The position numbers and the translations under genes are program-made. 64,000 bases of DNA from a virus (lineage: Duplodnaviria > Caudoviricetes): positions 71 through 64,070 of IMG/VR virus record IMGVR_UViG_3300042993_000007, one strand, 5' to 3'. Below the pieces are notes generated by a model, which worked only from the letters and a program-made list of their open reading frames with translations, had not been told where the DNA came from and did no database searches. This document shows, piece by piece, positions 1 to 64,000 of this stretch (positions within the stretch are counted from its first letter, which is position 1; each line of letters begins with the position of its first letter).

Positions 1-105
1 ACGCTGCCGCTTTCATCGACGGAGAACACGCGCTCGCCCAGCAGGATGGCGTCGTCGATCGCGGTGTCCAGCAGGCCGGACTTCTTGCCTGCAACACGAA
101 TCGAG
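1..105. repeat. Exact 105-bp terminal overlap (copy 1); indicates a circular 63,895-bp genome
   Basis: acgctgccgc...gaatcgag at 1-105 is identical to 63896-64000. Confidence 0.97.
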
Positions 106-536
106 TCCGCAATGGACAGGCGCACGTCGCGGTCCTTGTAACCGGCAATGACGCCATCCTTTTCAACCAGCAGGCTCTTGGCTTGGTCCAGCTCACGCTG
201 CACTGGTGCCAACTTGGTTTTGATGCGGACTTCAACCAGCTCGTTGATCTTGGTGTCGTCAATCTTACCGCCGTTGGCAGCCTCGAGCTCTTCGATGCGG
301 TCCAGGTCGGCTTGAATTTCTTCAGCGGTTTTACCCAGGGCGTTGAACTTGCCCAGGGCGGTTTCTGCGTCACGGGCCTTGATGCGAGACTTGGCAGCCT
401 CATCCTTCAAGAGCTTGACAACCGGGGTGTGTTCGATGCCTTCAACCTGGAGATAAAACTTGCCATCCTTCTCCACATAGAGGTCATGGTACTTTGCGTC
501 AACTTCGTCCAGGGAATCAACAATCGCTTTCAACAT
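1..536 (-). CDS. Capsid scaffolding protein, 5' part (continues at 63895 down to 63619)
   Basis: ATG at 536 (MLKAIVDSLDEVDAKYHDLYVEKDGKFYLQVEG...), coiled-coil; 536+277 nt = 271 codons in frame across the circular join; lies upstream of the major capsid gene. Confidence 0.85.
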   Translation of the reverse strand, partial: MLKAIVDSLDEVDAKYHDLYVEKDGKFYLQVEGIEHTPVVKLLKDEAAKSRIKARDAETALGKFNALGKTAEEIQADLDRIEELEAANGGKIDDTKINELVEVRIKTKLAPVQRELDQAKSLLVEKDGVIAGYKDRDVRLSIADSIRVAGKKSGLLDTAIDDAILLGERVFSVDESGS

Positions 537-587
537 TTCAAGGCCCTCTGCCGCGCATGCGGCTTTATGTAAACGACGTCATCGCCG

Positions 588-1787
588 TCAGTATTTTGCT
601 GGGTCCAAGCCTGCGGCACGGAATGCCTCAGCGTCCAGCTTCGCTAATTGAGCAAGGTTGATTTCGTCACCCTTGCGGTTGATAAACTTGTCCAACGTCA
701 TGCCAGCCCGAAAGAGCTTGGCTTTTGTCTTGCCGAGCACGTCGTCTTGGAATTCTTGGCTTTGTGTGCGCAACCATTTGTCATAGGAAGTTGCGGCAGG
801 TATTGGCCCAGTGACCTCGCGAATACGTTTGCGGGAAAACGTGTCATACTTGCCCTTATGGCCCCTGGGCAGATTGCGTCGCAGGTTGCGGCCTGCGGGT
901 GCCAGCCCAGCACCTCGTTTATATTCGCGAACCAGCATTTCCTCCGTGACAGGCTTGGCGGGGCGGTCACCAACGAAATCAGGGTCAAGGACGGCAACAC
1001 GGATGGACCGACAGCTAAAGTGCAAAGGAGGGAGAGGACCCTTACCGACCGGGAACCGCTTGTGGTCAAGCGCACGGCATAACGGTGTGGTCCTGCCGTC
1101 AAGCGTTGCAATAAGGACTTCTTCTGTGAACAGGTCTGCATTGGATTCTATGAACTCGGCGCGGACGTTGTTGGCGATGTGCTGCACTGCGGTGCGCGTG
1201 ATTGCCTGCACCTGCCGACGTGTCGTTTGAGTGACACCATCTTCGCCGTTGAAAATGGTGGTGCCAACAACCCGCCGAGCAATACTAGCACTATCTTCAC
1301 CGAACACCATACCCAGCTGGATCTGAGCACTGATACGCTGAATGTCGTCCGCCTCCATCTTGCTAGCCCAGTCTTTGAGCAGCATACCTTCGAACGGCCT
1401 TGACAACGCGATGTGCCGGATCTGGCTGGCGGTTGGCAACACGGTTTCAATGACGACTGGCAAAGACGTGATTAGCGCACCGCTGACGAACGCAGCCTCC
1501 TGCGTACCGAGGTCGATGGCCTGGGCTGCCAGGAACACACGCGCCTCGTCCCAGGCTTCCCCGCGGATAGCTCTGATCGCTGCAACCAACGCATAATAGC
1601 GTTTGACGTCCGCAGGCGTTTTCATGCCAGCGTGCTTGTCGAGCTGTTGCTTGATCTTGGCCACAAGTGCGGGCTCAGACAGGTTCAGCAACGCCGCAAT
1701 CTTGTTGCGCATGAACCCGCTGTACCGCAGCAGGTGGATCTGGTGCCGCAGCAGGGCGTCCCTGAAGTACTCGTTAGCCGTTGGCAT
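588..1787 (-). CDS. Minor head morphogenesis protein (SPP1 gp7/Mu gpF-like)
   Basis: ATLDGRTTPLCRALD...PPLHFSCRS motif; follows portal. Confidence 0.85.
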   Translation of the reverse strand: MPTANEYFRDALLRHQIHLLRYSGFMRNKIAALLNLSEPALVAKIKQQLDKHAGMKTPADVKRYYALVAAIRAIRGEAWDEARVFLAAQAIDLGTQEAAFVSGALITSLPVVIETVLPTASQIRHIALSRPFEGMLLKDWASKMEADDIQRISAQIQLGMVFGEDSASIARRVVGTTIFNGEDGVTQTTRRQVQAITRTAVQHIANNVRAEFIESNADLFTEEVLIATLDGRTTPLCRALDHKRFPVGKGPLPPLHFSCRSIRVAVLDPDFVGDRPAKPVTEEMLVREYKRGAGLAPAGRNLRRNLPRGHKGKYDTFSRKRIREVTGPIPAATSYDKWLRTQSQEFQDDVLGKTKAKLFRAGMTLDKFINRKGDEINLAQLAKLDAEAFRAAGLDPAKY

Positions 1788-3291
1788 TTAGAGGATCTTT
1801 CTTGTCTTTGGCGGCTGGGTCTTTCTTGTCAGGGTCGTCCGCGTTAGGATCTTCCGGCAGCGGTGGCACACCAAGGCCCTGTGCAATCTCGTCGTTGACT
1901 TGTTCCTGTTCCGTTTCGTAGTCGAGCTTCGTAAGGCCCTTGTCTACCATCAGTGCGTGGATGGACTCGAGGCTGATCGGTGCGCCCATGCTGCGGGCTG
2001 TCATAATCTTCAGCAGCTCTTCGCCGCTCAACTCGACGTCAGCGAATTCCAGGTTGGCCTCAACCACCACTTCTTCGGGGTTGGCGCCCACCCAGGTTGC
2101 CACTGTGCGGAGCAGCATCTGCAGGCCAGCAGCGCCAGTGATGGCGATCTGCTTCAGCGTAGCGGTCTGCGCAGAGATCCGTGTGCTAAGCGACTCGCCG
2201 CTTTCACGGTCGTTGCCGCTCTTAGTAGCAAACTGGCCAGCCTTAGCCCCAGCGCGCTCGTGGTCGGCCTGTAGGGCGGACCGCTGCTCTGATAGGCCGC
2301 TGCTTTCCACACCGATGTACTTAGCATCGCCATTGACGTCAACGTCAATGCGGGCACCTACACCAGTGCGCAGCGGCTCTTCGCCGTCACCTTCCACCCC
2401 GGTGCCGCCAGCCCGCAGGCCAATCGTCACTAGCGTGTCCTGGCCCTGCATGAACAGGCTTTGCCGGTAGTCGGCGTCAGCGCGGTAGATGGCGAGCGCC
2501 AGGATGGCGAGGCCGATCAGTGGCGGTGAGTCCGGCTCGGTTACAAGGTCACCGGCGTTAATGAATACGAACGGAATCTGGTCCAAGGTCTTGCCGCGCC
2601 ACATCGGTGGCAGCATGGAGCTCTGATCGTACTCGTCCTGGGTGAATACGCCCTGGGTGTACGTGTTCGCAACGGTGGTTTCGTTTGCAGTAAAGTCACC
2701 GAGCTGAAGTACCCGATGTTGCTTAGTCCAGTTCCATTCGAACTCGCTACGCTTGTACGAGCTTTCGTCCAGCACGACAAGATTGAGCACCTGCTTACCG
2801 GCACCGAACTCGTTGGCGTCCCAGTTAAGGATTGACTCAGCTGTGTACGTGGCTATGAACGGCATCGGGTTAGTCCGGTCTGGCGTTGCAGCCATGTCCG
2901 CAAGCAAACCCAGGCGCCCGGTGATCAGCTGCTCCACGTTGATACGCCGCAGCAGGTCGACCAAGCTTTCGCCGGTGTTGGTTGCCGAATCCCGCATGGT
3001 TTCCATACTGGCAGGAAGCTTGATGGTCGGAGGTTTGTTATACATGAACCCGATAAGCGCCTGCACACCTTCCTTGACGTATTCGTAGAACACAGCTCGG
3101 CACTGATAGGACGTGTAATCGTTGTGACCATCCTGGCCAGGGTTCATACCGTCCAGCTTCTGCGCTGGGGTGGCCGGTAGGTAACGAACCGTTTCAGCCT
3201 TGACAGCGCGCTGGCCTTTATAGGTGGTGCGCATGTCTTCCCAATCAGGCTTGAACTCTGTGTATAACGGATGCGGCGTGGACAGTGGCAT
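1774..3291 (-). CDS. Portal protein (DUF4055-type)
   Basis: 505 aa directly after terminase; YLP...Y..RAVFY and IPFVFI motifs. Confidence 0.85.
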   Translation of the reverse strand: MPLSTPHPLYTEFKPDWEDMRTTYKGQRAVKAETVRYLPATPAQKLDGMNPGQDGHNDYTSYQCRAVFYEYVKEGVQALIGFMYNKPPTIKLPASMETMRDSATNTGESLVDLLRRINVEQLITGRLGLLADMAATPDRTNPMPFIATYTAESILNWDANEFGAGKQVLNLVVLDESSYKRSEFEWNWTKQHRVLQLGDFTANETTVANTYTQGVFTQDEYDQSSMLPPMWRGKTLDQIPFVFINAGDLVTEPDSPPLIGLAILALAIYRADADYRQSLFMQGQDTLVTIGLRAGGTGVEGDGEEPLRTGVGARIDVDVNGDAKYIGVESSGLSEQRSALQADHERAGAKAGQFATKSGNDRESGESLSTRISAQTATLKQIAITGAAGLQMLLRTVATWVGANPEEVVVEANLEFADVELSGEELLKIMTARSMGAPISLESIHALMVDKGLTKLDYETEQEQVNDEIAQGLGVPPLPEDPNADDPDKKDPAAKDKKDPLNANG

Positions 3292-3300
3292 TTCGAGCTC

Positions 3301-4902
3301 CTAGTGCGAACCTTTTGTACGTCCGCTGCGCGGACCGTTGACCAAAGACAGAACCATGTAACGCACTTCGTCACCAATGTGGTCTTCAGCGTCGGTGTCG
3401 ACGTCATCCTGGTCGACTTCGTCCCTGGGCAATATTGGGAACAAGTCTATACAGTCCTTGCAAGTGTTGAATATGAACATGCCTGGGTATTCACGCGGGC
3501 CACCCTTCTCAGGTCTCAACCCACCTTTGAGCCACTTGCGGATTGCTTCCCAACCGGCCTTCCGGGAACCAGCGCTCTTGTCCGAGCGGTTCCATGTGAT
3601 ACCCTTGTACATCTTGCCCCGTACCTTAACAGGTTTCGCCATGTTAGCGGCAAAACTGTTCCCGTCCTCAACGTCAAAGATGCTGTTGTCCGCTGGCCCA
3701 GGCTGTACGCGACCGTATATGCCCATTACCATTTCGCGCTCAACTATGCCAGCGGCGACGTCGTTAACGAGCATACGCAGGCCCTCGTTAGCCTTGCCGG
3801 TGCAGCCATACCATTCGGCTATGCGAAACAGGTCACCGCGCACGGTGGAGCGCCATGTACCGTCAGCGTTCTCAACGTCAGAGCCGTCGCTAATGGCCCA
3901 CCAGCCAACGGAGAAAGGTCTGGAGCTACCGTAGTCGTAACTCCGTGTGATGCGCCAGTTGTGCGGGATCTTAAACGGCTTGACGATGTGCTGGGTGCTG
4001 TCCCACACGTCGTCGAACATACCACCGGCAACGATGTCCCAGTCGCCGAACAGCCATGCCCGACGCTTGTTCTTGTCGGTCATGATTTCCAGCCCAGCGA
4101 CATAGTCCGGGCTGAGGTACTTGTTCTCTTTGTATGAGCCGAACAGGTGGACCACCGTTTTGGTGACGTCCTCCCGCTGCTGGGTGCGTGGGTTGAATAC
4201 GTTAACCACACGGCGCACAACGCGACCCATCGGCGCGGCGTTGATAAACCGCTTCTTCACCCAGTTGTGGCCAACGCCATGCGGGTTGCAGGTGGCGAAC
4301 ACTTCGAGCGGGATTTCCGGCAGCAGGTAGTGCATCGCGTTCTCGTCGTCTTCATCGACAAGTATGATGCGGCCACTTTCTTTGTAGGCGTCACCGTCAA
4401 TCGTTACCGGGTAGTCCTCAGGACGGAAGCTGCTCCGGTTGCAACTCATCAGCATATCGAACAGGGTGTCGTTCGGGTACTTGGTAAGTTCGTTCCAGCC
4501 AATGAACGGGAACTCCTGGCCGTGATAGCCCCAGTAGTCCGATTCCTTTTTAATGGCCCGGAACATAAGCTCCTCGCCGTCCGGCCACACCCACCTATAG
4601 TCAGACTTGGAGCTTAGGAAACGAGCGTCCCCGGTGGCACTACCCACTTCGCGGATCTCCGGGAACCAGCGCATGGACTTGGACACCAAGTCGTCAAGGT
4701 TCTTGTATTCCCGGTCAAAGATGATGCCGCGCATGAACTTGCCGAAGCCCTGGCCAACGTACCGACGGAACCGCATCAGCTGGGCGTCAGTCTTGCCAGG
4801 GCCACGGGTGCCGTGATAAAGGATTACGTGTGCGGGACAGGACATCGCAAGGGTTTGCGAACCTGGGAGCGGTTGCCATGCCGCTTTCTTAGGTGCGAGC
4901 AT
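3301..4902 (-). CDS. terL: Terminase large subunit
   Basis: GTRGPGKT Walker A, IGWNELT Walker B, ATCNPHGVGH, C-terminal nuclease with SYDYG and EDHIGDEVRY. Confidence 0.93.
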   Translation of the reverse strand: MLAPKKAAWQPLPGSQTLAMSCPAHVILYHGTRGPGKTDAQLMRFRRYVGQGFGKFMRGIIFDREYKNLDDLVSKSMRWFPEIREVGSATGDARFLSSKSDYRWVWPDGEELMFRAIKKESDYWGYHGQEFPFIGWNELTKYPNDTLFDMLMSCNRSSFRPEDYPVTIDGDAYKESGRIILVDEDDENAMHYLLPEIPLEVFATCNPHGVGHNWVKKRFINAAPMGRVVRRVVNVFNPRTQQREDVTKTVVHLFGSYKENKYLSPDYVAGLEIMTDKNKRRAWLFGDWDIVAGGMFDDVWDSTQHIVKPFKIPHNWRITRSYDYGSSRPFSVGWWAISDGSDVENADGTWRSTVRGDLFRIAEWYGCTGKANEGLRMLVNDVAAGIVEREMVMGIYGRVQPGPADNSIFDVEDGNSFAANMAKPVKVRGKMYKGITWNRSDKSAGSRKAGWEAIRKWLKGGLRPEKGGPREYPGMFIFNTCKDCIDLFPILPRDEVDQDDVDTDAEDHIGDEVRYMVLSLVNGPRSGRTKGSH

Positions 4903-5422
4903 CGGCTACCAACTTGTCCTGACTTTCGCTGGCAACCTTTTCCCATTCGTCGATATTGGCAATCCCTGGAACCACCATAACGCCGCCCCGGTTGTTGCCG
5001 GTGCCCTTGTCTTTCTTAGCCACATCCATACCGTGAATGCGGGCCAGTTGGCCCAGGGCAGCCACACGGGACGACGCCGAGCCGCCTGGGCCACGGTAGT
5101 TGGCTTCACGGCGCAGGCCGACAAGGATCTTACGCTTGTCGTCAGCGGCCTCAACCTTGGGGTTGGCAGGTTCTTCGAACTCGGTGTTCTTAATTTTGCG
5201 CTGGACATAGGACTCGCCCATAAAGCGCACGGCGTATTCTTCTGCGAACGCACGCATAAAGCCGCACCGCATTGCAGCGCAGACTGGGTCGTAGTCTTTG
5301 AGGAATTCGCTAACGAAGAAATCACGGAGAGCCTTTTCGCGGCCTTCTGGCTCAGGCTCGATCTCTAGAAAATCACCGTCCCAGAATCTCTTCTGGTCGT
5401 CGCTTGGTGGCTGCTGAGCCAT
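4889..5422 (-). CDS. terS: Terminase small subunit
   Basis: Immediately upstream of terL; FVSEFLKDYDPVCAAMRCGF and SRVAALGQLARIHGMD patterns. Confidence 0.8.
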   Translation of the reverse strand: MAQQPPSDDQKRFWDGDFLEIEPEPEGREKALRDFFVSEFLKDYDPVCAAMRCGFMRAFAEEYAVRFMGESYVQRKIKNTEFEEPANPKVEAADDKRKILVGLRREANYRGPGGSASSRVAALGQLARIHGMDVAKKDKGTGNNRGGVMVVPGIANIDEWEKVASESQDKLVADART

Positions 5423-5500
5423 GCTCTCACCCCATCATTGCAGTTGGCACATGCCAACCATACCCGGAGCATAGCAACTCTCCGGGCGTCGAAACAACCT

Positions 5501-5824
5501 CTAAGGCTTTGGCTCAACATTGAGCTCACGCTGGCGCTGGATTTTAAGTCTACCTTCCTGCCAATCGATGCTGCCGTTGTGCAGCGCTTGGCACTGCTCA
5601 AACGCCACAACGTAAAGCTGTCGGGACAGGATGATGTTGCCTGTGACCGGCATCGGGATGTCAACCACATTAGGGATTCGGACCATGTACTTTGCCGGTG
5701 GGCTGTACCGCTCCGGTTCCGGCTTTGGGCACTCCATCACTAGCGGGGCTTTCGCAGGTGCGTTCGAGCATGCAACGCAACTGAGGAGGGAGAGGACTAT
5801 TAAGGTACGTGCGAACGGTTTCAT
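5501..5824 (-). CDS. Outer-membrane spanin (Rz1-like lipoprotein)
   Basis: ATG 5824 with GGAGG SD; signal peptide with lipobox (LLSC/VAC); Pro-rich; overlaps 3' end of the i-spanin in another frame. Confidence 0.75.
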   Translation of the reverse strand: MKPFARTLIVLSLLSCVACSNAPAKAPLVMECPKPEPERYSPPAKYMVRIPNVVDIPMPVTGNIILSRQLYVVAFEQCQALHNGSIDWQEGRLKIQRQRELNVEPKP

Positions 5825-6182
5825 CTGCTTCCTCCAACCGACCGAGCTTGGCCCTGAATTCCGCATCGCGGTTGGACAGGGCGTTCATTTCGTTTACCAG
5901 TTTGCCCAGCACGTCGGCGTCCAGATACCTTAGTTCCTTCAACTCCTGGATGTCGGCCTTGTGGAATTCATTCAAGGTTTTCAAACTACCAACCTCACCG
6001 TTCAGCGAGGTTACATCACTGTGCAAGCCTTCGACAACAACGTCCTGTTTGAGTTTGCTGATGTACAGTGTCACCGACAGCCCCAGGGCTGCCAGCAACA
6101 TCGCAATCAGCATGTATTCAATTATTAACCGGGCCTTCGGCCCGAGGAAGTTTGAGAACATGCCGAACAGTGCTTTAAACAT
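5670..6182 (-). CDS. Inner-membrane spanin (Rz-like)
   Basis: Single N-terminal TM segment, periplasmic coiled coil, C-terminal Cys residues; follows holin. Confidence 0.75.
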   Translation of the reverse strand: MFKALFGMFSNFLGPKARLIIEYMLIAMLLAALGLSVTLYISKLKQDVVVEGLHSDVTSLNGEVGSLKTLNEFHKADIQELKELRYLDADVLGKLVNEMNALSNRDAEFRAKLGRLEEADETVRTYLNSPLPPQLRCMLERTCESPASDGVPKAGTGAVQPTGKVHGPNP

Positions 6183-6537
6183 CTTCTGAGTCCTTTGGAG
6201 GTTGCGAATTCTGGCGCCCTTTCCACGTAATCCCCAGTTTCTTCAAAACCTGCTTTTCCAGCACCATAATAGTCACGTCCGCACCCAGCCAGCCGAACAC
6301 ACCAACTATCACGCCAGTCCATTGTTCGCTGAGTTGCAGTACGTTGCACAAGAGAAACACGAGGAACCCTGCAAAGGCCGCGCCCAAGGACTTGACGCAT
6401 GATGCATACAGGGTGACTGGAGTGGATCCGTCCAGTGATCTGAACAAGTGCCCCATCAGCCCGCCGAATGCTGCAAAGGCGGAATATAGGGCTGCTTTGA
6501 ACATCCAACCGTAGGAGTTAGGGTCCTCTGGAAGCAT
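6175..6537 (-). CDS. Holin
   Basis: 120 aa with 2-3 TM segments and basic C-terminus; between endolysin and spanins; ATG 6537 with AGGAG SD. Confidence 0.75.
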   Translation of the reverse strand: MLPEDPNSYGWMFKAALYSAFAAFGGLMGHLFRSLDGSTPVTLYASCVKSLGAAFAGFLVFLLCNVLQLSEQWTGVIVGVFGWLGADVTIMVLEKQVLKKLGITWKGRQNSQPPKDSEDV

Positions 6538-6587
6538 GGTAACTCTCCTAGATTTAAGAGGCTGGAGAGCCCATGCTCTACGCGAAG

Positions 6588-6598
6588 ATAATAGCACA
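6588..6598 (-). promoter_or_regulatory. Possible extended -10 promoter upstream of holin
   Basis: Minus strand TGTGC-TATTAT in the endolysin-holin intergenic gap. Confidence 0.35.
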
Positions 6599-6606
6599 AG
6601 GCCGCA

Positions 6607-7137
6607 CTAAGCGGCCACATCTGACCACAGGTAAGGGTCCTTAAGACCTTTCTTCAGTTTGGCAATCACCTTGGCTGCGGCCTCAACCTTGGTGACCCTG
6701 CCGTCCTTGTCAGCGTCCAGGCCGGAGTTCTGCCGGTAGGCTACGCCGCTACTGAACAGCACGCTGGCCTCCGGTGCGCCGATGTACTTCGGCAGGAGGA
6801 TGGCCATATACATATCCGGCAGCGTTGCGATACGCCGGTAGTACGGGTGGAAGTATTCGAACACTACGTCCAGCTGTTCCTCGGCGGACATGCTTGCCAG
6901 TTCGCGCACGTTGGTGCCCAGGCCCAGCGCAGTACCGGGCATAAACTGAATCAGGCCAGTGGCACCACTGCCAGCAGCGTTCTTCACGCTAGGGCTGAAG
7001 GTTTCACCTGTCTCGAACGCCATACAGGACATCAGCCAATCGGCATGGCTGGCACCCCAGTGGTACGTCGCGCAACCTTCGAACACCTTGTCGCGAAAGG
7101 CTGCACTCACCTTATTGCCCCAAGCGAGCTGTTTCAT
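6607..7137 (-). CDS. Endolysin (lysozyme-like/transglycosylase fold)
   Basis: CMAFETG catalytic Glu, SGATGLIQFMP motif; heads the lysis cassette. Confidence 0.88.
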   Translation of the reverse strand: MKQLAWGNKVSAAFRDKVFEGCATYHWGASHADWLMSCMAFETGETFSPSVKNAAGSGATGLIQFMPGTALGLGTNVRELASMSAEEQLDVVFEYFHPYYRRIATLPDMYMAILLPKYIGAPEASVLFSSGVAYRQNSGLDADKDGRVTKVEAAAKVIAKLKKGLKDPYLWSDVAA

Positions 7138-7580
7138 TTGCGCTTCCTCATTCTAATCGTTTGAACAGGACCGCCAGTAAATGCGTCAAGGTTCTTGGCG
7201 CACTCAATGGCTTGGCGTGCTGTGTACCCCAGGTGCATCGCAGCGAGTGCGAACTGGTGCCCGCTGCCGCCAACCCACGGCACGGCCACAGGTACGAACA
7301 CACCACCTGAGTAAATCTCACACGGGTTGGTGCCGTCGGCGTTGACAATCAACCCTTCAAACTCACCCTCTTTCTCGTCCCACTTTGGCGCTGGTTCAGG
7401 TTGGCCATCGTCAAGCCATTTGCGCACAATAGCGACACCCTTCGTTGTGCCGCAGCCAGCCAAGCACCTGCCGTCGTTGAGGATATACAGCTTCTGTTCG
7501 CTAAGGCTGGCTATGACGCCACCGCATGAAACCTGACTGTCACTAGCCAGGGTCTTACCGTCGAAGGCTAATGTGGTCAT
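7134..7580 (-). CDS. HslV/proteasome-beta-like Ntn-hydrolase peptidase
   Basis: N-terminal M-T-T, LASDSQ, conserved Lys (EQKLY), GGSG, DAFTGG. Confidence 0.7.
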   Translation of the reverse strand: MTTLAFDGKTLASDSQVSCGGVIASLSEQKLYILNDGRCLAGCGTTKGVAIVRKWLDDGQPEPAPKWDEKEGEFEGLIVNADGTNPCEIYSGGVFVPVAVPWVGGSGHQFALAAMHLGYTARQAIECAKNLDAFTGGPVQTIRMRKRK

Positions 7581-7825
7581 GCGTCCTCCCACTTGCCGAA
7601 ATCTGAAGAGCGGGAGTCGAATATCCGTACCCGACCCCGCTTGGTAATGGTCTTAACTTTTTCACCCCGTTCGTCAAGCATAAAGCGACCGCATGCATCT
7701 ACCGCAAACTGCTCCATGACCCCAAGCTTGCTATCAGCCATGATAACAAATCGTTGACGGACGTCGTCCAGGAACACCCACGTCCGGTTATGTCCAGGAT
7801 GGTTCTTTTCCATATCGACTAGCAT
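7577..7825 (-). CDS. Hypothetical protein (82 aa)
   Basis: ATG 7825, tight coupling with both neighbours. Confidence 0.55.
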   Translation of the reverse strand: MLVDMEKNHPGHNRTWVFLDDVRQRFVIMADSKLGVMEQFAVDACGRFMLDERGEKVKTITKRGRVRIFDSRSSDFGKWEDA

Positions 7826-7827
7826 GG

Positions 7828-8295
7828 TTACACCCGAGGCCGTTCGCCGAGTTGCAGCTTGCGGTCCACCCAGTTGCGGAACCACTGTTGGAAGTCGTCC
7901 ATACTGATTTCTGCACGAGCCTGGACGTGCGCTACGGTTGCGCCTGGGAGCGCTGGCAGGGCGATCCAGGCTGGCAGTACTACGCGCCACGCTTTGCGGT
8001 TTTGGCGGTACAGCAGCACAGGCAGCTCGTTGTTACGGGTGGCCGCTGCGGTGCATTGTGCCCACCACGTATTCACGCTCAGAGCCTCCTGGCGTTTGAC
8101 CTCGATGCACAGGCCGAAGGTGTTGGTGAGGTCGCTGCCGCCAACCGCACTTTGGTTCTGGTTGCGCTGCACGATCTGGCCCAGGGGCGGGTCGATGTCG
8201 CGGAAACGCATGCACTCGACAATGATCGGGTCGAGTATCTTTGATATTTCGGTTTCGCCGCTGGCGCCTTTCTGTCTGACGTTAATGTTGGGCAT
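7828..8295 (-). CDS. Holliday junction resolvase-like PD-(D/E)XK nuclease
   Basis: KGASGE...SDL...IEVKRQE...PVLLYRQNR motifs; ATG 8295 with GGAG SD. Confidence 0.8.
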   Translation of the reverse strand: MPNINVRQKGASGETEISKILDPIIVECMRFRDIDPPLGQIVQRNQNQSAVGGSDLTNTFGLCIEVKRQEALSVNTWWAQCTAAATRNNELPVLLYRQNRKAWRVVLPAWIALPALPGATVAHVQARAEISMDDFQQWFRNWVDRKLQLGERPRV

Positions 8296-8324
8296 TTGAA
8301 GCTCCTTACTCAGGTATTTGAACG

Positions 8325-8627
8325 TTAGGGGTGAATGGCTACGAGCGCAAGTGTCGCAGCGGCACCCAACGTCAGGAACTCGAGGGTCCATACCCAGGTG
8401 CTCCAAGTGGTACGTTTCCACCACTCGCTGTTCCACGCACGGCGCATCACATACGAGCGGATGAAGGACACGATTGTGAACCAGAACACCAACCACAAGT
8501 CGGTCTCGTAGCTGGTGTATATGCCGTACATTGGGAAGAAGACCCACTGCGCCACCAAGCCCACCAGAACACCTACGAGGGTGCTGACCACAGCCTCAAC
8601 TAGACTGGCTCGCTTGGACTGGCTCAT
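8325..8627 (-). CDS. Small membrane protein
   Basis: MSQSKRASLVEAVVSTLVG..., 2-3 TM segments. Confidence 0.65.
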   Translation of the reverse strand: MSQSKRASLVEAVVSTLVGVLVGLVAQWVFFPMYGIYTSYETDLWLVFWFTIVSFIRSYVMRRAWNSEWWKRTTWSTWVWTLEFLTLGAAATLALVAIHP

Positions 8628-9154
8628 ATGTCACCGTCGTCCGGCACGCCGAGGTAAGTCTTCCACGGCACCTTGGCACCGTCGACCATGAAACCCCACA
8701 CGCCTTGCCAGGGACCACTGATAAACAGGGTGTACACGCCACCGGGGCTGATGCGGTCGATGCGGTGGTACTCGCCGAAGCCAAGCTTTGCCGTGTCGCC
8801 ACGCTGACGGATGAATGTGTACTTGACGTCGAACGCTGCACTTGGCACGTCGAGCAATCGTTCCTCCTCGTACCAGCCGCGCAGGATAATTGTCCTGGCG
8901 TTCCACGGGTGGTCGTGCAGGTCGCGGTCAGCGTCGGCGCGCATAATGTGGTGGACCCGTATCGACCATGGACACCACCAGAACTTCGGTTTGTTGTTGG
9001 TTCGGCTGTACGGGTTGAACACCCACCACCGCCCCATATACATATCCTTCTTGTCCTGGGACATGATGTGCTTGTACGGCGTTTTGAAGCTCCGCTTAAT
9101 GATCCAATCCGCAACCAATTGTCGGCTGAGGAACCAAGCTATTAGTTTCCACAT
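8624..9154 (-). CDS. Cupin-like metal-binding protein
   Basis: HHIMRADADRDLHDHPW and EYHRI His motifs. Confidence 0.6.
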   Translation of the reverse strand: MWKLIAWFLSRQLVADWIIKRSFKTPYKHIMSQDKKDMYMGRWWVFNPYSRTNNKPKFWWCPWSIRVHHIMRADADRDLHDHPWNARTIILRGWYEEERLLDVPSAAFDVKYTFIRQRGDTAKLGFGEYHRIDRISPGGVYTLFISGPWQGVWGFMVDGAKVPWKTYLGVPDDGDI

Positions 9155-9155
9155 G

Positions 9156-9335
9156 TTATACGGACTCCATTAACGTCCTGATTGATACTTCTTTGAGCTG
9201 TGCAGCGCGCTTCTCAACGTAGTTGAAACCGTTGCCAAATCGCCTGAGCATGTGCAGAGCTTGCTGGTCAACTTTACCTCGGGCGTATGCGTTGTTCAGC
9301 AGCACCTCAAGCTCCGCTTCTGTGAACTGTTTCAA
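9156..9335 (-). CDS. Hypothetical protein (59 aa, TTG start; not in ORF track)
   Basis: Fills gap; TTGA overlap with upstream stop. Confidence 0.4.
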   Translation of the reverse strand: MKQFTEAELEVLLNNAYARGKVDQQALHMLRRFGNGFNYVEKRAAQLKEVSIRTLMESV

Positions 9336-9661
9336 GGCTTGAATACCCCGTAGGTTTGAATTTCAAACTGCTCGATTTGAGCCTCGCTGTACGGGGACTG
9401 TTGGCTGTGTCCGCAGTCGCACAACTGGGGTTGGCTGCGAGCAGACTTGGTGGCCTTGGCGTGCTTGCGGGCTGCGCACCAGTCACGGTGAAAGCCGCTG
9501 ACCTCCTGGATGTAGTTCCACATGGTATGGCTGATGCGCTTGCCACCGTAAAACATATCGGTGTCACGCTTCGGCTCGTCTTTGCAGCCTGGGCACACCT
9601 GCTTTCCGCGGGACACGGAACCTTGCCAGATCAGCGGTCCATTACAGGTTGGGCAGCTCAT
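9332..9661 (-). CDS. Hypothetical Zn-ribbon protein
   Basis: CPTC...CPGC, CDCGH. Confidence 0.6.
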   Translation of the reverse strand: MSCPTCNGPLIWQGSVSRGKQVCPGCKDEPKRDTDMFYGGKRISHTMWNYIQEVSGFHRDWCAARKHAKATKSARSQPQLCDCGHSQQSPYSEAQIEQFEIQTYGVFKP

Positions 9662-9672
9662 AACACACCTCG

Positions 9673-10044
9673 TTAAATGTTGACCCGCAAGTCAGGAGCC
9701 TCACCGTTGCGGCACATATCCTCCGCGAACTTGTGCAGCCAGACATCGTTGTTGTAGCTCGGCCCAAAGCGCTCAATAGCGATGCGCTTGGCGTGCTCCA
9801 GGGCTCGCTCCATCGTCATTGCGACCCACATGCGCTGGCCATAGTGCGGCTTATGCCATGGTGCCGGGTGGTCGCGGTGGAACTGGGTGTGGGTCAGTGT
9901 CGGTTTACCACAACTAGGGCAGCCGCAGCCGAACGCAGTAACGCCGTCCCGACTGTTCCAAATCACCTCCCTGTGCCCGCAGGGACAGGCGTAGTTCATA
10001 AGGCAGAAAGCCTCAGCGTGGTTATACAATGGGTTGGCTTTCAT
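9673..10044 (-). CDS. Hypothetical Zn-ribbon protein
   Basis: CPCGH...CPSCG; ATG 10044 overlaps upstream stop (ATGA). Confidence 0.65.
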   Translation of the reverse strand: MKANPLYNHAEAFCLMNYACPCGHREVIWNSRDGVTAFGCGCPSCGKPTLTHTQFHRDHPAPWHKPHYGQRMWVAMTMERALEHAKRIAIERFGPSYNNDVWLHKFAEDMCRNGEAPDLRVNI

Positions 10045-10295
10045 TTTGCTCTCCAAACGCTAACACCGGTTACGTCGCAGAAGAATTCCTCTTCCTCTGT
10101 TTTAACCGGGATGTAAGAAATGTTCGTGGTGTAGATGATTGGCACCAAGGTCCAGTCGGTCCTGGTGGCGCCTGTTTTATGGCAGCCGTTTTTGAACGCC
10201 TGCTCGGACTGGTAGCGGGAAACTGCCTCCAGGCCAGCAACTGAGGCCCATACGGTGAAGCAGATTACAGCACCCCAAAACACTAAAGCCTTCAT
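10041..10295 (-). CDS. Hypothetical protein with N-terminal TM/signal
   Basis: Hydrophobic N-terminus; AAGGAG SD. Confidence 0.6.
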   Translation of the reverse strand: MKALVFWGAVICFTVWASVAGLEAVSRYQSEQAFKNGCHKTGATRTDWTLVPIIYTTNISYIPVKTEEEEFFCDVTGVSVWRAK

Positions 10296-10372
10296 GTGAA
10301 ACTCCTTGCGCGTTGGCGCCCTGGAGCGCTCAATTTGTAGTTTAACAGCGTCATTGTTTTGATAACAAACGG

Positions 10373-10594
10373 TTAATACATGGTGGCGGAGCCTGGGCAG
10401 GTGTGCTCTTTGTTGTCCTTGCTGAACAGTTTGAAACCTCGCTCAGTTGGATACCAGTACAGCCCCTGGGTTCTGCAGAACCTGCACATACGCGGGCACT
10501 TCGGCCATTTGAACCGCTTCACAACACCTGGGCGGAAGTGTTCCTCGGTGTCCGGCATTTCCTCAAACTCATCGGGATGTACTTTGAAGGTCAT
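10373..10594 (-). CDS. Hypothetical Cys-rich protein (frame is open further upstream to about 10834)
   Basis: ATG 10594 with GAGGAG SD; CPRMCRFC...HTC. Confidence 0.55.
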   Translation of the reverse strand: MTFKVHPDEFEEMPDTEEHFRPGVVKRFKWPKCPRMCRFCRTQGLYWYPTERGFKLFSKDNKEHTCPGSATMY

Positions 10595-10833
10595 TGCAGT
10601 ATCCTCCTCAGCGAAGCTCAAGTAATGAGCCTCAAGTTTCCATTCAGTGCTGGCAAGCTGCTGGGCAGTTATTTCCACCGCGTTACCCAGCAGCCCAACC
10701 ATTAACAGCCGACCGCAGTGCTGGTGGAGCCAGTAGTGCAGGCCGGTCGCCCTGTGCGCGTACAGGTGGCGCCTGGGCTTAGCTTGGCACAGTACCGCTA
10801 TACGGCGCATGCCAAACGATTCGGCGTACACAC

Positions 10834-11457
10834 CTAGAGCCTCAGGCCGTGCGCGGCTAGGACCTTTTTCATGCGATCGGGTTTGGTTTTGAGGTGGTGG
10901 CACACGTCGGTGAAGCACATGGTTCCCTGGAGCGATTTGAACTGTTCAAACAGTTGGCGGTCGCGCTCAGCCCAGCTCACTTTCTTGTACACCATGGCAT
11001 CGGGGTTGTTGGCGAACTCTGACTCCAGCACGCGCTGCATCACGCCCTCGCTGCAACCGCAGTGGTGCAGGAATTCACACTTGCCGAGTTTCAGCGGCAG
11101 CAGTTCTGCGATACGTTTAGCCACAGCAGCATCCTTGGCAGCCCTTGCCGCGTCAATGCGCTTGTTAGTGGCTTCGGTGTGCTGCTTATACTGCTCTACC
11201 GTGAACTTGCCCGTCTCGGCCACGTAGGCGCGGTTGTAACAGGTTTGGTCGTCCACGCGAAGGCCGGACTCCAGCTGGGTAATGGTGCCACCTTGGGCAA
11301 GGAACTTGGCGGTCAGGTCTTCCAGCTCGGCATGCAGGGCGGTATGGTCTTCCGCTGGCGGCACGTCGGACCATTCGTCCGGCGCAGCCCAGGCTTCCTC
11401 AACGGGCATAAGTATCGAGCTGCTGTCTTTTTCCATTGTGGCGGCTTTAGCATTCAT
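10834..11457 (-). CDS. Putative transcription regulator: SutA-like RNAP-binding segment plus two HTH-like repeats
   Basis: LHAELEDLTAKFLAQGGTITQLESG resembles SutA EEFLSRGGKVQEIE; acidic N-terminus; two helical HTH-like C-terminal units. Confidence 0.55.
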   Translation of the reverse strand: MNAKAATMEKDSSSILMPVEEAWAAPDEWSDVPPAEDHTALHAELEDLTAKFLAQGGTITQLESGLRVDDQTCYNRAYVAETGKFTVEQYKQHTEATNKRIDAARAAKDAAVAKRIAELLPLKLGKCEFLHHCGCSEGVMQRVLESEFANNPDAMVYKKVSWAERDRQLFEQFKSLQGTMCFTDVCHHLKTKPDRMKKVLAAHGLRL

Positions 11458-11755
11458 GGTCGTTCCCCTGGGTAATCGAGGGCAACCCGAGTGAGTTTCT
11501 TACGCACTCAATTGCCATAGTTATGAAGCTGATTCGGGCATAGATTTCCGATGCAGTGTGGATGGATTGGTGCATTGTGCTTGGGTCATCGGCGCAAGCA
11601 ATTTCGGTGATGAAATCGGTGTAAGCCTCAACCTGGATTTCACGTTCAATGTTGAGGTTACGAAGTTCGCGGTACTGGTGGAACCGGGCTTGGCTGCATA
11701 CAACTTGAGGTTCAAGGCCGGTGGCAGCGTCTGTGAATATTTTAGCGCAACCCAT
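11447..11755 (-). CDS. Hypothetical protein
   Basis: 102-aa ORF, GGGAG SD, coupled to downstream gene. Confidence 0.6.
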   Translation of the reverse strand: MGCAKIFTDAATGLEPQVVCSQARFHQYRELRNLNIEREIQVEAYTDFITEIACADDPSTMHQSIHTASEIYARISFITMAIECVRNSLGLPSITQGNDHEC

Positions 11756-11789
11756 GATCGTTCTCCCTGCGTATTGGTTGACGTTCTTG

Positions 11790-11924
11790 TTATTTCAGAA
11801 ATACGCTGTCAAGCTGGGTTGTGCCGCATGTGCGAGTGGTTGGGGTGGGGTATGTTGCGAGGATAAACAGCCAGGTGATTGCTATGCAAAAGGCGAAGGA
11901 CATTGCAAGCTTCAGAGGTTTCAT
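11790..11924 (-). CDS. Small TM protein (44 aa)
   Basis: ATG 11924 with GGAG SD downstream of promoter at 11988-12021. Confidence 0.5.
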   Translation of the reverse strand: MKPLKLAMSFAFCIAITWLFILATYPTPTTRTCGTTQLDSVFLK

Positions 11925-11987
11925 AGATACTCCAAGGGCTGCGTAGCTGGGTGAGGTAGTTCGCTTCCGTTGCTGCCCTTGGTTGTA

Positions 11988-12021
11988 ACTGTAGCGCAAC
12001 AACTTTTTCCTGCAAGATTTT
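11988..12021 (-). promoter_or_regulatory. sigma70-like promoter with AAAATC upstream element
   Basis: AAAATC-TTGCAG-N16-TACAGT. Confidence 0.6.
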
Positions 12022-12043
12022 AGTGTTAGGAAATTGTAACAGC

Positions 12044-12451
12044 CTAATAACCCGAGGCGTTACAGCGGCTTAACACCTCATACCGGCTGATGCGAGGTAG
12101 CTCGTAAGTCCGATACACACGATAACGGCACTTCGCCTGCATAGACGTTGTGCCGTTGTTTTCACGCCGCATGGTTGGCAAGTTGGGCTGACCCGGTCCG
12201 ATTCCGAATGCCCGTGCCGCTGCACGACGTTCCAACCTGTCTTGGCTGCCGTCGCCCCCAGGACTGATCGCCGTTGTCCACCCTGGGGTTGGGGGTGGTT
12301 CGGTCCAATCTTGGGCGACAACCGACTGGTGGGTGAAGGCAGGCTGTAGGGCCACCCTTTCGTCACCGTCGTCTGCCACCGCCCAGGTGGCCCCGTAGCC
12401 AACCAAAGCCAGGGCCAACGTTCCGAGTAAAATTACACGCTTCACAGTCAT
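12044..12451 (-). CDS. Hypothetical exported protein
   Basis: MTVKRVILLGTLALALVGYGATWAVA signal peptide; AGGAG SD. Confidence 0.55.
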   Translation of the reverse strand: MTVKRVILLGTLALALVGYGATWAVADDGDERVALQPAFTHQSVVAQDWTEPPPTPGWTTAISPGGDGSQDRLERRAAARAFGIGPGQPNLPTMRRENNGTTSMQAKCRYRVYRTYELPRISRYEVLSRCNASGY

Positions 12452-12613
12452 TTGCATTCTCCTACCTATAGTGTAGCTGACTGCATAAGGCAGGGCTCGA
12501 ATCACAACTTCTAGTCCAACCATCTTCACCTATACCGCGTTGTGACCGCGTGAAGCTGGCTACGGCTGGAGGTGATCACCCTGCTATCTAGCCCGGTTGT
12601 GCCGAACCCTGGC

Positions 12614-12814
12614 TTATGCAGTCTTACGATCGCGGAACAGTACCATGACGATAACCACAACCCAAATCACGGTCAGGAAACGTACCATCGATGGGCGTAT
12701 GCTTGGCGTGCCGTCGGCCAAGTCTGCGGCCTTCAACATCAGGTTGAATGCGTATGCACCCAGTATATACAGCGCTGCCACAACGAACCACAGGATTTGA
12801 ATTTGCGTTAGCAT
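12614..12814 (-). CDS. Small two-TM membrane protein (66 aa)
   Basis: ATG 12814 with GAGGT SD. Confidence 0.6.
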   Translation of the reverse strand: MLTQIQILWFVVAALYILGAYAFNLMLKAADLADGTPSIRPSMVRFLTVIWVVVIVMVLFRDRKTA

Positions 12815-13145
12815 GGCGCACCTCGTTGAAAGTGTTTGAGCGAGGCGGACTGGACACACCTAAGGACTTGTCAGCCCATACAGGTTCAGCCCAGCTCTCC
12901 GCCTGTGTACATGCCCTAGCTCGCTCGACACTAGGCACAGGGTTGCATGGATATTTATTTGTCTGCGCCTCCGTACTTGGCCCAGGGTGTTGCGGTACAT
13001 GGGTGCGACGGTTGCAAGTGCGACGGTTGACGGACAGTGTATGTATGACGCTAGCCCGCACTGTCACGGGAGGGTGCGCTTTGCTTGTACCTCCTGGAAG
13101 AACGTTGGACGCCCTTGCTGGTGGCCTTGAGCCCCGCTGCCTGCA
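12815..13145 (-). ncRNA. Candidate structured ncRNA or long 5' leader
   Basis: About 330 nt lacking a credible ORF after a strong promoter; several stem-loops and a 12-nt direct repeat. Confidence 0.4.
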
Positions 13146-13150
13146 TTTGT

Positions 13151-13179
13151 ATTAAAGCCATTTCTTGAAAAGGTCGCAA
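13151..13179 (-). promoter_or_regulatory. sigma70-like promoter
   Basis: TTGCGA-N17-TTTAAT. Confidence 0.65.
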
Positions 13180-13197
13180 GCGGAGCGTTAGGATTAT

Positions 13198-13500
13198 TTA
13201 ACTAGCGTCCGTGTCGTGAGCCTCGGCCATGTGAAAGCAGTACAACTCAGCGATGTCGCATATGGCAAAGAACGGCTTGCTGCGTATGCCAGGGTTATCG
13301 GGCAACTCCTCCCACAAGTGCTGAAAGAACCCGCCAACCACCTTGGCGTCGCTTACAGAGCCGCTGGCCGGATCCCATTTGCTCAGTTCCTTGGCGCGCT
13401 TGGTGGCGTGCATATACTGGGCAAGGTAGGCCGTGCAGATCTTGTCGTGGATGAATGCAGTAGCCTTGTCTATGATTTGTTTTTCGGTTGGTGTGGTCAT
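13198..13500 (-). CDS. Hypothetical protein
   Basis: 100-aa ORF with GAGG SD. Confidence 0.6.
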   Translation of the reverse strand: MTTPTEKQIIDKATAFIHDKICTAYLAQYMHATKRAKELSKWDPASGSVSDAKVVGGFFQHLWEELPDNPGIRSKPFFAICDIAELYCFHMAEAHDTDAS

Positions 13501-13502
13501 AG

Positions 13503-13829
13503 TTAAGTCCTCGATTTATAACCCCTGCCGTCTTCTCCGTCCCGCCACCTGGGGCCAATGGTGTCAGGTCGCTTCACTTTCTTTTCGTATTTCGGCCTTG
13601 GAGCACTTTGGTAGTCTGTGTCTGGTTGGTATGTGCCAGCCTTAAGCTGGGCTAGGTACTGCTGCCATTCTTGTTCAACTAGGTTGTCTGGCACAACGGG
13701 CGCTGTGCCTAGTTGCAGCTTGGGCGGCTTGGCGGGGCCTGGGTGGCACACCGGCTCGCTTGCGTCGACTAGCAACTTGTATTCTTCGATCTTCGCTTGC
13801 AACAAAGACCGAAGGTCGGACTTCTTCAT
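13503..13829 (-). CDS. Hypothetical protein
   Basis: ATG 13829 with GGGAGG SD. Confidence 0.6.
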   Translation of the reverse strand: MKKSDLRSLLQAKIEEYKLLVDASEPVCHPGPAKPPKLQLGTAPVVPDNLVEQEWQQYLAQLKAGTYQPDTDYQSAPRPKYEKKVKRPDTIGPRWRDGEDGRGYKSRT

Positions 13830-13909
13830 AGTCACCCTCCCACTTAACGGACGATGCACTTTAACATGAACCGTTTCCGTTAAGTTGGAGGTTTTACTTC
13901 GGGTGATTG

Positions 13910-14113
13910 TTAACCACAGGTGGGCGGTGGCTCAGCCTGCGATTCCACCCAGGCGTTGAAGTCCGCAATCAGTACGTCGATGGGGTTGACGTCCCCAGGC
14001 AGGCCGCGTGTCGCCTGCAACTCACGAATCTGGTGGGGTAGGCCGTTCAGTGCGCACAACACCCTGTAAAGGGCGTCTTGCGACACTGGGATCTTAGGGA
14101 GTTCGTCAGCCAT
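13910..14113 (-). CDS. Hypothetical protein (67 aa)
   Basis: ATG 14113 with AGGAG SD. Confidence 0.55.
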   Translation of the reverse strand: MADELPKIPVSQDALYRVLCALNGLPHQIRELQATRGLPGDVNPIDVLIADFNAWVESQAEPPPTCG

Positions 14114-14399
14114 TGGTGTCTCCTGGTGGTTTAATGAAGGCCGCGATGTCGGCTTCAAGTGATTCGTGCTGCTCGCACGCCAGGGCACCGCTGTCCAGCA
14201 CCTTCTGCAACAGGTAGGCAGCACGCTCCAGGCGACTGTTATAGGTGGCCGCGCCTTCGTCCCTGGCACGCACACGCCGGATTGCCATTTCAATACCGCT
14301 GCCGTAGATGTGGTGGATCACAGACTGCTTGACGCCCCTGGCGCGCATTGCCAGGGCTTCGGCTACCATCTCGTCAGTGTACTTGATCGGCATTATCAT
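14106..14399 (-). CDS. Hypothetical protein, N-terminal HTH-like
   Basis: KYTDEMVAEALAMRARGVKQSVIHHIYG pattern. Confidence 0.55.
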   Translation of the reverse strand: MIMPIKYTDEMVAEALAMRARGVKQSVIHHIYGSGIEMAIRRVRARDEGAATYNSRLERAAYLLQKVLDSGALACEQHESLEADIAAFIKPPGDTNG

Positions 14400-14695
14400 T
14401 TGAGCTCCAGTTGCTCAGCAAAGAGCCGTCGGATTTCTGGTAGGTCGTCCATGATAACTGGTTCGTTTGGCAGGTGTATCAGATGCGCGAGCTGGTGGAT
14501 GATGCCGTCGTCTGCTAGTACCCAGTGCGCATTCAGGCCCTTCACCCAGCACACGAACACAGCGAAGTGCAGTGCAGCAGGCAGGTCCGCCATGAACTGT
14601 TCGTCCGTCTGCTGCACGATGCGGTGGTAGTCCCGCTTCAACTCCTGATAGTCGAAGCTGTAGGTGCCACCGTTGCCCAGGGTGTAAGAGATCAT
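14396..14695 (-). CDS. Hypothetical protein
   Basis: 99 aa, ATGA-type overlaps with neighbours. Confidence 0.6.
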   Translation of the reverse strand: MISYTLGNGGTYSFDYQELKRDYHRIVQQTDEQFMADLPAALHFAVFVCWVKGLNAHWVLADDGIIHQLAHLIHLPNEPVIMDDLPEIRRLFAEQLELK

Positions 14696-14973
14696 GGCGT
14701 GGCGTCCATCAGCTGCATTGGCGTGCGGTACGCTGGGTCAGCGCGGTCACTATCAACCATGGCCCGGTTGTCCCGCAGGAACTTGCGCACAGCACCCTTG
14801 ACGATGCCAATGTTGGCACCAACCAAGTCCAGCGGATGGAAGAAATTGCCCTGGTAGTAATACAGTCGGCCGGTCTGCCCGTCCAGGTTTAGGATGTGGT
14901 GTTCACGGTTGTCCATTACGACCTCCACACGGTGTTGCAAACGTGGCATTTGTGCATCAGCCCGAAGTGCCAA
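14692..14973 (-). CDS. Hypothetical protein (start uncertain)
   Basis: Fills gap in co-directional cluster. Confidence 0.45.
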   Translation of the reverse strand: MALRADAQMPRLQHRVEVVMDNREHHILNLDGQTGRLYYYQGNFFHPLDLVGANIGIVKGAVRKFLRDNRAMVDSDRADPAYRTPMQLMDATP

Positions 14974-15007
14974 TGTTGGAAAGGACTAACGCCGCACTTC
15001 GGACATT

Positions 15008-15667
15008 TCAAGGCTCGTCATACTCCATGGGTGGCATAGGCACGATGCCGATCAGCTTTGGGTCCAGTGCAGTTGCAGGCTTTGCCACTTCGGCAACCCA
15101 TTCGCTTATGTGGTCTATGCAGGCGTATACGCCAGCCGTGTTTTCACACCCTGACAACTCTTTGAACTCCAGTGGTAACGCAACGATGCCAGCCACCAGT
15201 TCCCTGTTACGCTGCTCGGCGGCTTCAGCTCGCTTAACCAGATTGGTGTGCCCTTCCTGGTAGCGGGCCAGTTCAGCGTGCAAGCTGTCCAGCAGTTTGA
15301 AGTTCGGTTTCTGCCCCAACGGTGGGCGCCAGTGCTCACCTCCGTTGTATGTGTAACCGCGTGCTTTCAAGGTGCGGGCAGCGGCGTGCAATGCGGCGAG
15401 TTCGGGCGAGGCAACACGGAGCGCTTGATTGTTTAGGCTTTGCGCTAGAGAGAAGCATTGGTCTGAAGTCAGAACCGTATAGCACCGGGATGCGTCAACG
15501 GCTTCAGCTACAGACTTCATGCTATGCACCACCGGCTGGCGCTCGACGACAGGGGCAACGAGAAGGGCTCTCAGTTTGGCACCTGTGCCAACCGACACCG
15601 CACCGCTTGTCAGCTCGGACAGAATCTGTTCACCAAGTTCCCTGGGCAATGCAATGGCACCGCTCAT
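15008..15667 (-). CDS. Hypothetical Ea22/Ead-like early protein
   Basis: Modular coiled-coil with [19 protein letters not shown] segment common in early phage genes. Confidence 0.55.
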
Positions 15668-15909
15668 TGTTTCTCACCCAGGCCAATGGGGCATGGGCTG
15701 ACTGCACACGACGCGCAGAACCGGAACGGTGCGGCGTGCGGGCAGTCCTGGTGCTTCACTACAGGCTCCGTGGGCTCGTACTTGGCCAGGGCAGCCCGCA
15801 GCGCATCGATTTCGTCCTGCATGTACTTGTCGGATGAGAATGACGGCATGCCACTTTCGTTTTCGTTGCCGTCTTGGACGTACCGGTCACGCCAGCTTGG
15901 GATAGTCAT
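15664..15909 (-). CDS. Hypothetical Cys-rich protein
   Basis: HQDCPH...[10 protein letters not shown]; GAGGA SD. Confidence 0.55.
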
Positions 15910-16523
15910 GGTTGTTTCCTCGTGTTGGTGAATATGTCTTCGTACCACCCAGTACCCCACAGGTCGACGTCCTTGACTGGCACTAAGCGGTCTGTGATCA
16001 ACCGAATCAGTTCGTCTTTCTGCCAGTCCTTTGGCAACTGCGGAACGTCTTTGCCCAGCTTCAGGAAGTCGAATGGACCTGCACTGGTGAGCTGTTCGAA
16101 CTGGCGCATGAAGCCAAGGTCTGCGGTGCAGGCTTCGTCAAAGCCAAGGAACTTGGCTTGCGCACCGTTGTACGGTTTCCACTGTGCAGTGTGCCACGGG
16201 CTTCGCGCAGGGTTGCTGAATGAAATGACCTTCCCAACCCTGCGTTCGATGCGGCCAAGCTGTTGGATGTACAGGCTCGGCGAGTACATGTTGAGGCGTT
16301 TGAGCGCTTCCTTGTTGAACTCAGACGCTTCTTCGTAGTAAAGGAACTTACTGCACACCTCGCAATACACCGGGCCACCCCAGCCGATTGGCATGTGGCC
16401 GTCCTTGCATGGGTCTTCAAGGCACTTGTACAGGTCCTGGATGTTGCGCGGCCCGCAGTACCCGTCGAGCAGGTCAACAAGCCTGTCCGCGTCAATCCTG
16501 AGTGTAACTTCTCGTGTGGCCAT
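15906..16523 (-). CDS. Hypothetical protein
   Basis: ATG 16523 with GGAGG SD; 205 aa. Confidence 0.6.
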
Positions 16524-16567
16524 AAGAACCTCCGTTTGTTGCACCATGCTAGCAAGCAAACCAGCAC

Positions 16568-17029
16568 TCAGCTGGACGTTTTAACGTCCACGAACGTGAC
16601 CGACAAGCCACCATCCGTTTCGGTAATGCCACCGATTTTGCAGGTGTACCGCCCAGGTGGAGTATTCGCCGGGTCCATCTGCATTTGCATCGTGTAATGA
16701 ACAGTGATGTCGTGCGGGTTGACTAACCACACATCACACGGCAGGTTGCGCAGCGTGGCCTCGATTTGGTTCAGGCTCCACTGTGACAGTTCGTCGCATA
16801 TGATCAGGTCGTCTGGCCTGTCGTCCGCACGGCGCAGCCACATCAGCGGAGTGATGAACGTGGTGTTGGGTGGCAGGTACTCGGCCCACTGGTTCGCCAG
16901 CTCAAGCACTGGGGCTATTACGGTGATCTTGCCGTACTGCCCCAGGGCGTGCCCTTCGCGTGCCGCAGGCGCCACTAGGCCGGTTCGTACACCGGCACCT
17001 GTGGGTGCTCGGAACACTTGCGTGATCAT
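16568..17029 (-). CDS. Degenerate single RecA-like domain of SF2 (DEAD-box-like) helicase type
   Basis: APTGAGVRT (Walker A without Lys), IAPVLELANQW (motif Ia), LIICDE (Walker B). Confidence 0.5.
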   Translation of the reverse strand: MITQVFRAPTGAGVRTGLVAPAAREGHALGQYGKITVIAPVLELANQWAEYLPPNTTFITPLMWLRRADDRPDDLIICDELSQWSLNQIEATLRNLPCDVWLVNPHDITVHYTMQMQMDPANTPPGRYTCKIGGITETDGGLSVTFVDVKTSS

Positions 17030-17199
17030 ACGGGCTCCCCAAGGGCCTTGGCGGCTGCCTTAATGCACAGGGGTTTGGTGGCTTCCTGACAGATGCGTTT
17101 GCCGTCGAGCATGCACATCCAATCCAGGTTGCCGCTCTTGTAGAAGACGCAGCCAGCGGCTTTCAGGCGGTCTTCGACTTTACCGAGGTGTGTATTCAT
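17026..17199 (-). CDS. Hypothetical protein (57 aa; not in ORF track)
   Basis: MNTHLGKVEDRLKAAG..., AGGT SD, ATGA overlap. Confidence 0.5.
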   Translation of the reverse strand: MNTHLGKVEDRLKAAGCVFYKSGNLDWMCMLDGKRICQEATKPLCIKAAAKALGEPV

Positions 17200-17202
17200 G
17201 GT

Positions 17203-17427
17203 TCACCTTAATGGATGGGATGAAACGAAGGACGCGAAGAACGTGTCGGCTCGGGCCTGCCGTTCAGCCGCGTCCATTTCAACCTGCATGGCAGGGCGCA
17301 ACGATACCCAGCCGCACGGTTTCAGTTCGAACAGCCAACCGTAGTGGCCGTTCGCTTTGTCGGTCTGTATGGCGTACTTGCCGCCACCACCTACCACCAT
17401 ACCTGGGGTGAGTTCGCCTGGGTTCAT
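17203..17427 (-). CDS. Hypothetical protein
   Basis: 74 aa, GGAGG SD. Confidence 0.55.
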   Translation of the reverse strand: MNPGELTPGMVVGGGGKYAIQTDKANGHYGWLFELKPCGWVSLRPAMQVEMDAAERQARADTFFASFVSSHPLR

Positions 17428-17645
17428 GAGCGGCCTCCAAGCAACTTCAGGATTTCAGCACTGCGAGCGTCCAGGCCCTTGGCGAACGCCAGCTCGCACA
17501 TCTTATCAACCATGTAAGCAGGCACCATGACGCCGTCCTTGTTTTTATCGACGGCGCGCTTGTCCCAACTAACCATGAACTTACCGTCCACGTACAGCTC
17601 CATGTCGCCGTTGTCGCAAACGCAAACTCTGAACGTAGGGTCCAT
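17424..17645 (-). CDS. Hypothetical protein
   Basis: 73 aa, AGGAG SD. Confidence 0.6.
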   Translation of the reverse strand: MDPTFRVCVCDNGDMELYVDGKFMVSWDKRAVDKNKDGVMVPAYMVDKMCELAFAKGLDARSAEILKLLGGRS

Positions 17646-17692
17646 ATCAGTCTCCTGAGGGACGCCGGTATCCCGGCATCGCCTACCAAGGG

Positions 17693-19159
17693 TTAGCGCG
17701 GACGCTTAACCGAACTGTCTTCGATGAGGTACAGTTCGGCCTGAGCGCGTGTAGTAGCAACATAGCACAGGTTCATTTCCTGTTGTTGCTGCCATGGCTG
17801 TTTCGCCCACGGTGCAGGGCACTGACTGGAGTTGAGCCAGTACACCCGAGGCGCCTCCATACCCTTGGCCTTGTGGATGGTTGCGAGTGTAACCACATTG
17901 GTTGCATCGCTGAACAACTGGTCAATGACGGCCAGCAACGCCGGGATGGTGCGGTCGGTTTCCAGCAGGTTCTGTATCAGGAACAGCATGGTGTCGAGCT
18001 TGTCACCGATGGCTTCCACCTTGCTGTCCTGGCACTTGGCGACGGCCTTTTCAGTTTCGCGGGCTGCCCAGTTTTCAAGGTTGGTTGCCAGGGCGTCGAT
18101 GTTCTTGGCGTTCATGCGCTTGATGAGGGTCTTAAGCCCTTGGCCAATTTCACGCCCAAGGATGCAGGCTTTGATTTTGGCTTTGATGAACTTGAATGCC
18201 AGGGTGACCAGCGGCTTGGTGGTGCGGCACAGAATGAGGTCGCCCGGTTGGAAGGTAGTGAGCTCCCACCCTTTACCCAGGTTCTCCACAACGCCCATGG
18301 GCGCCCCTGGTGCCGCCTCAATTTGCGGTGCCCACTGCTGGGCGTGCTCAACCACAGCAGCGGGGCAGCGGTACGACACTGTCAGCGGCAGCTCAACGCA
18401 GTTGAACTCCTTGGCAATAAGGTCCATTGAGTTTGAGTCGGCACCGCGGAACCCGTAAATGGCCTGGGCAGGGTCGCCCACTGCGATCACCCGGCTGGTG
18501 GGCTTGAGCATCTTGCGCAGCAGGGCGCGCTGAATGGCGTTGGTGTCCTGGGCTTCGTCAACGAACACTACGTCGTACTTCGGAAGCACAATGCCCTCAC
18601 GCACTGCCATGTAAAGCAGGTCGTCAAAGTCAACCATGTCGCTTTGATTGGACCAGCCCAGCAGGTCACTGGCCAGCTCCAGGGCACGCCCCAGGTTGCC
18701 GCTTTCGTTGTCGAGTTCCAGGTCGTAGTGGGCAACGATGTCAACCCAACTGGCTTCCACGTCGTCAACGAGGCAGCCGATACCCACTTGGCGGGCCAGC
18801 CCTACCAAGCGTTTGATGAAGTGGCCATATATGAACGCATCGTCACCGCTGAGGTGCTGCTGCACCAGGATGCTGAGCTTGTCGGCGTCGACCTGGCGTG
18901 TACCCTTGAAACGGGTGACTGGGCTGTAGGTAACGGAGTGGAATGTGCGGGCATTGACGCCGCGTGCCTTCAGCTCTTCAGCGATGGACTTGTTGAAGGC
19001 GAGTAGGATGCTGGTGCAGTACTCAGGCAGCAGGCTGTCGGCGTGGCATATGGTGGTGGTCTTGCCGGACCCGGCTACAGCTCGGACGATGGCGCTGCCA
19101 ACCCCGTTCTCTACGAAATCAAAGATGTTGTTCTGATAGGTGGACCATTGTCTTGCCAT
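17693..19159 (-). CDS. UvrD/Rep-family (SF1) helicase
   Basis: AVAGSGKTT, FVDEAQD, VGDPAQAIYGFRGA, SYRCP, TIHKAKGME, NLCYVATTRA. Confidence 0.92.
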   Translation of the reverse strand: MARQWSTYQNNIFDFVENGVGSAIVRAVAGSGKTTTICHADSLLPEYCTSILLAFNKSIAEELKARGVNARTFHSVTYSPVTRFKGTRQVDADKLSILVQQHLSGDDAFIYGHFIKRLVGLARQVGIGCLVDDVEASWVDIVAHYDLELDNESGNLGRALELASDLLGWSNQSDMVDFDDLLYMAVREGIVLPKYDVVFVDEAQDTNAIQRALLRKMLKPTSRVIAVGDPAQAIYGFRGADSNSMDLIAKEFNCVELPLTVSYRCPAAVVEHAQQWAPQIEAAPGAPMGVVENLGKGWELTTFQPGDLILCRTTKPLVTLAFKFIKAKIKACILGREIGQGLKTLIKRMNAKNIDALATNLENWAARETEKAVAKCQDSKVEAIGDKLDTMLFLIQNLLETDRTIPALLAVIDQLFSDATNVVTLATIHKAKGMEAPRVYWLNSSQCPAPWAKQPWQQQQEMNLCYVATTRAQAELYLIEDSSVKRPR

Positions 19160-19234
19160 GATGAAGCTCCCTAACGAGGCGCCCACCGAACGCGGTGGGC
19201 GTATTCACAGCATAGCGCGGAGTTTCCTGAAAGG

Positions 19235-19678
19235 TCAGACTTCTTGCGTGAGTATCGCGTTCAGCGTCCGAAGCACGCGATGTTGGTATGCGTGGATACC
19301 CTTTAAGTACTCCAGGCGGTCCTTGATGCGCTGCTCGCGAACCGCTTGCTGTGCTGGGGTGTTGCGTTCAACCTTCACCTCAAGCTGAGCACACTGGCGC
19401 TGTACCTCCTGCGCCGTCTGTTCGATACCGCGTCTGGTGCGGTCCCGCATTTCGTTGAGCGTAGTCAGCGCTTCTTCATCCACGACCAACACCTGGACCT
19501 TTGTGCAATCCTCGTTATGGGACCACCGCTCGCAGAACGCTTGCCCAACATTGGAACGCTCACCATCCGCGCTGAAGCAGTTGCTGTCAGCACCCTTGCG
19601 CACCTCGTACGCCACCTGCTGGTCAGTAGTGAAGAACCCTTCGGTTTTCGCGTTGTTGAGTACCAAATGACCTTTCAT
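19235..19678 (-). CDS. Hypothetical protein
   Basis: 147 aa with C-terminal coiled coil; GAGGT SD. Confidence 0.6.
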   Translation of the reverse strand: MKGHLVLNNAKTEGFFTTDQQVAYEVRKGADSNCFSADGERSNVGQAFCERWSHNEDCTKVQVLVVDEEALTTLNEMRDRTRRGIEQTAQEVQRQCAQLEVKVERNTPAQQAVREQRIKDRLEYLKGIHAYQHRVLRTLNAILTQEV

Positions 19679-19736
19679 GGTGTTACCTCGCTGAGTTAAG
19701 TTTAAAGCCTACCACGGAGTTTCGAGGAAGTTCGGA

Positions 19737-19919
19737 CTACTTGCGCTTAGTGAAATGGTCACCTTTGCAAATGATGCGCGCTGGGTTGGTGTCCAGGCCC
19801 CAGGGGTATTTCCGCCCAGTCTCTTTGGTGCGGGCTTTCAGGACTTTCTTGTTGACGCAGTACGGTTCCATGTCCATGTCCATACCGCAGTGTTCACAGT
19901 CGCTGCACTTAGTTCCCAT
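19737..19919 (-). CDS. Hypothetical Cys-rich microprotein
   Basis: CSDCEHC...C...C; GAGGT SD. Confidence 0.55.
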   Translation of the reverse strand: MGTKCSDCEHCGMDMDMEPYCVNKKVLKARTKETGRKYPWGLDTNPARIICKGDHFTKRK

Positions 19920-19929
19920 GTGGCACCTC

Positions 19930-20160
19930 TTATGCGAACACGTCGTACCCGAATTCGTACGGGCACTGGCGGTTCAGGTTGATTGCTTCAATGAGCTGTT
20001 GCTCGGTCTTGGTGTTGCACACAGCACAGGGCACGTACCCGGTGCCCCATAGTTTCTTGGCTGAATTGTCCACCCGCCCGAAGTCCTTGCGGAACTCCTC
20101 GATGCAGCACCTGGGGTATCCGTAGTGCAGGCCCAGGCGGGTGAACGCCACGTTATCCAC
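19930..20160 (-). CDS. Hypothetical Cys-rich protein
   Basis: GYPRCC...GYVPCAVC; GTG start overlapping upstream stop. Confidence 0.55.
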   Translation of the reverse strand: MDNVAFTRLGLHYGYPRCCIEEFRKDFGRVDNSAKKLWGTGYVPCAVCNTKTEQQLIEAINLNRQCPYEFGYDVFA

Positions 20161-20392
20161 CGGTCTTGAGCCACTTGCCGTCGGCTTGCTTGGTGTACTG
20201 CTGGCCGCGCCCGGTGCCCAGGGAGAACCCAGGTTGCAGGCCCCAGGCTTGCTCCAGCCGCGCCCAGCAGGCGGGGCACATGCAAGCCCACTGGCCTGTC
20301 CTGGTAACACCGTCAATGAACGTGTCGGCTAGGGCGTGCTTGCACAGCTCGCACATAGTAGGCGCAGGCATGAGCCAATAGACCTTTCTCAT
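20153..20392 (-). CDS. Hypothetical Zn-finger protein
   Basis: CELC...WACMCPAC...LGTGRGQQY. Confidence 0.6.
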   Translation of the reverse strand: MRKVYWLMPAPTMCELCKHALADTFIDGVTRTGQWACMCPACWARLEQAWGLQPGFSLGTGRGQQYTKQADGKWLKTGG

Positions 20393-20733
20393 TTCGGCAT
20401 CCCCGCTCGGGTTTCAATTTCTGCGAGGGTCAGGTTGACCCAGTTCGTCATAGCCAGGAGCTGCCACGTTGTATCGCCTGGGCGTGGTGGTGCCCGCAGC
20501 AGCGCCTGGGACACCCAGCTCGCATGATTGACCCACTGGTGTACCAGCACGATGTCGGTGGTGCCGTCCATCATGGGTGATATCGTGATGGCCACAACAT
20601 GGTTTCCTTCGTACCCACCGCACATCAGGCGGCAGTCACCGCTGGCCCACAGGCTGAACTTGCCTTTACCGCCGTCGGTGATAGTGACGTCAAGGTCACA
20701 GTCTTTCGCTAGGCCGAACTTCACTCTGAACAT
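20389..20733 (-). CDS. Hypothetical protein
   Basis: 114 aa, overlapping chain of ORFs. Confidence 0.6.
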   Translation of the reverse strand: MFRVKFGLAKDCDLDVTITDGGKGKFSLWASGDCRLMCGGYEGNHVVAITISPMMDGTTDIVLVHQWVNHASWVSQALLRAPPRPGDTTWQLLAMTNWVNLTLAEIETRAGMPK

Positions 20734-20915
20734 GGCGTCACCTTTAGCTCAACGAGCTTAACGTTGCTGGGTGCCCACTTGCATTGGCGGTCGTTGAAGT
20801 ACGTCGACACCTGCACCCACTGGTGCGGGAACCTGTCTTCGTACGCCATAACGCGCCCCAGGCCGTCAGGGCATACGGCCTCTTGACCTATTACGGGGTG
20901 TTTGAAATCGAACAT
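20721..20915 (-). CDS. Hypothetical protein
   Basis: 64 aa. Confidence 0.55.
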   Translation of the reverse strand: MFDFKHPVIGQEAVCPDGLGRVMAYEDRFPHQWVQVSTYFNDRQCKWAPSNVKLVELKVTPCSE

Positions 20916-21127
20916 GCTGCGTCCCTTTCGGCGGTATCGCCTATTTCAAAATAGTCGTTGAGGGTTTGCACGAACCCCAGGTGTACGTTCGCACGTTTGT
21001 TGTAGTGCTTGCGATGCCCAGGCTCCAGGCCGTCATCATTAGCATAGGCCCGTAGCTGAACCATCGCAAGATAGTGGTACAGGCGCAGCGCTCGCAGGCC
21101 AGCAACCTGCTCAGTCGTGAGGTTCAT
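20891..21127 (-). CDS. Hypothetical protein
   Basis: MNLTTEQ start at 21127. Confidence 0.55.
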   Translation of the reverse strand: MNLTTEQVAGLRALRLYHYLAMVQLRAYANDDGLEPGHRKHYNKRANVHLGFVQTLNDYFEIGDTAERDAACSISNTP

Positions 21128-21306
21128 TGTTGGCCCCAGGCTTTCTGGTACTGAACCCAAAGCCACTGAACGTTCCCGTTCAAGTAGCGCTTACCGTTGG
21201 CGCTAATGCTGAACAAACCTGGGCTCAGCTTCATGTGTTCGACGGCTGCAACTTCAAATGCACGCTGAGGCGAGCCCAACTCCGTCCGTATCGTTAGCTT
21301 GATCAC
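21124..21306 (-). CDS. Hypothetical protein
   Basis: GTG start overlapping upstream stop; GGAGG SD. Confidence 0.5.
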   Translation of the reverse strand: MIKLTIRTELGSPQRAFEVAAVEHMKLSPGLFSISANGKRYLNGNVQWLWVQYQKAWGQQ

Positions 21307-21605
21307 GGTGCAGCCTCCCACACAATGGGGCAGTCGAACGCAGCGCACTCGAGCCCTACCTTGGTTTTGATTGCCTCAACCTCACCGCTAACCACACCTA
21401 CAGTCAGCACGTTGCCGAACTGGTGTTCCCACCATTCGTTACCCAGGCCGTCTCTGCAACCCCTGGTGCTGGCAGCCCAGGACAGACTCACAAGGCGCGC
21501 TGAATACAAACCAGTGCCATACACCTTGCGATAACACGACGTTGGCAGCGGCTTAGTCGAAGCCTCCACCTTGCCGACCGTGTAGCCAGTTGCTTGAATT
21601 TCCAT
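21303..21605 (-). CDS. Hypothetical protein
   Basis: 100 aa, GAGGT SD. Confidence 0.55.
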   Translation of the reverse strand: MEIQATGYTVGKVEASTKPLPTSCYRKVYGTGLYSARLVSLSWAASTRGCRDGLGNEWWEHQFGNVLTVGVVSGEVEAIKTKVGLECAAFDCPIVWEAAP

Positions 21606-21617
21606 ACTGCACCTCAG

Positions 21618-21866
21618 TTAGAAATGACCCAGGTAGCTGCGCAGCTTGCGATAGTTGCGCACTTCGGCGAAACCCAGCGCTGCCACCTTACTGGCGATGC
21701 GTTCGTTGCGGCAGCGCTCGGCGCAGTACACCTTAACCCGAACCTTGCCGAGTTTGCTGTTGAAGCTGGTGTATATGCGCACGTACTCGATGTCAAGCAG
21801 CTTGAAGGCTGCAATGGCTTCCCGTGCCTTGGCCAACTGCTCGACCGGTGCGAATGCGAGTTTCAT
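21618..21866 (-). CDS. Hypothetical basic protein
   Basis: 82 aa, GGAGG SD. Confidence 0.6.
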   Translation of the reverse strand: MKLAFAPVEQLAKAREAIAAFKLLDIEYVRIYTSFNSKLGKVRVKVYCAERCRNERIASKVAALGFAEVRNYRKLRSYLGHF

Positions 21867-21893
21867 GGTACACCTCCGATTGTAAGTGACGAC

Positions 21894-21912
21894 AAAGCCC
21901 GCCGAGGCGGGC
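21894..21912 (-). terminator. Intrinsic terminator-like hairpin
   Basis: GCCCGC-CTCG-GCGGGC followed by TTTGT on minus strand. Confidence 0.5.
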
Positions 21913-21930
21913 CTGGGTGCCGGTGGTGCC

Positions 21931-22041
21931 CTATGCGCAGCAGCGTGGGCACACGTTCAGCGGGCCATGTTCGTAGAAGCAGCGGCGATCAACGATCGTC
22001 CAATGGCCGAACACGTATACAGCGATCATTTTGCGTGCCAT
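21931..22041 (-). CDS. 36-aa Cys-rich microprotein (not in ORF track)
   Basis: MARKMIAVYVFGHWTIVDRRCFYEHGPLNVCPRCCA; GGAG SD. Confidence 0.45.
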   Translation of the reverse strand: MARKMIAVYVFGHWTIVDRRCFYEHGPLNVCPRCCA

Positions 22042-22045
22042 GGCC

Positions 22046-22117
22046 TTAGCTCCAGGAGAAGTATGCGAGGGTGAATACGAATGCTGCTGCTAAGGTGATG
22101 CCGACTAGGATTTCCAT
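22046..22117 (-). CDS. 23-aa single-TM micropeptide (not in ORF track)
   Basis: MEILVGITLAAAFVFTLAYFSWS; GGAG SD directly after promoter. Confidence 0.5.
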   Translation of the reverse strand: MEILVGITLAAAFVFTLAYFSWS

Positions 22118-22155
22118 GGTGTGTCTCCGATGTGTTGTTTGCCTTGCTTAACTAC

Positions 22156-22184
22156 ATAGTAGTTGAACCCCGTCAGGATGCAAA
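22156..22184 (-). promoter_or_regulatory. sigma70-like leftward early promoter
   Basis: TTTGCA-N17-TACTAT. Confidence 0.6.
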
Positions 22185-22504
22185 CGAAAAAGTGGAAATT
22201 TCGGATTTCTTTTGCATACCCTGGTCGCCGCCCGACTCAGCGCTGACTGGGCACCACCTGGGCTCGCCTATAACCACATTGACGTGTCCGAACGGTCGCG
22301 CCGACGTCAGTTCGAGTCAGCGTGTCAGCCCTGCCAGAACTTTGCGAGTCGGTATCCCTGCCAGTTTGCCAGCTTTTTCGTATACCGTGAAACTGGCGAA
22401 TGTACTCCCACGAAACTGTATTAGTGGTGGATACCAAAATAGTGCGGTAACTAAGTTAGCAAACTCAGTTAATGCAGCCCAGCCCAGGCCAGGGGCAGCT
22501 CTTA

Positions 22505-22720
22505 GGGGTATAAATTAACAATTAGCAAATTAACAACAACTAAAGATAAAAAATAAATTATATTTTCTGTATATAGGCCCACCGGGTCACCCCTTGCTAA
22601 TTTCCTAATAAGGTTAACGCATATCTTTTCTACTCTACCTAATCCCCACTTTATTTCATCCTCTACCAAACCTTGCCACTTTCCCCATATATACCTATTA
22701 TTGCATTCCCTTACCCCACC
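22505..22720. other. AT-rich, G-poor non-coding region (candidate origin or terminus)
   Basis: AAATTAACAA x2 (22512, 22527), inverted AATTAGCAA/TTGCTAATT, C/T-rich tract; between divergent promoters. Confidence 0.45.
22673..22701 (+). promoter_or_regulatory. sigma70-like rightward promoter
   Basis: TTGCCA-N17-TATTAT. Confidence 0.7.
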
Positions 22721-22738
22721 TGCACCAGGAGCTGTACC

Positions 22739-23062
22739 ATGGTTCAACTGTCGTTCAACGCCGCGGACTACCCACTGGATAAACCTGAGCCAGACGATAC
22801 CTCTGCACCGGCTACCACATGGGATCCAACCCCAACTACCCAAAAGGAATACATCGCAGCATGCAAAGCCCGCTTGCAAGTTATCGACGCTGCTAATAAG
22901 CGGTGGCGGAAAGCTATTCGAGTCTTGCAGGCTGCCAAGATTGAAGCGGATGAACTTCGTGATGCATGGCACGAACTCAAAGCCACTAAACCACCACGCT
23001 CACCCTACGCAGATATCCTCTTGGGTGGTGGGCAAATTGACCCGGACTTAGCAAATGAGTGA
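22739..23062 (+). CDS. Hypothetical protein
   Basis: ATG 22739 with AGGAG SD; C-terminal coiled coil. Confidence 0.65.
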   Translation: MVQLSFNAADYPLDKPEPDDTSAPATTWDPTPTTQKEYIAACKARLQVIDAANKRWRKAIRVLQAAKIEADELRDAWHELKATKPPRSPYADILLGGGQIDPDLANE

Positions 23063-23876
23063 TAAGTGGAACACCACCACCGTTGACCCGTCCCAGGCGC
23101 CACCACAATTGTCTGAACAAGTGCTGTCAGAGAACCTTGGCCACACTAGCCAGTTCGTTGGGCTGATGGACACCGAAGACAAGGTACGTGGTCATCTGGA
23201 GGCCGTCGCGCAGTACCAGACCGTTAAAAGCAACCTGCTGCACAGCGGTCAGTTCGACCCGGACGAGATCAAGCGTGCCTATGCGTCTACCTGGGTGGCC
23301 TGCGATGGCTGCGAAAGCCCGCACGGTGCCTGTGTGGACGTGTGTGCCAAGGCTGGCCGTGTGGTCGAGACGTTTGGCTTTGGCCCTGAAATGGATGCAG
23401 CCCTGGCCGAAGACGATGCCAAGCTGCGCGCCCTGGGTGCGTACGACCCACCGGCTGTCCGATGTGTCACTAGCACAACGGCTATGTGTCCAGACCCGCA
23501 TGGTGCTTGTGCCCAGCGGTGCCAATTCCCCTACAGCGTGGAACAGCAGGCCGACGCGCAACACCCTGCCCCGGCACCTGCTGCCCAGCCCCAGGGCGGC
23601 ACCCACCACCCCTACTGCACGTCGCTGCACCCTGCCACGGCTGCCCAGGGCTGCGACTGCGGTGCCAGGGGCTTTGACTGGGGTGGCCCTGCACCTGCCC
23701 AGCAGGCGCAGCAGCCTCAACAGGGCGCACGCCAAGGCCCAGCCACACCGCAACAGGTTGAAGCGGCTCGGGTTGCCTGGAAGGACGCCATCGCCAAGCG
23801 GGATTCGCTGTACAAGCAATGGGACGCCTACGTTAAACAGCTCAGTGACGAGTACCGACGGTTGCGCGGTCAATAA
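23055..23876 (+). CDS. Hypothetical protein with repeated Cys/His motifs
   Basis: PHGAC..C twice, HPYC...CDC, A/P/Q linkers, C-terminal coiled coil. Confidence 0.7.
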   Translation: MSDKWNTTTVDPSQAPPQLSEQVLSENLGHTSQFVGLMDTEDKVRGHLEAVAQYQTVKSNLLHSGQFDPDEIKRAYASTWVACDGCESPHGACVDVCAKAGRVVETFGFGPEMDAALAEDDAKLRALGAYDPPAVRCVTSTTAMCPDPHGACAQRCQFPYSVEQQADAQHPAPAPAAQPQGGTHHPYCTSLHPATAAQGCDCGARGFDWGGPAPAQQAQQPQQGARQGPATPQQVEAARVAWKDAIAKRDSLYKQWDAYVKQLSDEYRRLRGQ

Positions 23877-23896
23877 AAAGCCCGCTTGCGCGGGCT
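23875..23896 (-). terminator. Intrinsic terminator between convergent genes
   Basis: AGCCCGC-TTGC-GCGGGCT with A-tract on the left (U-tract on minus strand). Confidence 0.65.
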
Positions 23897-23912
23897 GTTG
23901 GCTTGCCTGGGC

Positions 23913-24134
23913 TTAGCGGTTAATGATGGCCCAGAAGGCGCGGTTGGTGTCGTCGCCAGCCTTCATTTCCGAAACCAGCAGGGTTGGGTCCATGCCGTTG
24001 ACGTAGGTGTCCAACATCAGTTGCAGGTGGAAGGCGTTCAGGTCGCAGTCGTAACCGAACTCTTCTGCGTCTGCTATCACCTTGGTAACAGCGGCCTTGA
24101 TGGCTTCGTGGTTTTGGTTTACTGGGGTGTTCAT
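23913..24134 (-). CDS. Lone acidic small protein with its own promoter
   Basis: 73 aa, GGAG SD, opposite to neighbours. Confidence 0.7.
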   Translation of the reverse strand: MNTPVNQNHEAIKAAVTKVIADAEEFGYDCDLNAFHLQLMLDTYVNGMDPTLLVSEMKAGDDTNRAFWAIINR

Positions 24135-24179
24135 GGTGTGGTACTCCGTTGCGTTGTTTGGTTTGTGTTGCCTAACCTA

Positions 24180-24208
24180 ACTATAGGTGATGCCTCCAAT
24201 CCTGCCAC
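24180..24208 (-). promoter_or_regulatory. sigma70-like promoter for 23913-24134
   Basis: GTGGCA-N17-TATAGT. Confidence 0.55.
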
Positions 24209-24345
24209 TCGCTTTCGCAAATTAAATCCGAATAGTTTTCTATCGATAGCTGCAAACGATAAGAGCTCAGCTATAGGTTTCGTTTGCGATGTTTTTATGA
24301 GCTGGCTATTATTGGCAGCGTTAAGCAACTCACCGGGCTGTTAAT

Positions 24346-24606
24346 ATGCAAACCACTCCGCCAGATGCTACAGAAGCCAATACAGCTCAGCAACGCTTTG
24401 ACGAGTTGTATATCACCAGTACCGAAGTATCCCAGGAAATGGGTGTGCCACGGGCCACGGTGCTTTATGCCCGTCGCCGGGGCTTACTCCCTGACCCTAT
24501 TACCATCAACGAAAAACAGATATACCTGTGGGAACGCGCCACCGTGCGCCCTTACATGGAAGCCTGGAAACTCAGCCTAGCTTGTCGGAGAGGCCAACTG
24601 GTATGA
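24346..24606 (+). CDS. MerR/AlpA (excisionase-like) HTH protein
   Basis: ITSTEVSQEMGVPRATVLYARRRGLLPDPI...YLW. Confidence 0.75.
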   Translation: MQTTPPDATEANTAQQRFDELYITSTEVSQEMGVPRATVLYARRRGLLPDPITINEKQIYLWERATVRPYMEAWKLSLACRRGQLV

Positions 24607-27005
24607 GCTCTGCGAGTCTCCACTGGGGGCGCGTACCGTTAGAGCTCAGGAGACTTAAGCGCTGGTGTGTAGCTGGCCCTGATAAGTCTCCATATGCCAT
24701 CGGACCGAAAGGCCTCTACCGTGCTAGTGATACTGACCCTAATGACTGGGGCACGTTCGAAGATGTTGCGGCTTACGCCCACAGCATCGACGCACATATA
24801 GGCTTCGTACTGCATGCGGGTGACGGCCTTACCTGCATTGACCTTGACGTTAAGAACCAAACGAACGAACCCAACGCTGCCAAGTGGACCACCCAGGCTG
24901 AGCTGGACCGCTACTGGCGTATCGTGCAATCGTTCGACAGCTACACTGAAAAGAGCCGCTCGGGCCTGGGCTTGCATACCTGGGTGTTAGGTGAGATTGG
25001 CCTGGGTTGCCGACGCCAAGGTGTCGAGGTGTACTCCCAAGCGCGGTTCATGATAACCACAGGTAACGTTGTGCTGGATCGGCCGGTGGCCGAACGCGGT
25101 GGTCTGCTGGGCCTGTTGGTGTCAGAGATCCGTGCTGCCCAGGAGGTCACCCACGTTGAGCTGGAAGAGCTTGAGGAAGTTGAAGACGACGCTACTATAT
25201 TGCAACGGGCTATGGAAGCTGACAACGGCGATAAGTTCAATGCCCTGTGCGCTTGCACCAGTTGCGTTGGAGATGGTGACCGCAAGGTCCACGGCACCTA
25301 CCAGGAGCTAGGCTACCCAACCCAGTCCGAAGCTGACTTGGCACTGATGTCGATCTTTACCTTTTATAGCAACTCCAACGAGCAGTGCCGCAGGCTGTTC
25401 CGTATGTCTGGCCTGGGCCAACGTGAAAAGGCCCTGGTCAACGACCGCTACCTGAACCGCACCCTCAAGATTATCCGTGGTCGGCAGTCCCGTGAGCTGG
25501 CCATTGACGCCGATGGCATCAAGCAGGCTGCCGCCCTGGTGGCTGAGATCCAGGCTGGCCAGTACCGCCCTACCTACGACGTTGACCCCATGGCTGCCCA
25601 GGCGTTGGCCGCTGCACCGGTTGCGGCTGCCCTGGCGCCCATAGCGGCCACTGACGACGACCGGCTACCCTGGCCCCCTGGCTTCGCTGGCGCCCTGGCT
25701 GGCTTCATCTACCAAAGCAGTCCCCGCCCCATTCGTGAGGTGGCAATCGTTGCCGCGATCGGGTTGCTAGCGGGCATCTGCGGGAAGGCGTACTGCATAC
25801 CGCAGTCGGGCCTCAACGTTTATATGGTGCTAGTGGCGCGGTCTGCTATCGGCAAGGAGGCGCTGCACAGCGGCCTAGCAATGCTGATGGCTGCGGTGCG
25901 TGAGTCAACCCCTGCTGCAATGAACTTCCTGGACTTCTCTGAGTTTGCCTCCGGGCAAGCACTTCAAAAGGCGTGTGCGATCAACCAGTCGTTCTGCAAT
26001 GTGTCCGGCGAGTGGGGTCGTAAGCTGAAACGCCTTGCGGCTGAGGATGGCCGCGATGGGCCGATGCAAACCCTGCGCACGGTGATGACCAACCTTTACC
26101 AGAAGTCTGGTCCAGCTTCCATCGTTGGTGGGGTTGCGTACTCCAAGAAGGAGGACAACGTAGCCTCGGTGTCCGGCGTTGCCTACAGCATGATCGGAGA
26201 GACAACTCCAGGCACGTTCTTCAAGGCGCTGACTGAAAGTATGATGGAAGACGGTTTCCTATCGCGCTTTAGTCACGTGGAGTACCTGGGGCAACGGCCA
26301 CGGGCCAACCCCAACCCGCTAAAACGCCCTGACCGCGCCCTTACAGACGCGCTGTGCGGCTTATGTGTGCAGGCCATGACCTTGCTGAGCCGGTTCCAGA
26401 CGTGCTCTGTGCTAAACGACCCACAGGCCGAGGCGTTGATTACCGAGTTTGATCTTGAGTGTGATAAGCAGATTAACAGCACTGACGATGAAAGCTGGCG
26501 GCAGATGTGGAACCGGGCGCACCTAAAGGTGTATCGACTGGCCGCACTGATGGCAGTGGCAGACAACTGGCTCAACCCTGTGGTTAACCTCGCTCACGCC
26601 ACCTGGGCGCTCGACCTCGTTAAGCGGGACATCGCCCTGATGCAGAAACACATGGAGGCCGGTGATGTTGGCCTGGGGGACTCGTCCAGGGAGCGCAAGC
26701 TGCTTAACATCATGGGTGAGTTCCTGGCACAGCCAATTAGCTCAGGTTACGGCATACCGGAAACCATGCGCTTCGATAGCATCGTGCCACGCAAGTTCCT
26801 GCAGATACGTTGCCAACGTGTTAGTTCGTTTACTGAGTACCGCATGGGCGCCAACATGGCGATGGATAATACACTTAGAGCTCTCTGCGATAACGGTTAT
26901 ATTCAAGAAGTTGAACGCAGTACACTTGTCACTAAGTACGGGTTCCAGGGTAAAGCGTATCGAATTATCTCTTTGCCGGACTCTGCTAAGTTGCGAAAGC
27001 GTTAA
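24603..27005 (+). CDS. Primase-polymerase (NrS-1-like AEP domain) with C-terminal helicase-like domain
   Basis: CIDLD, EKSRSGLGLH, EVYSQARFMITTG, QSEADLAL...LFRMSGL; C-terminal VARSAIGKE P-loop variant; ATGA overlap at 24603. Confidence 0.85.
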   Translation: MSSASLHWGRVPLELRRLKRWCVAGPDKSPYAIGPKGLYRASDTDPNDWGTFEDVAAYAHSIDAHIGFVLHAGDGLTCIDLDVKNQTNEPNAAKWTTQAELDRYWRIVQSFDSYTEKSRSGLGLHTWVLGEIGLGCRRQGVEVYSQARFMITTGNVVLDRPVAERGGLLGLLVSEIRAAQEVTHVELEELEEVEDDATILQRAMEADNGDKFNALCACTSCVGDGDRKVHGTYQELGYPTQSEADLALMSIFTFYSNSNEQCRRLFRMSGLGQREKALVNDRYLNRTLKIIRGRQSRELAIDADGIKQAAALVAEIQAGQYRPTYDVDPMAAQALAAAPVAAALAPIAATDDDRLPWPPGFAGALAGFIYQSSPRPIREVAIVAAIGLLAGICGKAYCIPQSGLNVYMVLVARSAIGKEALHSGLAMLMAAVRESTPAAMNFLDFSEFASGQALQKACAINQSFCNVSGEWGRKLKRLAAEDGRDGPMQTLRTVMTNLYQKSGPASIVGGVAYSKKEDNVASVSGVAYSMIGETTPGTFFKALTESMMEDGFLSRFSHVEYLGQRPRANPNPLKRPDRALTDALCGLCVQAMTLLSRFQTCSVLNDPQAEALITEFDLECDKQINSTDDESWRQMWNRAHLKVYRLAALMAVADNWLNPVVNLAHATWALDLVKRDIALMQKHMEAGDVGLGDSSRERKLLNIMGEFLAQPISSGYGIPETMRFDSIVPRKFLQIRCQRVSSFTEYRMGANMAMDNTLRALCDNGYIQEVERSTLVTKYGFQGKAYRIISLPDSAKLRKR

Positions 27006-27037
27006 AATCTTGCATTAACCGGGCGTTAGTTTATATT
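27004..27037 (+). promoter_or_regulatory. sigma70-like promoter with AAAATC element
   Basis: AAAATC-TTGCAT-N16-TATATT. Confidence 0.6.
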
Positions 27038-27078
27038 AACTATGCCGCTCAAAACATACCAACCGCAGGAGCTTCAAC

Positions 27079-28041
27079 ATGCAGATTAACTACGGCGACA
27101 TGGTCGCTACGTTGGCGAAACCCGGTGACGATATCTTGGCATCCCTGACGCCTTTGAAGTGCCACCTGTGGCACATGGCATCTTGCATCCCTGGCGAAGC
27201 TGGCGAGTTGTTTGACGCCGTCAAGAAACACGTGATTTATAACAAGCCCATGGACCGCCTCAATGTGGTTGAAGAACTCGGTGACCTGGAGTTCTACATG
27301 GAAGGCTTGCGCCAGGGCCTGGGCATCACCCGTGAAGAAACCTTGGCCGCTAACGTCGCCAAGTTGGGTGAACGTTACAAGGGTTTGAAGTACAGCGACA
27401 AGGCTGCCCAGGAGCGTGCTGACAAGGTTTCCGACCGCAGCTTTATCGGCCAACAGCAGTTGGCGTCCACGCCGATGCAGGCGCCCCAGGCGCTCGCTGG
27501 GCTGCACATGCCGCCACCGGCTGCCGCAGTGCCTAGCGACATGCCGCAGATGCCTGCACCGTTCCCACACGCACCATCGTTCGCACCTGCACCAGCCCCA
27601 CAGATTCCGTCGGCTGCCCCGCCAACCGGTTGGGATGCCCCACCACCTATTCAAACTGTGCCACCAAGCGCGCCCCAGGGCGAACAGATCAACGTTGCGG
27701 CCATCGGTAAGACCGGTGAGCTCAGCCACATCCACACCACGTCGCTTGGCGCCTTTGTGGCGTACGATGAAGGTGCCCAGGAGCTCGGCCGGTTCGTTAC
27801 CCTCAACGAAGCTGTGGTGGCCGTGCGTAACCACAATGTTGCGCTGAACACCGCCAAGGACGCCACCACCCAGGGCACGCAAGCCTTCGAGGCAGTGGCT
27901 GCCAAGGTTGCCATGGGCTCCATCTCCGAGGTGACGTACCTCCTCAACGCCGCGGACAACCCGTTCGAAACTGGGACCGTCGGTTACAACAACTTCCGTG
28001 CCGCGTTTCTTGCTGCTGGCACTGCACACATCGGCGGTTAA
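27079..28041 (+). CDS. MazG-like nucleotide pyrophosphohydrolase with long C-terminal extension
   Basis: GEAGELFDAVKK...EELGDLEFY...NVAKLGERY; Pro/Ala-rich linker. Confidence 0.8.
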   Translation: MQINYGDMVATLAKPGDDILASLTPLKCHLWHMASCIPGEAGELFDAVKKHVIYNKPMDRLNVVEELGDLEFYMEGLRQGLGITREETLAANVAKLGERYKGLKYSDKAAQERADKVSDRSFIGQQQLASTPMQAPQALAGLHMPPPAAAVPSDMPQMPAPFPHAPSFAPAPAPQIPSAAPPTGWDAPPPIQTVPPSAPQGEQINVAAIGKTGELSHIHTTSLGAFVAYDEGAQELGRFVTLNEAVVAVRNHNVALNTAKDATTQGTQAFEAVAAKVAMGSISEVTYLLNAADNPFETGTVGYNNFRAAFLAAGTAHIGG

Positions 28042-28044
28042 CAC

Positions 28045-28479
28045 ATGTCCCTGATTCCTCAGAACCCGGTAACGCAGAAAGACCTTGTCGAGTGGTACAA
28101 CCTCAAGGTCCAGCTCAAGGCGATGAAAGCCCTGGCGGATAAAGAAATGCTGCTGCGCAAGAAGATCTTCGGTGGCCTATTTCCCAAGCCAACCGAGGGC
28201 GTCAACGCGCACACCATGCCCGACGGCTACATCGTTAAAGGCACGTACAAGATCGACAGGAAAGTTGAAATCGCTGTGCTCAAAAGCTGCACCGAAAGCT
28301 TCATTGAGCGTGGCGTTTCACCGGACTCACTGATCGAGTATAAGCCCGAGCTGTGTCTGTCTGCGTACCGCAAGTTGACCGAGGAGCAGGCAGCCATATT
28401 CGACGAGTGTCTGATTATCAAACCAGCCTCGCCGGAACTGGTCATCGTACCGCCAGCAGCTCCCAAGGGGAGTAAATAG
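28045..28479 (+). CDS. Conserved phage hypothetical protein
   Basis: EMLLRKKIF...EGVN...KPEL...IKPASPEL pattern typical of siphovirus replication modules. Confidence 0.7.
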   Translation: MSLIPQNPVTQKDLVEWYNLKVQLKAMKALADKEMLLRKKIFGGLFPKPTEGVNAHTMPDGYIVKGTYKIDRKVEIAVLKSCTESFIERGVSPDSLIEYKPELCLSAYRKLTEEQAAIFDECLIIKPASPELVIVPPAAPKGSK

Positions 28480-28490
28480 AGGTATGACGT

Positions 28491-29000
28491 ATGAGGGTGA
28501 CCATCATTACCGACGCATCCTGGTGTCCAACCACCAAGGTTGCCGGATATGGATTTTGGGTCGCCTGTGAACGGGGTCGGCGTCGTGGTGGTGGCACCAT
28601 CAAGACGCTGGTTCCTAGTAGCTTGGCGGCTGAGATGATGGCCATGGTGAACGGGTTGTGCCAGGGCATGCGGTTGGGGATGATCTCCAGCGGGGACGCG
28701 CTACTGATTCAGACGGACTGCCAGTCGGCCATCGATACGTTCAGCAAGTTCCGCAACCCTGGTGATGATGTTGAGGCCCAGGTAGTTGCACACATGGAAG
28801 AGCTTTGCGGCACATGCAGTCTGTCGGTTGAATACCGACACGTTAAAGGGCACACCCAGGGGCGCACACCGCGCACATACGTCAACAACTACTGCGACGC
28901 ACAGGCTAAGAATTATATGCGGGAACGCAGGGGCAAGGCGTTCATTGAACAGTGTCGAGACGCTGTAGATAAAGCCAACGGAGAGCTAAATGAACTTTAA
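28491..29000 (+). CDS. Ribonuclease H-like protein
   Basis: ITDASW, AAEMMA, IQTDC, RHVKGH, NNYCD. Confidence 0.88.
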   Translation: MRVTIITDASWCPTTKVAGYGFWVACERGRRRGGGTIKTLVPSSLAAEMMAMVNGLCQGMRLGMISSGDALLIQTDCQSAIDTFSKFRNPGDDVEAQVVAHMEELCGTCSLSVEYRHVKGHTQGRTPRTYVNNYCDAQAKNYMRERRGKAFIEQCRDAVDKANGELNEL

Positions 29001-29337
29001 CAACCGTAACCATCCGCACCACGATGCAGAGCCGGTGACAACCACCTTGCCACCACCGTTCAACCATGTGACCGAGTTGGAGCTGAAGGACGTCGTTGAC
29101 ATCCTGCATGCCACCACCCACCACCCGAACGCCTGCTTCAGCAAGGGCCAGCTCAAGGCCATCGCCGACAAGGTGCTGGGCAAGCTTGGTATCGCCGAGA
29201 ACCGCCTCATCAACGTTGGGACTGTAGTGCTGGCAATGGGCAAGGCTGCGTCGGAGATGCCAGAAGGCACCCCAGGCAAATCCGAGCTCGACGCATACTT
29301 CCAACTCCTCATCGCTGCACTGAACGGTCGGGGTTAA
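28990..29337 (+). CDS. Hypothetical protein
   Basis: 115 aa, coupled to neighbours. Confidence 0.6.
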   Translation: MNFNNRNHPHHDAEPVTTTLPPPFNHVTELELKDVVDILHATTHHPNACFSKGQLKAIADKVLGKLGIAENRLINVGTVVLAMGKAASEMPEGTPGKSELDAYFQLLIAALNGRG

Positions 29338-29338
29338 C

Positions 29339-30292
29339 ATGCTACCGAATCTCGCCTGTGACTGGGATGAGGCTAAGCAACGCTTTCCGGCGCTGCTGCT
29401 GCCTAAGATCGACGGTGTGCGCGGCTTGAACATGGAAGGCCAGCTCACTGGCCGCAGCCTCAAGACGCATGCCAACCGGTACACGACCAAGTTCTACTCC
29501 GGCTCTGAGCTGATGGGCTTGGACGGCGAGATGGCAGCTGAGGACGAACGTCACCCGGACTTATGCAGGTTGACCACAAGTGCGCTGAACACCATCGTTG
29601 GCGAACCGTTCACACTGTGGCACCTGTTCGACTATGTAACCGAGGCGACCGCTGGGCTGCCGTACTACCGACGGCACGAGCATCTTATGTCCCACGTTGC
29701 CAGCATGCAGAACGCTGGGCCATTGCAGCCCTATGGGCACCTGCGGGTGGTTGGCTTCCGCATTGTCAACAACATGGAAGAGCTACAGGCTGCGGATGAC
29801 GAGAACCTGGACAACGGGTACGAGGGCAGCATCCTTCGGGACCCTAATGGCCTGCACAAGCAAGGTCGCAGCACCGTGAAAGAAGGTGGATACCTGCGCA
29901 TAAAGCGGTTCATAGACTCGGAGGCTGTGGTCATCGGTATTGAGCAGGGCCAAACCAATACCAACGCAGCCCAGGTGAACGAGCTCGGTGGGCAGTTCCG
30001 GACTACGCACGCCGAAGGCATGGTGCCGAACGGCCAAGTTGGCGCTATGCTATGCCGTGCCCTGGCCGACGTATACGATCCCGTGCAGAAGACCAAACTG
30101 CTGATCGCCAAGGACCAGGAAATCATCGTTGCACCTGGGCGCATGCCGGTCGCGCTGCGCAAGTACTACTTCGAACACCAGAACGAGCTGCTCGGTCAAA
30201 CGATCAAGTATAAGTTCTTCCCTAAAGGTATGAAGGACAAGCCACGCTTTCCGACGTACCAATCGCATCGCGCAGCCAGCGACATCTCATAG
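29339..30292 (+). CDS. ATP-dependent DNA ligase
   Basis: PKIDGVR, LDGE, YEGSILR, LRIKRF, KPRFP. Confidence 0.92.
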   Translation: MLPNLACDWDEAKQRFPALLLPKIDGVRGLNMEGQLTGRSLKTHANRYTTKFYSGSELMGLDGEMAAEDERHPDLCRLTTSALNTIVGEPFTLWHLFDYVTEATAGLPYYRRHEHLMSHVASMQNAGPLQPYGHLRVVGFRIVNNMEELQAADDENLDNGYEGSILRDPNGLHKQGRSTVKEGGYLRIKRFIDSEAVVIGIEQGQTNTNAAQVNELGGQFRTTHAEGMVPNGQVGAMLCRALADVYDPVQKTKLLIAKDQEIIVAPGRMPVALRKYYFEHQNELLGQTIKYKFFPKGMKDKPRFPTYQSHRAASDIS

Positions 30293-30300
30293 GGGTTAGT

Positions 30301-31137
30301 ATGAGCATTCTCCAACAGGTTTCAAACGCACCCAGCCGCCAGGGCGTTCGTATGGTGGTGGCGGGTGTGGAGAAGGTGGGTAAGACCACTTTCGCCGCTA
30401 GTGCGCCCAGGCCCATCCTGGTGCCGCTGGAGGTTGGTGCAGTAGGCATCACCGTCAACAAGACGCCAATGCTTCAGAAGCTGCAAGACACCGAGCAGTT
30501 TATTGCGGAGGTGTTGGCCGCTTGCCAAGCTGGCCAGTTCCCGTACCAAAGCATTATCTTTGATAGCTGCACAGCGTTCGAGCGCCAGATCCATGACTCG
30601 ATCATTGAGGCCGACCCAAGCTGGGCCAAGGGTAACAAGCGCTCGGTAACAATGGAGAGCGCCCTGGGTGGGTACGGTCGGGCGTACACCTACGCCAACG
30701 AGCGGTTCGACTCGTTCCTAAAGCAGTGTGACGTCCTGGCGGTGTTGTGCGGTATCAACATCATTTTCACCGCCCACGTATTCGCCGCCAAAATGATGGA
30801 CCCTACCCAGGGTGAGTACGATAGCTGGGACCTGCTGCTGCACTCTCCGAAGAACCAGAAGACCTACGGCAAGCGTGAAATTATCACGCAGTGGGCAGAC
30901 GTGGTGGGCTTTATGTACGAGCCGATGTACATCACCAAAAGTGACAATATGTCCAAGGGCGTCAGCGCCAACAAAGGGCGCGTGATGGGCTTGAGCAGAA
31001 CTCCTTCTTACGTGGCGGGAAACCGTTACGGCGTTGAAGGCGAGGTTTCCATTCCCCGCCAGGGCGGGTGGAATCAACTTGCGCATGCAATCTACAATGC
31101 CAGCGGCATTGACCTTTTTAACCGCGATATAGTGTAA
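30301..31137 (+). CDS. Sak4-like AAA ATPase (recombination)
   Basis: GVEKVGKTTFA, IIFDS, IIFTAH, AGNRY. Confidence 0.8.
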   Translation: MSILQQVSNAPSRQGVRMVVAGVEKVGKTTFAASAPRPILVPLEVGAVGITVNKTPMLQKLQDTEQFIAEVLAACQAGQFPYQSIIFDSCTAFERQIHDSIIEADPSWAKGNKRSVTMESALGGYGRAYTYANERFDSFLKQCDVLAVLCGINIIFTAHVFAAKMMDPTQGEYDSWDLLLHSPKNQKTYGKREIITQWADVVGFMYEPMYITKSDNMSKGVSANKGRVMGLSRTPSYVAGNRYGVEGEVSIPRQGGWNQLAHAIYNASGIDLFNRDIV

Positions 31138-31149
31138 GGAAATCCCCAT

Positions 31150-32079
31150 ATGGCTTCGCTGAACTTTAATGCCCAAACTGTTGCACCGTCCACCGGCCAG
31201 TTGGATGCCATGCCGAAAGGCTGGTACAACGCGCTTATCGAGAGCTCCGAAACCAAGCCGACCTCCAAAGGTGACGGCTCGTACCTGGAACTGAAATTCA
31301 AAATCATTTCCGGGCGTTTCCATAACCGCAGTGTGTACGCACGTTTGAACCTCAACAACCCCAACCCGGTTGCCCAGGAAATCGCGTACAAAGACCTGAG
31401 CGCAATCTGCCACGCCACCGGCATCCTGAGCGTCCAGGACAGCAGCCAGTTGCACAACATCCCGTTGAAGATCCGGCTCAAGGTGCGCAAAGGCAACGAC
31501 GAGTACGACGACAACAACGAAATTTCCGCGTTCAAGAATATCAACGAGCAGGTGAAGCTCGCCGACGACGAGAACCCGGCTCCTGGTGCGGCTGGCGGCT
31601 ACCAACAGATGCCACCGCAACAGCAAATGCCTCCGCAGCAAATGCCTCCTCAGCAACAACAGCAAATGCCTCCACAGCAGCAGTATCAACAGCCGCCTGT
31701 GCAGCAGCAACAGCAGATGCCGCCTCAGCAGCAGTACCAGCAGCAGCCCCCAGTGCAGCAACAGCCGCCGATTCAGCAACAGCAGCCGCAGTACCAGCAG
31801 GCCCAACAGCCTTGGCAGCAGCCTGACCAGCAGCAACAGCAGCAACAGTATCAGCAACAGCCGCCAGTCCAGCAGCAGATGCAACAGCAGCCGCCAATGG
31901 ACCAGCCTCCGCAGATGCAGCAGCAGATGCAACAGCAGCCTCCGGTGCAACAACAGCAGCAGATTCCTCCGCAACAGCAGCAACAGCAACAGCCTCCTGT
32001 GCAGCAACAGCAACCGTACAACGGTGCTCAGCTGAACAACCCTCAAGCAGCTATTCCACCTTGGCAGCAGCCGCAGTAA
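31150..32079 (+). CDS. DUF669-type ssDNA-binding protein with about 160-aa Gln/Pro tail
   Basis: MPKGWYNALIESSE...YLELKFKII...RLNL...NEISAF; CAG/CAA-rich 3' half. Confidence 0.75.
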   Translation: MASLNFNAQTVAPSTGQLDAMPKGWYNALIESSETKPTSKGDGSYLELKFKIISGRFHNRSVYARLNLNNPNPVAQEIAYKDLSAICHATGILSVQDSSQLHNIPLKIRLKVRKGNDEYDDNNEISAFKNINEQVKLADDENPAPGAAGGYQQMPPQQQMPPQQMPPQQQQQMPPQQQYQQPPVQQQQQMPPQQQYQQQPPVQQQPPIQQQQPQYQQAQQPWQQPDQQQQQQQYQQQPPVQQQMQQQPPMDQPPQMQQQMQQQPPVQQQQQIPPQQQQQQQPPVQQQQPYNGAQLNNPQAAIPPWQQPQ

Positions 32080-32095
32080 TCTGAACGATACTGCT

Positions 32096-32123
32096 AATGG
32101 ACGCGGCACTCGCCGCGTCCATT
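32096..32123. terminator. Perfect 12-bp hairpin after SSB gene (terminator or processing site)
   Basis: AATGGACGCGGC-ACTC-GCCGCGTCCATT; no clear U-tract. Confidence 0.5.
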
Positions 32124-32139
32124 CACTACGGGGTGTCAC

Positions 32140-33141
32140 ATGCCAAACGTTACCATAGCCGTGGAGACTATACGTCTCCGTGAGCGGCTTCTTGAGCAAG
32201 ACCAAGGTTCTAACTTTCGTATGTGGCTTGGCCGCGTGCTTCCGCACATAGGCGACGCATACAGGGAAGGTGAAGAGAGCTTCCGGACGCACATGGGCGC
32301 GAGCCTCATCGGTGCGGAGTGTCCGCGTGAAATCTGGTATGGCTTCCACTGGACTACAAAGCCGCACTTCCCAGGCCGCATACTGAGGCTCTTCAACCGG
32401 GGTCACCTGGAGGAAGGACGGTTCATTGCACTGATGCTCATGTGCGGGTTCCAGGTGTACCAGCAGGACGAGCACGGTAAGCAGTTCCGTATCAGCCACG
32501 CTGGTGGGCACTTCGGTGGCTCAGGTGATGGTGTGGTTATCGGCCTGCCAGACCTGGCACCTGGGCAAGCTGCGCTAGCCGAGTTCAAAACGCACAGCGA
32601 AAAGTCATTCCACGAGCTGGCTGGCAGCAACTGGAAGGACCATGTTGACGTGCTGTGTGGGCGCCCAAGCACGGCCAAGGACACGAACTTTACCGGCAAG
32701 GGTGTGCGCGAAGCCAAGTTCGAACACTTTGTCCAGATGCAGATGTACATGCGCAAGATGGGGTTAGCCGTCGCGCTGTACGAGGCTGTCAACAAGAACG
32801 ACGACTCTATCTACTCCGAGTTGGTACACCTGGATTCGCTGCTAGCAGACCAGTTCCTGGAGCGCGGCCAACTGCTAGTGTTCGCTGACACACCGCCAGC
32901 CCGCATCGGTAAAAGCATCGGGTTCTACAAGTGCCGCTTCTGCGACCACAAGGCTGTGTGCCATCAGCAGGCCGCACCTGCTGTCAACTGCCGCACCTGT
33001 AAACACTCCCGCGTGATCGCAGACGGCACCTGGGCGTGCGTACACCCGACGCAATGGGGTGCCGGTGATAGCCACACATTACCGAAGGAGATCCAGTTCA
33101 CCGCGTGCCCTTCCTACGAAGCCAGTGACTTTACGATATGA
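32140..33141 (+). CDS. Cas4/AddB-like PD-(D/E)XK exonuclease
   Basis: SLIGAECPR, GSGDG, EFKT, QMQMYM, CRFC...C Fe-S cysteines. Confidence 0.82.
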   Translation: MPNVTIAVETIRLRERLLEQDQGSNFRMWLGRVLPHIGDAYREGEESFRTHMGASLIGAECPREIWYGFHWTTKPHFPGRILRLFNRGHLEEGRFIALMLMCGFQVYQQDEHGKQFRISHAGGHFGGSGDGVVIGLPDLAPGQAALAEFKTHSEKSFHELAGSNWKDHVDVLCGRPSTAKDTNFTGKGVREAKFEHFVQMQMYMRKMGLAVALYEAVNKNDDSIYSELVHLDSLLADQFLERGQLLVFADTPPARIGKSIGFYKCRFCDHKAVCHQQAAPAVNCRTCKHSRVIADGTWACVHPTQWGAGDSHTLPKEIQFTACPSYEASDFTI

Positions 33142-34961
33142 CCTGTCTGACGCTGCTGCCTCGGGAGTACCAGATCGAGGCGGTGTCGTCCCTTTACTGG
33201 TACTTCGAAAACTACCCGGTAGGCAACCCAGTGGTCGCCATGCCCACCGGGACAGGGAAGTCGATCGTTATTGCGATGTTCCTGCAAAGCGTTTATCAGA
33301 AGTGGCCGAACCAGAAAATCCTTGTGCTCACCCACGTCAAGGAGCTCATTCAGCAGAACTACGAAGAGCTCGTTGGCTTGTGGCCCCAGGCACCGGCTGG
33401 CATATACAGCTCCGGGCTTAACAGGCGGGACACACGGAACTCCATCGTGTTCGCTGGTATCGCTTCGGTTGCCAAGCGCGCGGATGAGTTTGGCCGCGTC
33501 GACCTTGTAATGATTGACGAAGCGCACCTCGTTAGCCCGACCGAAACAACGATGTACCGCAAGTTCCTTGCGCAGCTGATGGTCACTAACCCCATGCTGC
33601 GCGTTATCGGGTTGACTGCCACACCCTGGCGCCTGGGGCACGGCAAAATCACTGACGGCGATGAAGCGCTGTTCACCGACGTGTGCTTCGACATCACCGG
33701 CATTAACGCATTCAACCGGCTCATTGCCGAAGGCTTCCTCAGCCCCCTGGTGCCCAAGCCAACGCAGACGAAGCTTGACGTCGATGGCGTTCACATGCGG
33801 GGCGGTGAGTTCATCCAGGCAGAGCTGCAACGCGCTGTCGACATCGATGACATCACTGAAATGGCTTTGCGCGAAGCCATGGAGTACGGGCACAACCGGC
33901 AAAGCTGGCTGATCTTTTGTGCAGGGGTTGAACACGCCTGCAACACGTCGCGCATACTGAACGACCTGGGCATTCCGTGCGGCGTAGTCCACTCCGACAT
34001 GAGCACGGGCGAGCGCGACCAAGTATTCAAGGACTTCAAATCCGGCAAGCTGCGCGCCCTGGCAAACAACAACGTCGCCACCACCGGTTTCAACCACCCA
34101 CCGGTTGACCTGATCATCGTGCTGCGGCCGACTGCGTCGTCTGTGCTGTGGGTGCAAATGCTTGGTCGCGGTACACGCCCATACGACCCACGCAAACCCG
34201 GCAAAGTCGACCCTATGGCCTTCCCGCTATATAAGCGCAACTGCCTTGTCCTGGACTTCGCTGGTAACACCATGCGCCTTGGGCCAGTCAACGACCCGGT
34301 GGTGCCGCAGAAGAAAGGCAAGAAGGGTGGCAAGGCACCTGTCAAGCTTTGCGAGAAGTGCAACACCATGGTTCACGCGAGCCTGGTTTGGTGCAACACA
34401 GAGCTTGACGACGGCACCATCTGCAACAACGAGTTCCCGAGGGAAGTACACATCGGCACCCAGGCGGGCACCGAGGTACTCGTCAAGGGTGACAACCCTG
34501 TAGTCGAGGTGTTCAAGGTTGACCACATTACCTACACCACCCACACAAAGTCCGACAGGCCGGACAGCATTAAAGTGAAGTACTACTGCCACATGAACAG
34601 CTTCAACGAGTTCGTGTGCGTCGAGCACCAGGACTATGCAGGCAAGCGCGCCCGTCGCTGGTGGCGCGAACGCAGCACCGAGCCTATGCCTGCAACCACC
34701 AAGGAGGCGATGGAAGTTCTTCAGCAGGGCCAAATGATGGCAGCGACGCACCTGCGGGTGTGGTTAAACAAGAAGTACCCTGAAATCCTGGCCTACTGTT
34801 ATGACGGCAGTGCGTTCGGGACCCAGGTGCCAACGGTCGACGACAACCCGACCCAGGAAGTTGTCGGGCCTCGTAGTATGCACCTGCCAAACGTCAACCC
34901 GAACCCCGAGGCTGGGGACCAGCCGGATTTCGATAGCTTCGACGACGACATACCTTTTTAA
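33138..34961 (+). CDS. SF2 helicase, RadD/YejH-like, ending in an SSB-tip motif
   Basis: PTGTGKS, IDEAH, GLTATP, TTGFN, QMLGRG, CEKC...C...C Zn finger; C-terminus DFDSFDDDIPF. Confidence 0.9.
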   Translation: MTCLTLLPREYQIEAVSSLYWYFENYPVGNPVVAMPTGTGKSIVIAMFLQSVYQKWPNQKILVLTHVKELIQQNYEELVGLWPQAPAGIYSSGLNRRDTRNSIVFAGIASVAKRADEFGRVDLVMIDEAHLVSPTETTMYRKFLAQLMVTNPMLRVIGLTATPWRLGHGKITDGDEALFTDVCFDITGINAFNRLIAEGFLSPLVPKPTQTKLDVDGVHMRGGEFIQAELQRAVDIDDITEMALREAMEYGHNRQSWLIFCAGVEHACNTSRILNDLGIPCGVVHSDMSTGERDQVFKDFKSGKLRALANNNVATTGFNHPPVDLIIVLRPTASSVLWVQMLGRGTRPYDPRKPGKVDPMAFPLYKRNCLVLDFAGNTMRLGPVNDPVVPQKKGKKGGKAPVKLCEKCNTMVHASLVWCNTELDDGTICNNEFPREVHIGTQAGTEVLVKGDNPVVEVFKVDHITYTTHTKSDRPDSIKVKYYCHMNSFNEFVCVEHQDYAGKRARRWWRERSTEPMPATTKEAMEVLQQGQMMAATHLRVWLNKKYPEILAYCYDGSAFGTQVPTVDDNPTQEVVGPRSMHLPNVNPNPEAGDQPDFDSFDDDIPF

Positions 34962-34980
34962 AAATAAATCCAAAAATCGT

Positions 34981-35009
34981 TTGCACAGGACGGAACCATC
35001 AACTAGGGT
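34981..35009 (+). promoter_or_regulatory. sigma70-like promoter
   Basis: TTGCAC-N17-TAGGGT followed by CAAGGGCAGCA. Confidence 0.55.
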
Positions 35010-35054
35010 ATGTACAAGGGCAGCACAAACCAACCACCGCCCAGGAGAAGCACC

Positions 35055-35708
35055 ATGGAAACTACTAAATTCTACAGCAGCAAATCCAACGCCAAGCGCG
35101 CAGCCGCCAAGGCTGGTATCGATCTGGCCACCGCAGTACTGGTCGAAGGTGAAGGTGGTTTCGCTTACACCGCACCAGCCGCCCCGGAAGCACCAGTGGC
35201 CCCAGCAGCACCGGAAGCCGACCTGGAAGTGTCCGAGCACGACAAGGGCCTGATCGCCATGTGCGGCCACTCGCACTGCCCACACTGCGAAATCCACCTC
35301 AGCAACGGCGTGATGGACTTCGACAGCTTGGTTGAAACCGCTGGCAGCTTTAAAGCAGCTTTCGAAAGCCAGCAACATGAATGGTCCTGCATGGGTTGCG
35401 GTGGCGAATGGGGTGCCGAAATCACCGAGGCCCCTGCCCAGGCACCAGCAGCCGCACCAACTGGCACCGGCGTAAAAATCGAAAAGAACCGCGAAGAACG
35501 CAACGGCGTTAAACGCCCTTCGGTTGGTGGCATGTGCCGCGCAGTGTGGGACTTCTGTGACGCCCACCAAGCTGCCAACGGTGCAGCCCCAGCAGTAAAA
35601 GACGTCAAGGCCGCAGCCGAAACCAACAGCTGGAACGCCAACAACGCTTCGATCGAGTACTACTTGTGGCGCAAGTTCATGGGCATCCGTGGCCGTCAGG
35701 CCAAGTAA
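35055..35708 (+). CDS. Paralog family member A (Zn ribbon plus shared C-terminal domain)
   Basis: ATG 35055 with AGGAG SD; CPHC...CMGC; NGVKRP...CRAVW...N.NN...EYYLWRKF.G. Confidence 0.75.
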   Translation: METTKFYSSKSNAKRAAAKAGIDLATAVLVEGEGGFAYTAPAAPEAPVAPAAPEADLEVSEHDKGLIAMCGHSHCPHCEIHLSNGVMDFDSLVETAGSFKAAFESQQHEWSCMGCGGEWGAEITEAPAQAPAAAPTGTGVKIEKNREERNGVKRPSVGGMCRAVWDFCDAHQAANGAAPAVKDVKAAAETNSWNANNASIEYYLWRKFMGIRGRQAK

Positions 35709-35754
35709 CCCAACCAATTAATTCCGGGGCCAGCGATGGCCCCAAGGGGCGACC

Positions 35755-36492
35755 ATGTACTTCACAATCGATATGTGTAGGCTGCTGGTGCTGCATAAGC
35801 ACCCTTCGTTCGTTGTGGTTGGTGCGCTAGCCGACCTCGAAATACCCGACTCGGCTTACTTCATTACGCAGCTCGATACCGAGCGTCGCCTGTACACCAT
35901 CGGCGAAAGCCAACTTGTCGAACTGTACCGCAACATCACGGGCGAGCAGCCGCAACACACCGGCAACCAACTGCGCAAGCTTATACTCGAACTCGCTAGC
36001 CGCTTGCCCGAAACCGATGTGCGACAGGCCGAAGTCGAAAGGCAGTGCGACTATGCCACTGCCCACCCTGCCGACGGGCCTTACCGGTACGTGCGTGGGG
36101 CCAGCAGGCCGCACCGTGCCGCCGAGTTGGCCCCAGGGTTAACCACAGGGGTTGCCAGCGACCCTGGCAGCGTACTGGCAACGTTTGTGGCGCCCAAGGC
36201 CAAGGCCCAAACCTTTGTGCTTTCGCCAGACATGCGCGAACCAGCGGAACCCGAGCCAAAGGCACCCAGGGCGCCCAGGGCACCGGGTAGCGCACCGAAG
36301 GGTGGTGTACGCCAAGTCATCTGGGACACGGCCGACGCCATGTGGCAGGCTGCGGGCCAGCCGAAAGACAAGCGCGAAGTCCTCGCTTTACGCAAAGCGG
36401 TTATGGATGAACTCGAGACGCAACATGGTGTTAAGCGCACCAGCAGTTCCAACGAACTCGGCAACTGGCAAAAGGCGCGTATCACCGTGTAA
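35755..36492 (+). CDS. Paralog family member B (divergent)
   Basis: C-terminal PKGGVRQVIWDTAD...ELGNWQK. Confidence 0.7.
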   Translation: MYFTIDMCRLLVLHKHPSFVVVGALADLEIPDSAYFITQLDTERRLYTIGESQLVELYRNITGEQPQHTGNQLRKLILELASRLPETDVRQAEVERQCDYATAHPADGPYRYVRGASRPHRAAELAPGLTTGVASDPGSVLATFVAPKAKAQTFVLSPDMREPAEPEPKAPRAPRAPGSAPKGGVRQVIWDTADAMWQAAGQPKDKREVLALRKAVMDELETQHGVKRTSSSNELGNWQKARITV

Positions 36493-36526
36493 AATCTTGC
36501 TCGCCGTTTCAAGATTGTGCTAGCTT
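36491..36526 (+). promoter_or_regulatory. sigma70-like promoter with AAAATC element and extended -10
   Basis: AAAATC-TTGCTC-N18 (ending TGC)-TAGCTT. Confidence 0.55.
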
Positions 36527-36546
36527 TGTAGCTCCTTAGTACACAA

Positions 36547-37110
36547 ATGAACCTCAGCCGTCGAGTACCTAATATGAGCCAATTGACCCCGGAACAAATC
36601 GCAGCAAACAAGGCCGAAGCAGACGCAAAGAAAAAGCTGGAGCAGGAAACCAAAGCCGCTGAAAAGAAAGTCAAGGCGGACGAGAAAGCCGCAGCCGCCA
36701 AGCTGAAGAAAGAAAACGACGCCAAGGCCCGCGATGAAGCCAAGGCCAAGAAACTGGCCGAAGCCCAGGCTGTCAAAGACCAGCGTGAAGCCGACAAGAA
36801 AGCCAAGGCTGACGCCAAGGCTGCCAAGGTCGCCGAGCGCGAAAACTCCCGTATGCCTGAGCAGAACGGCGTGCGCCGTCCGAAGGCCGATACCCTGTGC
36901 GGTAAAGCCTGGGGCATCGCTGACAAGCTGTCCGCCAGCCTGGGCCAGCCTGTACCGATTGCCAACCTGCTCGAAGCTACCACCGCCGAGGGCCTGAACG
37001 AAGGTAACGTGAAGGCCGAATACGCACGTTGGAGAAAGTTCCACGGCGTGACTGGCCGCGTTGCCCTGCCGAAGCCTGCAGAAACCCCAGCACCAGCGCC
37101 CGTACAGTAA
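36547..37110 (+). CDS. Paralog family member C (Lys/Ala/Glu coiled coil plus shared domain; start may be 36574)
   Basis: KAAEKK-type repeats; NGVRRP...CGKAW...LNEGN...EYARWRKFHG. Confidence 0.75.
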   Translation: MNLSRRVPNMSQLTPEQIAANKAEADAKKKLEQETKAAEKKVKADEKAAAAKLKKENDAKARDEAKAKKLAEAQAVKDQREADKKAKADAKAAKVAERENSRMPEQNGVRRPKADTLCGKAWGIADKLSASLGQPVPIANLLEATTAEGLNEGNVKAEYARWRKFHGVTGRVALPKPAETPAPAPVQ

Positions 37111-37137
37111 CCTGTCCCCAGGTTACGGGAAACCCAC

Positions 37138-37159
37138 AAGCGGGGCACACGCCCCGCTT
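37138..37159 (+). terminator. Hairpin terminator before queE
   Basis: AAGCGGGGC-ACAC-GCCCCGCTT-GTT. Confidence 0.6.
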
Positions 37160-37181
37160 GTTAACTACCCCAGGAGGCGAA

Positions 37182-37871
37182 ATGAACGCCCAAGCTCCCG
37201 AACACAAGTCACACCAGCTCGACACCCTCGATGTACACAGCATTTTTCTAACTATCCAAGGTGAAGGCCCGTTTACCGGGTGCCCTGCGGTGTTCGTCCG
37301 GCTAGCCGGGTGCAACCTGCAATGCCCTGGGTGCGACACCGACTACACCAGCAAGCGCGAACGCATGTCGCCCAGTGCCATAGCTGCCAAGGTAATTGAC
37401 CTGAGCGGGCCTGCGGTACTTGTGGTTATCACTGGCGGTGAACCGTTTCGGCAAAACATCGCTGACCTGTGCAAGCGGCTTGTCGGCTTGGCCTACAACG
37501 TGCAAATCGAAACGAACGGTACGCTGCCAATCTCCAGCGCAGTGCCGCTCGACGTCCATGTGGTGTGCAGCCCTAAAACCGGGTCGGTACACAAGTCGAT
37601 CGAGCGCTGGGCAAACCTGTCCTATAAGTACGTGCTGAAGCATGGCGAGGCTAGCCCAGTTGACGGCCTGCCGTTGCTTGCCCTGGGCCACAGCGCTGCA
37701 CCACACCTCGCCAGACCACCGGTAGGCTTTACCGGCAACGTGTACGTCCAGCCAATGGACGAAGGCCATGAAGTGCTCAACTCGTTGAATCTCCTTGCGT
37801 GCATCGAAAGCGTTATGGCTTTCAACTATCGCCTGCAACTGCAAACTCATAAACTTATCGGGGTGGAGTAA
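37182..37871 (+). CDS. queE: 7-carboxy-7-deazaguanine synthase (radical SAM)
   Basis: [37 protein letters not shown]; ATG 37182 with AGGAGG SD. Confidence 0.93.
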
Positions 37872-37872
37872 C

Positions 37873-38673
37873 ATGAAACCGAACACGAAAGCGCTTGTCG
37901 TACTCTCAGGCGGTCAGGATTCGACGACCTGCCTTTTCTGGGCCAAGGCCAACTTCGAGCAAGTGCATGCGGTCACGTTCAACTACGGCCAACGGCACTC
38001 CATTGAAATCCATGCGGCCACCCAGGTGGCGCAAATGGCCAACGTTGCCAGCCACGAGATCATCGACGTCCGTGGCCTGCTGCAATCGACCAGCCCACTG
38101 ACCAGCGATGCGCCGTTGGAGCAGTACGAAAACGCCGAGCAGATGGAAGCCGTTATCGGCAACCGCGTCGAGCTCACATTCGTGCCAATGCGCAACACGC
38201 TGTTCCTAACCATCGCTGCCAACCGGGCCATCGCCCTGGGCTGCCGCCACATCGTCACGGGCATTTGCCAGGAAGACAACGCCAACTATCCTGACTGTAC
38301 CAATATGTTCCGCGGTCGGGTGCAGGACGCTTTTAACGAGTCGCTGTTCGGCACGCGGCATTCGTCCAATGAACTGAAGGTGCTGGCCCCGTTGATCTTC
38401 ATGTCCAAGGCCAAGTCGGTGCATTTCGCCCAAACGTTGCCAGGGTGTATGGATGCCCTGGCGTATAGCCACACCAGCTATGACGGCAAGTACCCGCCAA
38501 CCGACATGAACCATGCCAACGTGCTGCGGGCCAAGGGCTTCGAGGACGCTGGCGTTCCAGACCCACTGGTGGTTCGGGCCTACGTCGAAGGCCGCATGCA
38601 GCTACCGGAAACCGCCAATTACGACACGGTGCGCCACAACCTCGCACATCCACTTTTTAGCATACCGGAGTAA
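37873..38673 (+). CDS. queC: 7-cyano-7-deazaguanine synthase (variant lacking C-terminal Zn cysteines)
   Basis: [31 protein letters not shown]...K. Confidence 0.92.
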
Positions 38674-38675
38674 GG

Positions 38676-39110
38676 ATGGATATCTTCACACACGCAGCCG
38701 TCGGGGCTGCAACCGGGGCAGCCTTCGGGCGCCCGGTGCTGGGTGCCCTGGTGGCAATGCTGCCGGACCTCGGTTACATGCTGCACGCTAACTTCCTGGA
38801 ACGCCTGCGCGTACCGCCCAAGGTGTACGACTTCGGGCACTCGCTGCTGTTCGTGCTGCTGGCCAGCCTGTTGGCCTGGGCGCTGTTCGACGGTGGAACC
38901 GCTGCGGTTGTAGGGCTCGCCCTGCTTTCGCACCTGTGGCTGGACATACCGACGCACGGGCCTACCTGGGGCGTTCGGCTGCTGTACCCACTTCAGTGGC
39001 GGTATGGGTGGGGTGTGGAGTGGGAGTTCTTCAATCGTTCTTGGGCCGAAGGTTTCGTGTGGGGGTTGGCATGGCTAGCAATAGTGTATTCAGCAGAAGC
39101 GTTTTACTGA
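38676..39110 (+). CDS. YdjM-like membrane-associated putative metal-dependent hydrolase
   Basis: FTH, LPD, GHSLLF, SHLWLD, THG...LLYP; hydrophobic helices. Confidence 0.7.
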   Translation: MDIFTHAAVGAATGAAFGRPVLGALVAMLPDLGYMLHANFLERLRVPPKVYDFGHSLLFVLLASLLAWALFDGGTAAVVGLALLSHLWLDIPTHGPTWGVRLLYPLQWRYGWGVEWEFFNRSWAEGFVWGLAWLAIVYSAEAFY

Positions 39111-39373
39111 CGGTTCGGCACTGGCTGCCAATCGTAACGTTCTGCCCTGTTAATAAGCTTCCGGACCTGATATACGTGTCAGTGGAGTTCGGTTCGTTCG
39201 CTGAGCTGTATGCCGTGCGCCGTAAGGTTCGCAAGTTGGTTGGCTGGCGTTGCATGTTCATGGAGGATGTTGCGGTGCAGGTAGCCGACGCATTCCCCGA
39301 AGCAAAATGCGTCACTGTGCGCCTTGCGTTCAACAGGCACGTCGTACAAATAGAGGGTGATAGCAATGTATAA
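39071..39373 (+). CDS. QueF-like (QueF-L type) T-fold protein; start uncertain (39071 ATG or about 39107)
   Basis: FCPVNKLPD (Cys/Asp), VSVEF, FMEDVAV (Glu); lacks the E[SL]K[SA]hK NADPH-binding QueF motif. Confidence 0.65.
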   Translation: MASNSVFSRSVLLTVRHWLPIVTFCPVNKLPDLIYVSVEFGSFAELYAVRRKVRKLVGWRCMFMEDVAVQVADAFPEAKCVTVRLAFNRHVVQIEGDSNV

Positions 39374-39815
39374 GTCCACGAAGACATTTGGGCATGAAGT
39401 CGGCCTCAGTTGTTGCTTTCGTCAGTGGCGGGCTGAAAGCCATTGCCAGCTACTGCACGGGTATGCCATTGCAGTGCGGTTTGAATTCAGTGCAGAGGTT
39501 CTTGACTCTCGTAACTGGGTGGTTGACTTCGGTTCGCTTAAGAGCCTTAAGGGTATCTTGGAGGACAACTTTGACCACACAATGCTTGTGGCTGAAGACG
39601 ACCCCTACAAAGACGAGCTCTGCGGATTGGCGGGGCTTGGCGTTGCCAGGGTTATCTTGCTCCCCAAAGTCGGGTGTGAGGCGTTTGCTGAAATGATTTT
39701 TGAGGTCACGGAACAGTGGTTGGTTGACGCTGGCTACGGTAACCGTGTCTGGCTTGAATCCGTGGAAGTACGTGAGCACGGTGCCAACAGTGCAATCTTT
39801 ACAGGAGCTGAGTAA
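39366..39815 (+). CDS. queD: 6-carboxy-tetrahydropterin synthase
   Basis: [27 protein letters not shown]. Confidence 0.9.
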
Positions 39816-40435
39816 TGAGTAAGCCTGAAGACTGGCAAAGCTGTGACCCTGTGTTGGCACCGTCTGCGGATGCAATGTCCAAGGCGTTTGCAGAGGAGGA
39901 CGTCATTGAGAGCCTGCTGCACATCATTGGTGAAAATCCTGAGCGCGGTGGGCTGATTGAAACTCCTGCTCGTGTGGTTAAAGCCTGGAAATACTGGTGC
40001 GGTGGGTACAACGAGGACATTGAAAGTCTGCTCAAGGTGTTTGAGGACGGCGGGGAAAACTACGATCAGATGGTCACCGTGCGGAACATCCCGTTTTACA
40101 GCCACTGTGAGCATCACCTTGCACCGTTCTTTGGTACGGCTACCGTTGCCTACATCCCGGACGGGCGCATCGTTGGGCTGAGCAAGGTTTCCAGGCTGGT
40201 GGACATCTTCGCTCGCCGCTTGCAAGTGCAGGAGCGACTCACGGCTCAGATCGCTGACGCCATGGAGCTGCACCTGGGCGCGAAGGGTGTAGGGGTGTGC
40301 ATACGGGCGCGGCACCTGTGTATGGAAAGCCGGGGCATTTGCCAGCAAGGCCACCACACCGAAACGACCGCGTTGCGTGGCGTCATTTACAGCGACGCCC
40401 AGGCACGCGCTGAGTTTCTGCGTCGGGCGGAGTAA
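39815..40435 (+). CDS. folE: GTP cyclohydrolase I
   Basis: [38 protein letters not shown]. Confidence 0.96.
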
Positions 40436-40440
40436 CGACG

Positions 40441-41367
40441 ATGGGCCTGCATGTCTACCTCGCTGCGGTGTACACGAACAACTATATGCAGGGTCAGAAG
40501 TTGTATGAGGCTCTGACTGACACAGAAAAGGAAATAACTCACAACTTGCCGCACATCCTGGAGTCGTGGCACTACGTTGGGAAACAGCGTTACGTCGACG
40601 ACATGCGGCGTAACGCGGCTCGCATATTCCTCGACTCCGGAGCGTTCTCTGCGTACACCCTGGGCGTTGAGCTTAGCGTCGCTGAGTACTGCGAGTACAT
40701 CCAGCGCAACATGGATATCATACGGGTTGAAGACGGGTCAGTTATGGCTTCGGTATTGGACGGCATCGGTGACCCGTTGCAGACCTACCGGAACCAGCTG
40801 GAAATGGAACAGCGTGGGGTGCGGCCTTTACCGTGCTTCCACGCCGGGGAGGATGAGCGGTACCTGGAGTGGTATATCCAGAACTACGAATACATCACCC
40901 TCGGTGGCATGGTTGGCACCAGCACGAAGCAGCTCATGGTCTGGCTGGACCGGGTGTGGGGCAAGTACCTCACTGACGGTGCAGGGCGGGCGAAGATCAA
41001 GGTGCATGGCTTCGGTATTACGTCGACGCCAATCATGGAGCGTTACCCCTGGTATAGCTGTGACTCATCCTCCTGGATTCAGTCAACGTCGTTCGGTGTT
41101 ATCGTTACGCCGCAGTTTGGCCCGCTGTCCATTTCAGACAAGTCCCCCAGCCGCCACGACGCTGGGCAACACATCAGCACACTGACACCAATTGAACAGG
41201 AGGTCGTGTTTCAACACCTGGAGTCCATTGGCTTTACCTACGAGCGGCTGTCAACAATTTACCAGTCTCGTGCGGCGTACAACCTGTGGGCGTATGGCAT
41301 GATTAACGCACTGATCAACGCAAGCAAAGACGACGTTTTCCGTAACCGAGTGCAGGAGTTATTCTGA
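40441..41367 (+). CDS. dpdA: TGT-like 7-deazaguanine DNA transglycosylase (DpdA family)
   Basis: FLDSGAFS, VLD, PCFH, LGG, HGFG, SCDSSSW; in operon with preQ0 genes. Confidence 0.8.
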   Translation: MGLHVYLAAVYTNNYMQGQKLYEALTDTEKEITHNLPHILESWHYVGKQRYVDDMRRNAARIFLDSGAFSAYTLGVELSVAEYCEYIQRNMDIIRVEDGSVMASVLDGIGDPLQTYRNQLEMEQRGVRPLPCFHAGEDERYLEWYIQNYEYITLGGMVGTSTKQLMVWLDRVWGKYLTDGAGRAKIKVHGFGITSTPIMERYPWYSCDSSSWIQSTSFGVIVTPQFGPLSISDKSPSRHDAGQHISTLTPIEQEVVFQHLESIGFTYERLSTIYQSRAAYNLWAYGMINALINASKDDVFRNRVQELF

Positions 41368-41534
41368 TGACCACAATGCAAGTGCTGATCAACGGTGTGG
41401 TGCGTGAGCGCAAGGTCCACAGTTATGCCCAGTGGAACGGCTATGTCGGCCTAGCTATACCCGTGCTGCACTGGGGAGAGGACATTCACTGGACGGCTGG
41501 TAGCCGCATTCCAGAGATTACCGGAGGCTTTTAA
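41367..41534 (+). CDS. 55-aa hypothetical protein (not in ORF track)
   Basis: TGATG overlap with dpdA stop, AGGAG SD; stop 3 nt before the clamp ATG. Confidence 0.55.
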   Translation: MTTMQVLINGVVRERKVHSYAQWNGYVGLAIPVLHWGEDIHWTAGSRIPEITGGF

Positions 41535-41537
41535 GCC

Positions 41538-42494
41538 ATGCTTAAAGAACTCAAGTTCGTCCAGGGCGCGGTCGCTAAGAAGAGCTTCGTGCCTGAGCTA
41601 ACCCACTTCCAGATTCGCAATGGGTTCGTACGGGGTTATAACGGCAGCCTTGCGCTCTGCGCACCCATTGCCCTGGACTTTGACTGTCTGCCAAAGGCCG
41701 AGGCGCTGGTCAAGGCGATACAGAACTGCAACGACACCATCCAGCTCAGCGTTACCCAGGCGGGGCGGCTCAGCATTAAGAGCGGCACCTTCAAGGCGTT
41801 CATTGACTGCTTTGACACCCACGAGACGCCTGACCTGGAGCCGGAGGGCGAGCCTATCGAGTTTGATGGCGTTGCCCTACTACACGCCCTGAAGACCATT
41901 GCGCCGTTCGTTGGTGACGATGCTAGCCGCCCCTGGGCGAATGGCGCGCTGCTGAAAGGGCAGTCGGTATATGCCACCAACAACGTAGTTCTGGTTGAAT
42001 ACTGGGTTGGTGTGCAGTTCCCCAAAATACTCAACCTGCCACGGTCTGCAATCAAGGAGATCATACGCATCGGTGAACCGCCAACGAGCGCCCAGTGTAC
42101 GGAGAACAGCATTACCTTCCACTACCCTGGCGGTCGGTGGATTCGTAGCCAGCTTCTGGCGGTGCAGTGGCCCGACCTGGAGCTGGTGCTTAGCAAGGAG
42201 TCTACCCAAAGCCCACTAGACAAACGGCTGTTCGACGGGCTTAAGGTTGTCAAGCCGTTTGTGGACAAGATGGGTCGCATACTGTTTGACGCCAACGGCA
42301 TACGCACCCACCACGATGAAGGTGAAGGCGCTGCGTATGAAATTGAAGGGTTCAACTGCGAGGGTGTGTACGCCCTGGAAATGCTGGAGCTGCTGGATGG
42401 TGTGGCCAACACTATCGACTTCACAGCGTACCCTAACGCCGCGCTGTTTTACGGTGACCGGCTGCGCGGTGCCATTATTGGACTGTTGCTATGA
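41538..42494 (+). CDS. DNA sliding clamp (beta-like)
   Basis: 318 aa directly upstream of polymerase; LTHF...YATN.. repeats typical of beta-clamp-like phage proteins. Confidence 0.7.
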   Translation: MLKELKFVQGAVAKKSFVPELTHFQIRNGFVRGYNGSLALCAPIALDFDCLPKAEALVKAIQNCNDTIQLSVTQAGRLSIKSGTFKAFIDCFDTHETPDLEPEGEPIEFDGVALLHALKTIAPFVGDDASRPWANGALLKGQSVYATNNVVLVEYWVGVQFPKILNLPRSAIKEIIRIGEPPTSAQCTENSITFHYPGGRWIRSQLLAVQWPDLELVLSKESTQSPLDKRLFDGLKVVKPFVDKMGRILFDANGIRTHHDEGEGAAYEIEGFNCEGVYALEMLELLDGVANTIDFTAYPNAALFYGDRLRGAIIGLLL

Positions 42495-44500
42495 GGTCTG
42501 ACGCGCTTGGGTTCTTCTGGCGGGACGAACCTGTCATCCGCGTAGTAAAGGAAAAGATAAAGCGGGTGCCACCCGAGCGCACCTGGGAGGCGCCAGACTT
42601 CCTGCCGTTCTACGAAGAGGCTTGCGCGCACGTACCAACGCTGTTCACTGACGCAGATCTGATTGCCATTGCTGGCACGGGTGTGCAGCTCGAGTACGAC
42701 ATCGAGTGTTACAAGAATTATGTACTGATTGCGTTCATCCACAAGGAAACCGGACGCATTGTTTACTTCGAGTCACACAACGACAGCTGGATGGACTTGG
42801 CGAAACTACGCTGGGTGATGCTTAACTTCACGCTGATCGGCTACAACAACAAGAACTACGATGAAACGATTGCCACCCTGGCCCTGGGCGGCATTAACAA
42901 CGCTGGGCTGAAGCGCGCCAGTGACATGATGATTGTTGGCGACGTGCCTGGGTATGAGGTACTTCGGGAGTTTAGGACCAAGCGGCTGAAGGGCTTGGAC
43001 CAGATTGACTTGATCGAGGTTGCGCCATCCTTCTGCTCGCTGAAGACCTACGCTGGCCGCATGTTCTCAAAGCGCATGCAGGACTTGCCGTTTCACCCAA
43101 GCCTTGGGCTGAACGAGCAACAGGTGACGGTGTTGCGGTGGTACTGCTTCCTTGACCTTGACCACACCAACGAACTAAAGGTTTACCTGCGGCAACAGCT
43201 CGACCTGCGCATTACCATCGGCGCCGAGTACGGCCTGGACCTGCGTTCCAAATCCGATGCGCAAATCGCTGAGTCTGTAATCTCTAACGAAATGCAGGCG
43301 CGCACCGGCCAGCGCCCAACCAAGACCACCATCCTGCCGGGTACGGTCTACTATTACAACCCACCCAGGTTCTTGCAGTTCAACACTCCCAATATGCAGT
43401 GGGTGTTGAACACAATTATTCAGACGCCGTTTATAGTCAGTGAGTCCGGGAAGGTTGGGCTGCCGGAGAACCTGAAGGAGCTGCTGATTCCCATCGGCGG
43501 CAGCAAGTACCAAATGGGTATCGGTGGGCTGCACAGTACCGAGCACGGCACGGCCTACGTTGCGTCTGAAGACATACTGCTACTCGACCGGGACGTGGCG
43601 TCGTACTACCCGGAGATCATGCGCATACTTGGCCTGTTCCCACCGCACCTGGGACCGGCGTTCCTTCAGGCGTTCAGCGGCATTGTGGACCGCCGTTTGG
43701 CAGCCAAGCGAAACAAGGACAAGGTGACAGCCGACGCCCTCAAGATTACGATCAACGGCACCTACGGCAAACTCGGCAGCGTGTTCTCTTTCCTGTACGC
43801 CCCGCACCAGATTATTCAAGTAACCATTACCGGTCAACTGGCGCTGCTGATGCTGATCGAGCGCATCGAGCTGGCGGGCCTGTCCGTTATATCGGCCAAC
43901 ACGGACGGCATTGTTACCCGGTGCCCTAAGAAAGACCACGACAAGTTTGAAGCCATCATTGCCCAGTGGGAAGCCGACACGCACTTCCAAACTGAAGAAA
44001 CCCGCTACTCGGCTTTGTACAGTAAGGACGTCAACAACTACATTGCCCTCAAGGAAGGTGGTGGGTATAAGAGTAAAGGTGTTTACGCCAACCCATGGGA
44101 CAAGAACAACCCGGACACGTTCAGTCTTAACGAGCAGCTGAAGCACAACCCAACCAACCTGATTTGCATCGAGGCGGTGCTGGCCCAGCTGATGCAAGGC
44201 GTACCTGTGGTCAGAACCCTGCGTGACTGCAACGACGTGCGCAAGTTCATCAGCGTGCGGCAAACTAAGCACGGTGCAGTGAAGGACGGCGTGTACCTGG
44301 GTAAAGCAATTCGGTGGTACTATGCTGAAGGCGTTACCGGTGAAATTATCAGCGCCAAGACTGGACACAAAATTTCCCGCAGTGACGGGGCTAAGCCGCT
44401 AATGTTGCTTCCGGACACTTTGCCAGACGATATCAATTACGACTGGTATGAAAGGGAATGCAACAAAATATTAAAATCTATTGGATACAGCGACGCTTAA
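42491..44500 (+). CDS. Family B DNA polymerase
   Basis: Exo YDIEC and GYNNKNYD; Pol DVASYYP, KITINGTYGK, NTDG. Confidence 0.92.
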   Translation: MRSDALGFFWRDEPVIRVVKEKIKRVPPERTWEAPDFLPFYEEACAHVPTLFTDADLIAIAGTGVQLEYDIECYKNYVLIAFIHKETGRIVYFESHNDSWMDLAKLRWVMLNFTLIGYNNKNYDETIATLALGGINNAGLKRASDMMIVGDVPGYEVLREFRTKRLKGLDQIDLIEVAPSFCSLKTYAGRMFSKRMQDLPFHPSLGLNEQQVTVLRWYCFLDLDHTNELKVYLRQQLDLRITIGAEYGLDLRSKSDAQIAESVISNEMQARTGQRPTKTTILPGTVYYYNPPRFLQFNTPNMQWVLNTIIQTPFIVSESGKVGLPENLKELLIPIGGSKYQMGIGGLHSTEHGTAYVASEDILLLDRDVASYYPEIMRILGLFPPHLGPAFLQAFSGIVDRRLAAKRNKDKVTADALKITINGTYGKLGSVFSFLYAPHQIIQVTITGQLALLMLIERIELAGLSVISANTDGIVTRCPKKDHDKFEAIIAQWEADTHFQTEETRYSALYSKDVNNYIALKEGGGYKSKGVYANPWDKNNPDTFSLNEQLKHNPTNLICIEAVLAQLMQGVPVVRTLRDCNDVRKFISVRQTKHGAVKDGVYLGKAIRWYYAEGVTGEIISAKTGHKISRSDGAKPLMLLPDTLPDDINYDWYERECNKILKSIGYSDA

Positions 44501-44599
44501 AATAAATTCACAAGAAATCCAACACATCCTGTGAACTCGGTATATAACTAAAGGTGTAGGCAGTACATACGTTCTGCCATCAACGTGAGGTTACATACT

Positions 44600-44998
44600 A
44601 TGAAACGTGTCGAACCTGCCTTCTCCAGCAAGATTGAGAAGGCGTTGCTTGCCCGACTCACTCCACAGCTGATCGATGCGGTGCGCGAGACGGTTCACCT
44701 CGTGTTGGCACAAGCCCCGGTCGAAGCTACACCGAAGGATGCCCGTCGCGTCCGCAATGGTGTAACCGAGCCGCCTGTTGGCGGCAAATGCAGGGCTATC
44801 TGGGAAGAGCTGGATAAGCTCGTACTAGCGTCGAAGGGCGTAGTACCCAAGGTTACGGAAATCATGGCTGCCGCACGCGATGCCGATCTAAACGAGAATA
44901 ACGCCCGGTGTGAGTACTACTACTGGAGGCGATTCAACGGTTACGGCAAGAAAGCTGGGGTGAAAGCGGAGGTAAAGCGCGCAGCCAAAGCCAACTAA
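44600..44998 (+). CDS. Paralog family member D
   Basis: NGVTEP...CRAIW...LNENN...EYYYWRRFNG; GAGGT SD. Confidence 0.75.
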   Translation: MKRVEPAFSSKIEKALLARLTPQLIDAVRETVHLVLAQAPVEATPKDARRVRNGVTEPPVGGKCRAIWEELDKLVLASKGVVPKVTEIMAAARDADLNENNARCEYYYWRRFNGYGKKAGVKAEVKRAAKAN

Positions 44999-45011
44999 AT
45001 CAAGGACCATT

Positions 45012-45040
45012 AAAAAGCCCCGCGTGCGGGGCTTTTATTT
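45012..45040. terminator. Bidirectional intrinsic terminator
   Basis: AAAAGCCCCG-CGTG-CGGGGCTTTT between convergent operons. Confidence 0.85.
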
Positions 45041-45144
45041 TGATCGCTGGCTGGTGGGTTATGTGCCCAGGCTGGCCCCGCCAGCGAGCGCCAGCGCTGC
45101 GATCGGTGCCAACCCCTGGCAAGGGTGCCGGGTGGCCCAGGCCA

Positions 45145-46584
45145 TTACACCCACGCCGAGCCGTTCCACAGGGTTTCGGTGCTTGCCGTCTGATCGTAGC
45201 ACTGACGGCCTTTCAGCTGCGCCAGGAATTCCCAACCCGTGTCCGTCATAACTGCAATCTGATTGTTATGGCCGGTGAAGGCACCTGTACCGCTTGCACC
45301 AACCCGAGCAGCTTCGCCAGCCGCTGCGGGTGAGAACGCCGACGCTGTGCCCCAGGCTGCCGAGTTGGCGAGAAGCAAGTCCAGGCCACCAATGTCGGCG
45401 ATCGCGTTGCCGCTGGTTTCATCCAGGGGCCAGTACCCACGAAGGTCCGCAGCTTCGTACCCGGAGATGTTGCCGTCCACGGATAGGGCGTCTGCGTCCC
45501 CGGCGGACAAGTTTGTGGACCAGACTGCAAACCTGGAGAACCAAGTGTCGTCCCAGTTCAAGCCGGTGGCACTCTTGCCGATCTGGTAGTGCTGGTCGCT
45601 TTCCACGGAGAACGTTGCGGTCGTTGTGGAGTTGATGACCTCTGTGCCGTCAACGTACACCTTGATAACGCCGCCGGAGCTTGTACCATCGATGGTGACC
45701 ACAACCTTGTGGTGGGTGTTGGCGACAATGACACCAGCAGACGACGTTGCGCTACCGCCGAACAGTGGGTCGCGTGGCAGCGTTAGCGCACCGGTGGATG
45801 TGATCTGGAGGTAGATGTACACGTCACCGGTGGTGTTACCTTCCAGCCGCATGAGATCGACTGTGGAACTTGGCAATGCCGCTGTGTGTACTTCGCAATA
45901 CATGCTGAACGCAGTGGCGCCAGTCATTGGAACTATCTCACCGTTGTTTCTAGCGCACCCAAGGCCATCCGGGTCTGTCACCACCACGTTACGGGTCGCC
46001 ATGGCACCAGCGTCAGCGCTGGCGTTGAAGGTGCCCAGGACCACGAACCGGGTCGCCCCAGCTCTGGAAATGTAGTCCGTGCCACCTCCACCGCTGTCAG
46101 GTACAAACTCGAAGCCAGTGCCAGCACCGTTGACGACAACCTTGTACGTCGCCGCACCGGCATAGCTGCCAGGGCCATCGGTTAAATCCAGCAGCGTGGA
46201 CGCACCGCCACCCCCACCACCGCCACCCAGCGACACCAGCGACGTACCGTCACTGTGTACCAGCGCAGACACCCCAGCAGCCAGGGTAAGCGAGCCGCTC
46301 GCCGCATACTTGACCGTGCAGACTTTGCTGGTGCCGTTGCGCACAGCGAACAGGCGGTTGGTCCCTGGGACCACCAAGTTGAAGTCCGCAGCAGGCGAGC
46401 CACTAAGGTTGAACATGACGTTGCGGGTGAACTCGGTCGCTGTCAGCGTGCGGTGCGTAGTGATGGTGATTGGCAGTACACCGTTCGCAGCGTTGTCCAG
46501 GGCGTTGATCCCATCGTTGATGGTGACCTCCTTCTGTGTCTGCGAAGCGCTAACTGCTGGGATGCTTAAGTTGTCCGATGCCAT
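45145..46584 (-). CDS. Tail fiber / receptor-binding protein (DUF2793-like ends, LamG-like core)
   Basis: QTQKEVTINDG N-terminus, lectin-like HKVVVTIDG...VYVDG...YWPLDE, C-terminal GAFTGH...W. Confidence 0.7.
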   Translation of the reverse strand: MASDNLSIPAVSASQTQKEVTINDGINALDNAANGVLPITITTHRTLTATEFTRNVMFNLSGSPAADFNLVVPGTNRLFAVRNGTSKVCTVKYAASGSLTLAAGVSALVHSDGTSLVSLGGGGGGGGASTLLDLTDGPGSYAGAATYKVVVNGAGTGFEFVPDSGGGGTDYISRAGATRFVVLGTFNASADAGAMATRNVVVTDPDGLGCARNNGEIVPMTGATAFSMYCEVHTAALPSSTVDLMRLEGNTTGDVYIYLQITSTGALTLPRDPLFGGSATSSAGVIVANTHHKVVVTIDGTSSGGVIKVYVDGTEVINSTTTATFSVESDQHYQIGKSATGLNWDDTWFSRFAVWSTNLSAGDADALSVDGNISGYEAADLRGYWPLDETSGNAIADIGGLDLLLANSAAWGTASAFSPAAAGEAARVGASGTGAFTGHNNQIAVMTDTGWEFLAQLKGRQCYDQTASTETLWNGSAWV

Positions 46585-46585
46585 G

Positions 46586-49500
46586 TTACAACACCTCCAC
46601 GGTGAGTTCCCGGCTGAGGCCGCGTCCAACGAGGGCACTCATCTGGTATATTTTGAAAGTGATTTCAGTCGGCATAGTGCCGAAGTCTGTTGCAATGTCC
46701 GCGGCCAGATACGTCTTGGCTGGTGTGGTCATACCGGTAAACGTGCGCACCAGTGTACCACCTGGGGCGTCGAATATTTCGAGTTCGTAAGCCTCGGTAG
46801 CTTCACTGAGTGGTACGTCCCCAGTCAGGTCGCCAAGCTCGCCACCCAGGCGGGTACGGCGCACCCAGGTAAAGTCGATGTCTCCAGCGTTCGCCGTTGC
46901 CGTAAACTGGCGCGGCATGTAGGGCTTGAGGTCTGTGCCCTGGCTGGTGATGGTGGTGGTTGCAGCGTCTTCGAACTGCGTACCGATGGTGACTGCGCGG
47001 AAATACTTTGGCGTGCCAACCTCGCTGAACGATATGGCTTGCGCGATGGCGTCCACTGGGTCCAGCACGATGAACAACTCCACGTCGTTGTGCCCACCGC
47101 AATACACGTCCGTGCCACGGCGACCGCGCAACAGCGTGTCCAGGATGAAACTACCGTCGGACTGGACCGTTGCGTTCTGCCACTGCACAACCTCAACCGT
47201 GCCGTCGTACCTGACCACAGCGGCAGCGTTGGCACCGGCCATCATCTGCTCATACGTTACCGACTGGATCTGGTCGGCACCGGTCGTCATGTATACCCGC
47301 ATGGTGGTAGTGTAGTCGGTGGAGAACGGGTCCAGGTTGTCCGGCAGCACAGTTGACAGGGTGCCGTAGGACGCTTCGTTAACCGTGTCGGTAAGCTCAG
47401 CCCAGGTAATATTATCCTGACTCTTGCACAGGATGGCGCCACGCCAGCCGGTTGGCCCGTATCCAGCCATGAAATAATAGTCCATGGACAAGCCTGCCGC
47501 CGGATTGTGCGTGTCGAGCAGCAGTGGCATATCCAGGATGAACAACCGCGACGTCAGCGCCTGCGGGAACGTCATGCGGATAACGCCGTTGCCACCCTCG
47601 CCTTCGACTGTGGACACGTAGGTTGCCGCATCGCTGGACACGCAAGTCATTTCAAATTGCAGGTCTGCGCCGAGGGTGGCTTTCTCGATACGTTGCAGCA
47701 GCGTGGTCCCGTCGTCAAGCTCGACGGTAAGCTCGTCACCTGGGTCAAGCCACATGTAGTTCCATGGCACGCGCTGGCTGTAGGTGGAGCGCTCCTGCCA
47801 AAGCGAATACAGTTGCTTCTGCGCAAGCCGCTTCATCTTTTGGAAGTCTGAAACGATTGGCAGCTCCACCTCGACGCGGTTGCTGGACAGCATTGCAGGC
47901 GTCGGCCGGTACGGGCGCTGGAAGATGGCCGTGTTGGTGTTGTAGTCCCTGGTTTCGTCCATGAACGTGATGCCAACGTGGCACGGTAGTTCAGTTTCCT
48001 GAATGCGACGTTCGTCCAGCTGCTGGCCGGTCTGCGTGTTCGGGATCAGCATTTCTTCTGGGATGGTAACTAGCGAGTCACTGCCCTTTGGCAGGAACTT
48101 GAGCACGTAGTCGCTTTCGACGGAGTAGAATGTGAACGCCATTTCCAGCGGTTCGATGTTGGCGCGGCAGGTTGACGTCTTGGTGGCCTGGAAACCGCGG
48201 ACCATGTAGTCGTCACCTGTGATGGCGCTAACGTCAAAGTCAGCGTCAGACAGGTTGGCCCGACGGCACAACTGGGAAACGATGCTGGCCACAGACACGC
48301 CATCGCCTGCGCTGCGGTTCAGGTAAAACTTAACGACGTTGTTGGTGTTGGTGCGACCAATGATGGCGTCTTGTTCCGCGTCGTACCACTGCACCGCGTT
48401 GGAACCGGATGCCATTGTTCCAGCTTCAGGGAAGTCGTACAGGCTGACCGCACCGCTAATCATGTTCAGGGTGACAATGGTGGTTGGCGCGCTGAGGAAG
48501 CTGTAGGTGTCCGTCAGCGCGTGCGGGTTCTGCTGCACAGACGAATGGTTGCCGTTGTTGGTGGTGCCTGCGGCGATAGAGAACTGCGGGGATTCCTTGG
48601 CCCAAATCACGCCGCTTGGGCTCCACTTGACCGCCCAGTATTTAACCGTGGACAGGTCAGGCCCAGCGACAGGCGTAGCGAAGGCCCGGTATGTGGTTAG
48701 GAACAGGACGATCGTGTTGTCTGCGGGCACGTACACGACGTTGCGCAAGGCGCCCCAGCACACGGCCAGCGGGTCAACGTCGGTAAAGGCCAGTGACCAG
48801 TAGGTTGTGAAGAAGTCCACGAACGGGAATGTCGCTGGCAACGGTGCGTCAGGGCTCAGCGTCAGCTTACCGATGTGGATGTCCTTCTCCGGGAACGGGT
48901 CGCCTTCCGGGAACGCTTGGCTGCGGTCGCCACCAACAACCATCCACACCTCTGCGGAGTTGCTGTAAACAGCGCCAGGGGTTGCCAACAATGTGGCCCA
49001 TATGTCCGAGCTGATGCCTATGTGGTCGAACGGTTCCGCTGTACCGAATCCCATGACGCCTGAAGACAGCTCCGCGATTTGGTAGGCGTAGTCACTTAGC
49101 TGGCGAGTCACACAGAAAGACGGGTACACGCCAAGGAAGATGTTAAAGATTGCTGGCTCGCCCAGGGCGGTGAAGGTTTCAACCTGCAACATAGTGGAAC
49201 GGTCCACGCTGAATTCCAGCGCGCCATCCGCAGGTGCTACGTCGGCCAACCGCCAACGGGTGGCACTTAGGAAATCGTATGAGGACGCAATGGACCATAC
49301 CGGGGCGTTGACGCCGCCCTGCTGCATCGTTACCGGGTCAACAATGGCATACGAAGGGCCTGCGTTGGACGCACTGTTCTTGACATAGAAATACAGCCGA
49401 CCGTCCGCTTGGCCGATGGACATATAGGACGGAGCACCGTCAATCTCTGTCGGCGAGATGTTCATACCTGGGTGGATGACGTCTTCGAACGGCCTGGAGC

Positions 49501-50260
49501 GCGTGACCTTCATGCTGTCGATGTCAAACTCAACCAACATGGTGTCGCGCAGCGTGCCAGCGAACGGCAGTATGCGGTGGATCAGATACCCTTTGCGCGT
49601 CTTAGTGTTGATCGCCATTTCAGTGTTACTGGACGGCGTGAAGGTTTCGCCTGTCAGTGGGCGGAAGTAATTCACCGGGGACGCGCTTTCCGCATACTCG
49701 ACCGTCATCTGCGGGATGCGGTTGCCAAAGTCCTTCAGCTGGAACTTGTCGAACACGATGTAGCACAGGCCGCGATAGGCCGGTGCCAGGTCCACGCCGA
49801 CCAGATCCTCCACCAGCGGGTCTGGCAGTTGGTCTTCAGTGCCAGCGTAAAACCGGAACACAAGGCCAGCTTTCTTAACGATTGAGTCCAGGGACGTGGC
49901 GTCATAAATGATCTTACCGTCTGCCCAAATGCGCAGGATCTTTTCGATAGGCCCTTCGCCAATCATCAGCAGGAAGTCAACCTCAGCCGTGTAGGTTGTG
50001 GTCGTGCCACCACCGCCACCGCCCTTGCCACCCTTGATCTTTTCCTTGTGCGCAATTTCGCGCATTTCGGACGCCTGGATAATGTTGCCGCCAACGCGAC
50101 CCATCCCCCTCAGTATGGGGATGGCCTTGCCATACGCTGAGTCTGTGACCTTAAGGTCGCCCAGGTGTGGCGCAGCCGTTTGCGGGCCTTTGGGTTTCGT
50201 CAGGATGAATACTGCGGCAACGGCGACCGCGACAACTGCAACAACGGCTAGCTGACCCAT
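46586..50260 (-). CDS. Central tail / host-specificity protein (GTA gp15-like)
   Basis: YGKAIP...GRVGGNIIQ, PAYRGLCYIVF, FGNRIP, LLRGRRGT. Confidence 0.85.
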   Translation of the reverse strand: MGQLAVVAVVAVAVAAVFILTKPKGPQTAAPHLGDLKVTDSAYGKAIPILRGMGRVGGNIIQASEMREIAHKEKIKGGKGGGGGGTTTTYTAEVDFLLMIGEGPIEKILRIWADGKIIYDATSLDSIVKKAGLVFRFYAGTEDQLPDPLVEDLVGVDLAPAYRGLCYIVFDKFQLKDFGNRIPQMTVEYAESASPVNYFRPLTGETFTPSSNTEMAINTKTRKGYLIHRILPFAGTLRDTMLVEFDIDSMKVTRSRPFEDVIHPGMNISPTEIDGAPSYMSIGQADGRLYFYVKNSASNAGPSYAIVDPVTMQQGGVNAPVWSIASSYDFLSATRWRLADVAPADGALEFSVDRSTMLQVETFTALGEPAIFNIFLGVYPSFCVTRQLSDYAYQIAELSSGVMGFGTAEPFDHIGISSDIWATLLATPGAVYSNSAEVWMVVGGDRSQAFPEGDPFPEKDIHIGKLTLSPDAPLPATFPFVDFFTTYWSLAFTDVDPLAVCWGALRNVVYVPADNTIVLFLTTYRAFATPVAGPDLSTVKYWAVKWSPSGVIWAKESPQFSIAAGTTNNGNHSSVQQNPHALTDTYSFLSAPTTIVTLNMISGAVSLYDFPEAGTMASGSNAVQWYDAEQDAIIGRTNTNNVVKFYLNRSAGDGVSVASIVSQLCRRANLSDADFDVSAITGDDYMVRGFQATKTSTCRANIEPLEMAFTFYSVESDYVLKFLPKGSDSLVTIPEEMLIPNTQTGQQLDERRIQETELPCHVGITFMDETRDYNTNTAIFQRPYRPTPAMLSSNRVEVELPIVSDFQKMKRLAQKQLYSLWQERSTYSQRVPWNYMWLDPGDELTVELDDGTTLLQRIEKATLGADLQFEMTCVSSDAATYVSTVEGEGGNGVIRMTFPQALTSRLFILDMPLLLDTHNPAAGLSMDYYFMAGYGPTGWRGAILCKSQDNITWAELTDTVNEASYGTLSTVLPDNLDPFSTDYTTTMRVYMTTGADQIQSVTYEQMMAGANAAAVVRYDGTVEVVQWQNATVQSDGSFILDTLLRGRRGTDVYCGGHNDVELFIVLDPVDAIAQAISFSEVGTPKYFRAVTIGTQFEDAATTTITSQGTDLKPYMPRQFTATANAGDIDFTWVRRTRLGGELGDLTGDVPLSEATEAYELEIFDAPGGTLVRTFTGMTTPAKTYLAADIATDFGTMPTEITFKIYQMSALVGRGLSRELTVEVL

Positions 50261-50685
50261 TAAGCGTCCTCCAAGCCATAGAATTCAAAACACGCTAAGG
50301 CCCGTGTCGGCCATTCACCCGTGTACTGCTCTTCAACCACCTTACGCCGTTCGGCGTAGGCGTGGATCAGTGACAGGGCACCGTACCGCTCGCCCAGCAT
50401 GCCAACGTGGAATGGAAACTTGGTGTCCCGAAACAGCAACACGTCACCGACCTTACACTCGAGCACGGACTTACGCCGCATATTCTTCTCGAAGTGCTCA
50501 ATGATGCTGTGGTCAACTGCTTTGCGGGTGTACTCGGTATGGTCGTAGTCTGCAACGCCGAGCGCTTTGGCCACAACAACGACTAGGCCAGCGCAGTCGA
50601 TACCCTGGCGGTTGCGGCCAATGTGGCGCCAGGGCGTGCCGACCCATGTCTTCGCTTCAGTAACGATGTCAGCTCTAGTCGTCAT
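50260..50685 (-). CDS. NlpC/P60 tail-associated peptidase
   Basis: WVGTPWRH.G...IDCAG...HVG...LIHA. Confidence 0.88.
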   Translation of the reverse strand: MTTRADIVTEAKTWVGTPWRHIGRNRQGIDCAGLVVVVAKALGVADYDHTEYTRKAVDHSIIEHFEKNMRRKSVLECKVGDVLLFRDTKFPFHVGMLGERYGALSLIHAYAERRKVVEEQYTGEWPTRALACFEFYGLEDA

Positions 50686-51773
50686 TATCTGGCGTCCGGG
50701 TATTGCATGAGGATGTCCTGCCCAGGTAGGAACGGCTCGCCTCGGAAGTTGAGGCGGTTGTCGTACTTGGCAATGCAGGTGGCAGCATACCGCTTATCGC
50801 AGCCAGGGGCCACGTACAAGGTGTCTGTTAGCGTAAACGGATACGCCAGCGGCAACGCAACTTCGAAGCTCGCTAGCCCGCCACCCAAGTCGGTCCAGTA
50901 CTTGACTTCAACTGACCGGCCAGTGTTAGGCCCGGACAGGAAAGTCATCAGCCCACCTGTGTACCACTCGGGGTCATCGGTTGCCCTGGGATCAAACGCA
51001 GCGAAGTCCACGATGAGCACCTTGGTCCCAGGGGTGGCTGTGGCGTCGACGGACGCACTTCTGGTCCAGGCGTTCTCACACGTGAATACAGCGGTGCCGT
51101 CGGTCGTGCTTATACCTATAGAGGCCGAGTAGGCTGGCGCGCTGCCAGCGGTCGTACCGGCGCCCGTACAGCGGAATATAAGGTCGTAACCGGCTGCGGC
51201 GACACGGATGTACTGGCCCAGGGTGTACGCCGTACTTCTGGCAACGAGTGCAGGGTCGACGGGCACCTTGCAACGGCTGTCGCCCAGGTCGGCACGGCAC
51301 TCGGGTGTGCTTACCGCAACCACATGGTTCGTCAGCGCCTGGGTAAGACCGCGCAGCTCTGTCCGGAATATGCCGTTTGGTGTTACCAGCACTTCGCCGA
51401 ACCAACCTTTGCGCAGCCGCATAATCCCTTGTGACAAGTCTGCCCAGTTGACGATGAATATTTCAACTACGGCCATATCGTACAGGCCAGCGCGCACGTC
51501 TTCGGCGGTGATGGCTGCATCGTCAATGAAGCCTTCCACTTCCAGGTTATCGACGGACATGGTTGTATCGTTGTCAACTGCGCTGCGGTTGTAACCCAGG
51601 GATGCGACGTAGGTGAGCACACCGTCGCCAGTTGCGTCGATTACAATGTCGGTGTCGTGGTCTGTGAATGCCATAACCACACCATCGCGGCGTGTGATCC
51701 GCCAGCAGGTACAAATCGAGGTCGTGTCTTGTTGCAGGTGGTCTTGCAGACCTACGCTCAAAGTCTTAGGCAT
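50685..51773 (-). CDS. Baseplate hub (DUF2163/BR0599 type)
   Basis: CWRITRRDG...FTDHD, CRADLGDSRC, PGCDK...C...N..NFRGEP. Confidence 0.88.
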   Translation of the reverse strand: MPKTLSVGLQDHLQQDTTSICTCWRITRRDGVVMAFTDHDTDIVIDATGDGVLTYVASLGYNRSAVDNDTTMSVDNLEVEGFIDDAAITAEDVRAGLYDMAVVEIFIVNWADLSQGIMRLRKGWFGEVLVTPNGIFRTELRGLTQALTNHVVAVSTPECRADLGDSRCKVPVDPALVARSTAYTLGQYIRVAAAGYDLIFRCTGAGTTAGSAPAYSASIGISTTDGTAVFTCENAWTRSASVDATATPGTKVLIVDFAAFDPRATDDPEWYTGGLMTFLSGPNTGRSVEVKYWTDLGGGLASFEVALPLAYPFTLTDTLYVAPGCDKRYAATCIAKYDNRLNFRGEPFLPGQDILMQYPDAR

Positions 51774-51775
51774 GG

Positions 51776-52375
51776 TTACGCCTTCTTAAGTTCGATGATC
51801 GAGATGTCAGGGATGGCGCCGGATTCAAACGACTCAGCGGATATGTCCAGGCGGTCCGTGTTGAAACGGACGTGGACGTCAAAGGTTCCGCTGATAGTGA
51901 CGTCGATGCCGTTGGCGACTGGCGAGCTGAAGGTTATCAGCCCGGTGGTGAGGTCTATGGTGTAACCTGACGGCACAACAACCCCGTCCAGCTTCACAAC
52001 CAACCCGGCAACAGGCTTGGTGATTATGCGCTGGTACACATACGAACCGGACTCGTATGTCTTGATGCACTGGAACACCGTTTGCACGCCGTTGCCAGTG
52101 CCGCATAGCGAGTCCGCCAGCTTGTAATCGGACCAGTCTTTAAACCGGAACGAATGCGCTTGGCCCAGGCGCGCATAGAAGAAGTTGATAACCCTGGCCA
52201 AGTCTATTTCGCGCTGGATACCGTAACCAACATCCCATTCGCCACGAGCCTTTTCCCACTCGATGTTACGCTTCTCGTGTCCGCTCGAAAGCTGGCGAAT
52301 GCTTGTTTTGAACCTTGGGCCACCCTTGGCCCCTCGTTCAACGTCCTCAGGTAGCCGAACGTCATGGAATGACAT
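51776..52375 (-). CDS. Distal tail protein (DUF2460)
   Basis: FHDVRLP...GGPRF.T...SGHEKRN...FF.AR.G...FRFKDW...FDVHVRF. Confidence 0.9.
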   Translation of the reverse strand: MSFHDVRLPEDVERGAKGGPRFKTSIRQLSSGHEKRNIEWEKARGEWDVGYGIQREIDLARVINFFYARLGQAHSFRFKDWSDYKLADSLCGTGNGVQTVFQCIKTYESGSYVYQRIITKPVAGLVVKLDGVVVPSGYTIDLTTGLITFSSPVANGIDVTISGTFDVHVRFNTDRLDISAESFESGAIPDISIIELKKA

Positions 52376-55300
52376 TAGTTGTTCCTCTTGTTAGCACGGT
52401 CGATCGCTTGGCTTGTGCGAGCGGCGATTTGTCCTTCCGAGCGCTGGAAGCTGTCTGCATCGTTGGCGTAAACGGTCATGTGAACTACAGAACCTCCGCC
52501 GTTGCCACCGTTGCGACGTTGTTGCGCTGGGGTTTCAATGCTAACACGTTCACCGGGCGTTGCCTTGAACTGCACCAACCGGCTGTCTGGACCACCAACA
52601 CCACCGACGGTGAAGTCACCGCCAGTTTTGAAGCCTGGGAGAGCTGCCATTGACGCCGCAGCAGCGCTGGACGCAGCCATACCAGCGATCGCTGCTGGGC
52701 TGTTGGCGCCCCAGCTAGCCAAGGACACTGCCGACGCTGCTGGCGCCCAGGCTGCGGCCACCGTGCCTGCCATGGCGATGGATGCAGCGGTGCCGGTAGC
52801 TGCCAGCGAGTTACCCAGGGCAGCGTTGACGACGTACTGGATGCCCAACTTGACCAGCGCGGAAATCATGTCAGTGAGGATGGTTTGCGAAATCTTGTGC
52901 AGCGATGTGCGCAAGTCGTCGCCGGACATAATGGCGCTGGCAATGCTGTTGGAAATGCCATCCGTCATCGTTGTGAACACGTTGCCGATGATGTCAGCCG
53001 CACCTGTGGCTAAGGTGGTGTAGCCTTCCAGCACCTGTCCAATACCAGCCGTGAAGATGGTGAAGTCGGTGCCCTCACCCATGGCGTTCTTGCGTTCGGC
53101 CCATGCAACGTTGGTCTGAGCGATCTGGTTGCGGTAATACTCCTCAGTGATCATACCCAGGTTCATTGCCGTGTTCAGTGCCTGCTGCTTCAGCAAGATT
53201 TCTTGCAGCGAACCGACGGTGTCGTCACGCACGCTTTGCAGCGCACGGCTCTGCATCTCCAGGCTTTGCATGGTGGAGATTTGCTTCTCCAGTGCAGCGC
53301 TCTGTTCCTTGGTAAGCTTGACGCCTTTGTCCCGCAGGCTGTCTTCGATTCTGTAAAGCTGCTGAGCAACCTCACGCGCACCGTTGCTGAGCATGATCAG
53401 CTTCGTTTCGCGTTCCAGTTCTTTGTTGAGGTGGCCAAGTGGGTCCAAGGCTTCTGCCAAGTGCTCCCGGTAGGCAGCCATCACCTTAGTCTTTTGGTCC
53501 GAGCTAATCAGGCCAGCGGCCATCGCCTTGTTCAACGTAACCTCAGCATCGGCAAGCTCACGCATTGCTGCGCCAACTGGGTCAACGATGTCCAGGATAC
53601 GGTTCAGGTCGTCGATGAGCTTGGCCCGCTCTTTGGCTTTCTTCTTGTCCTCGCCTCCGGCCTCCTCCGGTGGCAAAGGTTTCGGTACTGGCGGTTTACC
53701 GTCCTCAAGTGCGCGCTCTTTTGCGAACTTGCGGGCACGCTCAGTCAGGGCGTCGAAGCCGTCCAGGATTGGTGTGATGACAGCGCCAACGTAGTCAGTG
53801 CCGAGGCCATCTTTGAACCCGGTGACCACAGCACTACCCAGGCCCTTCGCAGCGCCTTCCGCATCGTTCTGCAGCGGGTCCATATTCATTGCAGCGCGGA
53901 TCTTGTTAACGCCCTGGGTGCCAATGTCTTCCAGGGCTGCTGGCAGGTGGCCCCAAAACGCAATGACGGCCTTTGCAGCGCCCACCCACAGACCGATAAC
54001 AGTGTTGACCGTAGTCCGCATAAACCCGATAACGGACTTCATGTCGATACCCAGGCCAAGGAACCACGCGCCAACCTTATCCAACATCGGGCCGAAGGTT
54101 TTAAGGTACTCGACACCGTCGTTTACCAGCTCACCAAGGAGCTCCCAGGTGGCGCGGAAGTAATCGCCAAGGCTAATCGAGTCTTCTTTGACTAGGATCA
54201 GGTCGTCCCGGAATGCGTACAGTGCCACGCTGGCTGCAACGATGGCCGCTACGGCTGCAACGAACGGGTTCGCCAGGAAGCCAAGTCCGGCAGCGCCGAG
54301 CATTGTCTTCAGGCCGTTCAGGGCCTGGGCCAGCCTTGTGGTAGAGCCTGCCGCTGCGACCGTTGTAGCGCCGACAACGCCTTGGGCCACCGCCACACGC
54401 CCCAGGGCAGCGGCACGCGCTGTATCGGCTGCGGTGGCGGCTAGGGTGGCTTCAGTTAACCGAAGTTCTGCTGCCGTTTGTTGGGTGGTCATCGCCGCCT
54501 CCGCCAAACGGATTTCTCCGAGGCGTGTAAGCGAGGCGGCGCGACCCTGTGCTGTAATTTGTGCTTGAAGCCGAACTACTTCCAGCTGACGCTCTGCTAC
54601 CATCTGCGCCTGGACGGCACCAACGGACGCCAGGGCCATGCGAGCGGCGTTCTCTTCTGCCACAGCCTTTCGCAGTGCGGAGCCTGTGGCAGCCGCGTCA
54701 GCGACTGCGGCCTGCTGGGCGGAGACTGCTTTCATGCGGTTCGCTTCCGCACTGCCAAGTGCAACGACAGTGCCATCCGCTACCGCACTACTGAACCTGA
54801 TCGTCGCTGCGGCTGCGGAAAGCATTCCGCTGACAATTGTGCCAACCTTGAACGCAGCCCAGCCAGCTATGAAGGCCATGCTCAACTTCGTGGCGACGGT
54901 GATCGCGCCGGAGAGCGTGTCAATAGCTTCAGCTAGGTAGATGATCCCTAATGCAGCGGCTTCGGATACAGTCCGCCCTTCCTGACCGATCAACTTGGTC
55001 ATGGAGTTGCCAAGCACGGTTAAGGATTGCCCGATGGTCGGAACCATCTTGGCGAAAGTTTTCTCCAGGTCTTTGGCGCCCTTCATAAATGCATCAAAGA
55101 ACTGCTTACCGCTGATTCCAGCGTCGCCTTTAATGATGCGGGTCAGCCTGTTGACAGAGCCGCCTGCCGCGTCAATGTTGTTCGCTACAGTTTGAGCGAT
55201 GACGTAACCACCCTCAAGGATGCCGTTGTATTCGTCCGCCATCACACGCGCTGAGCCCAACGCCTGCCCGAGCTGCAACAGTGCGCCCGTAGCCGCTTCG

Positions 55301-55716
55301 GTGCTGGTGCCTTGAATGGACAAAGCTTGACCAACACCTTCAGTGAACTTCATGATCGTCTCTTGGCTTGCACCAAGGTCTCGCGCAGCAGTGGAAGCCT
55401 TAAGGTACAGTTGGGACATGCCCTCCAGCCCTTGGCGGCTGCGCTGAGAGACTGCGTACAGTTGCTCCTGGGTCGCAATTTGCGCTTTCAGACCGTCTGT
55501 GGTTAATGCGACACGGTTAACCACACGAGTCCAGCCATCAGCCCATTCGGCCAACTGGCTGACGACCATGGCACCGCCAAGCGCGGCTAGCGCAGACTTA
55601 AGCAGGTTGACTGATTTGGAGGATTTACTGGACGAAGTCCCAATCTCGTTAATGTCCCGCGAAACGGTTTTGGCGCCTCGTTGCGATACAACGATTACGA
55701 CGTTTTCTGTCGTCAT
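52375..55716 (-). CDS. Tape measure protein
   Basis: 1113 aa Ala-rich, N-terminal tape-measure domain (QLGQALGS...DEYN), GFKTGG...GGPDS C-terminus. Confidence 0.93.
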   Translation of the reverse strand: MTTENVVIVVSQRGAKTVSRDINEIGTSSSKSSKSVNLLKSALAALGGAMVVSQLAEWADGWTRVVNRVALTTDGLKAQIATQEQLYAVSQRSRQGLEGMSQLYLKASTAARDLGASQETIMKFTEGVGQALSIQGTSTEAATGALLQLGQALGSARVMADEYNGILEGGYVIAQTVANNIDAAGGSVNRLTRIIKGDAGISGKQFFDAFMKGAKDLEKTFAKMVPTIGQSLTVLGNSMTKLIGQEGRTVSEAAALGIIYLAEAIDTLSGAITVATKLSMAFIAGWAAFKVGTIVSGMLSAAAATIRFSSAVADGTVVALGSAEANRMKAVSAQQAAVADAAATGSALRKAVAEENAARMALASVGAVQAQMVAERQLEVVRLQAQITAQGRAASLTRLGEIRLAEAAMTTQQTAAELRLTEATLAATAADTARAAALGRVAVAQGVVGATTVAAAGSTTRLAQALNGLKTMLGAAGLGFLANPFVAAVAAIVAASVALYAFRDDLILVKEDSISLGDYFRATWELLGELVNDGVEYLKTFGPMLDKVGAWFLGLGIDMKSVIGFMRTTVNTVIGLWVGAAKAVIAFWGHLPAALEDIGTQGVNKIRAAMNMDPLQNDAEGAAKGLGSAVVTGFKDGLGTDYVGAVITPILDGFDALTERARKFAKERALEDGKPPVPKPLPPEEAGGEDKKKAKERAKLIDDLNRILDIVDPVGAAMRELADAEVTLNKAMAAGLISSDQKTKVMAAYREHLAEALDPLGHLNKELERETKLIMLSNGAREVAQQLYRIEDSLRDKGVKLTKEQSAALEKQISTMQSLEMQSRALQSVRDDTVGSLQEILLKQQALNTAMNLGMITEEYYRNQIAQTNVAWAERKNAMGEGTDFTIFTAGIGQVLEGYTTLATGAADIIGNVFTTMTDGISNSIASAIMSGDDLRTSLHKISQTILTDMISALVKLGIQYVVNAALGNSLAATGTAASIAMAGTVAAAWAPAASAVSLASWGANSPAAIAGMAASSAAAASMAALPGFKTGGDFTVGGVGGPDSRLVQFKATPGERVSIETPAQQRRNGGNGGGSVVHMTVYANDADSFQRSEGQIAARTSQAIDRANKRNN

Positions 55717-56162
55717 GAGGAGCTCCGCAAAATGGTGAACCCTCGAGCAACGGACACGCCTCGGGCGATAGCCGTTTGCACGAACCCAGGCGGTGCCTGG
55801 GGTGACTTGCCTTCGTTCAGGTCTTTAATGTAGTTCAGGTTGTTAGTGATGAAGATGTATTCGTTTTCGTTGTTGTAAGTCATAACAGCTCGCTGCCCCT
55901 GGGCGATTGCTGCTGCGGCGTTGGCCGCGCCAGTGTTGCCCCGGTCCCCAGGCGAATACGGCTCCCTGGTGCCACCGGTGGGGGTCTGACCAACCTCAAC
56001 AACCCAGTTGGATCTCGCACGGCCAGTATCTACCGGGGTGGCGATAACAAGTGTCTGGTCGATGGTTAATGCAACTTTGCGGGTCATTGCGGTGGCGCCA
56101 GTTTCGATCTGGATTGCAGCCTGCCTCATTTTCCGGCTGAGCCGGTCCAGATCGTTTGCCAT
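55713..56162 (-). CDS. HK97 gp10-like tail completion protein
   Basis: TPVDTGRARSNW...NNLNYI..LN.G.S.QAPPGFV. Confidence 0.82.
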   Translation of the reverse strand: MANDLDRLSRKMRQAAIQIETGATAMTRKVALTIDQTLVIATPVDTGRARSNWVVEVGQTPTGGTREPYSPGDRGNTGAANAAAAIAQGQRAVMTYNNENEYIFITNNLNYIKDLNEGKSPQAPPGFVQTAIARGVSVARGFTILRSSS

Positions 56163-56539
56163 TACTTACGTCCTTTGGTGCGAGCTTTAGTCTCTGCTGC
56201 GCGTCTTTCGTCCTTGGCTTTGGTTTGGTAGTGCGCCAGCCAAACCTCGTCCATTGCGCGCATCAGTAAACGAAAATCTTCAACCTCGTCATCATCTAGG
56301 CCATGCTGCCGAGCGTACTCGTTGATCGCCGTCCAGGGTAACGAACGAAGCCCCTCTCCTTGCCTACAGGTGTTCAGTTCCTTGAATGCTTCGTACTCGA
56401 ACTCTAACCCTCGGTACAAAAAAGGGGCTCCAGCGATGGCATCCGGCAGTGCTTGCCGTCTGGCAATGCACTGCTCAATGATGCGCTTTTCGTGTGGCCC
56501 CTGTTCCAGTGTGTACCTGAGGACGGCTATCAGTTTCCC
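56162..56539 (-). CDS. Tail assembly chaperone frameshift extension (gpGT-like)
   Basis: -1 frame open from slippery site 56539 to stop 56162, in frame with track ORF 56162-56419. Confidence 0.75.
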   Translation of the reverse strand, partial: GKLIAVLRYTLEQGPHEKRIIEQCIARRQALPDAIAGAPFLYRGLEFEYEAFKELNTCRQGEGLRSLPWTAINEYARQHGLDDDEVEDFRLLMRAMDEVWLAHYQTKAKDERRAAETKARTKGRK

Positions 56540-56955
56540 GCGTCTTCTTCTACCGTTGCTGCGCGGAAGTTGGCAAGCTTGCCAGCCTGCTCTTGCAGGT
56601 CGCGGAACAGGTCAGGCAGCGTACTCAACAACGAGATAGCGTTCTCTTTGTTGAAGTCGATGGCCTCACCTTTCGGGCCTTCCATCTTGCCTTCACCGTG
56701 CTTGTCACAGCGCCAGCCCAACAGGCAACCCACCACGAAGCCTTCGATCAGGATCTTGTCGACCATTTCGTCAGCAATCGTTTCGGTCTGCAACGCACGG
56801 CGGTGCGGGGCAAACAACTTCTTCATCACACGTTTGTACTTTTCGTTTTCACCGCCAGCGCGTGCCACGGTGAAAGCGAAGGTGCCATAGTCAATATTGA
56901 CACCTTGCTTTTCGAGAGATTCATCAGCTTTGAACAGTTCAAAAGGGCTAGTCAT
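56530..56955 (-). CDS. Tail assembly chaperone (gpG-like)
   Basis: ATG 56955, between major tail and tape measure genes. Confidence 0.8.
   Translation of the reverse strand: MTSPFELFKADESLEKQGVNIDYGTFAFTVARAGGENEKYKRVMKKLFAPHRRALQTETIADEMVDKILIEGFVVGCLLGWRCDKHGEGKMEGPKGEAIDFNKENAISLLSTLPDLFRDLQEQAGKLANFRAATVEEDAGN
56533..56539 (-). other. Programmed -1 ribosomal frameshift site G GGA AAC
   Basis: X XXY YYZ heptamer in the last codons before TGA. Confidence 0.8.
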
Positions 56956-56968
56956 TGTTGCCTCACCG

Positions 56969-58426
56969 TTAGCCGGCCACTGCCGGGAGGTACGAGAAGT
57001 GGGAGCAGAGCAGGGTGTGGTGCAAGGTTGGGTGCTCTGCCGCTTCCTGAGTGATTGGGAGCTCGATTGCTTGGTCCTTCTGCACATTGAGCCGTGCGTT
57101 ACCGAGTGCCGCCAGGGGCACATCGAACAACATGCCAGCGCCGTCCTTGACGAAGGCGAAGTCGAACGTGGCGTCTGCGTTAGCACGAACCGCAGTTACC
57201 GCGTCCAGGGTGGAGAAGTACGCAGTGATGTCACCGTTGACAGCGAAGTCGCCGATGCTTACATCAAATGCGCCAAGGTTGGCCAGGGCCTTCAGCGGCG
57301 TTACACCGTTGTCGATAACAAGGCTGGCTTCCATAAGGAAGTTCGCCAGACCGGTGTTGTCGCTTTCCAGGCGCAGGCGCGAGAAGTCGGAGGTGGTGTT
57401 GAACGCAGGTGCTTCAACAATATCAGGGCGGGTGCCAGTCTTCTCTGCACCGTATGCAACCGTTTCAGAGTCGATACCAACGAACGCCAAGTCCACGGTC
57501 ACCTTGTCTGCGGTGCTCATGTTAATGGTGAGCTGGTTCGGTACGCAGCCAACGACGTACTCCAGGCCAGCCAAGCTCAGGCTACGTTCCAGCTGGTAGC
57601 TCTTGACCACAATGAGGTCCGGGTCCGATTCGTTCTTTAGCACGTCGCCGGTGAACAAGCGAATGGTTTTGCCGGTGCCGGTGTCGGCTGCCATGGTGCC
57701 AGTGGTCTTGTCGAACTCGATACGGCCTGCGGCGATGTTCTTCACGCGGGCGAAACCGTTGTTGGCTGCCACAGCGAACGCAGTACCGGCCGAGTCGCCG
57801 CCGATGTAAACCCACTCGCCTGGGATAAGGCCCAGGGTGGTAAGGTCTTTGACGGTGGCGTTAATGCCTGGGACGGTGGACACAACACTCACTGTCAGGT
57901 CGCCGGATGCAAACTCGAAGCCTACACGCTTCAGCTTGGCGCCTGCTGGTGGGCTAGCCTCGTCGCTGAAACCGGTTGCGGTGATGGTGGTGCCGCTGGA
58001 CGCGCTGACCTTGTGGATGGCGTTGTTGGCCGCTACAGCGAAGCCGCTACCAGCAGCCATATCGCCCACCAGGAAGCTGGCACCGCCCGAAGTCACGGTG
58101 GCTACACCGGACGCCACAGCAGTGGCCAGGGATTCAGCTTTCTTGCGCCAGTCGGCGAAGAAGAAGCCTGGGAGCAGATCATACAGGTTAGTTTGGGTCA
58201 GGTCGGACGTGAAGCCTGCGGACGCATCAAGGTCAACTACGACACCCTTCTTGCGCTGGCGGCTGGCGTTGATCGGGGTCCGCGCAACGGTGGTGATTTC
58301 ACTACCGAAGTCGCCGTATTCGTTAGGCTCACAAGGGGTCCATACAACGCCGGAACCTGGGAGCACACCGAGGCTTTCTTCCAGTGCGTAGCGCAAGCCC
58401 GTGCGGTTGCTGTCTACCTTATTCAT
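56969..58426 (-). CDS. Major tail tube protein
   Basis: 485 aa; SNRTGLRYALE...EPN.Y.DFG...R.PINASRQR.KG. Confidence 0.85.
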   Translation of the reverse strand: MNKVDSNRTGLRYALEESLGVLPGSGVVWTPCEPNEYGDFGSEITTVARTPINASRQRKKGVVVDLDASAGFTSDLTQTNLYDLLPGFFFADWRKKAESLATAVASGVATVTSGGASFLVGDMAAGSGFAVAANNAIHKVSASSGTTITATGFSDEASPPAGAKLKRVGFEFASGDLTVSVVSTVPGINATVKDLTTLGLIPGEWVYIGGDSAGTAFAVAANNGFARVKNIAAGRIEFDKTTGTMAADTGTGKTIRLFTGDVLKNESDPDLIVVKSYQLERSLSLAGLEYVVGCVPNQLTINMSTADKVTVDLAFVGIDSETVAYGAEKTGTRPDIVEAPAFNTTSDFSRLRLESDNTGLANFLMEASLVIDNGVTPLKALANLGAFDVSIGDFAVNGDITAYFSTLDAVTAVRANADATFDFAFVKDGAGMLFDVPLAALGNARLNVQKDQAIELPITQEAAEHPTLHHTLLCSHFSYLPAVAG

Positions 58427-58431
58427 CTCGC

Positions 58432-58842
58432 TTACCTCACGTCGTCGTAATCAAAATTCGCATAGATGTCTACGCGGTAAAAAGCTCCATCCGTACCGAA
58501 CTCGACAAGCTGAACGTTGCGGTATTGGATTTCGGTGCTGGCCGTCTGATATGCGTCAACCACCACCTGTCCAAGCGACACAGCTAGGGTCTTGCCCTGG
58601 CCAGCAGGTGCGAAAACTTGCACAACTATAACACCGTCTCTGTGCCATTTGCGCAACAGCTTGCCGCCACCCAAAGAGCTGAGTCCGCCGTCAAGGTGTT
58701 GCACATGAACCTTCGCCCACGGTGTCTCCGTTGTTGGCGGGTCACCCGGCAAGTCGTCCCACTTAATCGGGTGTGCCGGGTTCCACGCGGTGTTGAAAAC
58801 TGCGCAGATGGAATCAGTGGCTTCCTGGTAGTTCATCGGCAC
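58432..58842 (-). CDS. Tail terminator
   Basis: Position; VQVFAPAGQG motif. Confidence 0.75.
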   Translation of the reverse strand: MPMNYQEATDSICAVFNTAWNPAHPIKWDDLPGDPPTTETPWAKVHVQHLDGGLSSLGGGKLLRKWHRDGVIVVQVFAPAGQGKTLAVSLGQVVVDAYQTASTEIQYRNVQLVEFGTDGAFYRVDIYANFDYDDVR

Positions 58843-59222
58843 ACCCCGAAGGCGTAAAGGATAACTTGATCCCCAGGTTCAAGGACTTTGACCCACTCGA
58901 CTTTCCACACAACAGACTTGTCAAGCACTCGGTCCATACCGCGCAAGTCCACTGTTGTCGGTGCAACCAACAGAACCTGATCGGCGCGTTTGAGCAGGTC
59001 ATCATCCTCAGACATGAAGCCGAGGTCGTCCATACTGGAGATCGGCAGGAACACACCTTTGACGTCTTCGTCTGTGGTCACAGTTGGTGCGGCTGGCCCC
59101 CGCCAAGGTTTGGTCGCGTCGGCTGGTGTGGCACCCAGGGTCTGCAAAGTGATCGAACGACCTTCCTCTGCAATAAGTTCCTGTGCCAGTTCAACGAATT
59201 CTGTATGGTCGCTCATAACCAC
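58833..59222 (-). CDS. Head-tail joining (stopper) protein
   Basis: Position and size. Confidence 0.65.
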   Translation of the reverse strand: MVMSDHTEFVELAQELIAEEGRSITLQTLGATPADATKPWRGPAAPTVTTDEDVKGVFLPISSMDDLGFMSEDDDLLKRADQVLLVAPTTVDLRGMDRVLDKSVVWKVEWVKVLEPGDQVILYAFGVCR

Positions 59223-59225
59223 ACC

Positions 59226-59723
59226 TTACCGGATAACCCGGTTCGCAGGGTTCAGCAGCTTGGCAATCAGCGCGTCAGCCATCGGGTAAGGCTTGAAGGC
59301 GTTGGTTGAAGACGTGTCTGTTGCGAATTCGTATTCCTTTTCCAACGGGCCAACCTTCTTCTTGAAGCGCTTCACTGTGTTACCGCTGGCGTCAGTGGTT
59401 GGGTCAGGCGCCAGGGGGTTTGCCAGGGCGCGCAGGGCGTATTCGTAGGTAGCCTTCAGCAACACTGCGGGCATGCCGTCAAACGCGGTACGCGGGAACG
59501 CCAGGGCCTGTGGGGTGTCCGGGTACAGCACGTACCCGCGGAAGCGCTGGCTGAAGCGGGTGTCGATGTAGTCCGTCGCTTTAACCAGATTCTGTTGCTT
59601 GACGGTATCGCTACCAACCCAGGCCGTTACACCGCGCTCGGCAAAGTAAGCGTCAGCCCCTGCGATAGACCCGTAGGAGTTAGCGTCTACTTTGCCGGTG
59701 CCGTCTTCGACTACGAATGCCAT
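59226..59723 (-). CDS. Head-tail adaptor (DnaT-like family)
   Basis: VEDGTG..DANSY...ADAYF..RG...W...LVKATDYID...QALAFPR. Confidence 0.82.
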   Translation of the reverse strand: MAFVVEDGTGKVDANSYGSIAGADAYFAERGVTAWVGSDTVKQQNLVKATDYIDTRFSQRFRGYVLYPDTPQALAFPRTAFDGMPAVLLKATYEYALRALANPLAPDPTTDASGNTVKRFKKKVGPLEKEYEFATDTSSTNAFKPYPMADALIAKLLNPANRVIR

Positions 59724-59737
59724 GGGGTATCTCTCTG

Positions 59738-61150
59738 TTAGAGGCCGAGTGCTGTGGCGTAAGCTGGAGTGGCGTCATCAGCGATGTGCACGTAACCGTC
59801 ATCGTCTGGATGTGTGCCGTCTTGGCTGGTGTACCCGGTCCAGGTTGTTGGGTCAACCCATACAAGCCTTGCGTTCGCCTTAGCGTCCATTACCGCTTTC
59901 AGCGCTGCGTTAGCGGCGTTGATTTGCGTCTGCACGGACGCGATTGGCAAGATGCCACGGCACAGGATCTTTCCATACGCTTTGGCCAGCAACTTATCGA
60001 TGCATAAGCCATAGTCCGCTTCGTCCGTTGCGTCAATACCGTCACCGGCACTGTTCCCACCGATAGCCAGGATGGCAACGTCGTCTGACGTAATCGTGCG
60101 CAGTGGCAACACAGTGTCCAGCATCGTTTTACAACCGGCGATCGTTAGACCGTTAATCCCGTTGGTGCTACCGACGAAACCGAGTGCAGACGCTGCCAGC
60201 ATTGTATCCACGTCAATGGATGTTGCGCCTGGGCCTGGGCCAAAAGTGATCGAGTCACCGTATTGGTCCATACGGCGCGCAACGCCAATATCCAATAGCG
60301 TGCTGTCAACGGCGATTGAGAACGTGCCGCCAGCGCTGTGGTAGTTGCCGTCATCCCACACGTAATAGGTGGCAGTGGAGCCATCGCACGGAACAACGAT
60401 AGCTCTTACTGGGTCACCGCTTTCGTCTGCCGCAGTGTAATAGGTTGGCGCGGCTCCGTTCTTACTTACTGCAATCTTGCGTGAGCCGTTAACCGTGACA
60501 ACCATCTTGGTGAACGCACCGCGGATCTTCGCGGAGCCAATGTTCGACCCGTAGGTTGTACCCTTCTCTGCCTGTAGCGGTGGTGCGTAGTCTGCAAGGT
60601 TTGCCACAACCGCACCGCTGTACAACCCTGTGGATGATGCGGCGTTGGTCTGGACCTTGTTAGCGAGCGTTGTCAGCGCTGGCGGCTGGCCAGTCACCTC
60701 AAGTACGTTACCAGAAGACGCGATATATGGTGCCGCAGCCATTAACGCCACCCAGCGGAACTCAACGAACCGGGTGGCGTGCTCGAGCCCTGTAAACAGG
60801 GTGTACACAGAGCCTGTCCTGGCTGCGGTGCTAAACGCACCACCGTCGATGGCAACTTCCAGCGAACCGTCGTTGTCACCGAAGTCCGATGGTGCAGTAA
60901 TCTTGGCCTCGGTGCCGGAGATGTACCCGGACCAAAGCGTCAGCGACCCACGGGCGTACACCCTGGCCGCGTTCTTGGTCGTGCTAACACTGCCGCTGAA
61001 ACCTGGGGAAACCTGTGCGGACGTGAAGTTGACCGTAGTTGGGTCTGGTAGTGGGACAACTGCACCGCCCTGCCGCTCGAGCCTGTTTTGACGGGCGTAG
61101 TAAAGAGCCGCATTAAGCGCGGCTCTCCTGAACTGCGGACGGCTTAACAT
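59738..61150 (-). CDS. SGNH/GDSL-hydrolase-domain virion-module protein
   Basis: YGDSIT (block I), GING, IGGN (block III), DGTHP (block V). Confidence 0.72.
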   Translation of the reverse strand: MLSRPQFRRAALNAALYYARQNRLERQGGAVVPLPDPTTVNFTSAQVSPGFSGSVSTTKNAARVYARGSLTLWSGYISGTEAKITAPSDFGDNDGSLEVAIDGGAFSTAARTGSVYTLFTGLEHATRFVEFRWVALMAAAPYIASSGNVLEVTGQPPALTTLANKVQTNAASSTGLYSGAVVANLADYAPPLQAEKGTTYGSNIGSAKIRGAFTKMVVTVNGSRKIAVSKNGAAPTYYTAADESGDPVRAIVVPCDGSTATYYVWDDGNYHSAGGTFSIAVDSTLLDIGVARRMDQYGDSITFGPGPGATSIDVDTMLAASALGFVGSTNGINGLTIAGCKTMLDTVLPLRTITSDDVAILAIGGNSAGDGIDATDEADYGLCIDKLLAKAYGKILCRGILPIASVQTQINAANAALKAVMDAKANARLVWVDPTTWTGYTSQDGTHPDDDGYVHIADDATPAYATALGL

Positions 61151-61872
61151 TATCGCAACTTGCCAAGGATGCGAGCGGCTTCTTTGGCGCTGAACCCGTT
61201 GGAGCGGATTTCCTGAGACTGGGCCACACGTTCATCAATGCGCTTGCGCTGCATCTGCAGATAACCCGCGATTGCGTCCTGGGCGGTGTTGGGCTGCAAC
61301 CGGGCCAGCAATGTGGTCAAGTCGTCCACGTCACGGCATGCGGATGCAACAGCTTCCTGTGCCTTGGTCAAGTCCAGGTTGGCTTCGTCCAGTACGGCAC
61401 GCGCTTGGTTGAGCGCTACACGCACTTCTTCCACGTCGATGCCGCCAATGGTCAGCGCACGCTCGACGCGGTCCAGGTCTTCATCCGCACCGTCGCCAGT
61501 GGCGAGTTCCAGTGCAGTGTCGCCCTCAATAGGGCCAGTCGGAGGCGCCTGAACAGGGTTCAGGCCGGATCCCTGCTCAAGGACCCCCGACTGGACGTTG
61601 TCTGGTGCCGCTGCGGTCGCCGGTGTGGCTGTTGCTGCGGCTGGGGTAGGCGTTACCACAGGGGTGGCGGTTGCCGCGCCTGTGGCGCCGACTACGGGGT
61701 TGGAGCGGGCAAACTCCGGCGCAACCTTGGACACGTCCTCACGGCTGATGCCCTGGTCGCTGGCCAGCAGGCGAATGGTGTCCAGACGAGGCATACCGTC
61801 GGACGTCCAATGCGCGTCGTTGTCCTTGTCCAGTTTACGGAGTGCATCCAAGATGCGAGCGTTGTCAGCCAT
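61150..61872 (-). CDS. Hypothetical head-module protein (HeH/LEM-like N-terminus)
   Basis: ILDALRKLDKDNDAHWTSDGMPRLD; A/T/P linker; coiled coil. Confidence 0.65.
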   Translation of the reverse strand: MADNARILDALRKLDKDNDAHWTSDGMPRLDTIRLLASDQGISREDVSKVAPEFARSNPVVGATGAATATPVVTPTPAAATATPATAAAPDNVQSGVLEQGSGLNPVQAPPTGPIEGDTALELATGDGADEDLDRVERALTIGGIDVEEVRVALNQARAVLDEANLDLTKAQEAVASACRDVDDLTTLLARLQPNTAQDAIAGYLQMQRKRIDERVAQSQEIRSNGFSAKEAARILGKLR

Positions 61873-61887
61873 GGCCTTTGTCCTCTG

Positions 61888-62400
61888 TTAATCGTCGCCG
61901 AGAACGATGTATGCGATATGCACACTGCCGCTCACGGTGAAGGCTGCCGCGCCAGAAATCGACGTGTCGTCGATCAGCACGTTCAAATTGATGTTCTTGT
62001 CGCCTGCGGTGTTGTCGATAATGCCACCACCCAGGGCGTCCGTGGACACACCGCGGATCACTGGGGAAACCTTGGCGGTTGCCGCACCGAATGCAGTGGA
62101 CGGAACGAGGTCGGCTTCGTTGGCATCGGCTACGTCATTGTCAACGGTGGCCACAGTGCCAAGGCTAAAGTCGCCGTCAAACGTTGTGGTAACGTCCGCG
62201 TCGGCGGTGGTGAATTGCAGGTACGCCACAGCACCCAGGAACAACAGGTTGCCCACTGGCAGGGCTGCAACGACGGTGGTGCCGAAACCTGGGGCGCCAT
62301 CGGCCACGTTGACGGTTTCAACAACACGGATGTTCTGTTTGGTGATTGGTTGCGCCGTGGATTTGGCGCGAGAAAGCGAGCGTGCGAGACCTTTGCTCAT
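61888..62400 (-). CDS. Putative capsid decoration protein
   Basis: ATG 62400 with GAGGT SD; beta-rich; directly after capsid gene. Confidence 0.6.
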   Translation of the reverse strand: MSKGLARSLSRAKSTAQPITKQNIRVVETVNVADGAPGFGTTVVAALPVGNLLFLGAVAYLQFTTADADVTTTFDGDFSLGTVATVDNDVADANEADLVPSTAFGAATAKVSPVIRGVSTDALGGGIIDNTAGDKNINLNVLIDDTSISGAAAFTVSGSVHIAYIVLGDD

Positions 62401-62429
62401 GGTACACCTCAATACGAATATGGGTAAAC

Positions 62430-62455
62430 AAACCAGGACCCGAAGGTCCTGGTTT
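62430..62455 (-). terminator. Intrinsic terminator after major capsid gene
   Basis: AAACCAGGACC-(CGAA)-GGTCCTGGTTT. Confidence 0.75.
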
Positions 62456-62462
62456 ACGCCGC

Positions 62463-63482
62463 TTAGAATTCGCGGGTGACCAAGCGTGCAACCGGGATCT
62501 GCTTACGCTCAGGGAACACACGACGCCAGGAGGCAGCGGCACCCAGGTTGTTCGCGGTGGCTGCGTTGGACGGGCCACCAACGGCAGGAGTGCCGATGTA
62601 GGCGTGGCCGACTGGGTGCAGTGCCCACTCTACACGGCTGTGCAGAATGTCCTGGCCCGAACCGTTACCAGCGCTAGCGATACGGTCGGTTTCAGTTGGC
62701 ACACGCGCCGAGCCGTTACCCATTGCAAAGGCACCGCTACCGAACAGCCAGGTTTCGAACACGCCAGCCGACTGGGTGATACCGTCGTCTACAATGACGC
62801 GGCGACCCAGGAAGGTTGGGATGTTGATAACACCGTTGGCATCCGGGATGAAGTCGATCAGGTTGTTCTTCTGAGCCCGTGCATACACAACAGAGTGCAT
62901 ACCCACCAGCGTCAGATCGCCCATTGCGTCGCCCATGGTCAGGGTGGCGTCAATGAAACCTTCAGCGCTGAAGTCGGTAGTACCAGCCGCATACGCACCA
63001 CCCTTGATGTCGTGGGTCATGTCGTACTGGGTGTGGTAGGCGTCAGTCGCCGCATCGTTGTTGAGGAAGATGCCGCCAACGGTGGCGATGAACGCTTTCT
63101 GCAAACGGCGGGTCCAGTAGGTAGCAACCAGACGTGCGATCGCTTCCATTGGATCCGGGCCTGCCAGGGCGTTGGTCAGGTCCATGGAGCTCCAGGACTT
63201 GTTACGCGACAGACGTACCGCAATTTCTTGCAGGGTCTGGATTTTGCCTGGGGTGGACAGAACCGCTGGGTCGTCGCTACCGATGTCCTCGTCCTCGTTA
63301 GTGAGGTCTTTGAACGACGGTGCGTGTACGGTCAGGCCAGGGCCTGCCAGGAACTGGCTCAACATTTGGCTTTCAACCATTGCGCCGGAACGCAGGATGG
63401 CCGACAGCTCTTTGCTGAGGTTTTGAACATACGGGTTGAAAACTTCCGGAACAATGACGTCCGAGATGCGAGTAGTGGCCAT
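62463..63482 (-). CDS. Major capsid protein
   Basis: 339 aa; ISDVIVPEVFNPY, RNKSWSS.DL, FLGRRVIVDDG; AGGAG SD. Confidence 0.9.
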   Translation of the reverse strand: MATTRISDVIVPEVFNPYVQNLSKELSAILRSGAMVESQMLSQFLAGPGLTVHAPSFKDLTNEDEDIGSDDPAVLSTPGKIQTLQEIAVRLSRNKSWSSMDLTNALAGPDPMEAIARLVATYWTRRLQKAFIATVGGIFLNNDAATDAYHTQYDMTHDIKGGAYAAGTTDFSAEGFIDATLTMGDAMGDLTLVGMHSVVYARAQKNNLIDFIPDANGVINIPTFLGRRVIVDDGITQSAGVFETWLFGSGAFAMGNGSARVPTETDRIASAGNGSGQDILHSRVEWALHPVGHAYIGTPAVGGPSNAATANNLGAAASWRRVFPERKQIPVARLVTREF

Positions 63483-63581
63483 GATTGGTCTCCTGGCTCA
63501 AGTTGGTTAAACTCGAAGGCAAGGACTCATGTCCAGCATTCTGAAGGTTTACTTGGGGCACATGCCCGCGATACAGAACAT

Positions 63582-63610
63582 AAATTAGCTATATCGCGGG
63601 CACGGTGCAA
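63582..63610 (-). promoter_or_regulatory. Candidate promoter for capsid gene with -10 inside an inverted-repeat loop
   Basis: TTGCAC-N17-TAATTT; arms TGCCCGCGATA (63563-63573) and TATCGCGGGCA (63592-63602). Confidence 0.45.
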
Positions 63611-63618
63611 GTGATGCG

Positions 63619-63895
63619 TTATTTTTTAGCGGCTGGACGTGGGCCACCGATAGTCGTACCAGCGGACTTCGCCATCTGGTCGGCACGGGTTGGGTTCTCT
63701 TTATAGAGACGGCCTTGTTCAGTCATGTTCCAGTTCGCATCGGACCAAGGGTTGACGCCACCGCCACCACCTTTGCCGCCAGTTGCGCCACCACCCTGGG
63801 ACGGACCCCACCAGTGCGGACGCTTTGGCTGCATCTCGGTTAACCACACAGTAGGGTCGATGCCAGGGGTAACGCCGACACCTTCTTTGGCGGTA
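63619..63895 (-). CDS. Capsid scaffolding protein, 3' part
   Basis: ...VFSVDESG...GGGATGGKGGGGGVNPW...PRPAAKK stop at 63619. Confidence 0.85.
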
Positions 63896-64000
63896 ACGCT
63901 GCCGCTTTCATCGACGGAGAACACGCGCTCGCCCAGCAGGATGGCGTCGTCGATCGCGGTGTCCAGCAGGCCGGACTTCTTGCCTGCAACACGAATCGAG
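63896..64000. repeat. Exact 105-bp terminal overlap (copy 2)
   Basis: Identical to 1-105. Confidence 0.97.

Follow-up and report, generated by a model that had tools for sequence, protein, structure and literature searches.

The Locus and Its Genomic Neighborhood

The SutA-like gene described here occupies positions 10834..11457 on the minus strand of the window, the stretch of 64,000 nucleotides that was analyzed. It comprises 207 codons and a stop (10834-10836), begins with ATG, and is preceded by an AGGGGA ribosome-binding site located 7-8 nt 5' of the start codon. Directly upstream, on the same strand, lies an ORFan of 102 codons (11447..11755) that has no Pfam or PHROG match, and whose stop overlaps the start of the SutA-like gene by 11 nt. 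This 11-nt overlap is also present in the relative L005, and the two genes are probably translationally coupled. Compared with its L005 counterpart, which is 73% identical at the protein level, the SutA-like gene has a Ka/Ks ratio of 0.17 (0.09 for the first of its two C-terminal units alone), and it is, therefore, under purifying selection.

The window covers almost the entire 64,070-base IMG/VR virus record, which is rated complete by CheckV. Positions 1-105 are 100% identical, over 105 nt, to positions 63896-64000; these ends correspond to terminal redundancy or to a circular assembly, so that the unique genome measures ~63.9 kb. Among the sequencing runs listed as containing this sequence, none is an RNA run, and the only one that contains it in full is a rhizosphere metagenome, possibly the source sample. 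The window carries a siphovirus gene set (terminase, portal, head, tape-measure, and tail genes), together with replication genes encoding a primase, helicases, and a family-B DNA polymerase. The latter is ~50% identical to that of the Pseudomonas phages JG054, NP1, and PaMx25 (Nipunavirus, Queuovirinae). A search of the phage for an integrase found none. Searches of the complete 64-kb record for sigma-70 regions 2 and 4, multisubunit RNA polymerase (RNAP) domains, and T7-type RNAP (this last family without a positive control) were all negative, in line with the first-pass annotation, which had stated that the genome encodes neither an RNAP nor a sigma factor.

The SutA-like gene belongs to a run of ORFans located between a helicase gene and a block of RusA, HslV-like peptidase, and terminase genes, to which a holin gene was assigned by synteny with relatives. 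The ten proteins neighboring it have no informative Pfam or PHROG match, and the same holds for ten proteins or candidate ORFs found around the divergent control region and before the terminase. Three genes between the SutA-like gene and the lysis and packaging block, all on the minus strand, could be assigned: a gene matching PHROG 4786, 'cysteine dioxygenase' (8624-9154, E 1e-42), a gene for a 239-residue protein with a RusA-like resolvase domain (7828-8547), and a gene for an HslV-family peptidase-like protein (7134-7592). Just upstream of the SutA-like gene, three small minus-strand genes (12044-12470, 12614-12814, and 11790-11924) resemble genes for envelope proteins. One of the products starts with what resembles a signal peptide (MQMTVKRVILLGTLALALVG...), another (66 residues) contains two hydrophobic helices, and the last is a hydrophobic peptide of 44 residues that is conserved in L005; these may be superinfection-exclusion or moron-type genes. 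Elsewhere in the window, a long Gln/Pro-rich repeat, for which CAG/CAA tracts code (31600-32079, plus strand), ends a 309-codon ORF (31150-32079).

Promoters and Non-Coding Elements

A consensus scan for sigma-70 promoters and terminators between positions 5000 and 24000 returned no more sites than in shuffled sequences, and no minus-strand site near the SutA-like gene. Hexamers of the form TTGCGA-17-TTTAAT are present at 13151-13179 on the minus strand, followed by ~330 nt without a credible ORF. They are absent from the list of scanned sites because their -10 element lacks an A at position 2. If this promoter is real, the SutA-like gene would be part of a unit driven by host sigma-70. Repeat and k-mer searches of the intergenic regions of the phage yielded no repeated or shared motif, and no candidate binding site.

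A block of ~60 nt within the non-coding stretch at ~11925-12043 (minus strand), upstream of the ORF at 11790-11924, is nearly identical in L005 (9445-9706), although the L005 protein is only 73% identical. It holds an 11-nt inverted repeat, CCAAGGGCAGC ... GCAGCCCTTGG, with a 29-nt loop. This conserved block could act as an operator or promoter, or as an RNA element, for the operon to which the SutA-like gene belongs.

Domain Organization of the Protein

The AlphaFold2 model of the 207-residue protein has a mean pLDDT of 81, with values above 90 across most of residues 87-207. The ORF had been described in the first-pass annotation as an acidic N-terminus followed by a SutA-like segment and two helical units, and the three stretches quoted for it can all be located (residues 41-69, 115-144, and 172-204). 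The N-terminal tail (residues 1-37; 11347..11457, minus strand) is indeed acidic (9 D/E vs 2 K/R, pI 4.1) and, from its composition and a pLDDT of 42-70, mostly disordered. It contains a D-x-W motif, PDEW, at residues 26-29 (11371..11382, minus strand), which the model places in a short helix (residues 26-31); D27 and W29 occur in at least 90% of 33 family sequences.

The tail is followed by the SutA-type segment, or anchor (residues 38-66; 11260..11346, minus strand), and then by a linker with the start of a long helix (residues 67-104; 11146..11259, minus strand). According to the model and the family alignment, this linker begins with a low-confidence part containing a conserved N75 and continues into a 36-residue helix (87-122) with a conserved H93, which would make it a spacer between the anchor and the C-terminal units.

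The C-terminal half consists of two helix-turn-helix (HTH)-like units, unit 1 (residues 105-157; 10987..11145, minus strand) and unit 2 (residues 158-207; 10837..10986, minus strand). An hhalign comparison of residues 100-157 with residues 158-207 gives a probability of 95% and an E-value of 3e-8 over 42 columns; the tandem units noticed in the first reading of the sequence are, therefore, a real internal duplication. Both are modeled as tri-helical, with a pLDDT above 90. Unit 2 (residues 160-207) superposes on HTH domains with an rmsd of 1.6-2.3 Å over 43-48 residues (Z 4.6-6.4), the matches including the second HTH of AraC-family proteins, NtrC/Fis, DeoR, sigma region 4, and Mu C. Unit 1 (residues 93-160) matches domains of the winged-helix/HTH type, with Z values of 5.8-6.6. 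As all Z values lie below 8, this fold resemblance is generic. Among Pfam models, no HTH family matches the protein at an E-value of 0.01 or better, the best being the KilAC/ANT domain (E 0.12); some relatives show weak Pfam HTH matches (E ~1e-3), to HTH_23 in four of 33, and to HTH_17 and HTH_28 in a few. A Foldseek search of the whole model against the PDB gave no match at an E-value of 0.001 or better, while a structure search of BFVD retrieved one uncharacterized phage protein, and Atlas matches, likewise weak and of the HTH kind, had TM scores below 0.5.

The two units differ in conservation and charge. Unit 1 is near neutral (pI 6.9) and conserves D109, S136, Q141, R142, L144, and F148, with a mean top-residue frequency (0.49) close to that of the anchor (0.52). 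Unit 2 is variable across the family (0.31) and basic (pI 9.9). A zinc site at the Cys/His cluster of unit 1 (residues 127-135) was considered and rejected, only one cysteine recurring widely beyond close relatives.

The SutA-Type RNA Polymerase-Binding Segment

The segment consists of an amphipathic helix (residues 39-54), two glycines (GG, 56-57), and a short strand (58-65). Its resemblance to SutA, proposed by the first-pass annotation, holds up in a profile search: the Pfam family PF20661 (SutA RNAP-binding domain) matches residues 39-69 over model positions 4-34 of 35, with a score of 35.1 bits and an E-value of 8.5e-9. As this exceeds the curated gathering cut-off (29.3), the resemblance goes beyond chance. 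In a six-frame search of the phage, PF20661 scores 38.1 bits at this place, the sole one above the cut-off, and the same search of 14 control genomes produced no match reaching it (0 of 14). A second PF20661-like stretch, at ~14130-14174 on the minus strand, stays below the threshold (12.1 bits, E 0.012), covers model positions 5-19 only, and is probably due to chance.

A profile built from the family matches the solved SutA chain 7f0r_G over the RNAP-binding region, with an E-value of 5e-4. This PDB chain contains ...AMEEFLSRGGKVQEIE..., and the SutA peptide given in the first-pass annotation agrees with it. The same profile also matched the designed 'CAP repeat' protein 8vd6 (E 1.4e-4), a match that was discarded, as it sums five weak repeats, each with an E-value above 100.

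Structural work and mutagenesis map the interface of SutA with the beta protrusion of RNAP to the hydrophobic residues L67, M71, F74, L75, V81, and I84, to two glycines (G78 and G79), and to two polar residues (K60 and R64) (PMC9300723). In the phage protein, L67, F74, L75, G78, G79, V81, and I84 correspond to L45, F52, L53, G56, G57, I59, and L62, so that, of the eight interface positions occupied by a hydrophobic residue or a glycine, seven are kept. The remaining one, M71, is replaced by T49 (L48 being adjacent), while K60 and R64 correspond to H38 and H42. The equivalents of the SutA interface are also the most conserved positions of the family: G56 is invariant, G57 is present in at least 90% of the sequences, and L45, F52, L53, and I59 are each present in 83%. 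On the basis of the PF20661 match, the family profile, and the contacts predicted with RpoB, residues 38-66 are assigned as a SutA-type RNAP-binding domain.

Predicted Complex with RpoB

The complex was predicted with residues 15-90 of the phage protein, together with their family alignment, and residues 1-530 of Pseudomonas aeruginosa RpoB (RPOB_PSEAE), which span the protrusion and the lobe and serve as a stand-in for the RpoB of the phage's own host. The score was 0.69 (0.69, 0.70, and 0.67 in individual runs), and the best of three controls scored 0.01; 58 of 80 solved complexes attain the mark used for such scores, as do two of 110 mismatched pairs. The runs agreed in at least 50% of the contacts, with a partner pLDDT of at least 54. 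The complex suggested as a check in the first-pass annotation thus scores above its controls, a result that may reflect the predictor's knowledge of the SutA-RNAP structures already solved (7F0R, 7XL3, and 7XL4).

The predicted complex puts the anchor on the beta protrusion, at the site of SutA. Confident contacts involve residues 55-64, 71, 73, 101-127, and 470-495 of the beta subunit, and residues 32-38, 41-42, 45, 48-49, 51-52, and 58-65 of the phage protein. H38 is predicted to adjoin beta residues 58-59, and H42 to adjoin beta residues 61-62 and 73; these are the places taken by K60 and R64 of SutA against S59 and E73 of the beta subunit. As a model, the complex supports binding of the anchor to the beta protrusion.

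Family, Distribution, and Gene Context

An exhaustive HMMER search delineated a family of proteins of ~150-260 residues, several with alignments that span almost the whole length; PF20661 is matched in 31 of 33 members. The close homologues are four proteins, 50-96% identical and known only from metagenomes, two of them encoded on 64-65-kb contigs with the same gene order. Where members of the wider family are named, their source is always a Pseudomonas genome or a Pseudomonas phage, and their annotation is invariably 'hypothetical protein'. SutA is confined to the Pseudomonadales-Oceanospirillales clade, within which the hosts of the family lie. A protein of 4745 residues with 23 matched stretches (P0006) is a repeat protein of low complexity and was set aside as spurious. 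Longer fused forms were searched for without success, although this counts as weak evidence.

Cultured phages are matched only by the more distant family members. The four homologues from cultured Pseudomonas phages all exceed the PF20661 cut-off. Four temperate phages, Ab31, FBPa47, PAShipCat1, and YMC11/02/R656, carry the homologue in an early operon, ~63 nt after a RecT/Bet-exonuclease module; a single-strand binding protein (SSB) gene is annotated between this module and the homologue in three of the four, and in FBPa47, an integrase gene is found further along the stretch that holds the homologue. Five of the nearest cultured relatives by DNA polymerase were searched, and none has a PF20661 match at an E-value of 0.1 or better; these were JG054, PaMx25, NP1, and Xanthomonas phage DoCa3 (the four being Nipunavirus), and Acinetobacter phage HD01. 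A megablast search with 5 kb and a tblastn search with the protein, against 50,697 phage records, returned no match, and scanning IMG/VR and species-representative genomes with alignments of the family yielded no confirmed locus. As the nearest relatives tested do without the gene, and as it is located early in the temperate carriers, it behaves like a mobile accessory module of unrelated Pseudomonas phages.

The C-terminal part varies among relatives. In one subgroup, comprising L001 6001-6600 (ORF35 of Ab31), P0022, P0028, P0031, P0034, and P0035, a zinc ribbon (CxxC...CxxC) stands in for unit 2, and the module ends in a conserved EQPSAA-type tail. In three other relatives (P0015, P0016, and P0025), a third HTH follows unit 2.

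Comparison with Known Systems

The closest characterized counterpart is SutA itself (PF20661; PDB 7F0R, 7XL3, and 7XL4), with which the phage protein shares the helix-GG-strand RNAP-binding domain and its mapped interface residues, an acidic and largely disordered N-terminal tail preceding this domain, the groove of the beta protrusion as the predicted site, and hosts from the same bacterial clade. SutA is, however, a 105-residue host protein with a short C-terminal tail and no DNA-binding domain, whereas the phage protein, with 207 residues, has an additional long spacer helix and two HTH-like units, which form a folded C-terminal half of 120 residues. Its N-terminal tail (37 residues) is also shorter than the ~53-residue acidic domain of SutA, and the D-x-W motif is specific to the phage family. 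It is not SutA proper, which would be a protein of ~105 residues with no further domain and a match to the curated NCBIfam SutA model: at an E-value of 10 or better, NCBIfam returned no SutA model for the phage protein, but NF058628 (PFL_1563 small protein; 19.7 bits for a cut-off of 60) and one unrelated weak match. The acidic N-terminal domain of SutA is essential for activation; its wedge loop and acidic domain enter the gap between the protrusion and the lobe and the cleft, and its C-terminal end approaches sigma region 3.1 (PMC9300723).

PHROG 12813, which includes ORF35 of Ab31, gp019 of YMC11/02/R656, FBPa47_0074, and a hypothetical protein of IME307, matches residues 21-153 (E 6.5e-12) and displays the same architecture of anchor and unit 1. 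Its members differ in being only 20-30% identical to the phage protein and encoded by temperate phages, many of them with a CxxC...CxxC zinc ribbon or an extra HTH that replaces or follows unit 2.

MarA/SoxS (AraC family) and Mu C/Mor are likewise small HTH proteins, acting with RNAP at initiation. The second HTH of AraC-family proteins superposes on unit 2 with an rmsd of 1.6-1.8 Å over 48 residues (Z 4.6-6.4), and Mu C matches it with a Z of 4.8, but the tandem arrangement of AraC-type proteins fits the two units poorly (3oio, rmsd 7.4 Å over 84 residues, Z 4.8). These proteins have no sequence relationship with the phage protein, and their points of contact are the alpha-CTD or sigma region 4 rather than the beta protrusion. 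VP1 is another small phage protein that touches the beta protrusion of host RNAP (preprint, 10.64898/2025.12.17.695035). It is a three-helix bundle located in the main channel and bridging to sigma region 2, with neither a SutA-type domain nor HTH units. The proteins reported from the AlphaFold3 screen for phage RNAP inhibitors are unrelated to the SutA-like family (10.64898/2025.12.17.695035).

Proposed Role and Alternatives

Taken together, the evidence for the anchor, the HTH fold, and the duplication supports a protein that docks on RNAP and is fused to HTH-like units. The first-pass annotation had described an RNAP clamp fused to DNA-binding modules; the joining of a SutA-type anchor to two HTH-like units stands, and sequence-specific DNA binding by these units is putative. 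The protein is probably an accessory phage factor that docks on host RNAP and retunes initiation; its expression most likely falls in the early or middle phase of infection. The points counted against this reading are the use of P. aeruginosa RpoB as a stand-in and the solved SutA-RNAP structures that the prediction may reflect, the T49 that replaces M71, the histidines found in place of K60 and R64, the absence of a Pfam HTH match to the protein itself, the generic Z values, and the lack of a repeated candidate binding site in the phage.

The first-pass annotation had assigned the protein to the late genes, on the grounds that something must drive them. As a dedicated late-gene switch, it would bind late promoters, recruit host RNAP through the anchor, and be needed for the lysis and structural genes. 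The gene shares its strand with the holin, terminase, portal, and head genes and lies ~4-6 kb upstream of them, the protein has a basic HTH unit, and the complete genome has no detected sigma factor or RNAP, all of which would suit such a switch. Nevertheless, ~ten ORFan genes lie between it and the late block, the intergenic regions have no shared motif, and in the four temperate phages, the homologue belongs to an early recombination operon heading towards the integrase. The late-gene reasoning is further weakened because none of the five nearest cultured relatives tested has a PF20661 match, even though these might carry an unrelated substitute. Such a late role is, therefore, unlikely. It is also rather doubtful, if somewhat less far-fetched, that the protein acts without binding DNA, as an RNAP blocker or a competitor of SutA whose HTH-like units bind sigma or RNAP in the manner of AsiA; the outcome would be a shut-off of host transcription, or the loss of SutA-dependent stress transcription. 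The conservation of unit 1, comparable to that of the anchor across unrelated phage genomes and with its low Ka/Ks, fits a conserved host protein target better than DNA, the location of the temperate homologues matches early host-takeover blocks, and inhibition is proven for VP1, which links the beta protrusion to sigma region 2 (10.64898/2025.12.17.695035). However, unit 2 is basic and, in relatives, swapped for zinc ribbons or extended by typical HTH_23 units, a pattern that resembles an exchange of nucleic-acid-binding modules, and the acidic N-terminal tail, which SutA needs for activation, is retained.

It is very improbable that the protein is an ordinary DNA-binding protein making no contact with RNAP, its SutA-like stretch being a convergent amphipathic helix followed by a GG turn. 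The shortness of the domain (only ~30 residues) and the weak match of an unrelated solved protein, the conserved hypothetical protein 2fiu, to the same stretch (E 0.023) speak for convergence. Against it, PF20661 exceeds its cut-off in 31 of 33 relatives and in none of the 14 control genomes, the positions conserved in the family are the mapped interface residues of SutA, the predicted complex reproduces the SutA pose while its controls score 0.01, and the hosts of the family all fall within the clade that bears SutA.

For the favored reading, an accessory factor docked on host RNAP, a possible mechanism can be outlined, in which docking draws on homology and on the model, while the later steps are those that we infer. 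The anchor (residues 38-66) would occupy the beta protrusion's hydrophobic groove and, like SutA, add a strand to its sheet. The acidic N-terminal tail with its D-x-W motif would point to the gap between the protrusion and the lobe and to the main cleft, as do the wedge loop and acidic domain of SutA. The chain would leave the anchor on the side where the C-terminal end of SutA nears sigma region 3.1, and the 36-residue helix would hold the HTH pair near the upstream part of the promoter complex. Because its conservation equals that of the anchor, unit 1 probably binds a conserved surface of the host's sigma or RNAP. For unit 2 (or the zinc ribbon of relatives), DNA is the probable partner, given the variability of this unit, its basic charge, and its replacement by zinc ribbons. 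Overall, the protein would adjust how host RNAP initiates at some of the promoters, through activation or inhibition. By occupying the SutA site, the phage protein would also deny it to SutA.

Significance for Phage and Host Biology

Until now, SutA has been known solely as a small protein of Pseudomonas itself, which it helps to keep transcribing during dormancy. A full-text literature search retrieved no paper on phage SutA-like proteins, and the combination of a SutA-type anchor with a duplicated HTH is an architecture undescribed in the literature. A broader view, put forward tentatively, is that the SutA peptide may be a portable anchor to which Pseudomonas phages fuse exchangeable modules, such as the HTH pair or the zinc ribbon, yielding an undescribed class of transcription factors that stay permanently attached to host RNAP at the beta protrusion; the acidic tail would open the cleft as in SutA, and the C-terminal module would choose the promoter. 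Even without this broader view, a phage family that joins the docking peptide of SutA to modules of the DNA-binding type would mean that phages have taken over the SutA site on RNA polymerase, and that regulators of modular build can be fastened to the enzyme at its beta protrusion. This is directly testable, as the family is present in the cultured phages Ab31, YMC11/02/R656, IME307, and FBPa47. Phages may then compete with SutA in slow-growing hosts, which would bear on phage therapy against chronic P. aeruginosa infection.

Follow-up and report, generated by a model that had tools for sequence, protein, structure and literature searches.

The acidic C-terminal tip (SSB-Ct) of SSB, a bacterial protein that binds single-stranded DNA, is the central address label in bacterial genome maintenance, and nearly all work on it has treated it as belonging to SSB. 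The locus described here raises the question of why this label should stand at the end of a phage helicase, and of what reads it there. The window, that is, the whole stretch of 64,000 nucleotides that was analyzed, represents the 64-kb genome of a Pseudomonas-type phage, rated 100% complete by CheckV, and the gene in question (33138..34961, + strand) encodes a RadD-like SF2 helicase of 607 aa with an SSB-type tip. Its reading frame closes with GDQPDFDSFDDDIPF, followed by a TAA stop codon, and this end has the composition of the SSB-Ct motif, namely an acidic run, a hydrophobic residue, Pro and Phe, and then the stop.

The helicase itself can be placed with little ambiguity. Domain searches recovered ResIII (E 1e-19) and Helicase_C (E 5e-15), with DEAD also matched, and comparison with phrog_16 gave an E value of 2e-89; no SSB or OB domain was found in the domain search, and the protein is therefore not an SSB of the PF00436 type. 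Against PDB profiles, the SF2 motor domains (residues 3-404) matched Escherichia coli RadD at E 8e-78, compared with 2e-22 for the runner-up, and Foldseek returned RadD at E 1e-34, over an alignment of ~615 columns, versus 3e-15 for the next fold. RadD (YejH; PDB 6jde, 7r7j, 8h5y) thus leads the other structural matches by 20 orders of magnitude, and it is by a wide margin the nearest solved relative of the phage protein. The AlphaFold2 model (mean pLDDT 91.4) stays mostly above 90 to about residue 575, and this folded body (33138..34862, +; approximately residues 1-575) comprises two RecA-like motor domains, a zinc ribbon and a C-terminal domain. The putative four-cysteine zinc-ribbon element (C405, C408, C419 and C429; 34350..34424, +) is unchanged across 150 homologs; the first CxxC lines up with residues 385-388 of RadD, the segment ahead of the RadD zinc ribbon, and RadD carries a cysteine zinc element at the equivalent place, whereas the RadD C-terminal domain shows no alignment with the phage helicase by sequence.

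Beyond the folded body lie a disordered, hypervariable linker (34863..34925, +; approximately residues 576-596) and the tip DFDSFDDDIPF (34926..34958, +). The pLDDT falls below 50 at residues 581-607, including the linker at 581-587 and 591-596, which marks the helicase tail as a flexible linker, so that the arrangement given in the preliminary description, a terminal tip behind a disordered linker, is confirmed at the end of the reading frame and in the model. All 11 residues of the tip (11/11) are shared with the C-terminus of Pseudomonas SSB. The statement that Pseudomonas SSB ends in DSFDDDIPF also proved correct: in a scan of Pseudomonas genomes, DFDSFDDDIPF was the commonest tail, carried on ~170-aa proteins, one of which was confirmed as a PF00436 SSB. 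According to the family's own residue frequencies, the five residues that extend the tip to the Pseudomonas-identical 11-mer would be expected by chance at ~3e-6. Recent capture of the 3' end of a host ssb gene was considered and rejected, as the 36 nt of tip plus stop codon differ at 4-12 positions from 38 Pseudomonas ssb genes and the linkers upstream of the tip are unrelated. Because neither the synonymous sites nor the linker before the tip agree with the host gene, the match to Pseudomonas SSB is maintained at the protein level.

Conservation among homologs leads in the same direction. A survey of homolog C-termini, which the preliminary description had suggested, found an acidic run followed by [IV]PF at the extreme end in 115/121 close homologs (56-89% identity), and their consensus, D-hydrophobic-D-D-D-I-P-F, parallels the SSB-Ct of E. 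coli, which has nine residues. The last six positions show an entropy of 0-1.6 bits, against ~3.8 bits in the linker, and the tail ranges from 9 to 85 aa in length (median 48); the tip is conserved independently of the linker and is under selection. It is present in 157/166 helicases of one clade (branch support 96), where losses are few, and recurs in a second tip-bearing clade (35-38% identity), with tip-less lineages standing between the two. Elsewhere the likeness to the host is looser: the helicase of Pseudomonas aeruginosa phage BL5 ends in DLDNDIPF, and those of Queuovirinae phages of Escherichia and Enterobacter end in PDYVPF and DLDVPF, all of them less faithful versions of the tips found in their hosts. 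General host tracking by the tip was rejected on this ground, since BL5, SLUR63 and EC151 retain only a degenerate core, implying that exact mimicry is lineage-specific. Two neighbors are associated with the tip within 8 kb on either side, an ATP-dependent ligase (100% of tip-bearing versus 11% of tip-less loci) and a 245-aa phrog_7864 protein (83% versus 25%), and both are read as marking the same clade and not the tip state, so that neither identifies a partner.

The surrounding genes indicate the setting in which the tip is displayed. Directly upstream, in this genome and in every locus whose annotation was checked, lies a Cas4-domain (PD-(D/E)XK) exonuclease gene (32140..33141, +; phrog_1990 E 2e-100), whose stop codon overlaps the helicase ATG (ATGA), so that the nuclease is translationally coupled to the helicase; a homolog occurs in nearly all of 83 related loci (81 counted), which were gathered by alignment-based searches, a single-protein search having given only 3. 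Further upstream are a Sak4-like (AAA_24) annealase/recombinase (30301..31137, +; PF13479 E 2e-29; phrog_124) and a DUF669 SSB-like protein whose tail is rich in Q and P (31150..32079, +; PF05037 E 1e-11; phrog_6015 E 1.5e-50), the latter phrog being annotated as 'single strand DNA binding protein'. The DUF669-type homolog of phage Phi47 has been shown to bind ssDNA (PMC13687109). As the preliminary description had observed, the DUF669 protein has no acidic tip and ends in AAIPPWQQPQ, which includes a conserved non-acidic motif, I-P-P-W (32053..32064, +). P(P)W occurs within the last 12 residues of the DUF669 SSB in 59/61 related loci, with or without an acidic tip on the helicase. The motif resembles the tip of the HK620 SSB, whose last six residues (NDYPPF) are needed for Sak4 loading (PMC5928155). 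Since the DUF669 SSB keeps its PPW regardless of the helicase tip, the latter was evidently added and not swapped off the DUF669 SSB, and the earlier suggestion that the tip had been relocated from SSB to helicase is not supported as worded.

Further replication proteins are phage-encoded. A primase combining a primase-polymerase with a DUF3987 helicase-like part (24528..27005, +; phrog_3022 E 6e-214; PF13148, PF22763), a DNA polymerase with weak family-B similarity (42491..44500, +; phrog_1252 E 2.5e-196), whose sole PDB match is Sulfolobus solfataricus PolB1 at E 4e-5, and an RNase H of the PF00075 type are all present. Immediately ahead of the polymerase gene lies a DnaN-type beta sliding clamp (41538..42494, +), tip-less in the present phage, which has no Pfam match by sequence and is recognized by its AlphaFold2 model (pLDDT 93.7, pTM 0.88) as a three-domain clamp fold, similar in Foldseek to the E. 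coli and P. aeruginosa beta clamps (TM 0.81-0.85, E 1e-19, 17% identity). A canonical SSB (PF00436) was not matched anywhere in the 64-kb genome, and no clamp loader was matched with three Pfam models (DNA_pol3_delta2, AAA and chi), which a divergent loader could escape.

The distribution of the tip in sister phages is the most informative evidence on its role. Among helicase lineages that lack it, the phage beta clamp is tipped in 34/68 distinct loci, and a 60-150 aa ORF beside the helicase in a further 9/68; tipped clamps were also found in Septimatrevirus PA16b, Titanvirus RcMotherGoose and locus L298. A separate survey found the tip on a small ORF beside the helicase in 4 loci, and a count of helicase-clamp combinations gave 10 loci with the tip on the helicase only, 4 with it on the clamp only and 0 with it on both, a mutual exclusivity that counts a limited number of evolutionary events because all the phages compared are kin. 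Tip-bearing helicase loci contained no second tipped ORF within 8 kb. All three kinds of carrier have the polymerase gene as a neighbor in the sister phages, and the tips of their clamps and small proteins (...DDIPF) likewise stand on flexible extensions within the same replication module, differing in the carrier. In the wider Sak4/DUF669/helicase module family, the Sfi21 SSB ends in EIDLPF and the DUF669 protein of locus L309 in DDDIPF, and the Phi47 report notes DDDIPF only on prophage DUF669 proteins (PMC13687109). The tip is therefore portable among replisome proteins, with no locus found to have two carriers, and since the carrier varies across the module family, the relocation idea was right in spirit only. 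A single tip per module, on carriers that can stand in for one another, suggests that the reader is not the carrier itself. No gene within 4 kb carries the tip in ~25/68 sister loci, and none within 8 kb in 19/33, which indicates that the handle is not indispensable.

These observations are best fitted by recruitment in trans of host SSB-interacting proteins, with chi of the clamp loader as the favored candidate, a reading whose chances of being right or wrong we judge to be about evenly balanced. It takes up the part of the preliminary description in which the helicase was a hub for host enzymes; that part fits the data best, and both the reading of the tip by host proteins and the choice among them are inferred. 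The helicase would serve as motor for a phage module of recombination and replication comprising the Sak4-like annealase, the DUF669 SSB, the Cas4-like nuclease and, further downstream, the clamp and the polymerase, and its flexible tail would display the C-terminal peptide of host SSB as a free copy. The DUF669 SSB would coat phage ssDNA while ending in a private PPW motif without the host code; because the phage SSB lacks this code, the helicase tail would supply, in trans, the handle for host proteins and could bring SSB-interacting proteins to the phage fork. SSB-Ct is read by no fewer than 17 host proteins. By binding it, chi stabilizes the clamp loader on primed DNA (PMC11436948), and chi is favored as the client because the phage encodes a clamp of the beta type while no clamp loader was detected. 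The choice of chi comes only from this combination of a clamp without a loader. A wider division of labor is put forward tentatively, in which these phages split the two jobs of SSB: the DUF669-PPW SSB would coat ssDNA and load the annealase, and DDDIPF would serve as a single movable handle that borrows the host clamp loader, via chi, for the phage beta clamp and polymerase, keeping SSB-following host nucleases and helicases off phage ssDNA.

An alternative reader lies within the helicase itself. E. coli RadD ATPase is stimulated ~3-fold by SSB or the SSB-Ct peptide through a pocket (PMC10238739), in agreement with the preliminary description, and the tip could be the ligand of a RadD-type pocket on RecA-like domain 1, with activation occurring within the replisome. 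In sister phages the clamp or small protein would then deliver the tip, so that the ATPase would be active only in a helicase linked to clamp and polymerase; in the present clade the ligand would be fused to the helicase, since the phage SSB offers no acidic tip, and would act in cis or between helicase molecules. Such a scheme also accounts for one tip per module, and it draws on the conservation in phage helicases of the hydrophobic pocket residues F23, F48, L123 and I157 and of the basic residues K60 and R155, the last being the equivalent of RadD Arg145 (K/R in 149/150 homologs). A further precedent is an engineered chi-SSB-Ct fusion (9-residue linker) that loses its interaction with SSB (PMC11436948), suggesting that a tethered tip occupies chi's own site. 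However, of the three essential arginines that frame the RadD pocket, two are unconserved, Arg21 aligning with E24 in a variable column and Arg49 with N58 in an N/G column, in an alignment that is locally uncertain because a 5-residue insertion adjoins the site, and charge reversal of Arg21 in RadD abolishes binding (PMC10238739). The three arginine-equivalent positions look alike in tipped and tip-less helicases. Basic residues at helix positions 50/51 occur mainly in tip-less helicases (40/48, versus 23/162 tipped ones), a pattern contrary to the prediction of cis binding, although an independent-pairs test with only 7 pairs was not significant; position 51 is Asp in the second tip-bearing clade, and positions 50/51 are Arg-Arg in one lineage that lost the tip. 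Docking of the tail in the pocket, the AlphaFold check proposed at the outset, was examined on the monomer with a 150-sequence alignment and left the tail undocked with pLDDT below 50, a weak negative since a monomer model may miss such contacts. Together with the location of the sister tips on clamps or small proteins, the two unconserved arginines and the undocked tail speak against the self-activation in cis that the preliminary description had offered, and we consider the pocket reading unlikely as a whole.

The reader could also be a phage protein, such as the polymerase, the primase, the RNase H or Sak4. Precedents for private contacts of this kind exist: loss of the T7 gp4 tail cuts processivity from 17 kb to ~5 kb (PMC12593628), HK620 Sak4 reads the C-terminal tip of its SSB (PMC5928155), and E. 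coli RNase HI, to which the phage PF00075 RNase H may be compared, has a defined SSB-Ct site (PMC10238739); the tip carriers of sister phages, moreover, neighbor the polymerase gene. A private contact would nevertheless not require all 11 residues of the host SSB tail to be copied exactly, the DUF669-Sak4 contact appears to use PPW instead, and the tails of host SSB would swamp any phage pocket able to read DDDIPF, so that we regard a phage-encoded partner as doubtful. That the free tail is a decoy competing with host SSB for its partners, whether to shut down host replication and repair or to keep ExoI, RecJ and RecQ from phage DNA, is very improbable, for although the tail is identical to the host SSB-Ct and the tip-less phage SSB already keeps host partners off phage ssDNA, a decoy needs neither attachment to the replisome nor exactly one copy per module on helicase or clamp, the helicase is unlikely to outnumber the tails of host SSB tetramers (four each), and a small, highly expressed peptide carrier would do better.

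In this locus the label has thus come to stand off SSB and on a helicase, in a large phage group that includes the Queuovirinae as well as the Pseudomonas phages of recent anti-CRISPR repair work. The open-access literature searched yielded no account of a phage helicase or clamp bearing an SSB tip, nor any paper on the tipped small proteins, and a term search of two relevant reports (PMC13687109 and PMC5928155) found no mention of the helicase tip. If recruitment in trans is correct and host proteins read the tip, it would provide a compact viral means of choosing host replication factors and may constitute a loading route for a phage beta clamp without a phage loader. The tip is also relevant to designing inhibitors that mimic SSB-Ct and to recombineering tools derived from the neighboring Sak4 and DUF669 genes.

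Comparison with known systems places the phage helicase between several precedents. Bacterial SSB-Ct (E. coli MDFDDDIPF; Pseudomonas ...DFDSFDDDIPF) shares with it the terminal Phe, Pro at -2, hydrophobic residues at -3 and -7 and the acidic run, and in both cases the peptide stands at the extreme C-terminus on a disordered linker; the bacterial carrier is an OB-fold SSB that presents four copies per ssDNA-bound tetramer, whereas the phage carrier is an SF2 helicase without an OB fold, which probably presents one copy per molecule. RadD reads SSB-Ct through Arg21, Arg49 and Arg145, whereas the phage helicase carries the peptide itself, and its gene, unlike that of RadD, belongs to a phage module in which it has a Cas4-like nuclease gene as its partner. 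The tail of the T7 helicase-primase gp4 resembles that of the gp2.5 SSB and ends in an aromatic residue. Like the phage helicase, gp4 bears an acidic, flexible tail at its C-terminus, through which proteins are coupled at the fork (PMC12593628), but gp4 is a hexameric DnaB-like enzyme whose tail reads a phage-encoded polymerase, whereas the present protein belongs to SF2. A genomic parallel is Phi47, a 58.7-kb Pseudomonas phage in which a helicase and QueC occur together with a DUF669 SSB, whose tail is rich in P and Q, and its AAA partner (PMC13687109); its 'Healer' pair, DUF669 Gp63 and AAA Gp64, represents the same gene module beside the helicase. Unlike T7, in which helicase and phage SSB have similar tails, the present helicase copies the code of the host SSB and not that of the phage's own.

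The RadD-like helicase (33138-34961, + strand) comprises 607 residues and ends ...GDQPDFDSFDDDIPF before a TAA stop. Domain searching assigned it to SF2, and its closest solved relative is E. coli RadD (profile E 8e-78 over residues 3-404; Foldseek E 1e-34, the next fold scoring 3e-15), whose motor is homologous to that of the phage protein and works in the same manner. Cysteines 405, 408, 419 and 429 are invariant among 150 homologs. In the AlphaFold2 model, built on a 150-sequence alignment, pLDDT is 91.4, with values under 50 for residues 581-607; the acidic tip therefore lies on a flexible linker, undocked on the body in the model. The disordered linker anticipated by the preliminary description is thus present, and the structural check it proposed, for docking in a RadD-type pocket, leaves the tail off the helicase body. 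At the positions defining the SSB pocket of RadD, Arg21 is replaced by E24, which is variable, and Arg49 by N58 (Asn or Gly), so the protein is named RadD-like rather than a RadD orthologue. Three homologs of 931-933 aa (P0057, P0110 and P0113) have an intein (Hom_end and LAGLIDADG domains) yet keep a ...SDDIPF ending; the helicase of locus L074 (stop-to-stop ORF of 905 aa), whose C-terminus lacks the tip, may also hold an intein.

The tip is strongly retained among relatives, as a survey of homolog C-termini, suggested earlier, bears out: an acidic run plus (I/V)PF ends 115 of 121 helicase homologs (56-89% identity), among which the 20-60 preceding residues are unalignable. Right-aligned entropy is 0-1.6 bits at positions -1 to -6 and approximately 3.8 bits beyond -8, with a hydrophobic residue at -7 and mostly Asp at -8, which reproduces the nine-residue pattern of the E. 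coli SSB-Ct, MDFDDDIPF (PMC10238739, PMC11436948). In a tree of 205 helicases computed without the tail columns, tip-bearing members group in one clade with 166 members (support 96); the tip is present in 157 of these, and its few losses are spread over the clade. More basal helicases (Septimatrevirus, Titanvirus, Lokivirus and Rosemountvirus types) terminate just past the folded domain, at ...KYPEILSxEW. When viral contigs were scanned without bias for DDDIPF directly before a stop, four further helicases emerged (loci L223, L256, L285 and L290; 35-38% identity), which group in a clade of their own beyond the lineages that lack the tip; their genes adjoin Sak4 and a short DUF669 gene whose product ends ...PPWKR, with no Cas4-like nuclease between. 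Two gains are more parsimonious than a single gain with many losses, and the second clade looks like an independent gain.

The tip is also an exact Pseudomonas SSB tail. A scan for ORFs ending ...SFDDDIPF, in which each bacterial species was represented by a single genome, yielded at least 120 loci, which, among the matches listed, belong mostly to Pseudomonas, Stutzerimonas and Cellvibrionaceae and have a median ORF length of 167 aa. DFDSFDDDIPF is the commonest 11-residue ending among these listed matches (38/120), and its bearers there are mainly named Pseudomonas, such as P. fluorescens, P. mandelii, P. gingeri, P. moorei and P. saxonica; one such Pseudomonas-type protein was confirmed as a PF00436 SSB (E 4e-37). 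The Pseudomonas SSB ending ...DSFDDDIPF given in the preliminary description is thereby corroborated. Given the helicase family's own residue frequencies, the five residues preceding DDDIPF would match by chance with a probability of about 3e-6. Host ssb genes differ from the phage gene in the codons of the tip and in the linker before it, which indicates mimicry at the protein level rather than a fresh piece of host DNA. From the exact match, which is indirect evidence, the host is probably Pseudomonas, in agreement with BL5 and pPA-3099-2aT.3, the named phages closest to this one.

The window covers nearly the whole virus record (64,070 bp, 100% complete by CheckV), and the virus resembles a siphovirus: genes for terminase, portal, major head and tail proteins are present. 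A long replication and modification block on the + strand encodes a primase (24528-27005), a MazG-like pyrophosphatase, RNase H (28491-29000), an ATP-dependent ligase (29339-30292), a Sak4-like AAA_24 protein (30301-31137), a DUF669 SSB-like protein (31150-32079), a Cas4-domain exonuclease (32140-33141) and the helicase, whose start overlaps the nuclease stop (ATGA). Three genes of unassigned function follow, together with 7-deazaguanine genes (a QueE-like ORF by similarity only, QueC by sequence reading alone, FolE and DpdA), a 318-aa 'processivity factor' (41538-42494) and a DNA polymerase with weak family-B similarity (42491-44500). A second helicase, UvrD/RecD-like SF1 (phrog_1967; UvrD-helicase, AAA_19 and UvrD_C), lies in the early region on the - strand (17693-19186). 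A Cas4-like homolog occurs in nearly all related loci (81/83 by table count) and immediately precedes the helicase gene in every locus whose annotation was inspected. Within 8 kb on either side, the ligase accompanies 100% of tip-bearing helicases versus 11% of tip-less ones, and a 245-aa phrog_7864 protein (35755-36492) 83% versus 25%; both are read as markers of the tip-bearing clade rather than proven tip partners.

The 'processivity factor' (phrog_947, no Pfam match) has the fold of a DnaN-type beta sliding clamp in its AlphaFold2 model (pLDDT 93.7), which matches the clamps of E. coli and P. aeruginosa at TM 0.81-0.85 and E 1e-19. Its sequence ends with the final strand of that fold, ...GDRLRGAIIGLLL, and has no tip. 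In sister phages with a tip-less helicase, the clamp extends into a linker and tip, as in PA16b (...NYEDDIPF), RcMotherGoose (...DPDDEIPF) and locus L298 (...IEDDDIPF). A first set of loci contained ten with the tip on the helicase only, four on the clamp only, 19 on neither and none on both. Retrieval with the clamp gave a second set, of 68 distinct loci, in which 34 clamps bear the tip, plus about five variants (e.g., ...SSNDIPF and ...DDNFPPF); in nine loci it ends an ORF of 60-150 aa (a length resting on uncurated start codons) beside the helicase, usually just downstream and often with a Cys/His-rich stretch before the tip (e.g., ...CDKHEDEIPF), in 25 it is on neither, and no locus has two tips. 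Variants escape the tip regex, and the phages behind these metagenomic viral contigs are related, so tip counts are lower bounds and do not represent independent events. Four more tipped small ORFs were found beyond this set. No second tipped ORF lies within 8 kb of a tip-bearing helicase in the loci examined. A set of 89 viral ORFs (100 aa or longer) ending DDDIPF includes 32 PF00436 SSBs, five RadD-like helicases, two DUF669 proteins, four Pam3_Gp34-like proteins (PF23977), one DnaB_C helicase, one AAA_30 protein and about 40 without a Pfam match. Non-SSB DDDIPF proteins occur at loci L229, L250, L252, L301 and others.

The neighbouring DUF669 protein lacks the acidic tip, as noted earlier, and so do its homologs in 61 related loci, but it has a conserved motif of its own. 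The protein ends AAIPPWQQPQ, and this non-acidic P(P)W motif (32053-32064), followed in the family by 1-9 residues, falls within the last 12 residues in 59 of 61 loci, whether the helicase tip is present or absent. The SSB of phage HK620, encoded beside sak4 and described as a distant SSB homolog, ends NDYPPF and requires its last six residues for Sak4 loading on SSB-coated ssDNA (PMC5928155). By analogy, PPW is probably a private tip by which the DUF669 SSB docks a Sak4-like partner. In other members of the broader module family the SSB itself bears the acidic tip: the Sfi21 SSB ends ...EIDLPF beside a tip-less helicase, the DUF669 protein of locus L309 ends DDDIPF, and prophage DUF669 proteins bear a DDDIPF-type tip according to another report (PMC13687109).

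A single tip per module, interchangeable carriers, an exact copy of the host SSB ending and a tail that is free and flexible argue for a reader outside the carrier, and for one that evolved to read host SSB. Phage ssDNA would presumably be coated by the DUF669 SSB, which lacks the host SSB code, so that host SSB-interacting proteins could not arrive by their usual route; the helicase tail would restore one. Recruitment of such proteins in trans, in general, is given an even chance. The host clamp loader is favoured specifically, since the phage encodes a clamp and polymerase, three Pfam models (DNA_pol3_delta2, AAA and chi) found no loader or chi match in its genome, and chi reads SSB-Ct, thereby stabilising the clamp loader on primed DNA (PMC11436948); recruitment through chi is nevertheless only a tentative proposal. 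It is plausible instead that a phage-encoded partner reads the tip, for which T7 gp4-gp5 offers a precedent (PMC12593628), although a private contact needs no exact host copy. A further rival, in which the helicase's own RadD-type pocket reads the tip (in cis in this phage, from the clamp or mini-protein in its sisters), seems unlikely. RadD ATPase is stimulated through such a pocket (PMC10238739), and its hydrophobic floor, K60 and R155 are conserved in the family, yet the two arginine substitutions and the undocked tail oppose this reading. Helix positions 50/51 (Q50-S51, 33285-33290), which flank this pocket, are moreover basic in 23/162 tip-bearing versus 40/48 tip-less helicases, a trend that is suggestive, not significant; position 51 is Asp in the second clade with the tip, and both positions are Arg in a lineage that lost it (L002/L003). 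The pocket may serve as a receptor only where another protein supplies the tip. A decoy role towards host SSB-interacting proteins accords poorly with the single copy on each replisome protein.

Searches of the open-access literature, and of the Healer (PMC13687109) and Sak4/SSB (PMC5928155) papers on neighbouring genes, found no account of a phage helicase or clamp that ends in an SSB tip. The docking peptide is known and its carriers are new, with a lineage-wide and mutually exclusive distribution. Compared with bacterial SSB-Ct, the phage tip displays every sequence-level trait of that peptide; its carrier here, however, is a helicase and not an SSB.

Follow-up and report, generated by a model that had tools for sequence, protein, structure and literature searches.

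The window, the whole stretch of 64,000 nucleotides that was analyzed here, carries a tightly packed operon on the plus strand of a complete 64-kb viral record, in which dpdA is followed by the gene for the sliding clamp and then by that for the DNA polymerase. The genes from queE to dpdA are the following.

37182..37871, plus strand: queE, radical-SAM 7-carboxy-7-deazaguanine synthase (Pfam Radical_SAM / Fer4_12; 44–56% identity to QueE of related loci)
37873..38673, plus strand: queC, lacking both a glutaminase domain and the C-terminal Cys cluster (Pfam QueC, E 8e-50; TIGR00364, 158.9 bits, above the cut-off)
38676..39110, plus strand: YdjM/DUF457-family membrane metallo-hydrolase-like gene, 144 aa (Pfam PF04307, 51.1 bits)
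39071..39373, plus strand: QueF-L-like T-fold gene, 100 aa (AF2 model and Foldseek; 40-nt overlap with the YdjM-like gene)
39357..39815, plus strand: queD, 6-carboxytetrahydropterin synthase of the PTPS family (Pfam PTPS, E 2.9e-16)
39815..40435, plus strand: folE, GTP cyclohydrolase I (Pfam GTP_cyclohydroI, E 1.2e-67)
40441..41367, plus strand: dpdA, DNA guanine transglycosylase (nucleotide and protein identity to known tgt/dpdA)

The dpdA gene of the window has 75–79% nucleotide identity to the annotated tgt/dpdA genes of Nipunavirus and 9g-like phages, and its product has 66% amino acid identity to DpdA (gp30) of phage MMDA13. The YdjM-like ORF starts with an ATG, and a GGAG is found 7 nt upstream (ccGGAGtaaggATG). 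The stop codon TAA of queC ends at position 38673, which leaves a spacer of 2 nt, and the most likely start of the QueF-L-like gene is the ATG at 39071, which gives an overlap of 40 nt with the 3′ end of the YdjM-like gene. Both junctions thus agree with the initial annotation, where the gene was placed 2 nt after the queC stop and overlapping a QueF-like gene. A similar overlap or abutment at the YdjM-like/QueF-L junction occurs in the related loci. The QueF-L frame is open for about 280 nt on the 5′ side of the likely ATG, within the YdjM-like gene (window 38792–39373), and for this reason a mechanical ORF call yields a mis-started protein of 145 aa (38936–39373); the short form, starting at 39071, is supported by the related loci. 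A scan for promoters and terminators gave no signal above chance within the operon. The YdjM-like gene presents dN/dS values of 0.06 to 0.27 between close relatives, which corresponds to purifying selection, and a spurious ORF at 38676–39110 is ruled out by this ratio and by the conservation of the sequence.

The assignment of the encoded protein to the YdjM family, made earlier from the sequence, was sustained by the Pfam family YdjM (PF04307), which it matches with an E value of 1.5e-13 and 51.1 bits (cut-off 29); the match spans profile positions 1–166 of 176, and the score in the genome scan was 49.6 bits. The same family is matched by 34 of 35 subfamily members. In PHROGs the protein had only a weak match to ‘hydrolase’, and in NCBIfam it had none. 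The His/Asp motifs named in the initial annotation (TH, PD, GHS, SHLWLD and THG) are all present, as T5-H6, P30-D31, G54-H55-S56, S85-H86-L-W-L-D90 and T93-H94-G95, and are conserved in the family. Residues D2, H6, D31, H55, H86, D90 and H94 are 99–100% conserved among 85 subfamily sequences, and an alignment with 13 canonical DUF457 members revealed M1, D2, H6, P30, D31, Y51, H55, S56, H86, D90, H94 and P105 as invariant. This degree of conservation of the ligand residues favors a working metal site over a mere anchor, and we infer that the protein is a catalytically competent, putative metallo-hydrolase.

A word-indexed search gave 34 relatives of 126–151 aa, and about 58 short-form clusters were obtained at E 1e-17 or better when 1.84 billion representatives were searched exhaustively with a profile. 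Beyond the short form the scores fall sharply, from at least 78 to at most 67 bits, to canonical DUF457 proteins of 150–195 aa, from which the subfamily is separated as a clade. E. coli YdjM and PF04307 (DUF457; COG1988) have the same invariant residues and the same character of a multi-helix membrane protein, but most full-length members of the present subfamily are shorter (124–159 aa against about 150–195 aa), since the loop that follows the PD motif has lost some 25–35 residues. They also present a subfamily-specific motif, E115-W-E-F-F-N120, that is not found in canonical DUF457 proteins. In addition, the subfamily is virus-encoded and located inside que clusters, whereas canonical YdjM genes are LexA-regulated cellular genes. 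A tblastn search of 50,697 phage records with two canonical DUF457 proteins (P0088 and P0101) gave no match.

The AlphaFold2 model of the protein is an all-helical bundle (mean pLDDT 92.7, pTM 0.87). Its five hydrophobic helices, at residues 2–15, 20–35, 57–70, 73–93 and 121–143, have a mean hydropathy of 1.3–1.7 and are almost free of Lys and Arg, so the hydrophobic helices noticed at first sight are also predicted by the model. The two loops rich in Lys and Arg (residues 36–54, with 3.4 K+R, and 94–120, with 2.7) and every invariant His and Asp residue share one side of the protein, which, by the positive-inside rule alone, would put the putative metal site on the cytoplasmic side, at the membrane surface. 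The protein is therefore predicted to reside in the inner membrane with its metal site on the cytoplasmic face. A holin or lysis gene is ruled out by the location in the replication/modification module; the lysis cassette of MMDA13 is elsewhere.

A hydrophobic protein of five predicted helices could also act as a membrane scaffold or activator, which tethers QueF-L (perhaps also QueC and DpdA) to the inner membrane close to, for instance, replicating or packaging DNA, or activates it allosterically, with no substrate supplied. The overlaps of start and stop codons with the neighbors, which suggest stoichiometric co-expression, and the subfamily-specific surface motif E115-W-E-F-F-N120 are in agreement with such a role. 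On the other hand, a pure scaffold or anchor would have no need for seven His/Asp ligands that are kept at 99–100% in sequences otherwise about 58% divergent, and we consider this explanation unlikely.

Regarding the superfamily, a Foldseek search of the model against the PDB gave nothing at E < 1, and the profile searches of PDB sequences were empty or returned noise. In VIA-align the wide search reached a top Z of 5.2, to unrelated helical proteins, and the alignments to Zn-dependent phospholipase C chains (8cqm_B, Z 4.3 over 118 aa, and 1olp_A, Z 4.1 over 120 aa, of the 144 residues) are a weak structural match, as a Z of about 4 is in the noise range for helical models. These weak alignments agree with a published profile-profile match of YdjM to alpha-toxin, a Zn phospholipase C, at 95%, in which six of the seven catalytic residues are preserved (PMC8557891), with weak matches to PF00882 in 4 of 35 subfamily members, and with ESM Atlas clusters that carry both the YdjM and the PF00882 families. 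The same profile-profile analysis also linked YdjM to Het-C and S1-P1 nuclease (PMC8557891). Putative membership in the phospholipase C / P1-nuclease superfamily is the best reading, mainly on the basis of that publication. The Zn-dependent phospholipase C / alpha-toxin N-domain and the S1-P1 nucleases (PF00882, PF02265) are all-helical, with a His/Asp multi-metal site of the kind predicted for the YdjM-like protein, but these enzymes are soluble and secreted, whereas the YdjM-like protein is predicted to be membrane-embedded.

No conserved Cys was found in the 85 subfamily sequences, and no GATase family matched the protein in Pfam, NCBIfam or PHROGs. There is no resemblance to amidohydrolases or Amt channels, and no Cys of the glutaminase type is present. 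A glutaminase or amidase is ruled out by the absence of a conserved Cys together with the wrong fold, and an Amt-type ammonium channel by the absence of similarity.

The 100-aa T-fold protein encoded downstream had no match in Pfam, NCBIfam or PDB sequences. Its AF2 model (pLDDT 88.6) was searched with Foldseek, and the top ten rows were all the archaeosine synthase QueF-Like of Pyrobaculum (5jyx/5k0p), with E values of 5e-5 to 2e-4 and 21–25% identity. C25-P26...P31-D32 and M64-E65 are invariant in the QueF-L-like proteins, and the NADPH motif E(S/L)K(S/A)hK(L/Y)(Y/F/W), a hallmark of phage QueF reductases (PMC10516641), is replaced by ELYxVRK. The structural match, the retained Cys-Pro...Pro-Asp and Glu residues and the absence of the NADPH motif lead to a genuine phage QueF-L, similar to the archaeal archaeosine synthase, as the best reading of this predicted structure. 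In a 2023 survey no phage QueF sequence aligned with QueF-L (PMC10516641). The QueF-L of a 70-kb viral contig (L013, 6393–6776) is longer than the others by about 35 aa at the C-terminus, for a total of 128 aa.

The neighborhood of the gene was surveyed with profile-guided scans, which yielded 18 loci from IMG/VR and 19 from metagenomes, and with a scan that used divergent members, which added one architecture. After the removal of duplicates, 41 distinct viral loci with a YdjM-like gene were obtained. QueF-L is directly downstream in 40 of them, and in the exception the contig ends 162 nt past the gene; QueC is upstream in 39, and both exceptions are cut by the contig end. The order QueC, YdjM-like, QueF-L is present in these 41 loci wherever the contig allows. 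Alignment gaps between the YdjM-like gene and QueF-L range from –21 to +51 nt, and throughout the loci start and stop codons either overlap or adjoin each other. A reverse search from QueF-L gave 24 IMG/VR loci, eight of them new, and two phage contigs binned in metagenome-assembled genomes (MAGs). A YdjM-like ORF is immediately upstream of QueF-L in every one of these loci, and no QueF-L without it was found among them; a second QueF-L scan gave no further contigs. In the loci surveyed, no member of the YdjM-like subfamily was located away from que clusters. The gene is thus never sporadic in the dpdA/que phages surveyed, and this linkage in both directions bears out its first description as part of the deazaguanine module rather than a stray insertion.

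A scan of 185,579 species genomes for QueF-L gave two phage-sized MAG contigs, L063 and L064, both with the trio, in which the YdjM-like gene upstream of QueF-L was identified with hmmsearch; a 13-residue QueF-L match in an archaeon (L065) was spurious. A search of the same genomes with a subfamily pattern gave no confirmed relative, and this narrow pattern missed L063 and L064. These two contigs (PBAL01000089.1, from a Verrucomicrobiales MAG, and CAZJFO010000004.1, from an uncultured Neisseria MAG) have 56–58 kb and include the phage replication/modification module in full. Each is probably a phage genome that was sorted into the bin of its host, and could thus hint at the hosts.

The YdjM-like/QueF-L pair is kept across about six cluster layouts (L015, L060, L066, L067, L030). 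With Y for the YdjM-like gene and F for QueF-L, these include FolE-QueC-Y-F, QueC-Y-F-FolE-QueD-QueE and DpdA-QueC-Y-F-x-QueD-QueE-FolE, and further layouts of the trio are those of an AT-rich phage and of a gut contig with a second QueC-like gene. The metagenome contigs L030 (human gut) and L031 present, at 881–1652, this second and divergent QueC-like ORF (28% identity) after QueF-L, and about 300 nt between the upstream QueC and the YdjM-like gene.

Three classes of QueC accompany the pair. The class of the window has no Cys cluster, and its C-terminal region reads ...NVLRA where others have SHTCY...CGxCPAC; the canonical class, with the CxxCxxC and its SHTCY...CGxCPAC zinc site, is present in six loci (L007, L012, L025, L029, L042, L066); and a third, Cys-less type is present in two (L015, L067). 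Since the pair is intact with all three classes, QueC has been exchanged while the YdjM-like gene and QueF-L stayed, and the linkage is specifically with QueF-L. Pairwise distances of the YdjM-like protein correlate with those of QueF-L at r 0.82, and with those of QueC at r 0.61. Part of the linkage is shared descent, as a single broad MMDA13-like lineage with conserved synteny accounts for most loci.

Sphingomonas phage vB_StuS_MMDA13 is the only isolated phage with a YdjM-like homolog among the 50,697 phage records. Its gp34 (QHB80467.1) is an ortholog with 47% identity over 97% of the length, annotated as ‘hypothetical protein’, and is likewise located between QueC (gp35) and QueF-L (gp33); the synteny of its operon extends from the exonuclease to the DNA polymerase. 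In the description of the phage, Gp34 is among the proteins of unknown function, outside the six-gene modification cluster (PMC7472734).

Pseudomonas phage NP1 (L089, NC_031058) presents the operon order helicase, queE, Gat-QueC, queD, folE, dpdA, clamp and polymerase. It has neither a YdjM-like gene nor QueF-L, and a single Gat-QueC of 466 aa (3673–5073), annotated as glutamine-fructose-6-phosphate aminotransferase. QueC, the YdjM-like gene and QueF-L of the window fill the slot of this single gene in the syntenic NP1 operon, which is a module swap. The gene sets with Gat-QueC and with QueF-L have been described as alternatives for obtaining G+ from preQ0 (PMC6884629, PMC7472734), and both enzymes are known as archaeosine synthases that substitute for one another (PMC6884629, PMC5485725). 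The glutamine amidotransferase domain of Gat-QueC, found in phages 9g and NP1 and in Crenarchaeota, would thus be the counterpart of the YdjM-like protein by its slot, and presumably by its pathway stage, an analogy of gene position alone; the two have no relation in sequence or fold, and the YdjM-like protein lacks a catalytic Cys and presents nothing that would indicate the use of glutamine. NP1 also carries a homing endonuclease between folE and dpdA.

These comparisons bear on a function independent of DNA modification, in which a phospholipase-like enzyme of the membrane would serve to take over the host, exclude superinfecting phages or remodel the envelope, and its gene would hitch-hike with queF-L. 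YdjM proteins have been proposed as phospholipases or toxins (PMC8557891, PMC11442139), and cellular members of the family are widespread and not linked to que genes. However, co-occurrence with QueF-L is 100% in both directions, the overlapping frames are kept in about six layouts and next to all three QueC classes, no subfamily member was located away from que clusters in the loci surveyed, and sister phages that use Gat-QueC are without the YdjM-like gene. Against this pattern, hitch-hiking seems to us a rather improbable explanation.

The strict linkage in both directions, the overlapping frames, the intact ligands and the swap with Gat-QueC point instead to a functional partnership of the YdjM-like enzyme with QueF-L at the final step of 7-deazaguanine modification, a reading to which we give a little better than an even chance. 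As to the gene itself, the best reading is that of a co-inherited, translationally coupled and obligate partner of QueF-L in this phage lineage. Whether physical or metabolic, the link between the two proteins, like the nature of the substrate, is deduced from these patterns. In the proposed mechanism, DpdA would insert preQ0 into DNA, QueF-L would form a thioimide with the nitrile of dPreQ0, and a nucleophile, which is ammonia in archaea, would convert the thioimide to an amidine (dG+ or a derivative). The YdjM-like enzyme may make or deliver the nitrogen nucleophile at the membrane, or otherwise enable the turnover of QueF-L in the bacterial cell.

The supply of a nitrogen donor is our leading guess for how the YdjM-like enzyme helps QueF-L. 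It is an unproven one, since the superfamily is known for the hydrolysis of phosphodiesters and not for the release of ammonia; we know of no member of the phospholipase C / P1-nuclease superfamily that does so. A helper is also not chemically required, because archaeal QueF-L is active alone in vitro with NH4+ (PMC5485725). That enzyme used only free NH4+ in vitro, and an NH4+-generating partner in vivo was explicitly not excluded (PMC5485725). A phospholipase of the C/D type that acts on lipids of the inner leaflet could, in turn, free a head group with an amine, for example ethanolamine or phosphoethanolamine from phosphatidylethanolamine, and QueF-L would use this amine, and not ammonia, on the dPreQ0 thioimide. 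We hold this variant to be highly improbable; if true, the product would be an N-substituted amidine, a new hypermodified 7-deazaguanine that two enzymes coupled at the membrane produce.

The strict linkage with QueF-L, together with the invariance of all ligand residues in a family of predicted metal-dependent hydrolases, would also suit the hydrolysis of the thioimide itself. A metal-activated water would attack the QueF-L–dPreQ0 thioimide, and the pair would work as a two-component nitrile hydratase that yields dADG (7-amido-7-deazaguanine) or another oxygen-containing derivative, and not dG+. This modification occurs in phage DNA, and its enzyme is unassigned in some phages (PMC6884629). 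Nevertheless, the active site of QueF-L is between the subunits of a soluble T-fold oligomer, which would be hard to reach for a membrane-embedded site, and the superfamily acts on phosphodiesters, so that we regard thioimide hydrolysis as improbable compared with the partnership in which QueF-L is assisted toward an amidine.

Phage 7-deazaguanine modifications block restriction enzymes and Cas9, and the gene sets catalogued in phages comprise FolE, QueD, QueE, QueC and DpdA, plus ArcS, Gat-QueC, QueF or DpdL/M/N. The loci described here contain a conserved added component of a different kind, a predicted membrane-embedded metallo-hydrolase that is tied one-to-one to a phage QueF-L clade. The YdjM family had been taken, in the initial annotation, to be outside the recognized dpd/que genes, and this stands, as our literature search found no paper tying YdjM/DUF457 to deazaguanine pathways. 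Neither of two large phage surveys mentions a membrane or hydrolase component (PMC6884629, PMC10516641). The survey also identifies a clade of phages whose T-fold enzyme resembles archaeal QueF-L, and the YdjM-like protein is a concrete candidate for the question, posed in 2017, of the partner that provides QueF-L with its nitrogen donor in vivo. If true, this would place a member of the large, uncharacterized YdjM/DUF457 family in a pathway for the first time.

Two viral proteins in BFVD presented distant structural similarity to the model of the YdjM-like protein. The first, A7KV06, has 145 aa (E 3.8e-3, TM 0.63, 21% identity). A search for fused forms of at least 266 aa gave none, which is weak evidence. 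The second protein, A0A6J5N497, from an uncultured Caudovirales phage, is annotated as QueC and matched weakly (E 0.13, TM 0.49); its length of 252 aa is near that of the YdjM-like protein plus QueF-L, so that a fusion, or a gene call that reads through, may be present.

Follow-up and report, generated by a model that had tools for sequence, protein, structure and literature searches.

The window, by which we mean the whole stretch of 64,000 nucleotides analyzed here, covers essentially the whole of a 64-kb virus record which is rated complete. It contains an operon whose genes abut or overlap and are arranged in the order queE, a queC without glutamine amidotransferase (Gat) domain, a YdjM-like gene, the T-fold gene with which we are concerned, queD, folE, dpdA, a sliding clamp gene and a DNA polymerase gene. 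The parts of the operon which are discussed in the following are located as listed here.

37182..37871, + strand: queE (radical SAM), start approximate
37873..38673, + strand: queC (PF06508, TIGR00364), lacking both a glutamine amidotransferase domain and the Cys cluster at the C-terminus (alignment A4)
38676..39110, + strand: gene of a YdjM-like membrane metallohydrolase of 144 aa (PF04307, E 1.5e-13), overlapping the start of the T-fold gene by 40 nt
39061..39065, + strand: Shine–Dalgarno-like run GGGGG, 5 nt 5′ of the ATG at 39071, as read from the sequence
39071..39373, + strand: QueF-L-like T-fold gene coding for 100 aa, with an ATG start and a TAA stop at 39371-39373
39366..39815, + strand: queD (PF01242), the likely ATG at 39366 overlapping the stop of the T-fold gene (ATGTATAA)
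39815..40435, + strand: folE (GTP cyclohydrolase I; PF01227, E 1e-67)
40441..41367, + strand: dpdA (DNA 7-deazaguanine transglycosylase; phrog_887, E 1e-88)

For queD the ATG at 39366, which is preceded by GAGGGTG, is a likelier start than the alternative GTG at 39357 given in the ORF list. The dpdA gene is 75–79% identical on the nucleotide level to the dpdA genes of Nipunavirus-like Pseudomonas, Xanthomonas and Variovorax phages (megablast). A Gat domain was not found anywhere in the genome of the window phage. The Zn-binding Cys cluster (SCY...CxxCxxC) is gone from its QueC protein as well as from the QueC proteins of Sphingomonas phage vB_StuS_MMDA13 (MMDA13) and of the loci L001, L003 and L004. 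Instead, the cluster-less proteins of the window, L001, L003 and L004 have a conserved extension PDPLV.RA..EG.M.LP. The idea that a Zn-less QueC explains the presence of the T-fold gene was rejected, since L006 has the YdjM-like and the T-fold genes and its QueC nevertheless keeps the Cys cluster. As the QueC protein of the window phage has no Zn-binding Cys cluster, the formation of the nitrile in this phage is an assumption.

At the position of the T-fold gene the six-frame ORF list holds a longer ORF which starts with GTG and codes for 145 aa (38936..39373, + strand). The strings VTFCPVNKLPDLIYVSVEF, FMEDVAVQV and VTVRL are all inside this ORF. A preliminary description of the region had considered the ORF to be mis-started and to hide a shorter gene, and this is borne out, as the 100-aa product obtained from the in-frame ATG at 39071 matches the homologues in length and N-terminus. 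When 5.8 billion proteins were searched, 117 homologues of the T-fold protein were found. Since these are mostly 86–110 aa long and several of them have the same N-terminus MA(S/N)D... (MASD.., MAND..) as the window protein, 39071 is the supported start and the ORF from the GTG at 38936 a mis-start. The first 45 codons of the longer ORF overlap the YdjM-like gene in another frame. On related contigs the short gene had already been called separately by gene callers; it is therefore hidden only under a longest-ORF rule. The gene is real, far beyond chance, as more than 100 metagenomic sequences conserve the protein with its invariant Cys, Pro, Arg and Glu residues. One protein of 242 aa (P0160) consists of an N-terminal T-fold half (to ...LWWKE) followed by ~165 unrelated Arg/Ala-rich residues and is probably a frameshift or assembly artefact and not a real fusion. 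The median pI of the T-fold family is 8.9, which fits nucleic-acid binding, and thus also a basic surface such as that of the tightly wound QueF-L homodecamer, but proves nothing.

Neither the T-fold protein nor its close family has a match in Pfam, PHROGs, NCBIfam or among the PDB sequences. In Pfam, with the QueF family PF14489 included, the result was also negative for the 50 sequences that make up alignment A1, and one distant member of the family reaches an E value of 0.048 against PF14489. A profile search for the family in 1.84 billion representative proteins yielded no more than 81 clusters. The family was widened by distant members from this search to alignment A3, comprising 41 diverse sequences. 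It is only with the widened alignment that homology to QueF-L becomes visible, the searches with the single sequence and with the close family being empty. Compared with 177,635 distinct PDB sequences the A3 profile has QueF-L as its only significant match (E 1.5e-4), the E value of QueF being 1.

Using the 78 QueF-L residues of this match we gathered a set of archaeal QueF-L sequences, with which A3 was aligned by hhalign at a probability of 95–96% (E 5e-8 and 6e-9). The probability dropped to 40–69% with unimodular QueF, to 3.8% with FolE and to 0.1% with QueD. To provide a scale, archaeal QueF-L and QueF are aligned with each other at 62–76%, and because this value is below that of A3 and QueF-L, the distance of the phage family to QueF-L is smaller than that between QueF-L and QueF. 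An earlier hhalign run against the single QueF sequence of phage Dp-1 gave the right register at a probability of 1.7%; one sequence is uninformative in such a comparison and was later replaced by profiles. The similarity to QueF-L put forward in the preliminary description thus proved to be specific to archaeal QueF-L, and not to QueF, FolE or QueD, both in the PDB search with A3 and in hhalign. We consider it very probable that the T-fold family is homologous to archaeal QueF-L.

The fold was analyzed with an AlphaFold2 model of the monomer, built from a 50-sequence alignment. The model has a pLDDT of 91.5 and the topology beta-beta-beta-alpha-alpha-beta-beta, that is the T-fold core with one extra N-terminal strand. 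The protein is a unimodular T-fold within the ~100–110 residues expected of QueF-L; the archaeal QueF-L of P. calidifontis (5JYX, 5K0P) is likewise a unimodular T-fold of ~100–110 aa. When the model was compared with the PDB by Foldseek, the ten best matches were all QueF-L chains of P. calidifontis (5jyx, 5k0p), with E values of 5.5e-5 to 2.4e-4 and an identity of only 21–23%, followed by PTPS/QueD, GTP cyclohydrolase I and QueF. The T-fold which had been proposed for this gene is therefore predicted by the model, and QueF-L is its best solved match. QueF-L was also at the top in VIA-align with a Z score of 11.9. Other T-folds, among them FolE, DHNA and PTPS, reach Z scores of 10–11 in this comparison, so that the fold alone does not separate them from QueF-L, and we did not base the QueF-L assignment on the rank of the fold.

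We then assigned the residues that are relevant for a comparison with the known enzymes.

39119..39124, + strand: His17-Trp18, invariant throughout the close family, a feature of the phage lineage with no equivalent in archaeal QueF-L (alignments A1, A3 and A6)
39143..39145, + strand: Cys25, invariant, predicted thioimide nucleophile, aligned with Cys21 of QueF-L and Cys55 of B. subtilis QueF
39164..39166, + strand: Asp32, seven residues past Cys25, aligned with Asp28 of QueF-L (general acid/base)
39203..39226, + strand: ELYAVRRK, aligned to the NADPH motif of QueF in the hhalign register, the motif not being kept; Arg50 invariant
39260..39265, + strand: Met64-Glu65 (FMED), Glu65 invariant and aligned with Glu63 of QueF-L, Met64 at the position of the HE-motif His

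Among the 41 sequences of A3 the residues Pro20, Cys25, Pro26, Arg50 and Glu65 are invariant, and His17, Trp18, Thr23 and Asp32 nearly so. The role of Cys21 of QueF-L and Cys55 of QueF in thioimide formation is established, as is that of Asp28 as general acid/base (PMC5485725). The preliminary description had aligned the catalytic Cys and Asp and the substrate-binding Glu with the help of two comparison sequences. Both of these are correct, namely SLCPKTGQPD...FHED for B. subtilis QueF and the archaeal string, which in P. calidifontis QueF-L reads VCPISKTVD..EVSVEY..LHEELAV, and the alignment itself holds, as Cys25, Asp32 and Glu65 fall on Cys21, Asp28 and Glu63 of QueF-L. Archaeal QueF-L and the phage protein accordingly have the Cys-x6-Asp and the Glu in register, and both are without the NADPH motif. 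We consider thioimide chemistry on preQ0 to be a likely activity of the T-fold protein.

The NADPH motif of QueF is E(S/L)K(S/A)hK(L/Y)(Y/F/W) (PMC10516641). In the hhalign comparison with QueF the residues ELYAVR are in register with ESKSLK, and ELYAVRRK sits on ESKSLKLY. The segment that had been named as the replacement of the motif is thus the aligned one, and the motif is absent from it. This is of importance for the question whether the T-fold protein could be a true QueF-type NADPH-dependent preQ0 reductase, which would form preQ1 or dPreQ1. The bacterial and phage QueF proteins, NADPH-dependent preQ0 reductases (4F8B), belong to the same superfamily and have the Cys, Asp and Glu in the same register as the phage T-fold protein, the hhalign probability against QueF is with 40–69% not zero, and all phage QueF-family proteins tested to date are reductases. 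This includes the proteins of Dp-1 and HVTV-1 which were once called 'QueF-L' by HHpred; they lead to dPreQ1 and keep the NADPH motif (PMC10516641). QueF, however, unlike the phage T-fold protein, possesses the NADPH motif as well as an extension at the N-terminus, makes preQ1 and is a much weaker profile match. With 100 aa the T-fold protein is too short to accommodate the N-terminal region (PF14819 QueF_N) of unimodular QueF (160–175 aa), its similarity to QueF-L is far greater than that to QueF, and it does not have the HE-motif His. A reductase is therefore in our opinion highly improbable.

The phage proteins also differ from archaeal QueF-L. Throughout the T-fold family the position of the HE-motif His, His62 in QueF-L, is occupied by Met (as in the window protein) or another hydrophobic residue. 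The C-terminal tail A-E-S-G-G-x4-Y-I (SGGxxxxYI), which is invariant in 18 archaeal sequences, is missing, and the phage proteins end at or just past the last strand. Moreover, archaeal QueF-L matches the Pfam QueF family whereas the phage family is not recognized by it. These three differences count against our reading of the protein as an archaeosine-forming QueF-L homologue. As one archaeal QueF-L has Gln in place of the His, this residue may not be essential in QueF-L. The significance given to the HE-motif His and to the tail is read from the alignments only. Further differences from archaeal QueF-L are the own invariant His-Trp before the Cys strand, the presumed substrate, which would be DNA and not tRNA, and the YdjM-like membrane partner.

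To examine the genomic surroundings of the family we compiled 29 loci with a T-fold gene (the window, MMDA13, metagenome contigs, IMG/VR contigs and one MAG contig) and scanned them with HMMs. In all 29 loci the T-fold gene adjoins a Gat-less queC and the other preQ0 genes, and this in at least five gene orders and on several phage backbones. A YdjM-like ORF is present in 28 of the loci, and in 27 it is located directly upstream of the T-fold gene or fused to it; in L009 the YdjM-like gene is upstream of queC. No YdjM-like ORF was detected in L025, where the T-fold gene (L025:475-741) is preceded by only 475 nt of contig. The gene order on this contig is dpdA, T-fold, queC, queD, queE, folE.

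MMDA13 is the only carrier of this T-fold gene or of the YdjM-like gene among 50,697 phage records, and it has both. In 185,579 species genomes there was a single match, on a phage-like contig of 57.5 kb binned into a Neisseria MAG. This contig (L032; CAZJFO010000004.1, 'uncultured Neisseria sp.') contains the full array of the phage type, queE-queC-YdjM-Tfold-queD-folE-dpdA-clamp. Probably we are dealing with the genome of a phage, and the MAG gives a hint of a host. The T-fold family is small and is seen almost only on phage contigs.

A natural fusion of the two proteins was found on a metagenome contig of 902 bp (P0191, 211 aa, L008:162-797), with the YdjM-like part preceding the T-fold part. 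The ORF upstream of P0191 matches the FolE HMM. On account of this fusion we argue that the YdjM-like and the T-fold proteins act together, and the YdjM-like protein probably works physically with the T-fold protein. In the YdjM-like proteins His6, Asp31, His55, His86, Asp90 and His94 are invariant, which resembles a set of metal ligands. The model of the YdjM-like protein is a helical membrane protein with a pLDDT of 93.8. Foldseek gave nothing significant for this model against the PDB (E above 1), and the rows to ammonia and urea channels in this search are chance rows which we do not regard as evidence. In a VIA-wide comparison the Z scores were at most 5.1, with phospholipase C rows at 4.1–4.4, and there was no convincing fold match.

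The coupling to a membrane protein could also be explained if the T-fold protein were not an enzyme but served to bind or carry preQ0, buffering it or channelling it to DpdA while being held at the membrane by the YdjM-like partner. With free preQ0, QueF-L forms a stable thioimide that undergoes no turnover (PMC5485725), as would be suitable for a carrier. The Cys/Asp/Glu triad is, however, kept across a divergent family, which argues for catalysis, and the phage makes its own preQ0, so that the need for a carrier is not obvious. We therefore consider this explanation very unlikely.

According to another proposal the thioimide is captured not by ammonia but by a different amine, which the membrane hydrolase sets free or presents, and the product is an N-substituted 7-formamidino-7-deazaguanine. 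This would be in line with the coupling of the two genes in 28 of the 29 loci and the one natural fusion, with the invariant metal-ligand-like His/Asp set of the partner, and with a T-fold family that has its own invariant His17-Trp18 and is without the QueF-L tail. The proposal is purely conjectural, though, with no YdjM-family protein having a known substrate, and archaeal QueF-L accepts only NH4+ (PMC5485725). We judge such an amidine to be unlikely. Put more generally, it is unlikely that the product of the T-fold protein and its partner is a 7-deazaguanine derivative so far undescribed in DNA, e.g., an N-substituted amidine; if true, the two proteins would form a new module for DNA hypermodification which has two components and is associated with the membrane.

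The protein gp33 of MMDA13 belongs to the same family as the window protein (48% identity). The order of the genes in MMDA13, queE-queC-gp34-gp33-queD-folE-dpdA, is the same as in the window. In 2020 gp33 was described as 'putative archaeosine synthase QueF-like protein' with an HHpred probability of 91%, and dG+ was predicted (PMC7472734). The YdjM-like partner, gp34, was left hypothetical in that study, which gives no account of the T-fold family, of the coupling to YdjM or of the fusion.

The backbone of phage NP1 is collinear with the operon of the window phage and comprises queE, Gat-queC (466 aa), queD, folE, dpdA, clamp and polymerase. Neither a YdjM-like gene nor a T-fold gene is present in NP1. 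The dpdA genes of the two phages are ~79% identical on the nucleotide level, but the window QueC is only 28% identical on the protein level to the QueC half of the NP1 Gat-QueC (L031:2173-3573 compared). Judged from these sequences the queC-YdjM-Tfold block has the appearance of a cassette exchanged by horizontal transfer. Because NP1 is collinear, has Gat-queC and is without the YdjM-like and T-fold genes, and because there is no Gat domain in the window genome, we conclude that the block of QueC, YdjM-like protein and T-fold protein replaces Gat-QueC as a module in the lineage of the window phage.

Gat-QueC is the dG+ route of the Queuovirinae 9g, NP1 and Quinobequin. It occupies the same operon slot and has presumably the same end product, dG+. 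Unlike the T-fold protein it is a class-II glutamine amidotransferase fused to QueC, an unrelated protein which obtains the ammonia from glutamine. The phages with Gat-QueC carry dG+, and in Crenarchaeota QueF-L and Gat-QueC replace each other (PMC5485725); archaeal QueF-L and the phage T-fold protein are thus both genomic alternatives to Gat-QueC. Since the block holds the operon slot of Gat-QueC, and since QueF-L and Gat-QueC can substitute for each other in Crenarchaeota, dG+ would be the likeliest product. We rate the chances that dG+ is indeed the product in the phage DNA at about even.

If water resolved the thioimide, perhaps with the help of the YdjM-like hydrolase, the T-fold protein would act like a nitrile hydratase and the product in the DNA would be 7-amido-7-deazaguanine (dADG). 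Up to the nucleophile the thioimide chemistry would be the same. dADG is known in several phages with the enzyme being unidentified, the partner looks like a hydrolase, and the His beside the catalytic Glu is lost, so that the ammonia site may differ. But the enzyme which is replaced by the block at the same operon position, Gat-QueC, is an ammonia-delivering dG+ enzyme, and nothing ties YdjM-like proteins to nitrile or amide chemistry. We consider the formation of dADG to be improbable.

Taken together, we propose with a probability of roughly 0.55 that the phage T-fold protein is a QueF-L homologue which turns preQ0 into archaeosine (dG+) in DNA. FolE, QueD, QueE and QueC would make preQ0, which would be inserted into the DNA by DpdA. 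By homology to QueF-L, Cys25 would attack the nitrile of the DNA-inserted preQ0 and form a covalent thioimide, with Asp32 serving as acid/base and Glu65 holding the deazaguanine. The thioimide would then be resolved by ammonia to the formamidine 2′-deoxyarchaeosine (dG+), ammonia being the likeliest resolver because there is no NADPH site in the T-fold protein. For archaeal QueF-L it has been shown that only the adduct with preQ0-tRNA turns over and that free NH4+ works while Gln and Asn do not; the same study left open whether a partner generates ammonia for the enzyme in vivo (PMC5485725). Possibly the YdjM-like protein supplies ammonia or an amine, tethers the enzyme to the membrane or carries out a separate hydrolytic step. 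This partner has no archaeal counterpart and may change the chemistry, and together with the missing His and tail it could mean that another nucleophile is used, either water, leading to dADG, or another amine.

So far three routes to archaeosine are known, by ArcS, by Gat-QueC and by QueF-L. In the literature covered here the phages for which dG+ was measured encode Gat-QueC or ArcS. In a survey of phage deazaguanines from 2023 no phage QueF-family protein aligned with QueF-L (PMC10516641). The QueF-L reading of the T-fold family is not new, having been published for gp33 of MMDA13 in 2020. What is new is that the homology to QueF-L has statistical support and that the T-fold proteins are delimited as a small family which is almost confined to phage contigs, has a signature of its own and is without the His and the tail of QueF-L. 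Also new are the coupling to a YdjM-like membrane hydrolase, which is nearly obligate and includes one fusion, and the exchange of the module with Gat-QueC. A paper linking YdjM to deazaguanines was not found in our literature search.

The T-fold family would be the first credible QueF-L lineage of phages and also the first case of a T-fold enzyme with DNA as its presumed substrate. It is a testable candidate for the way in which the anti-restriction base is completed in those phages of this group that have no Gat domain, and with MMDA13 there is a cultured phage which carries the pair of T-fold and YdjM-like genes. The coupling to the T-fold gene is also the first functional handle on the uncharacterised family of YdjM membrane hydrolases, and it echoes the question raised for archaeal QueF-L whether a partner protein supplies the ammonia in vivo (PMC5485725).
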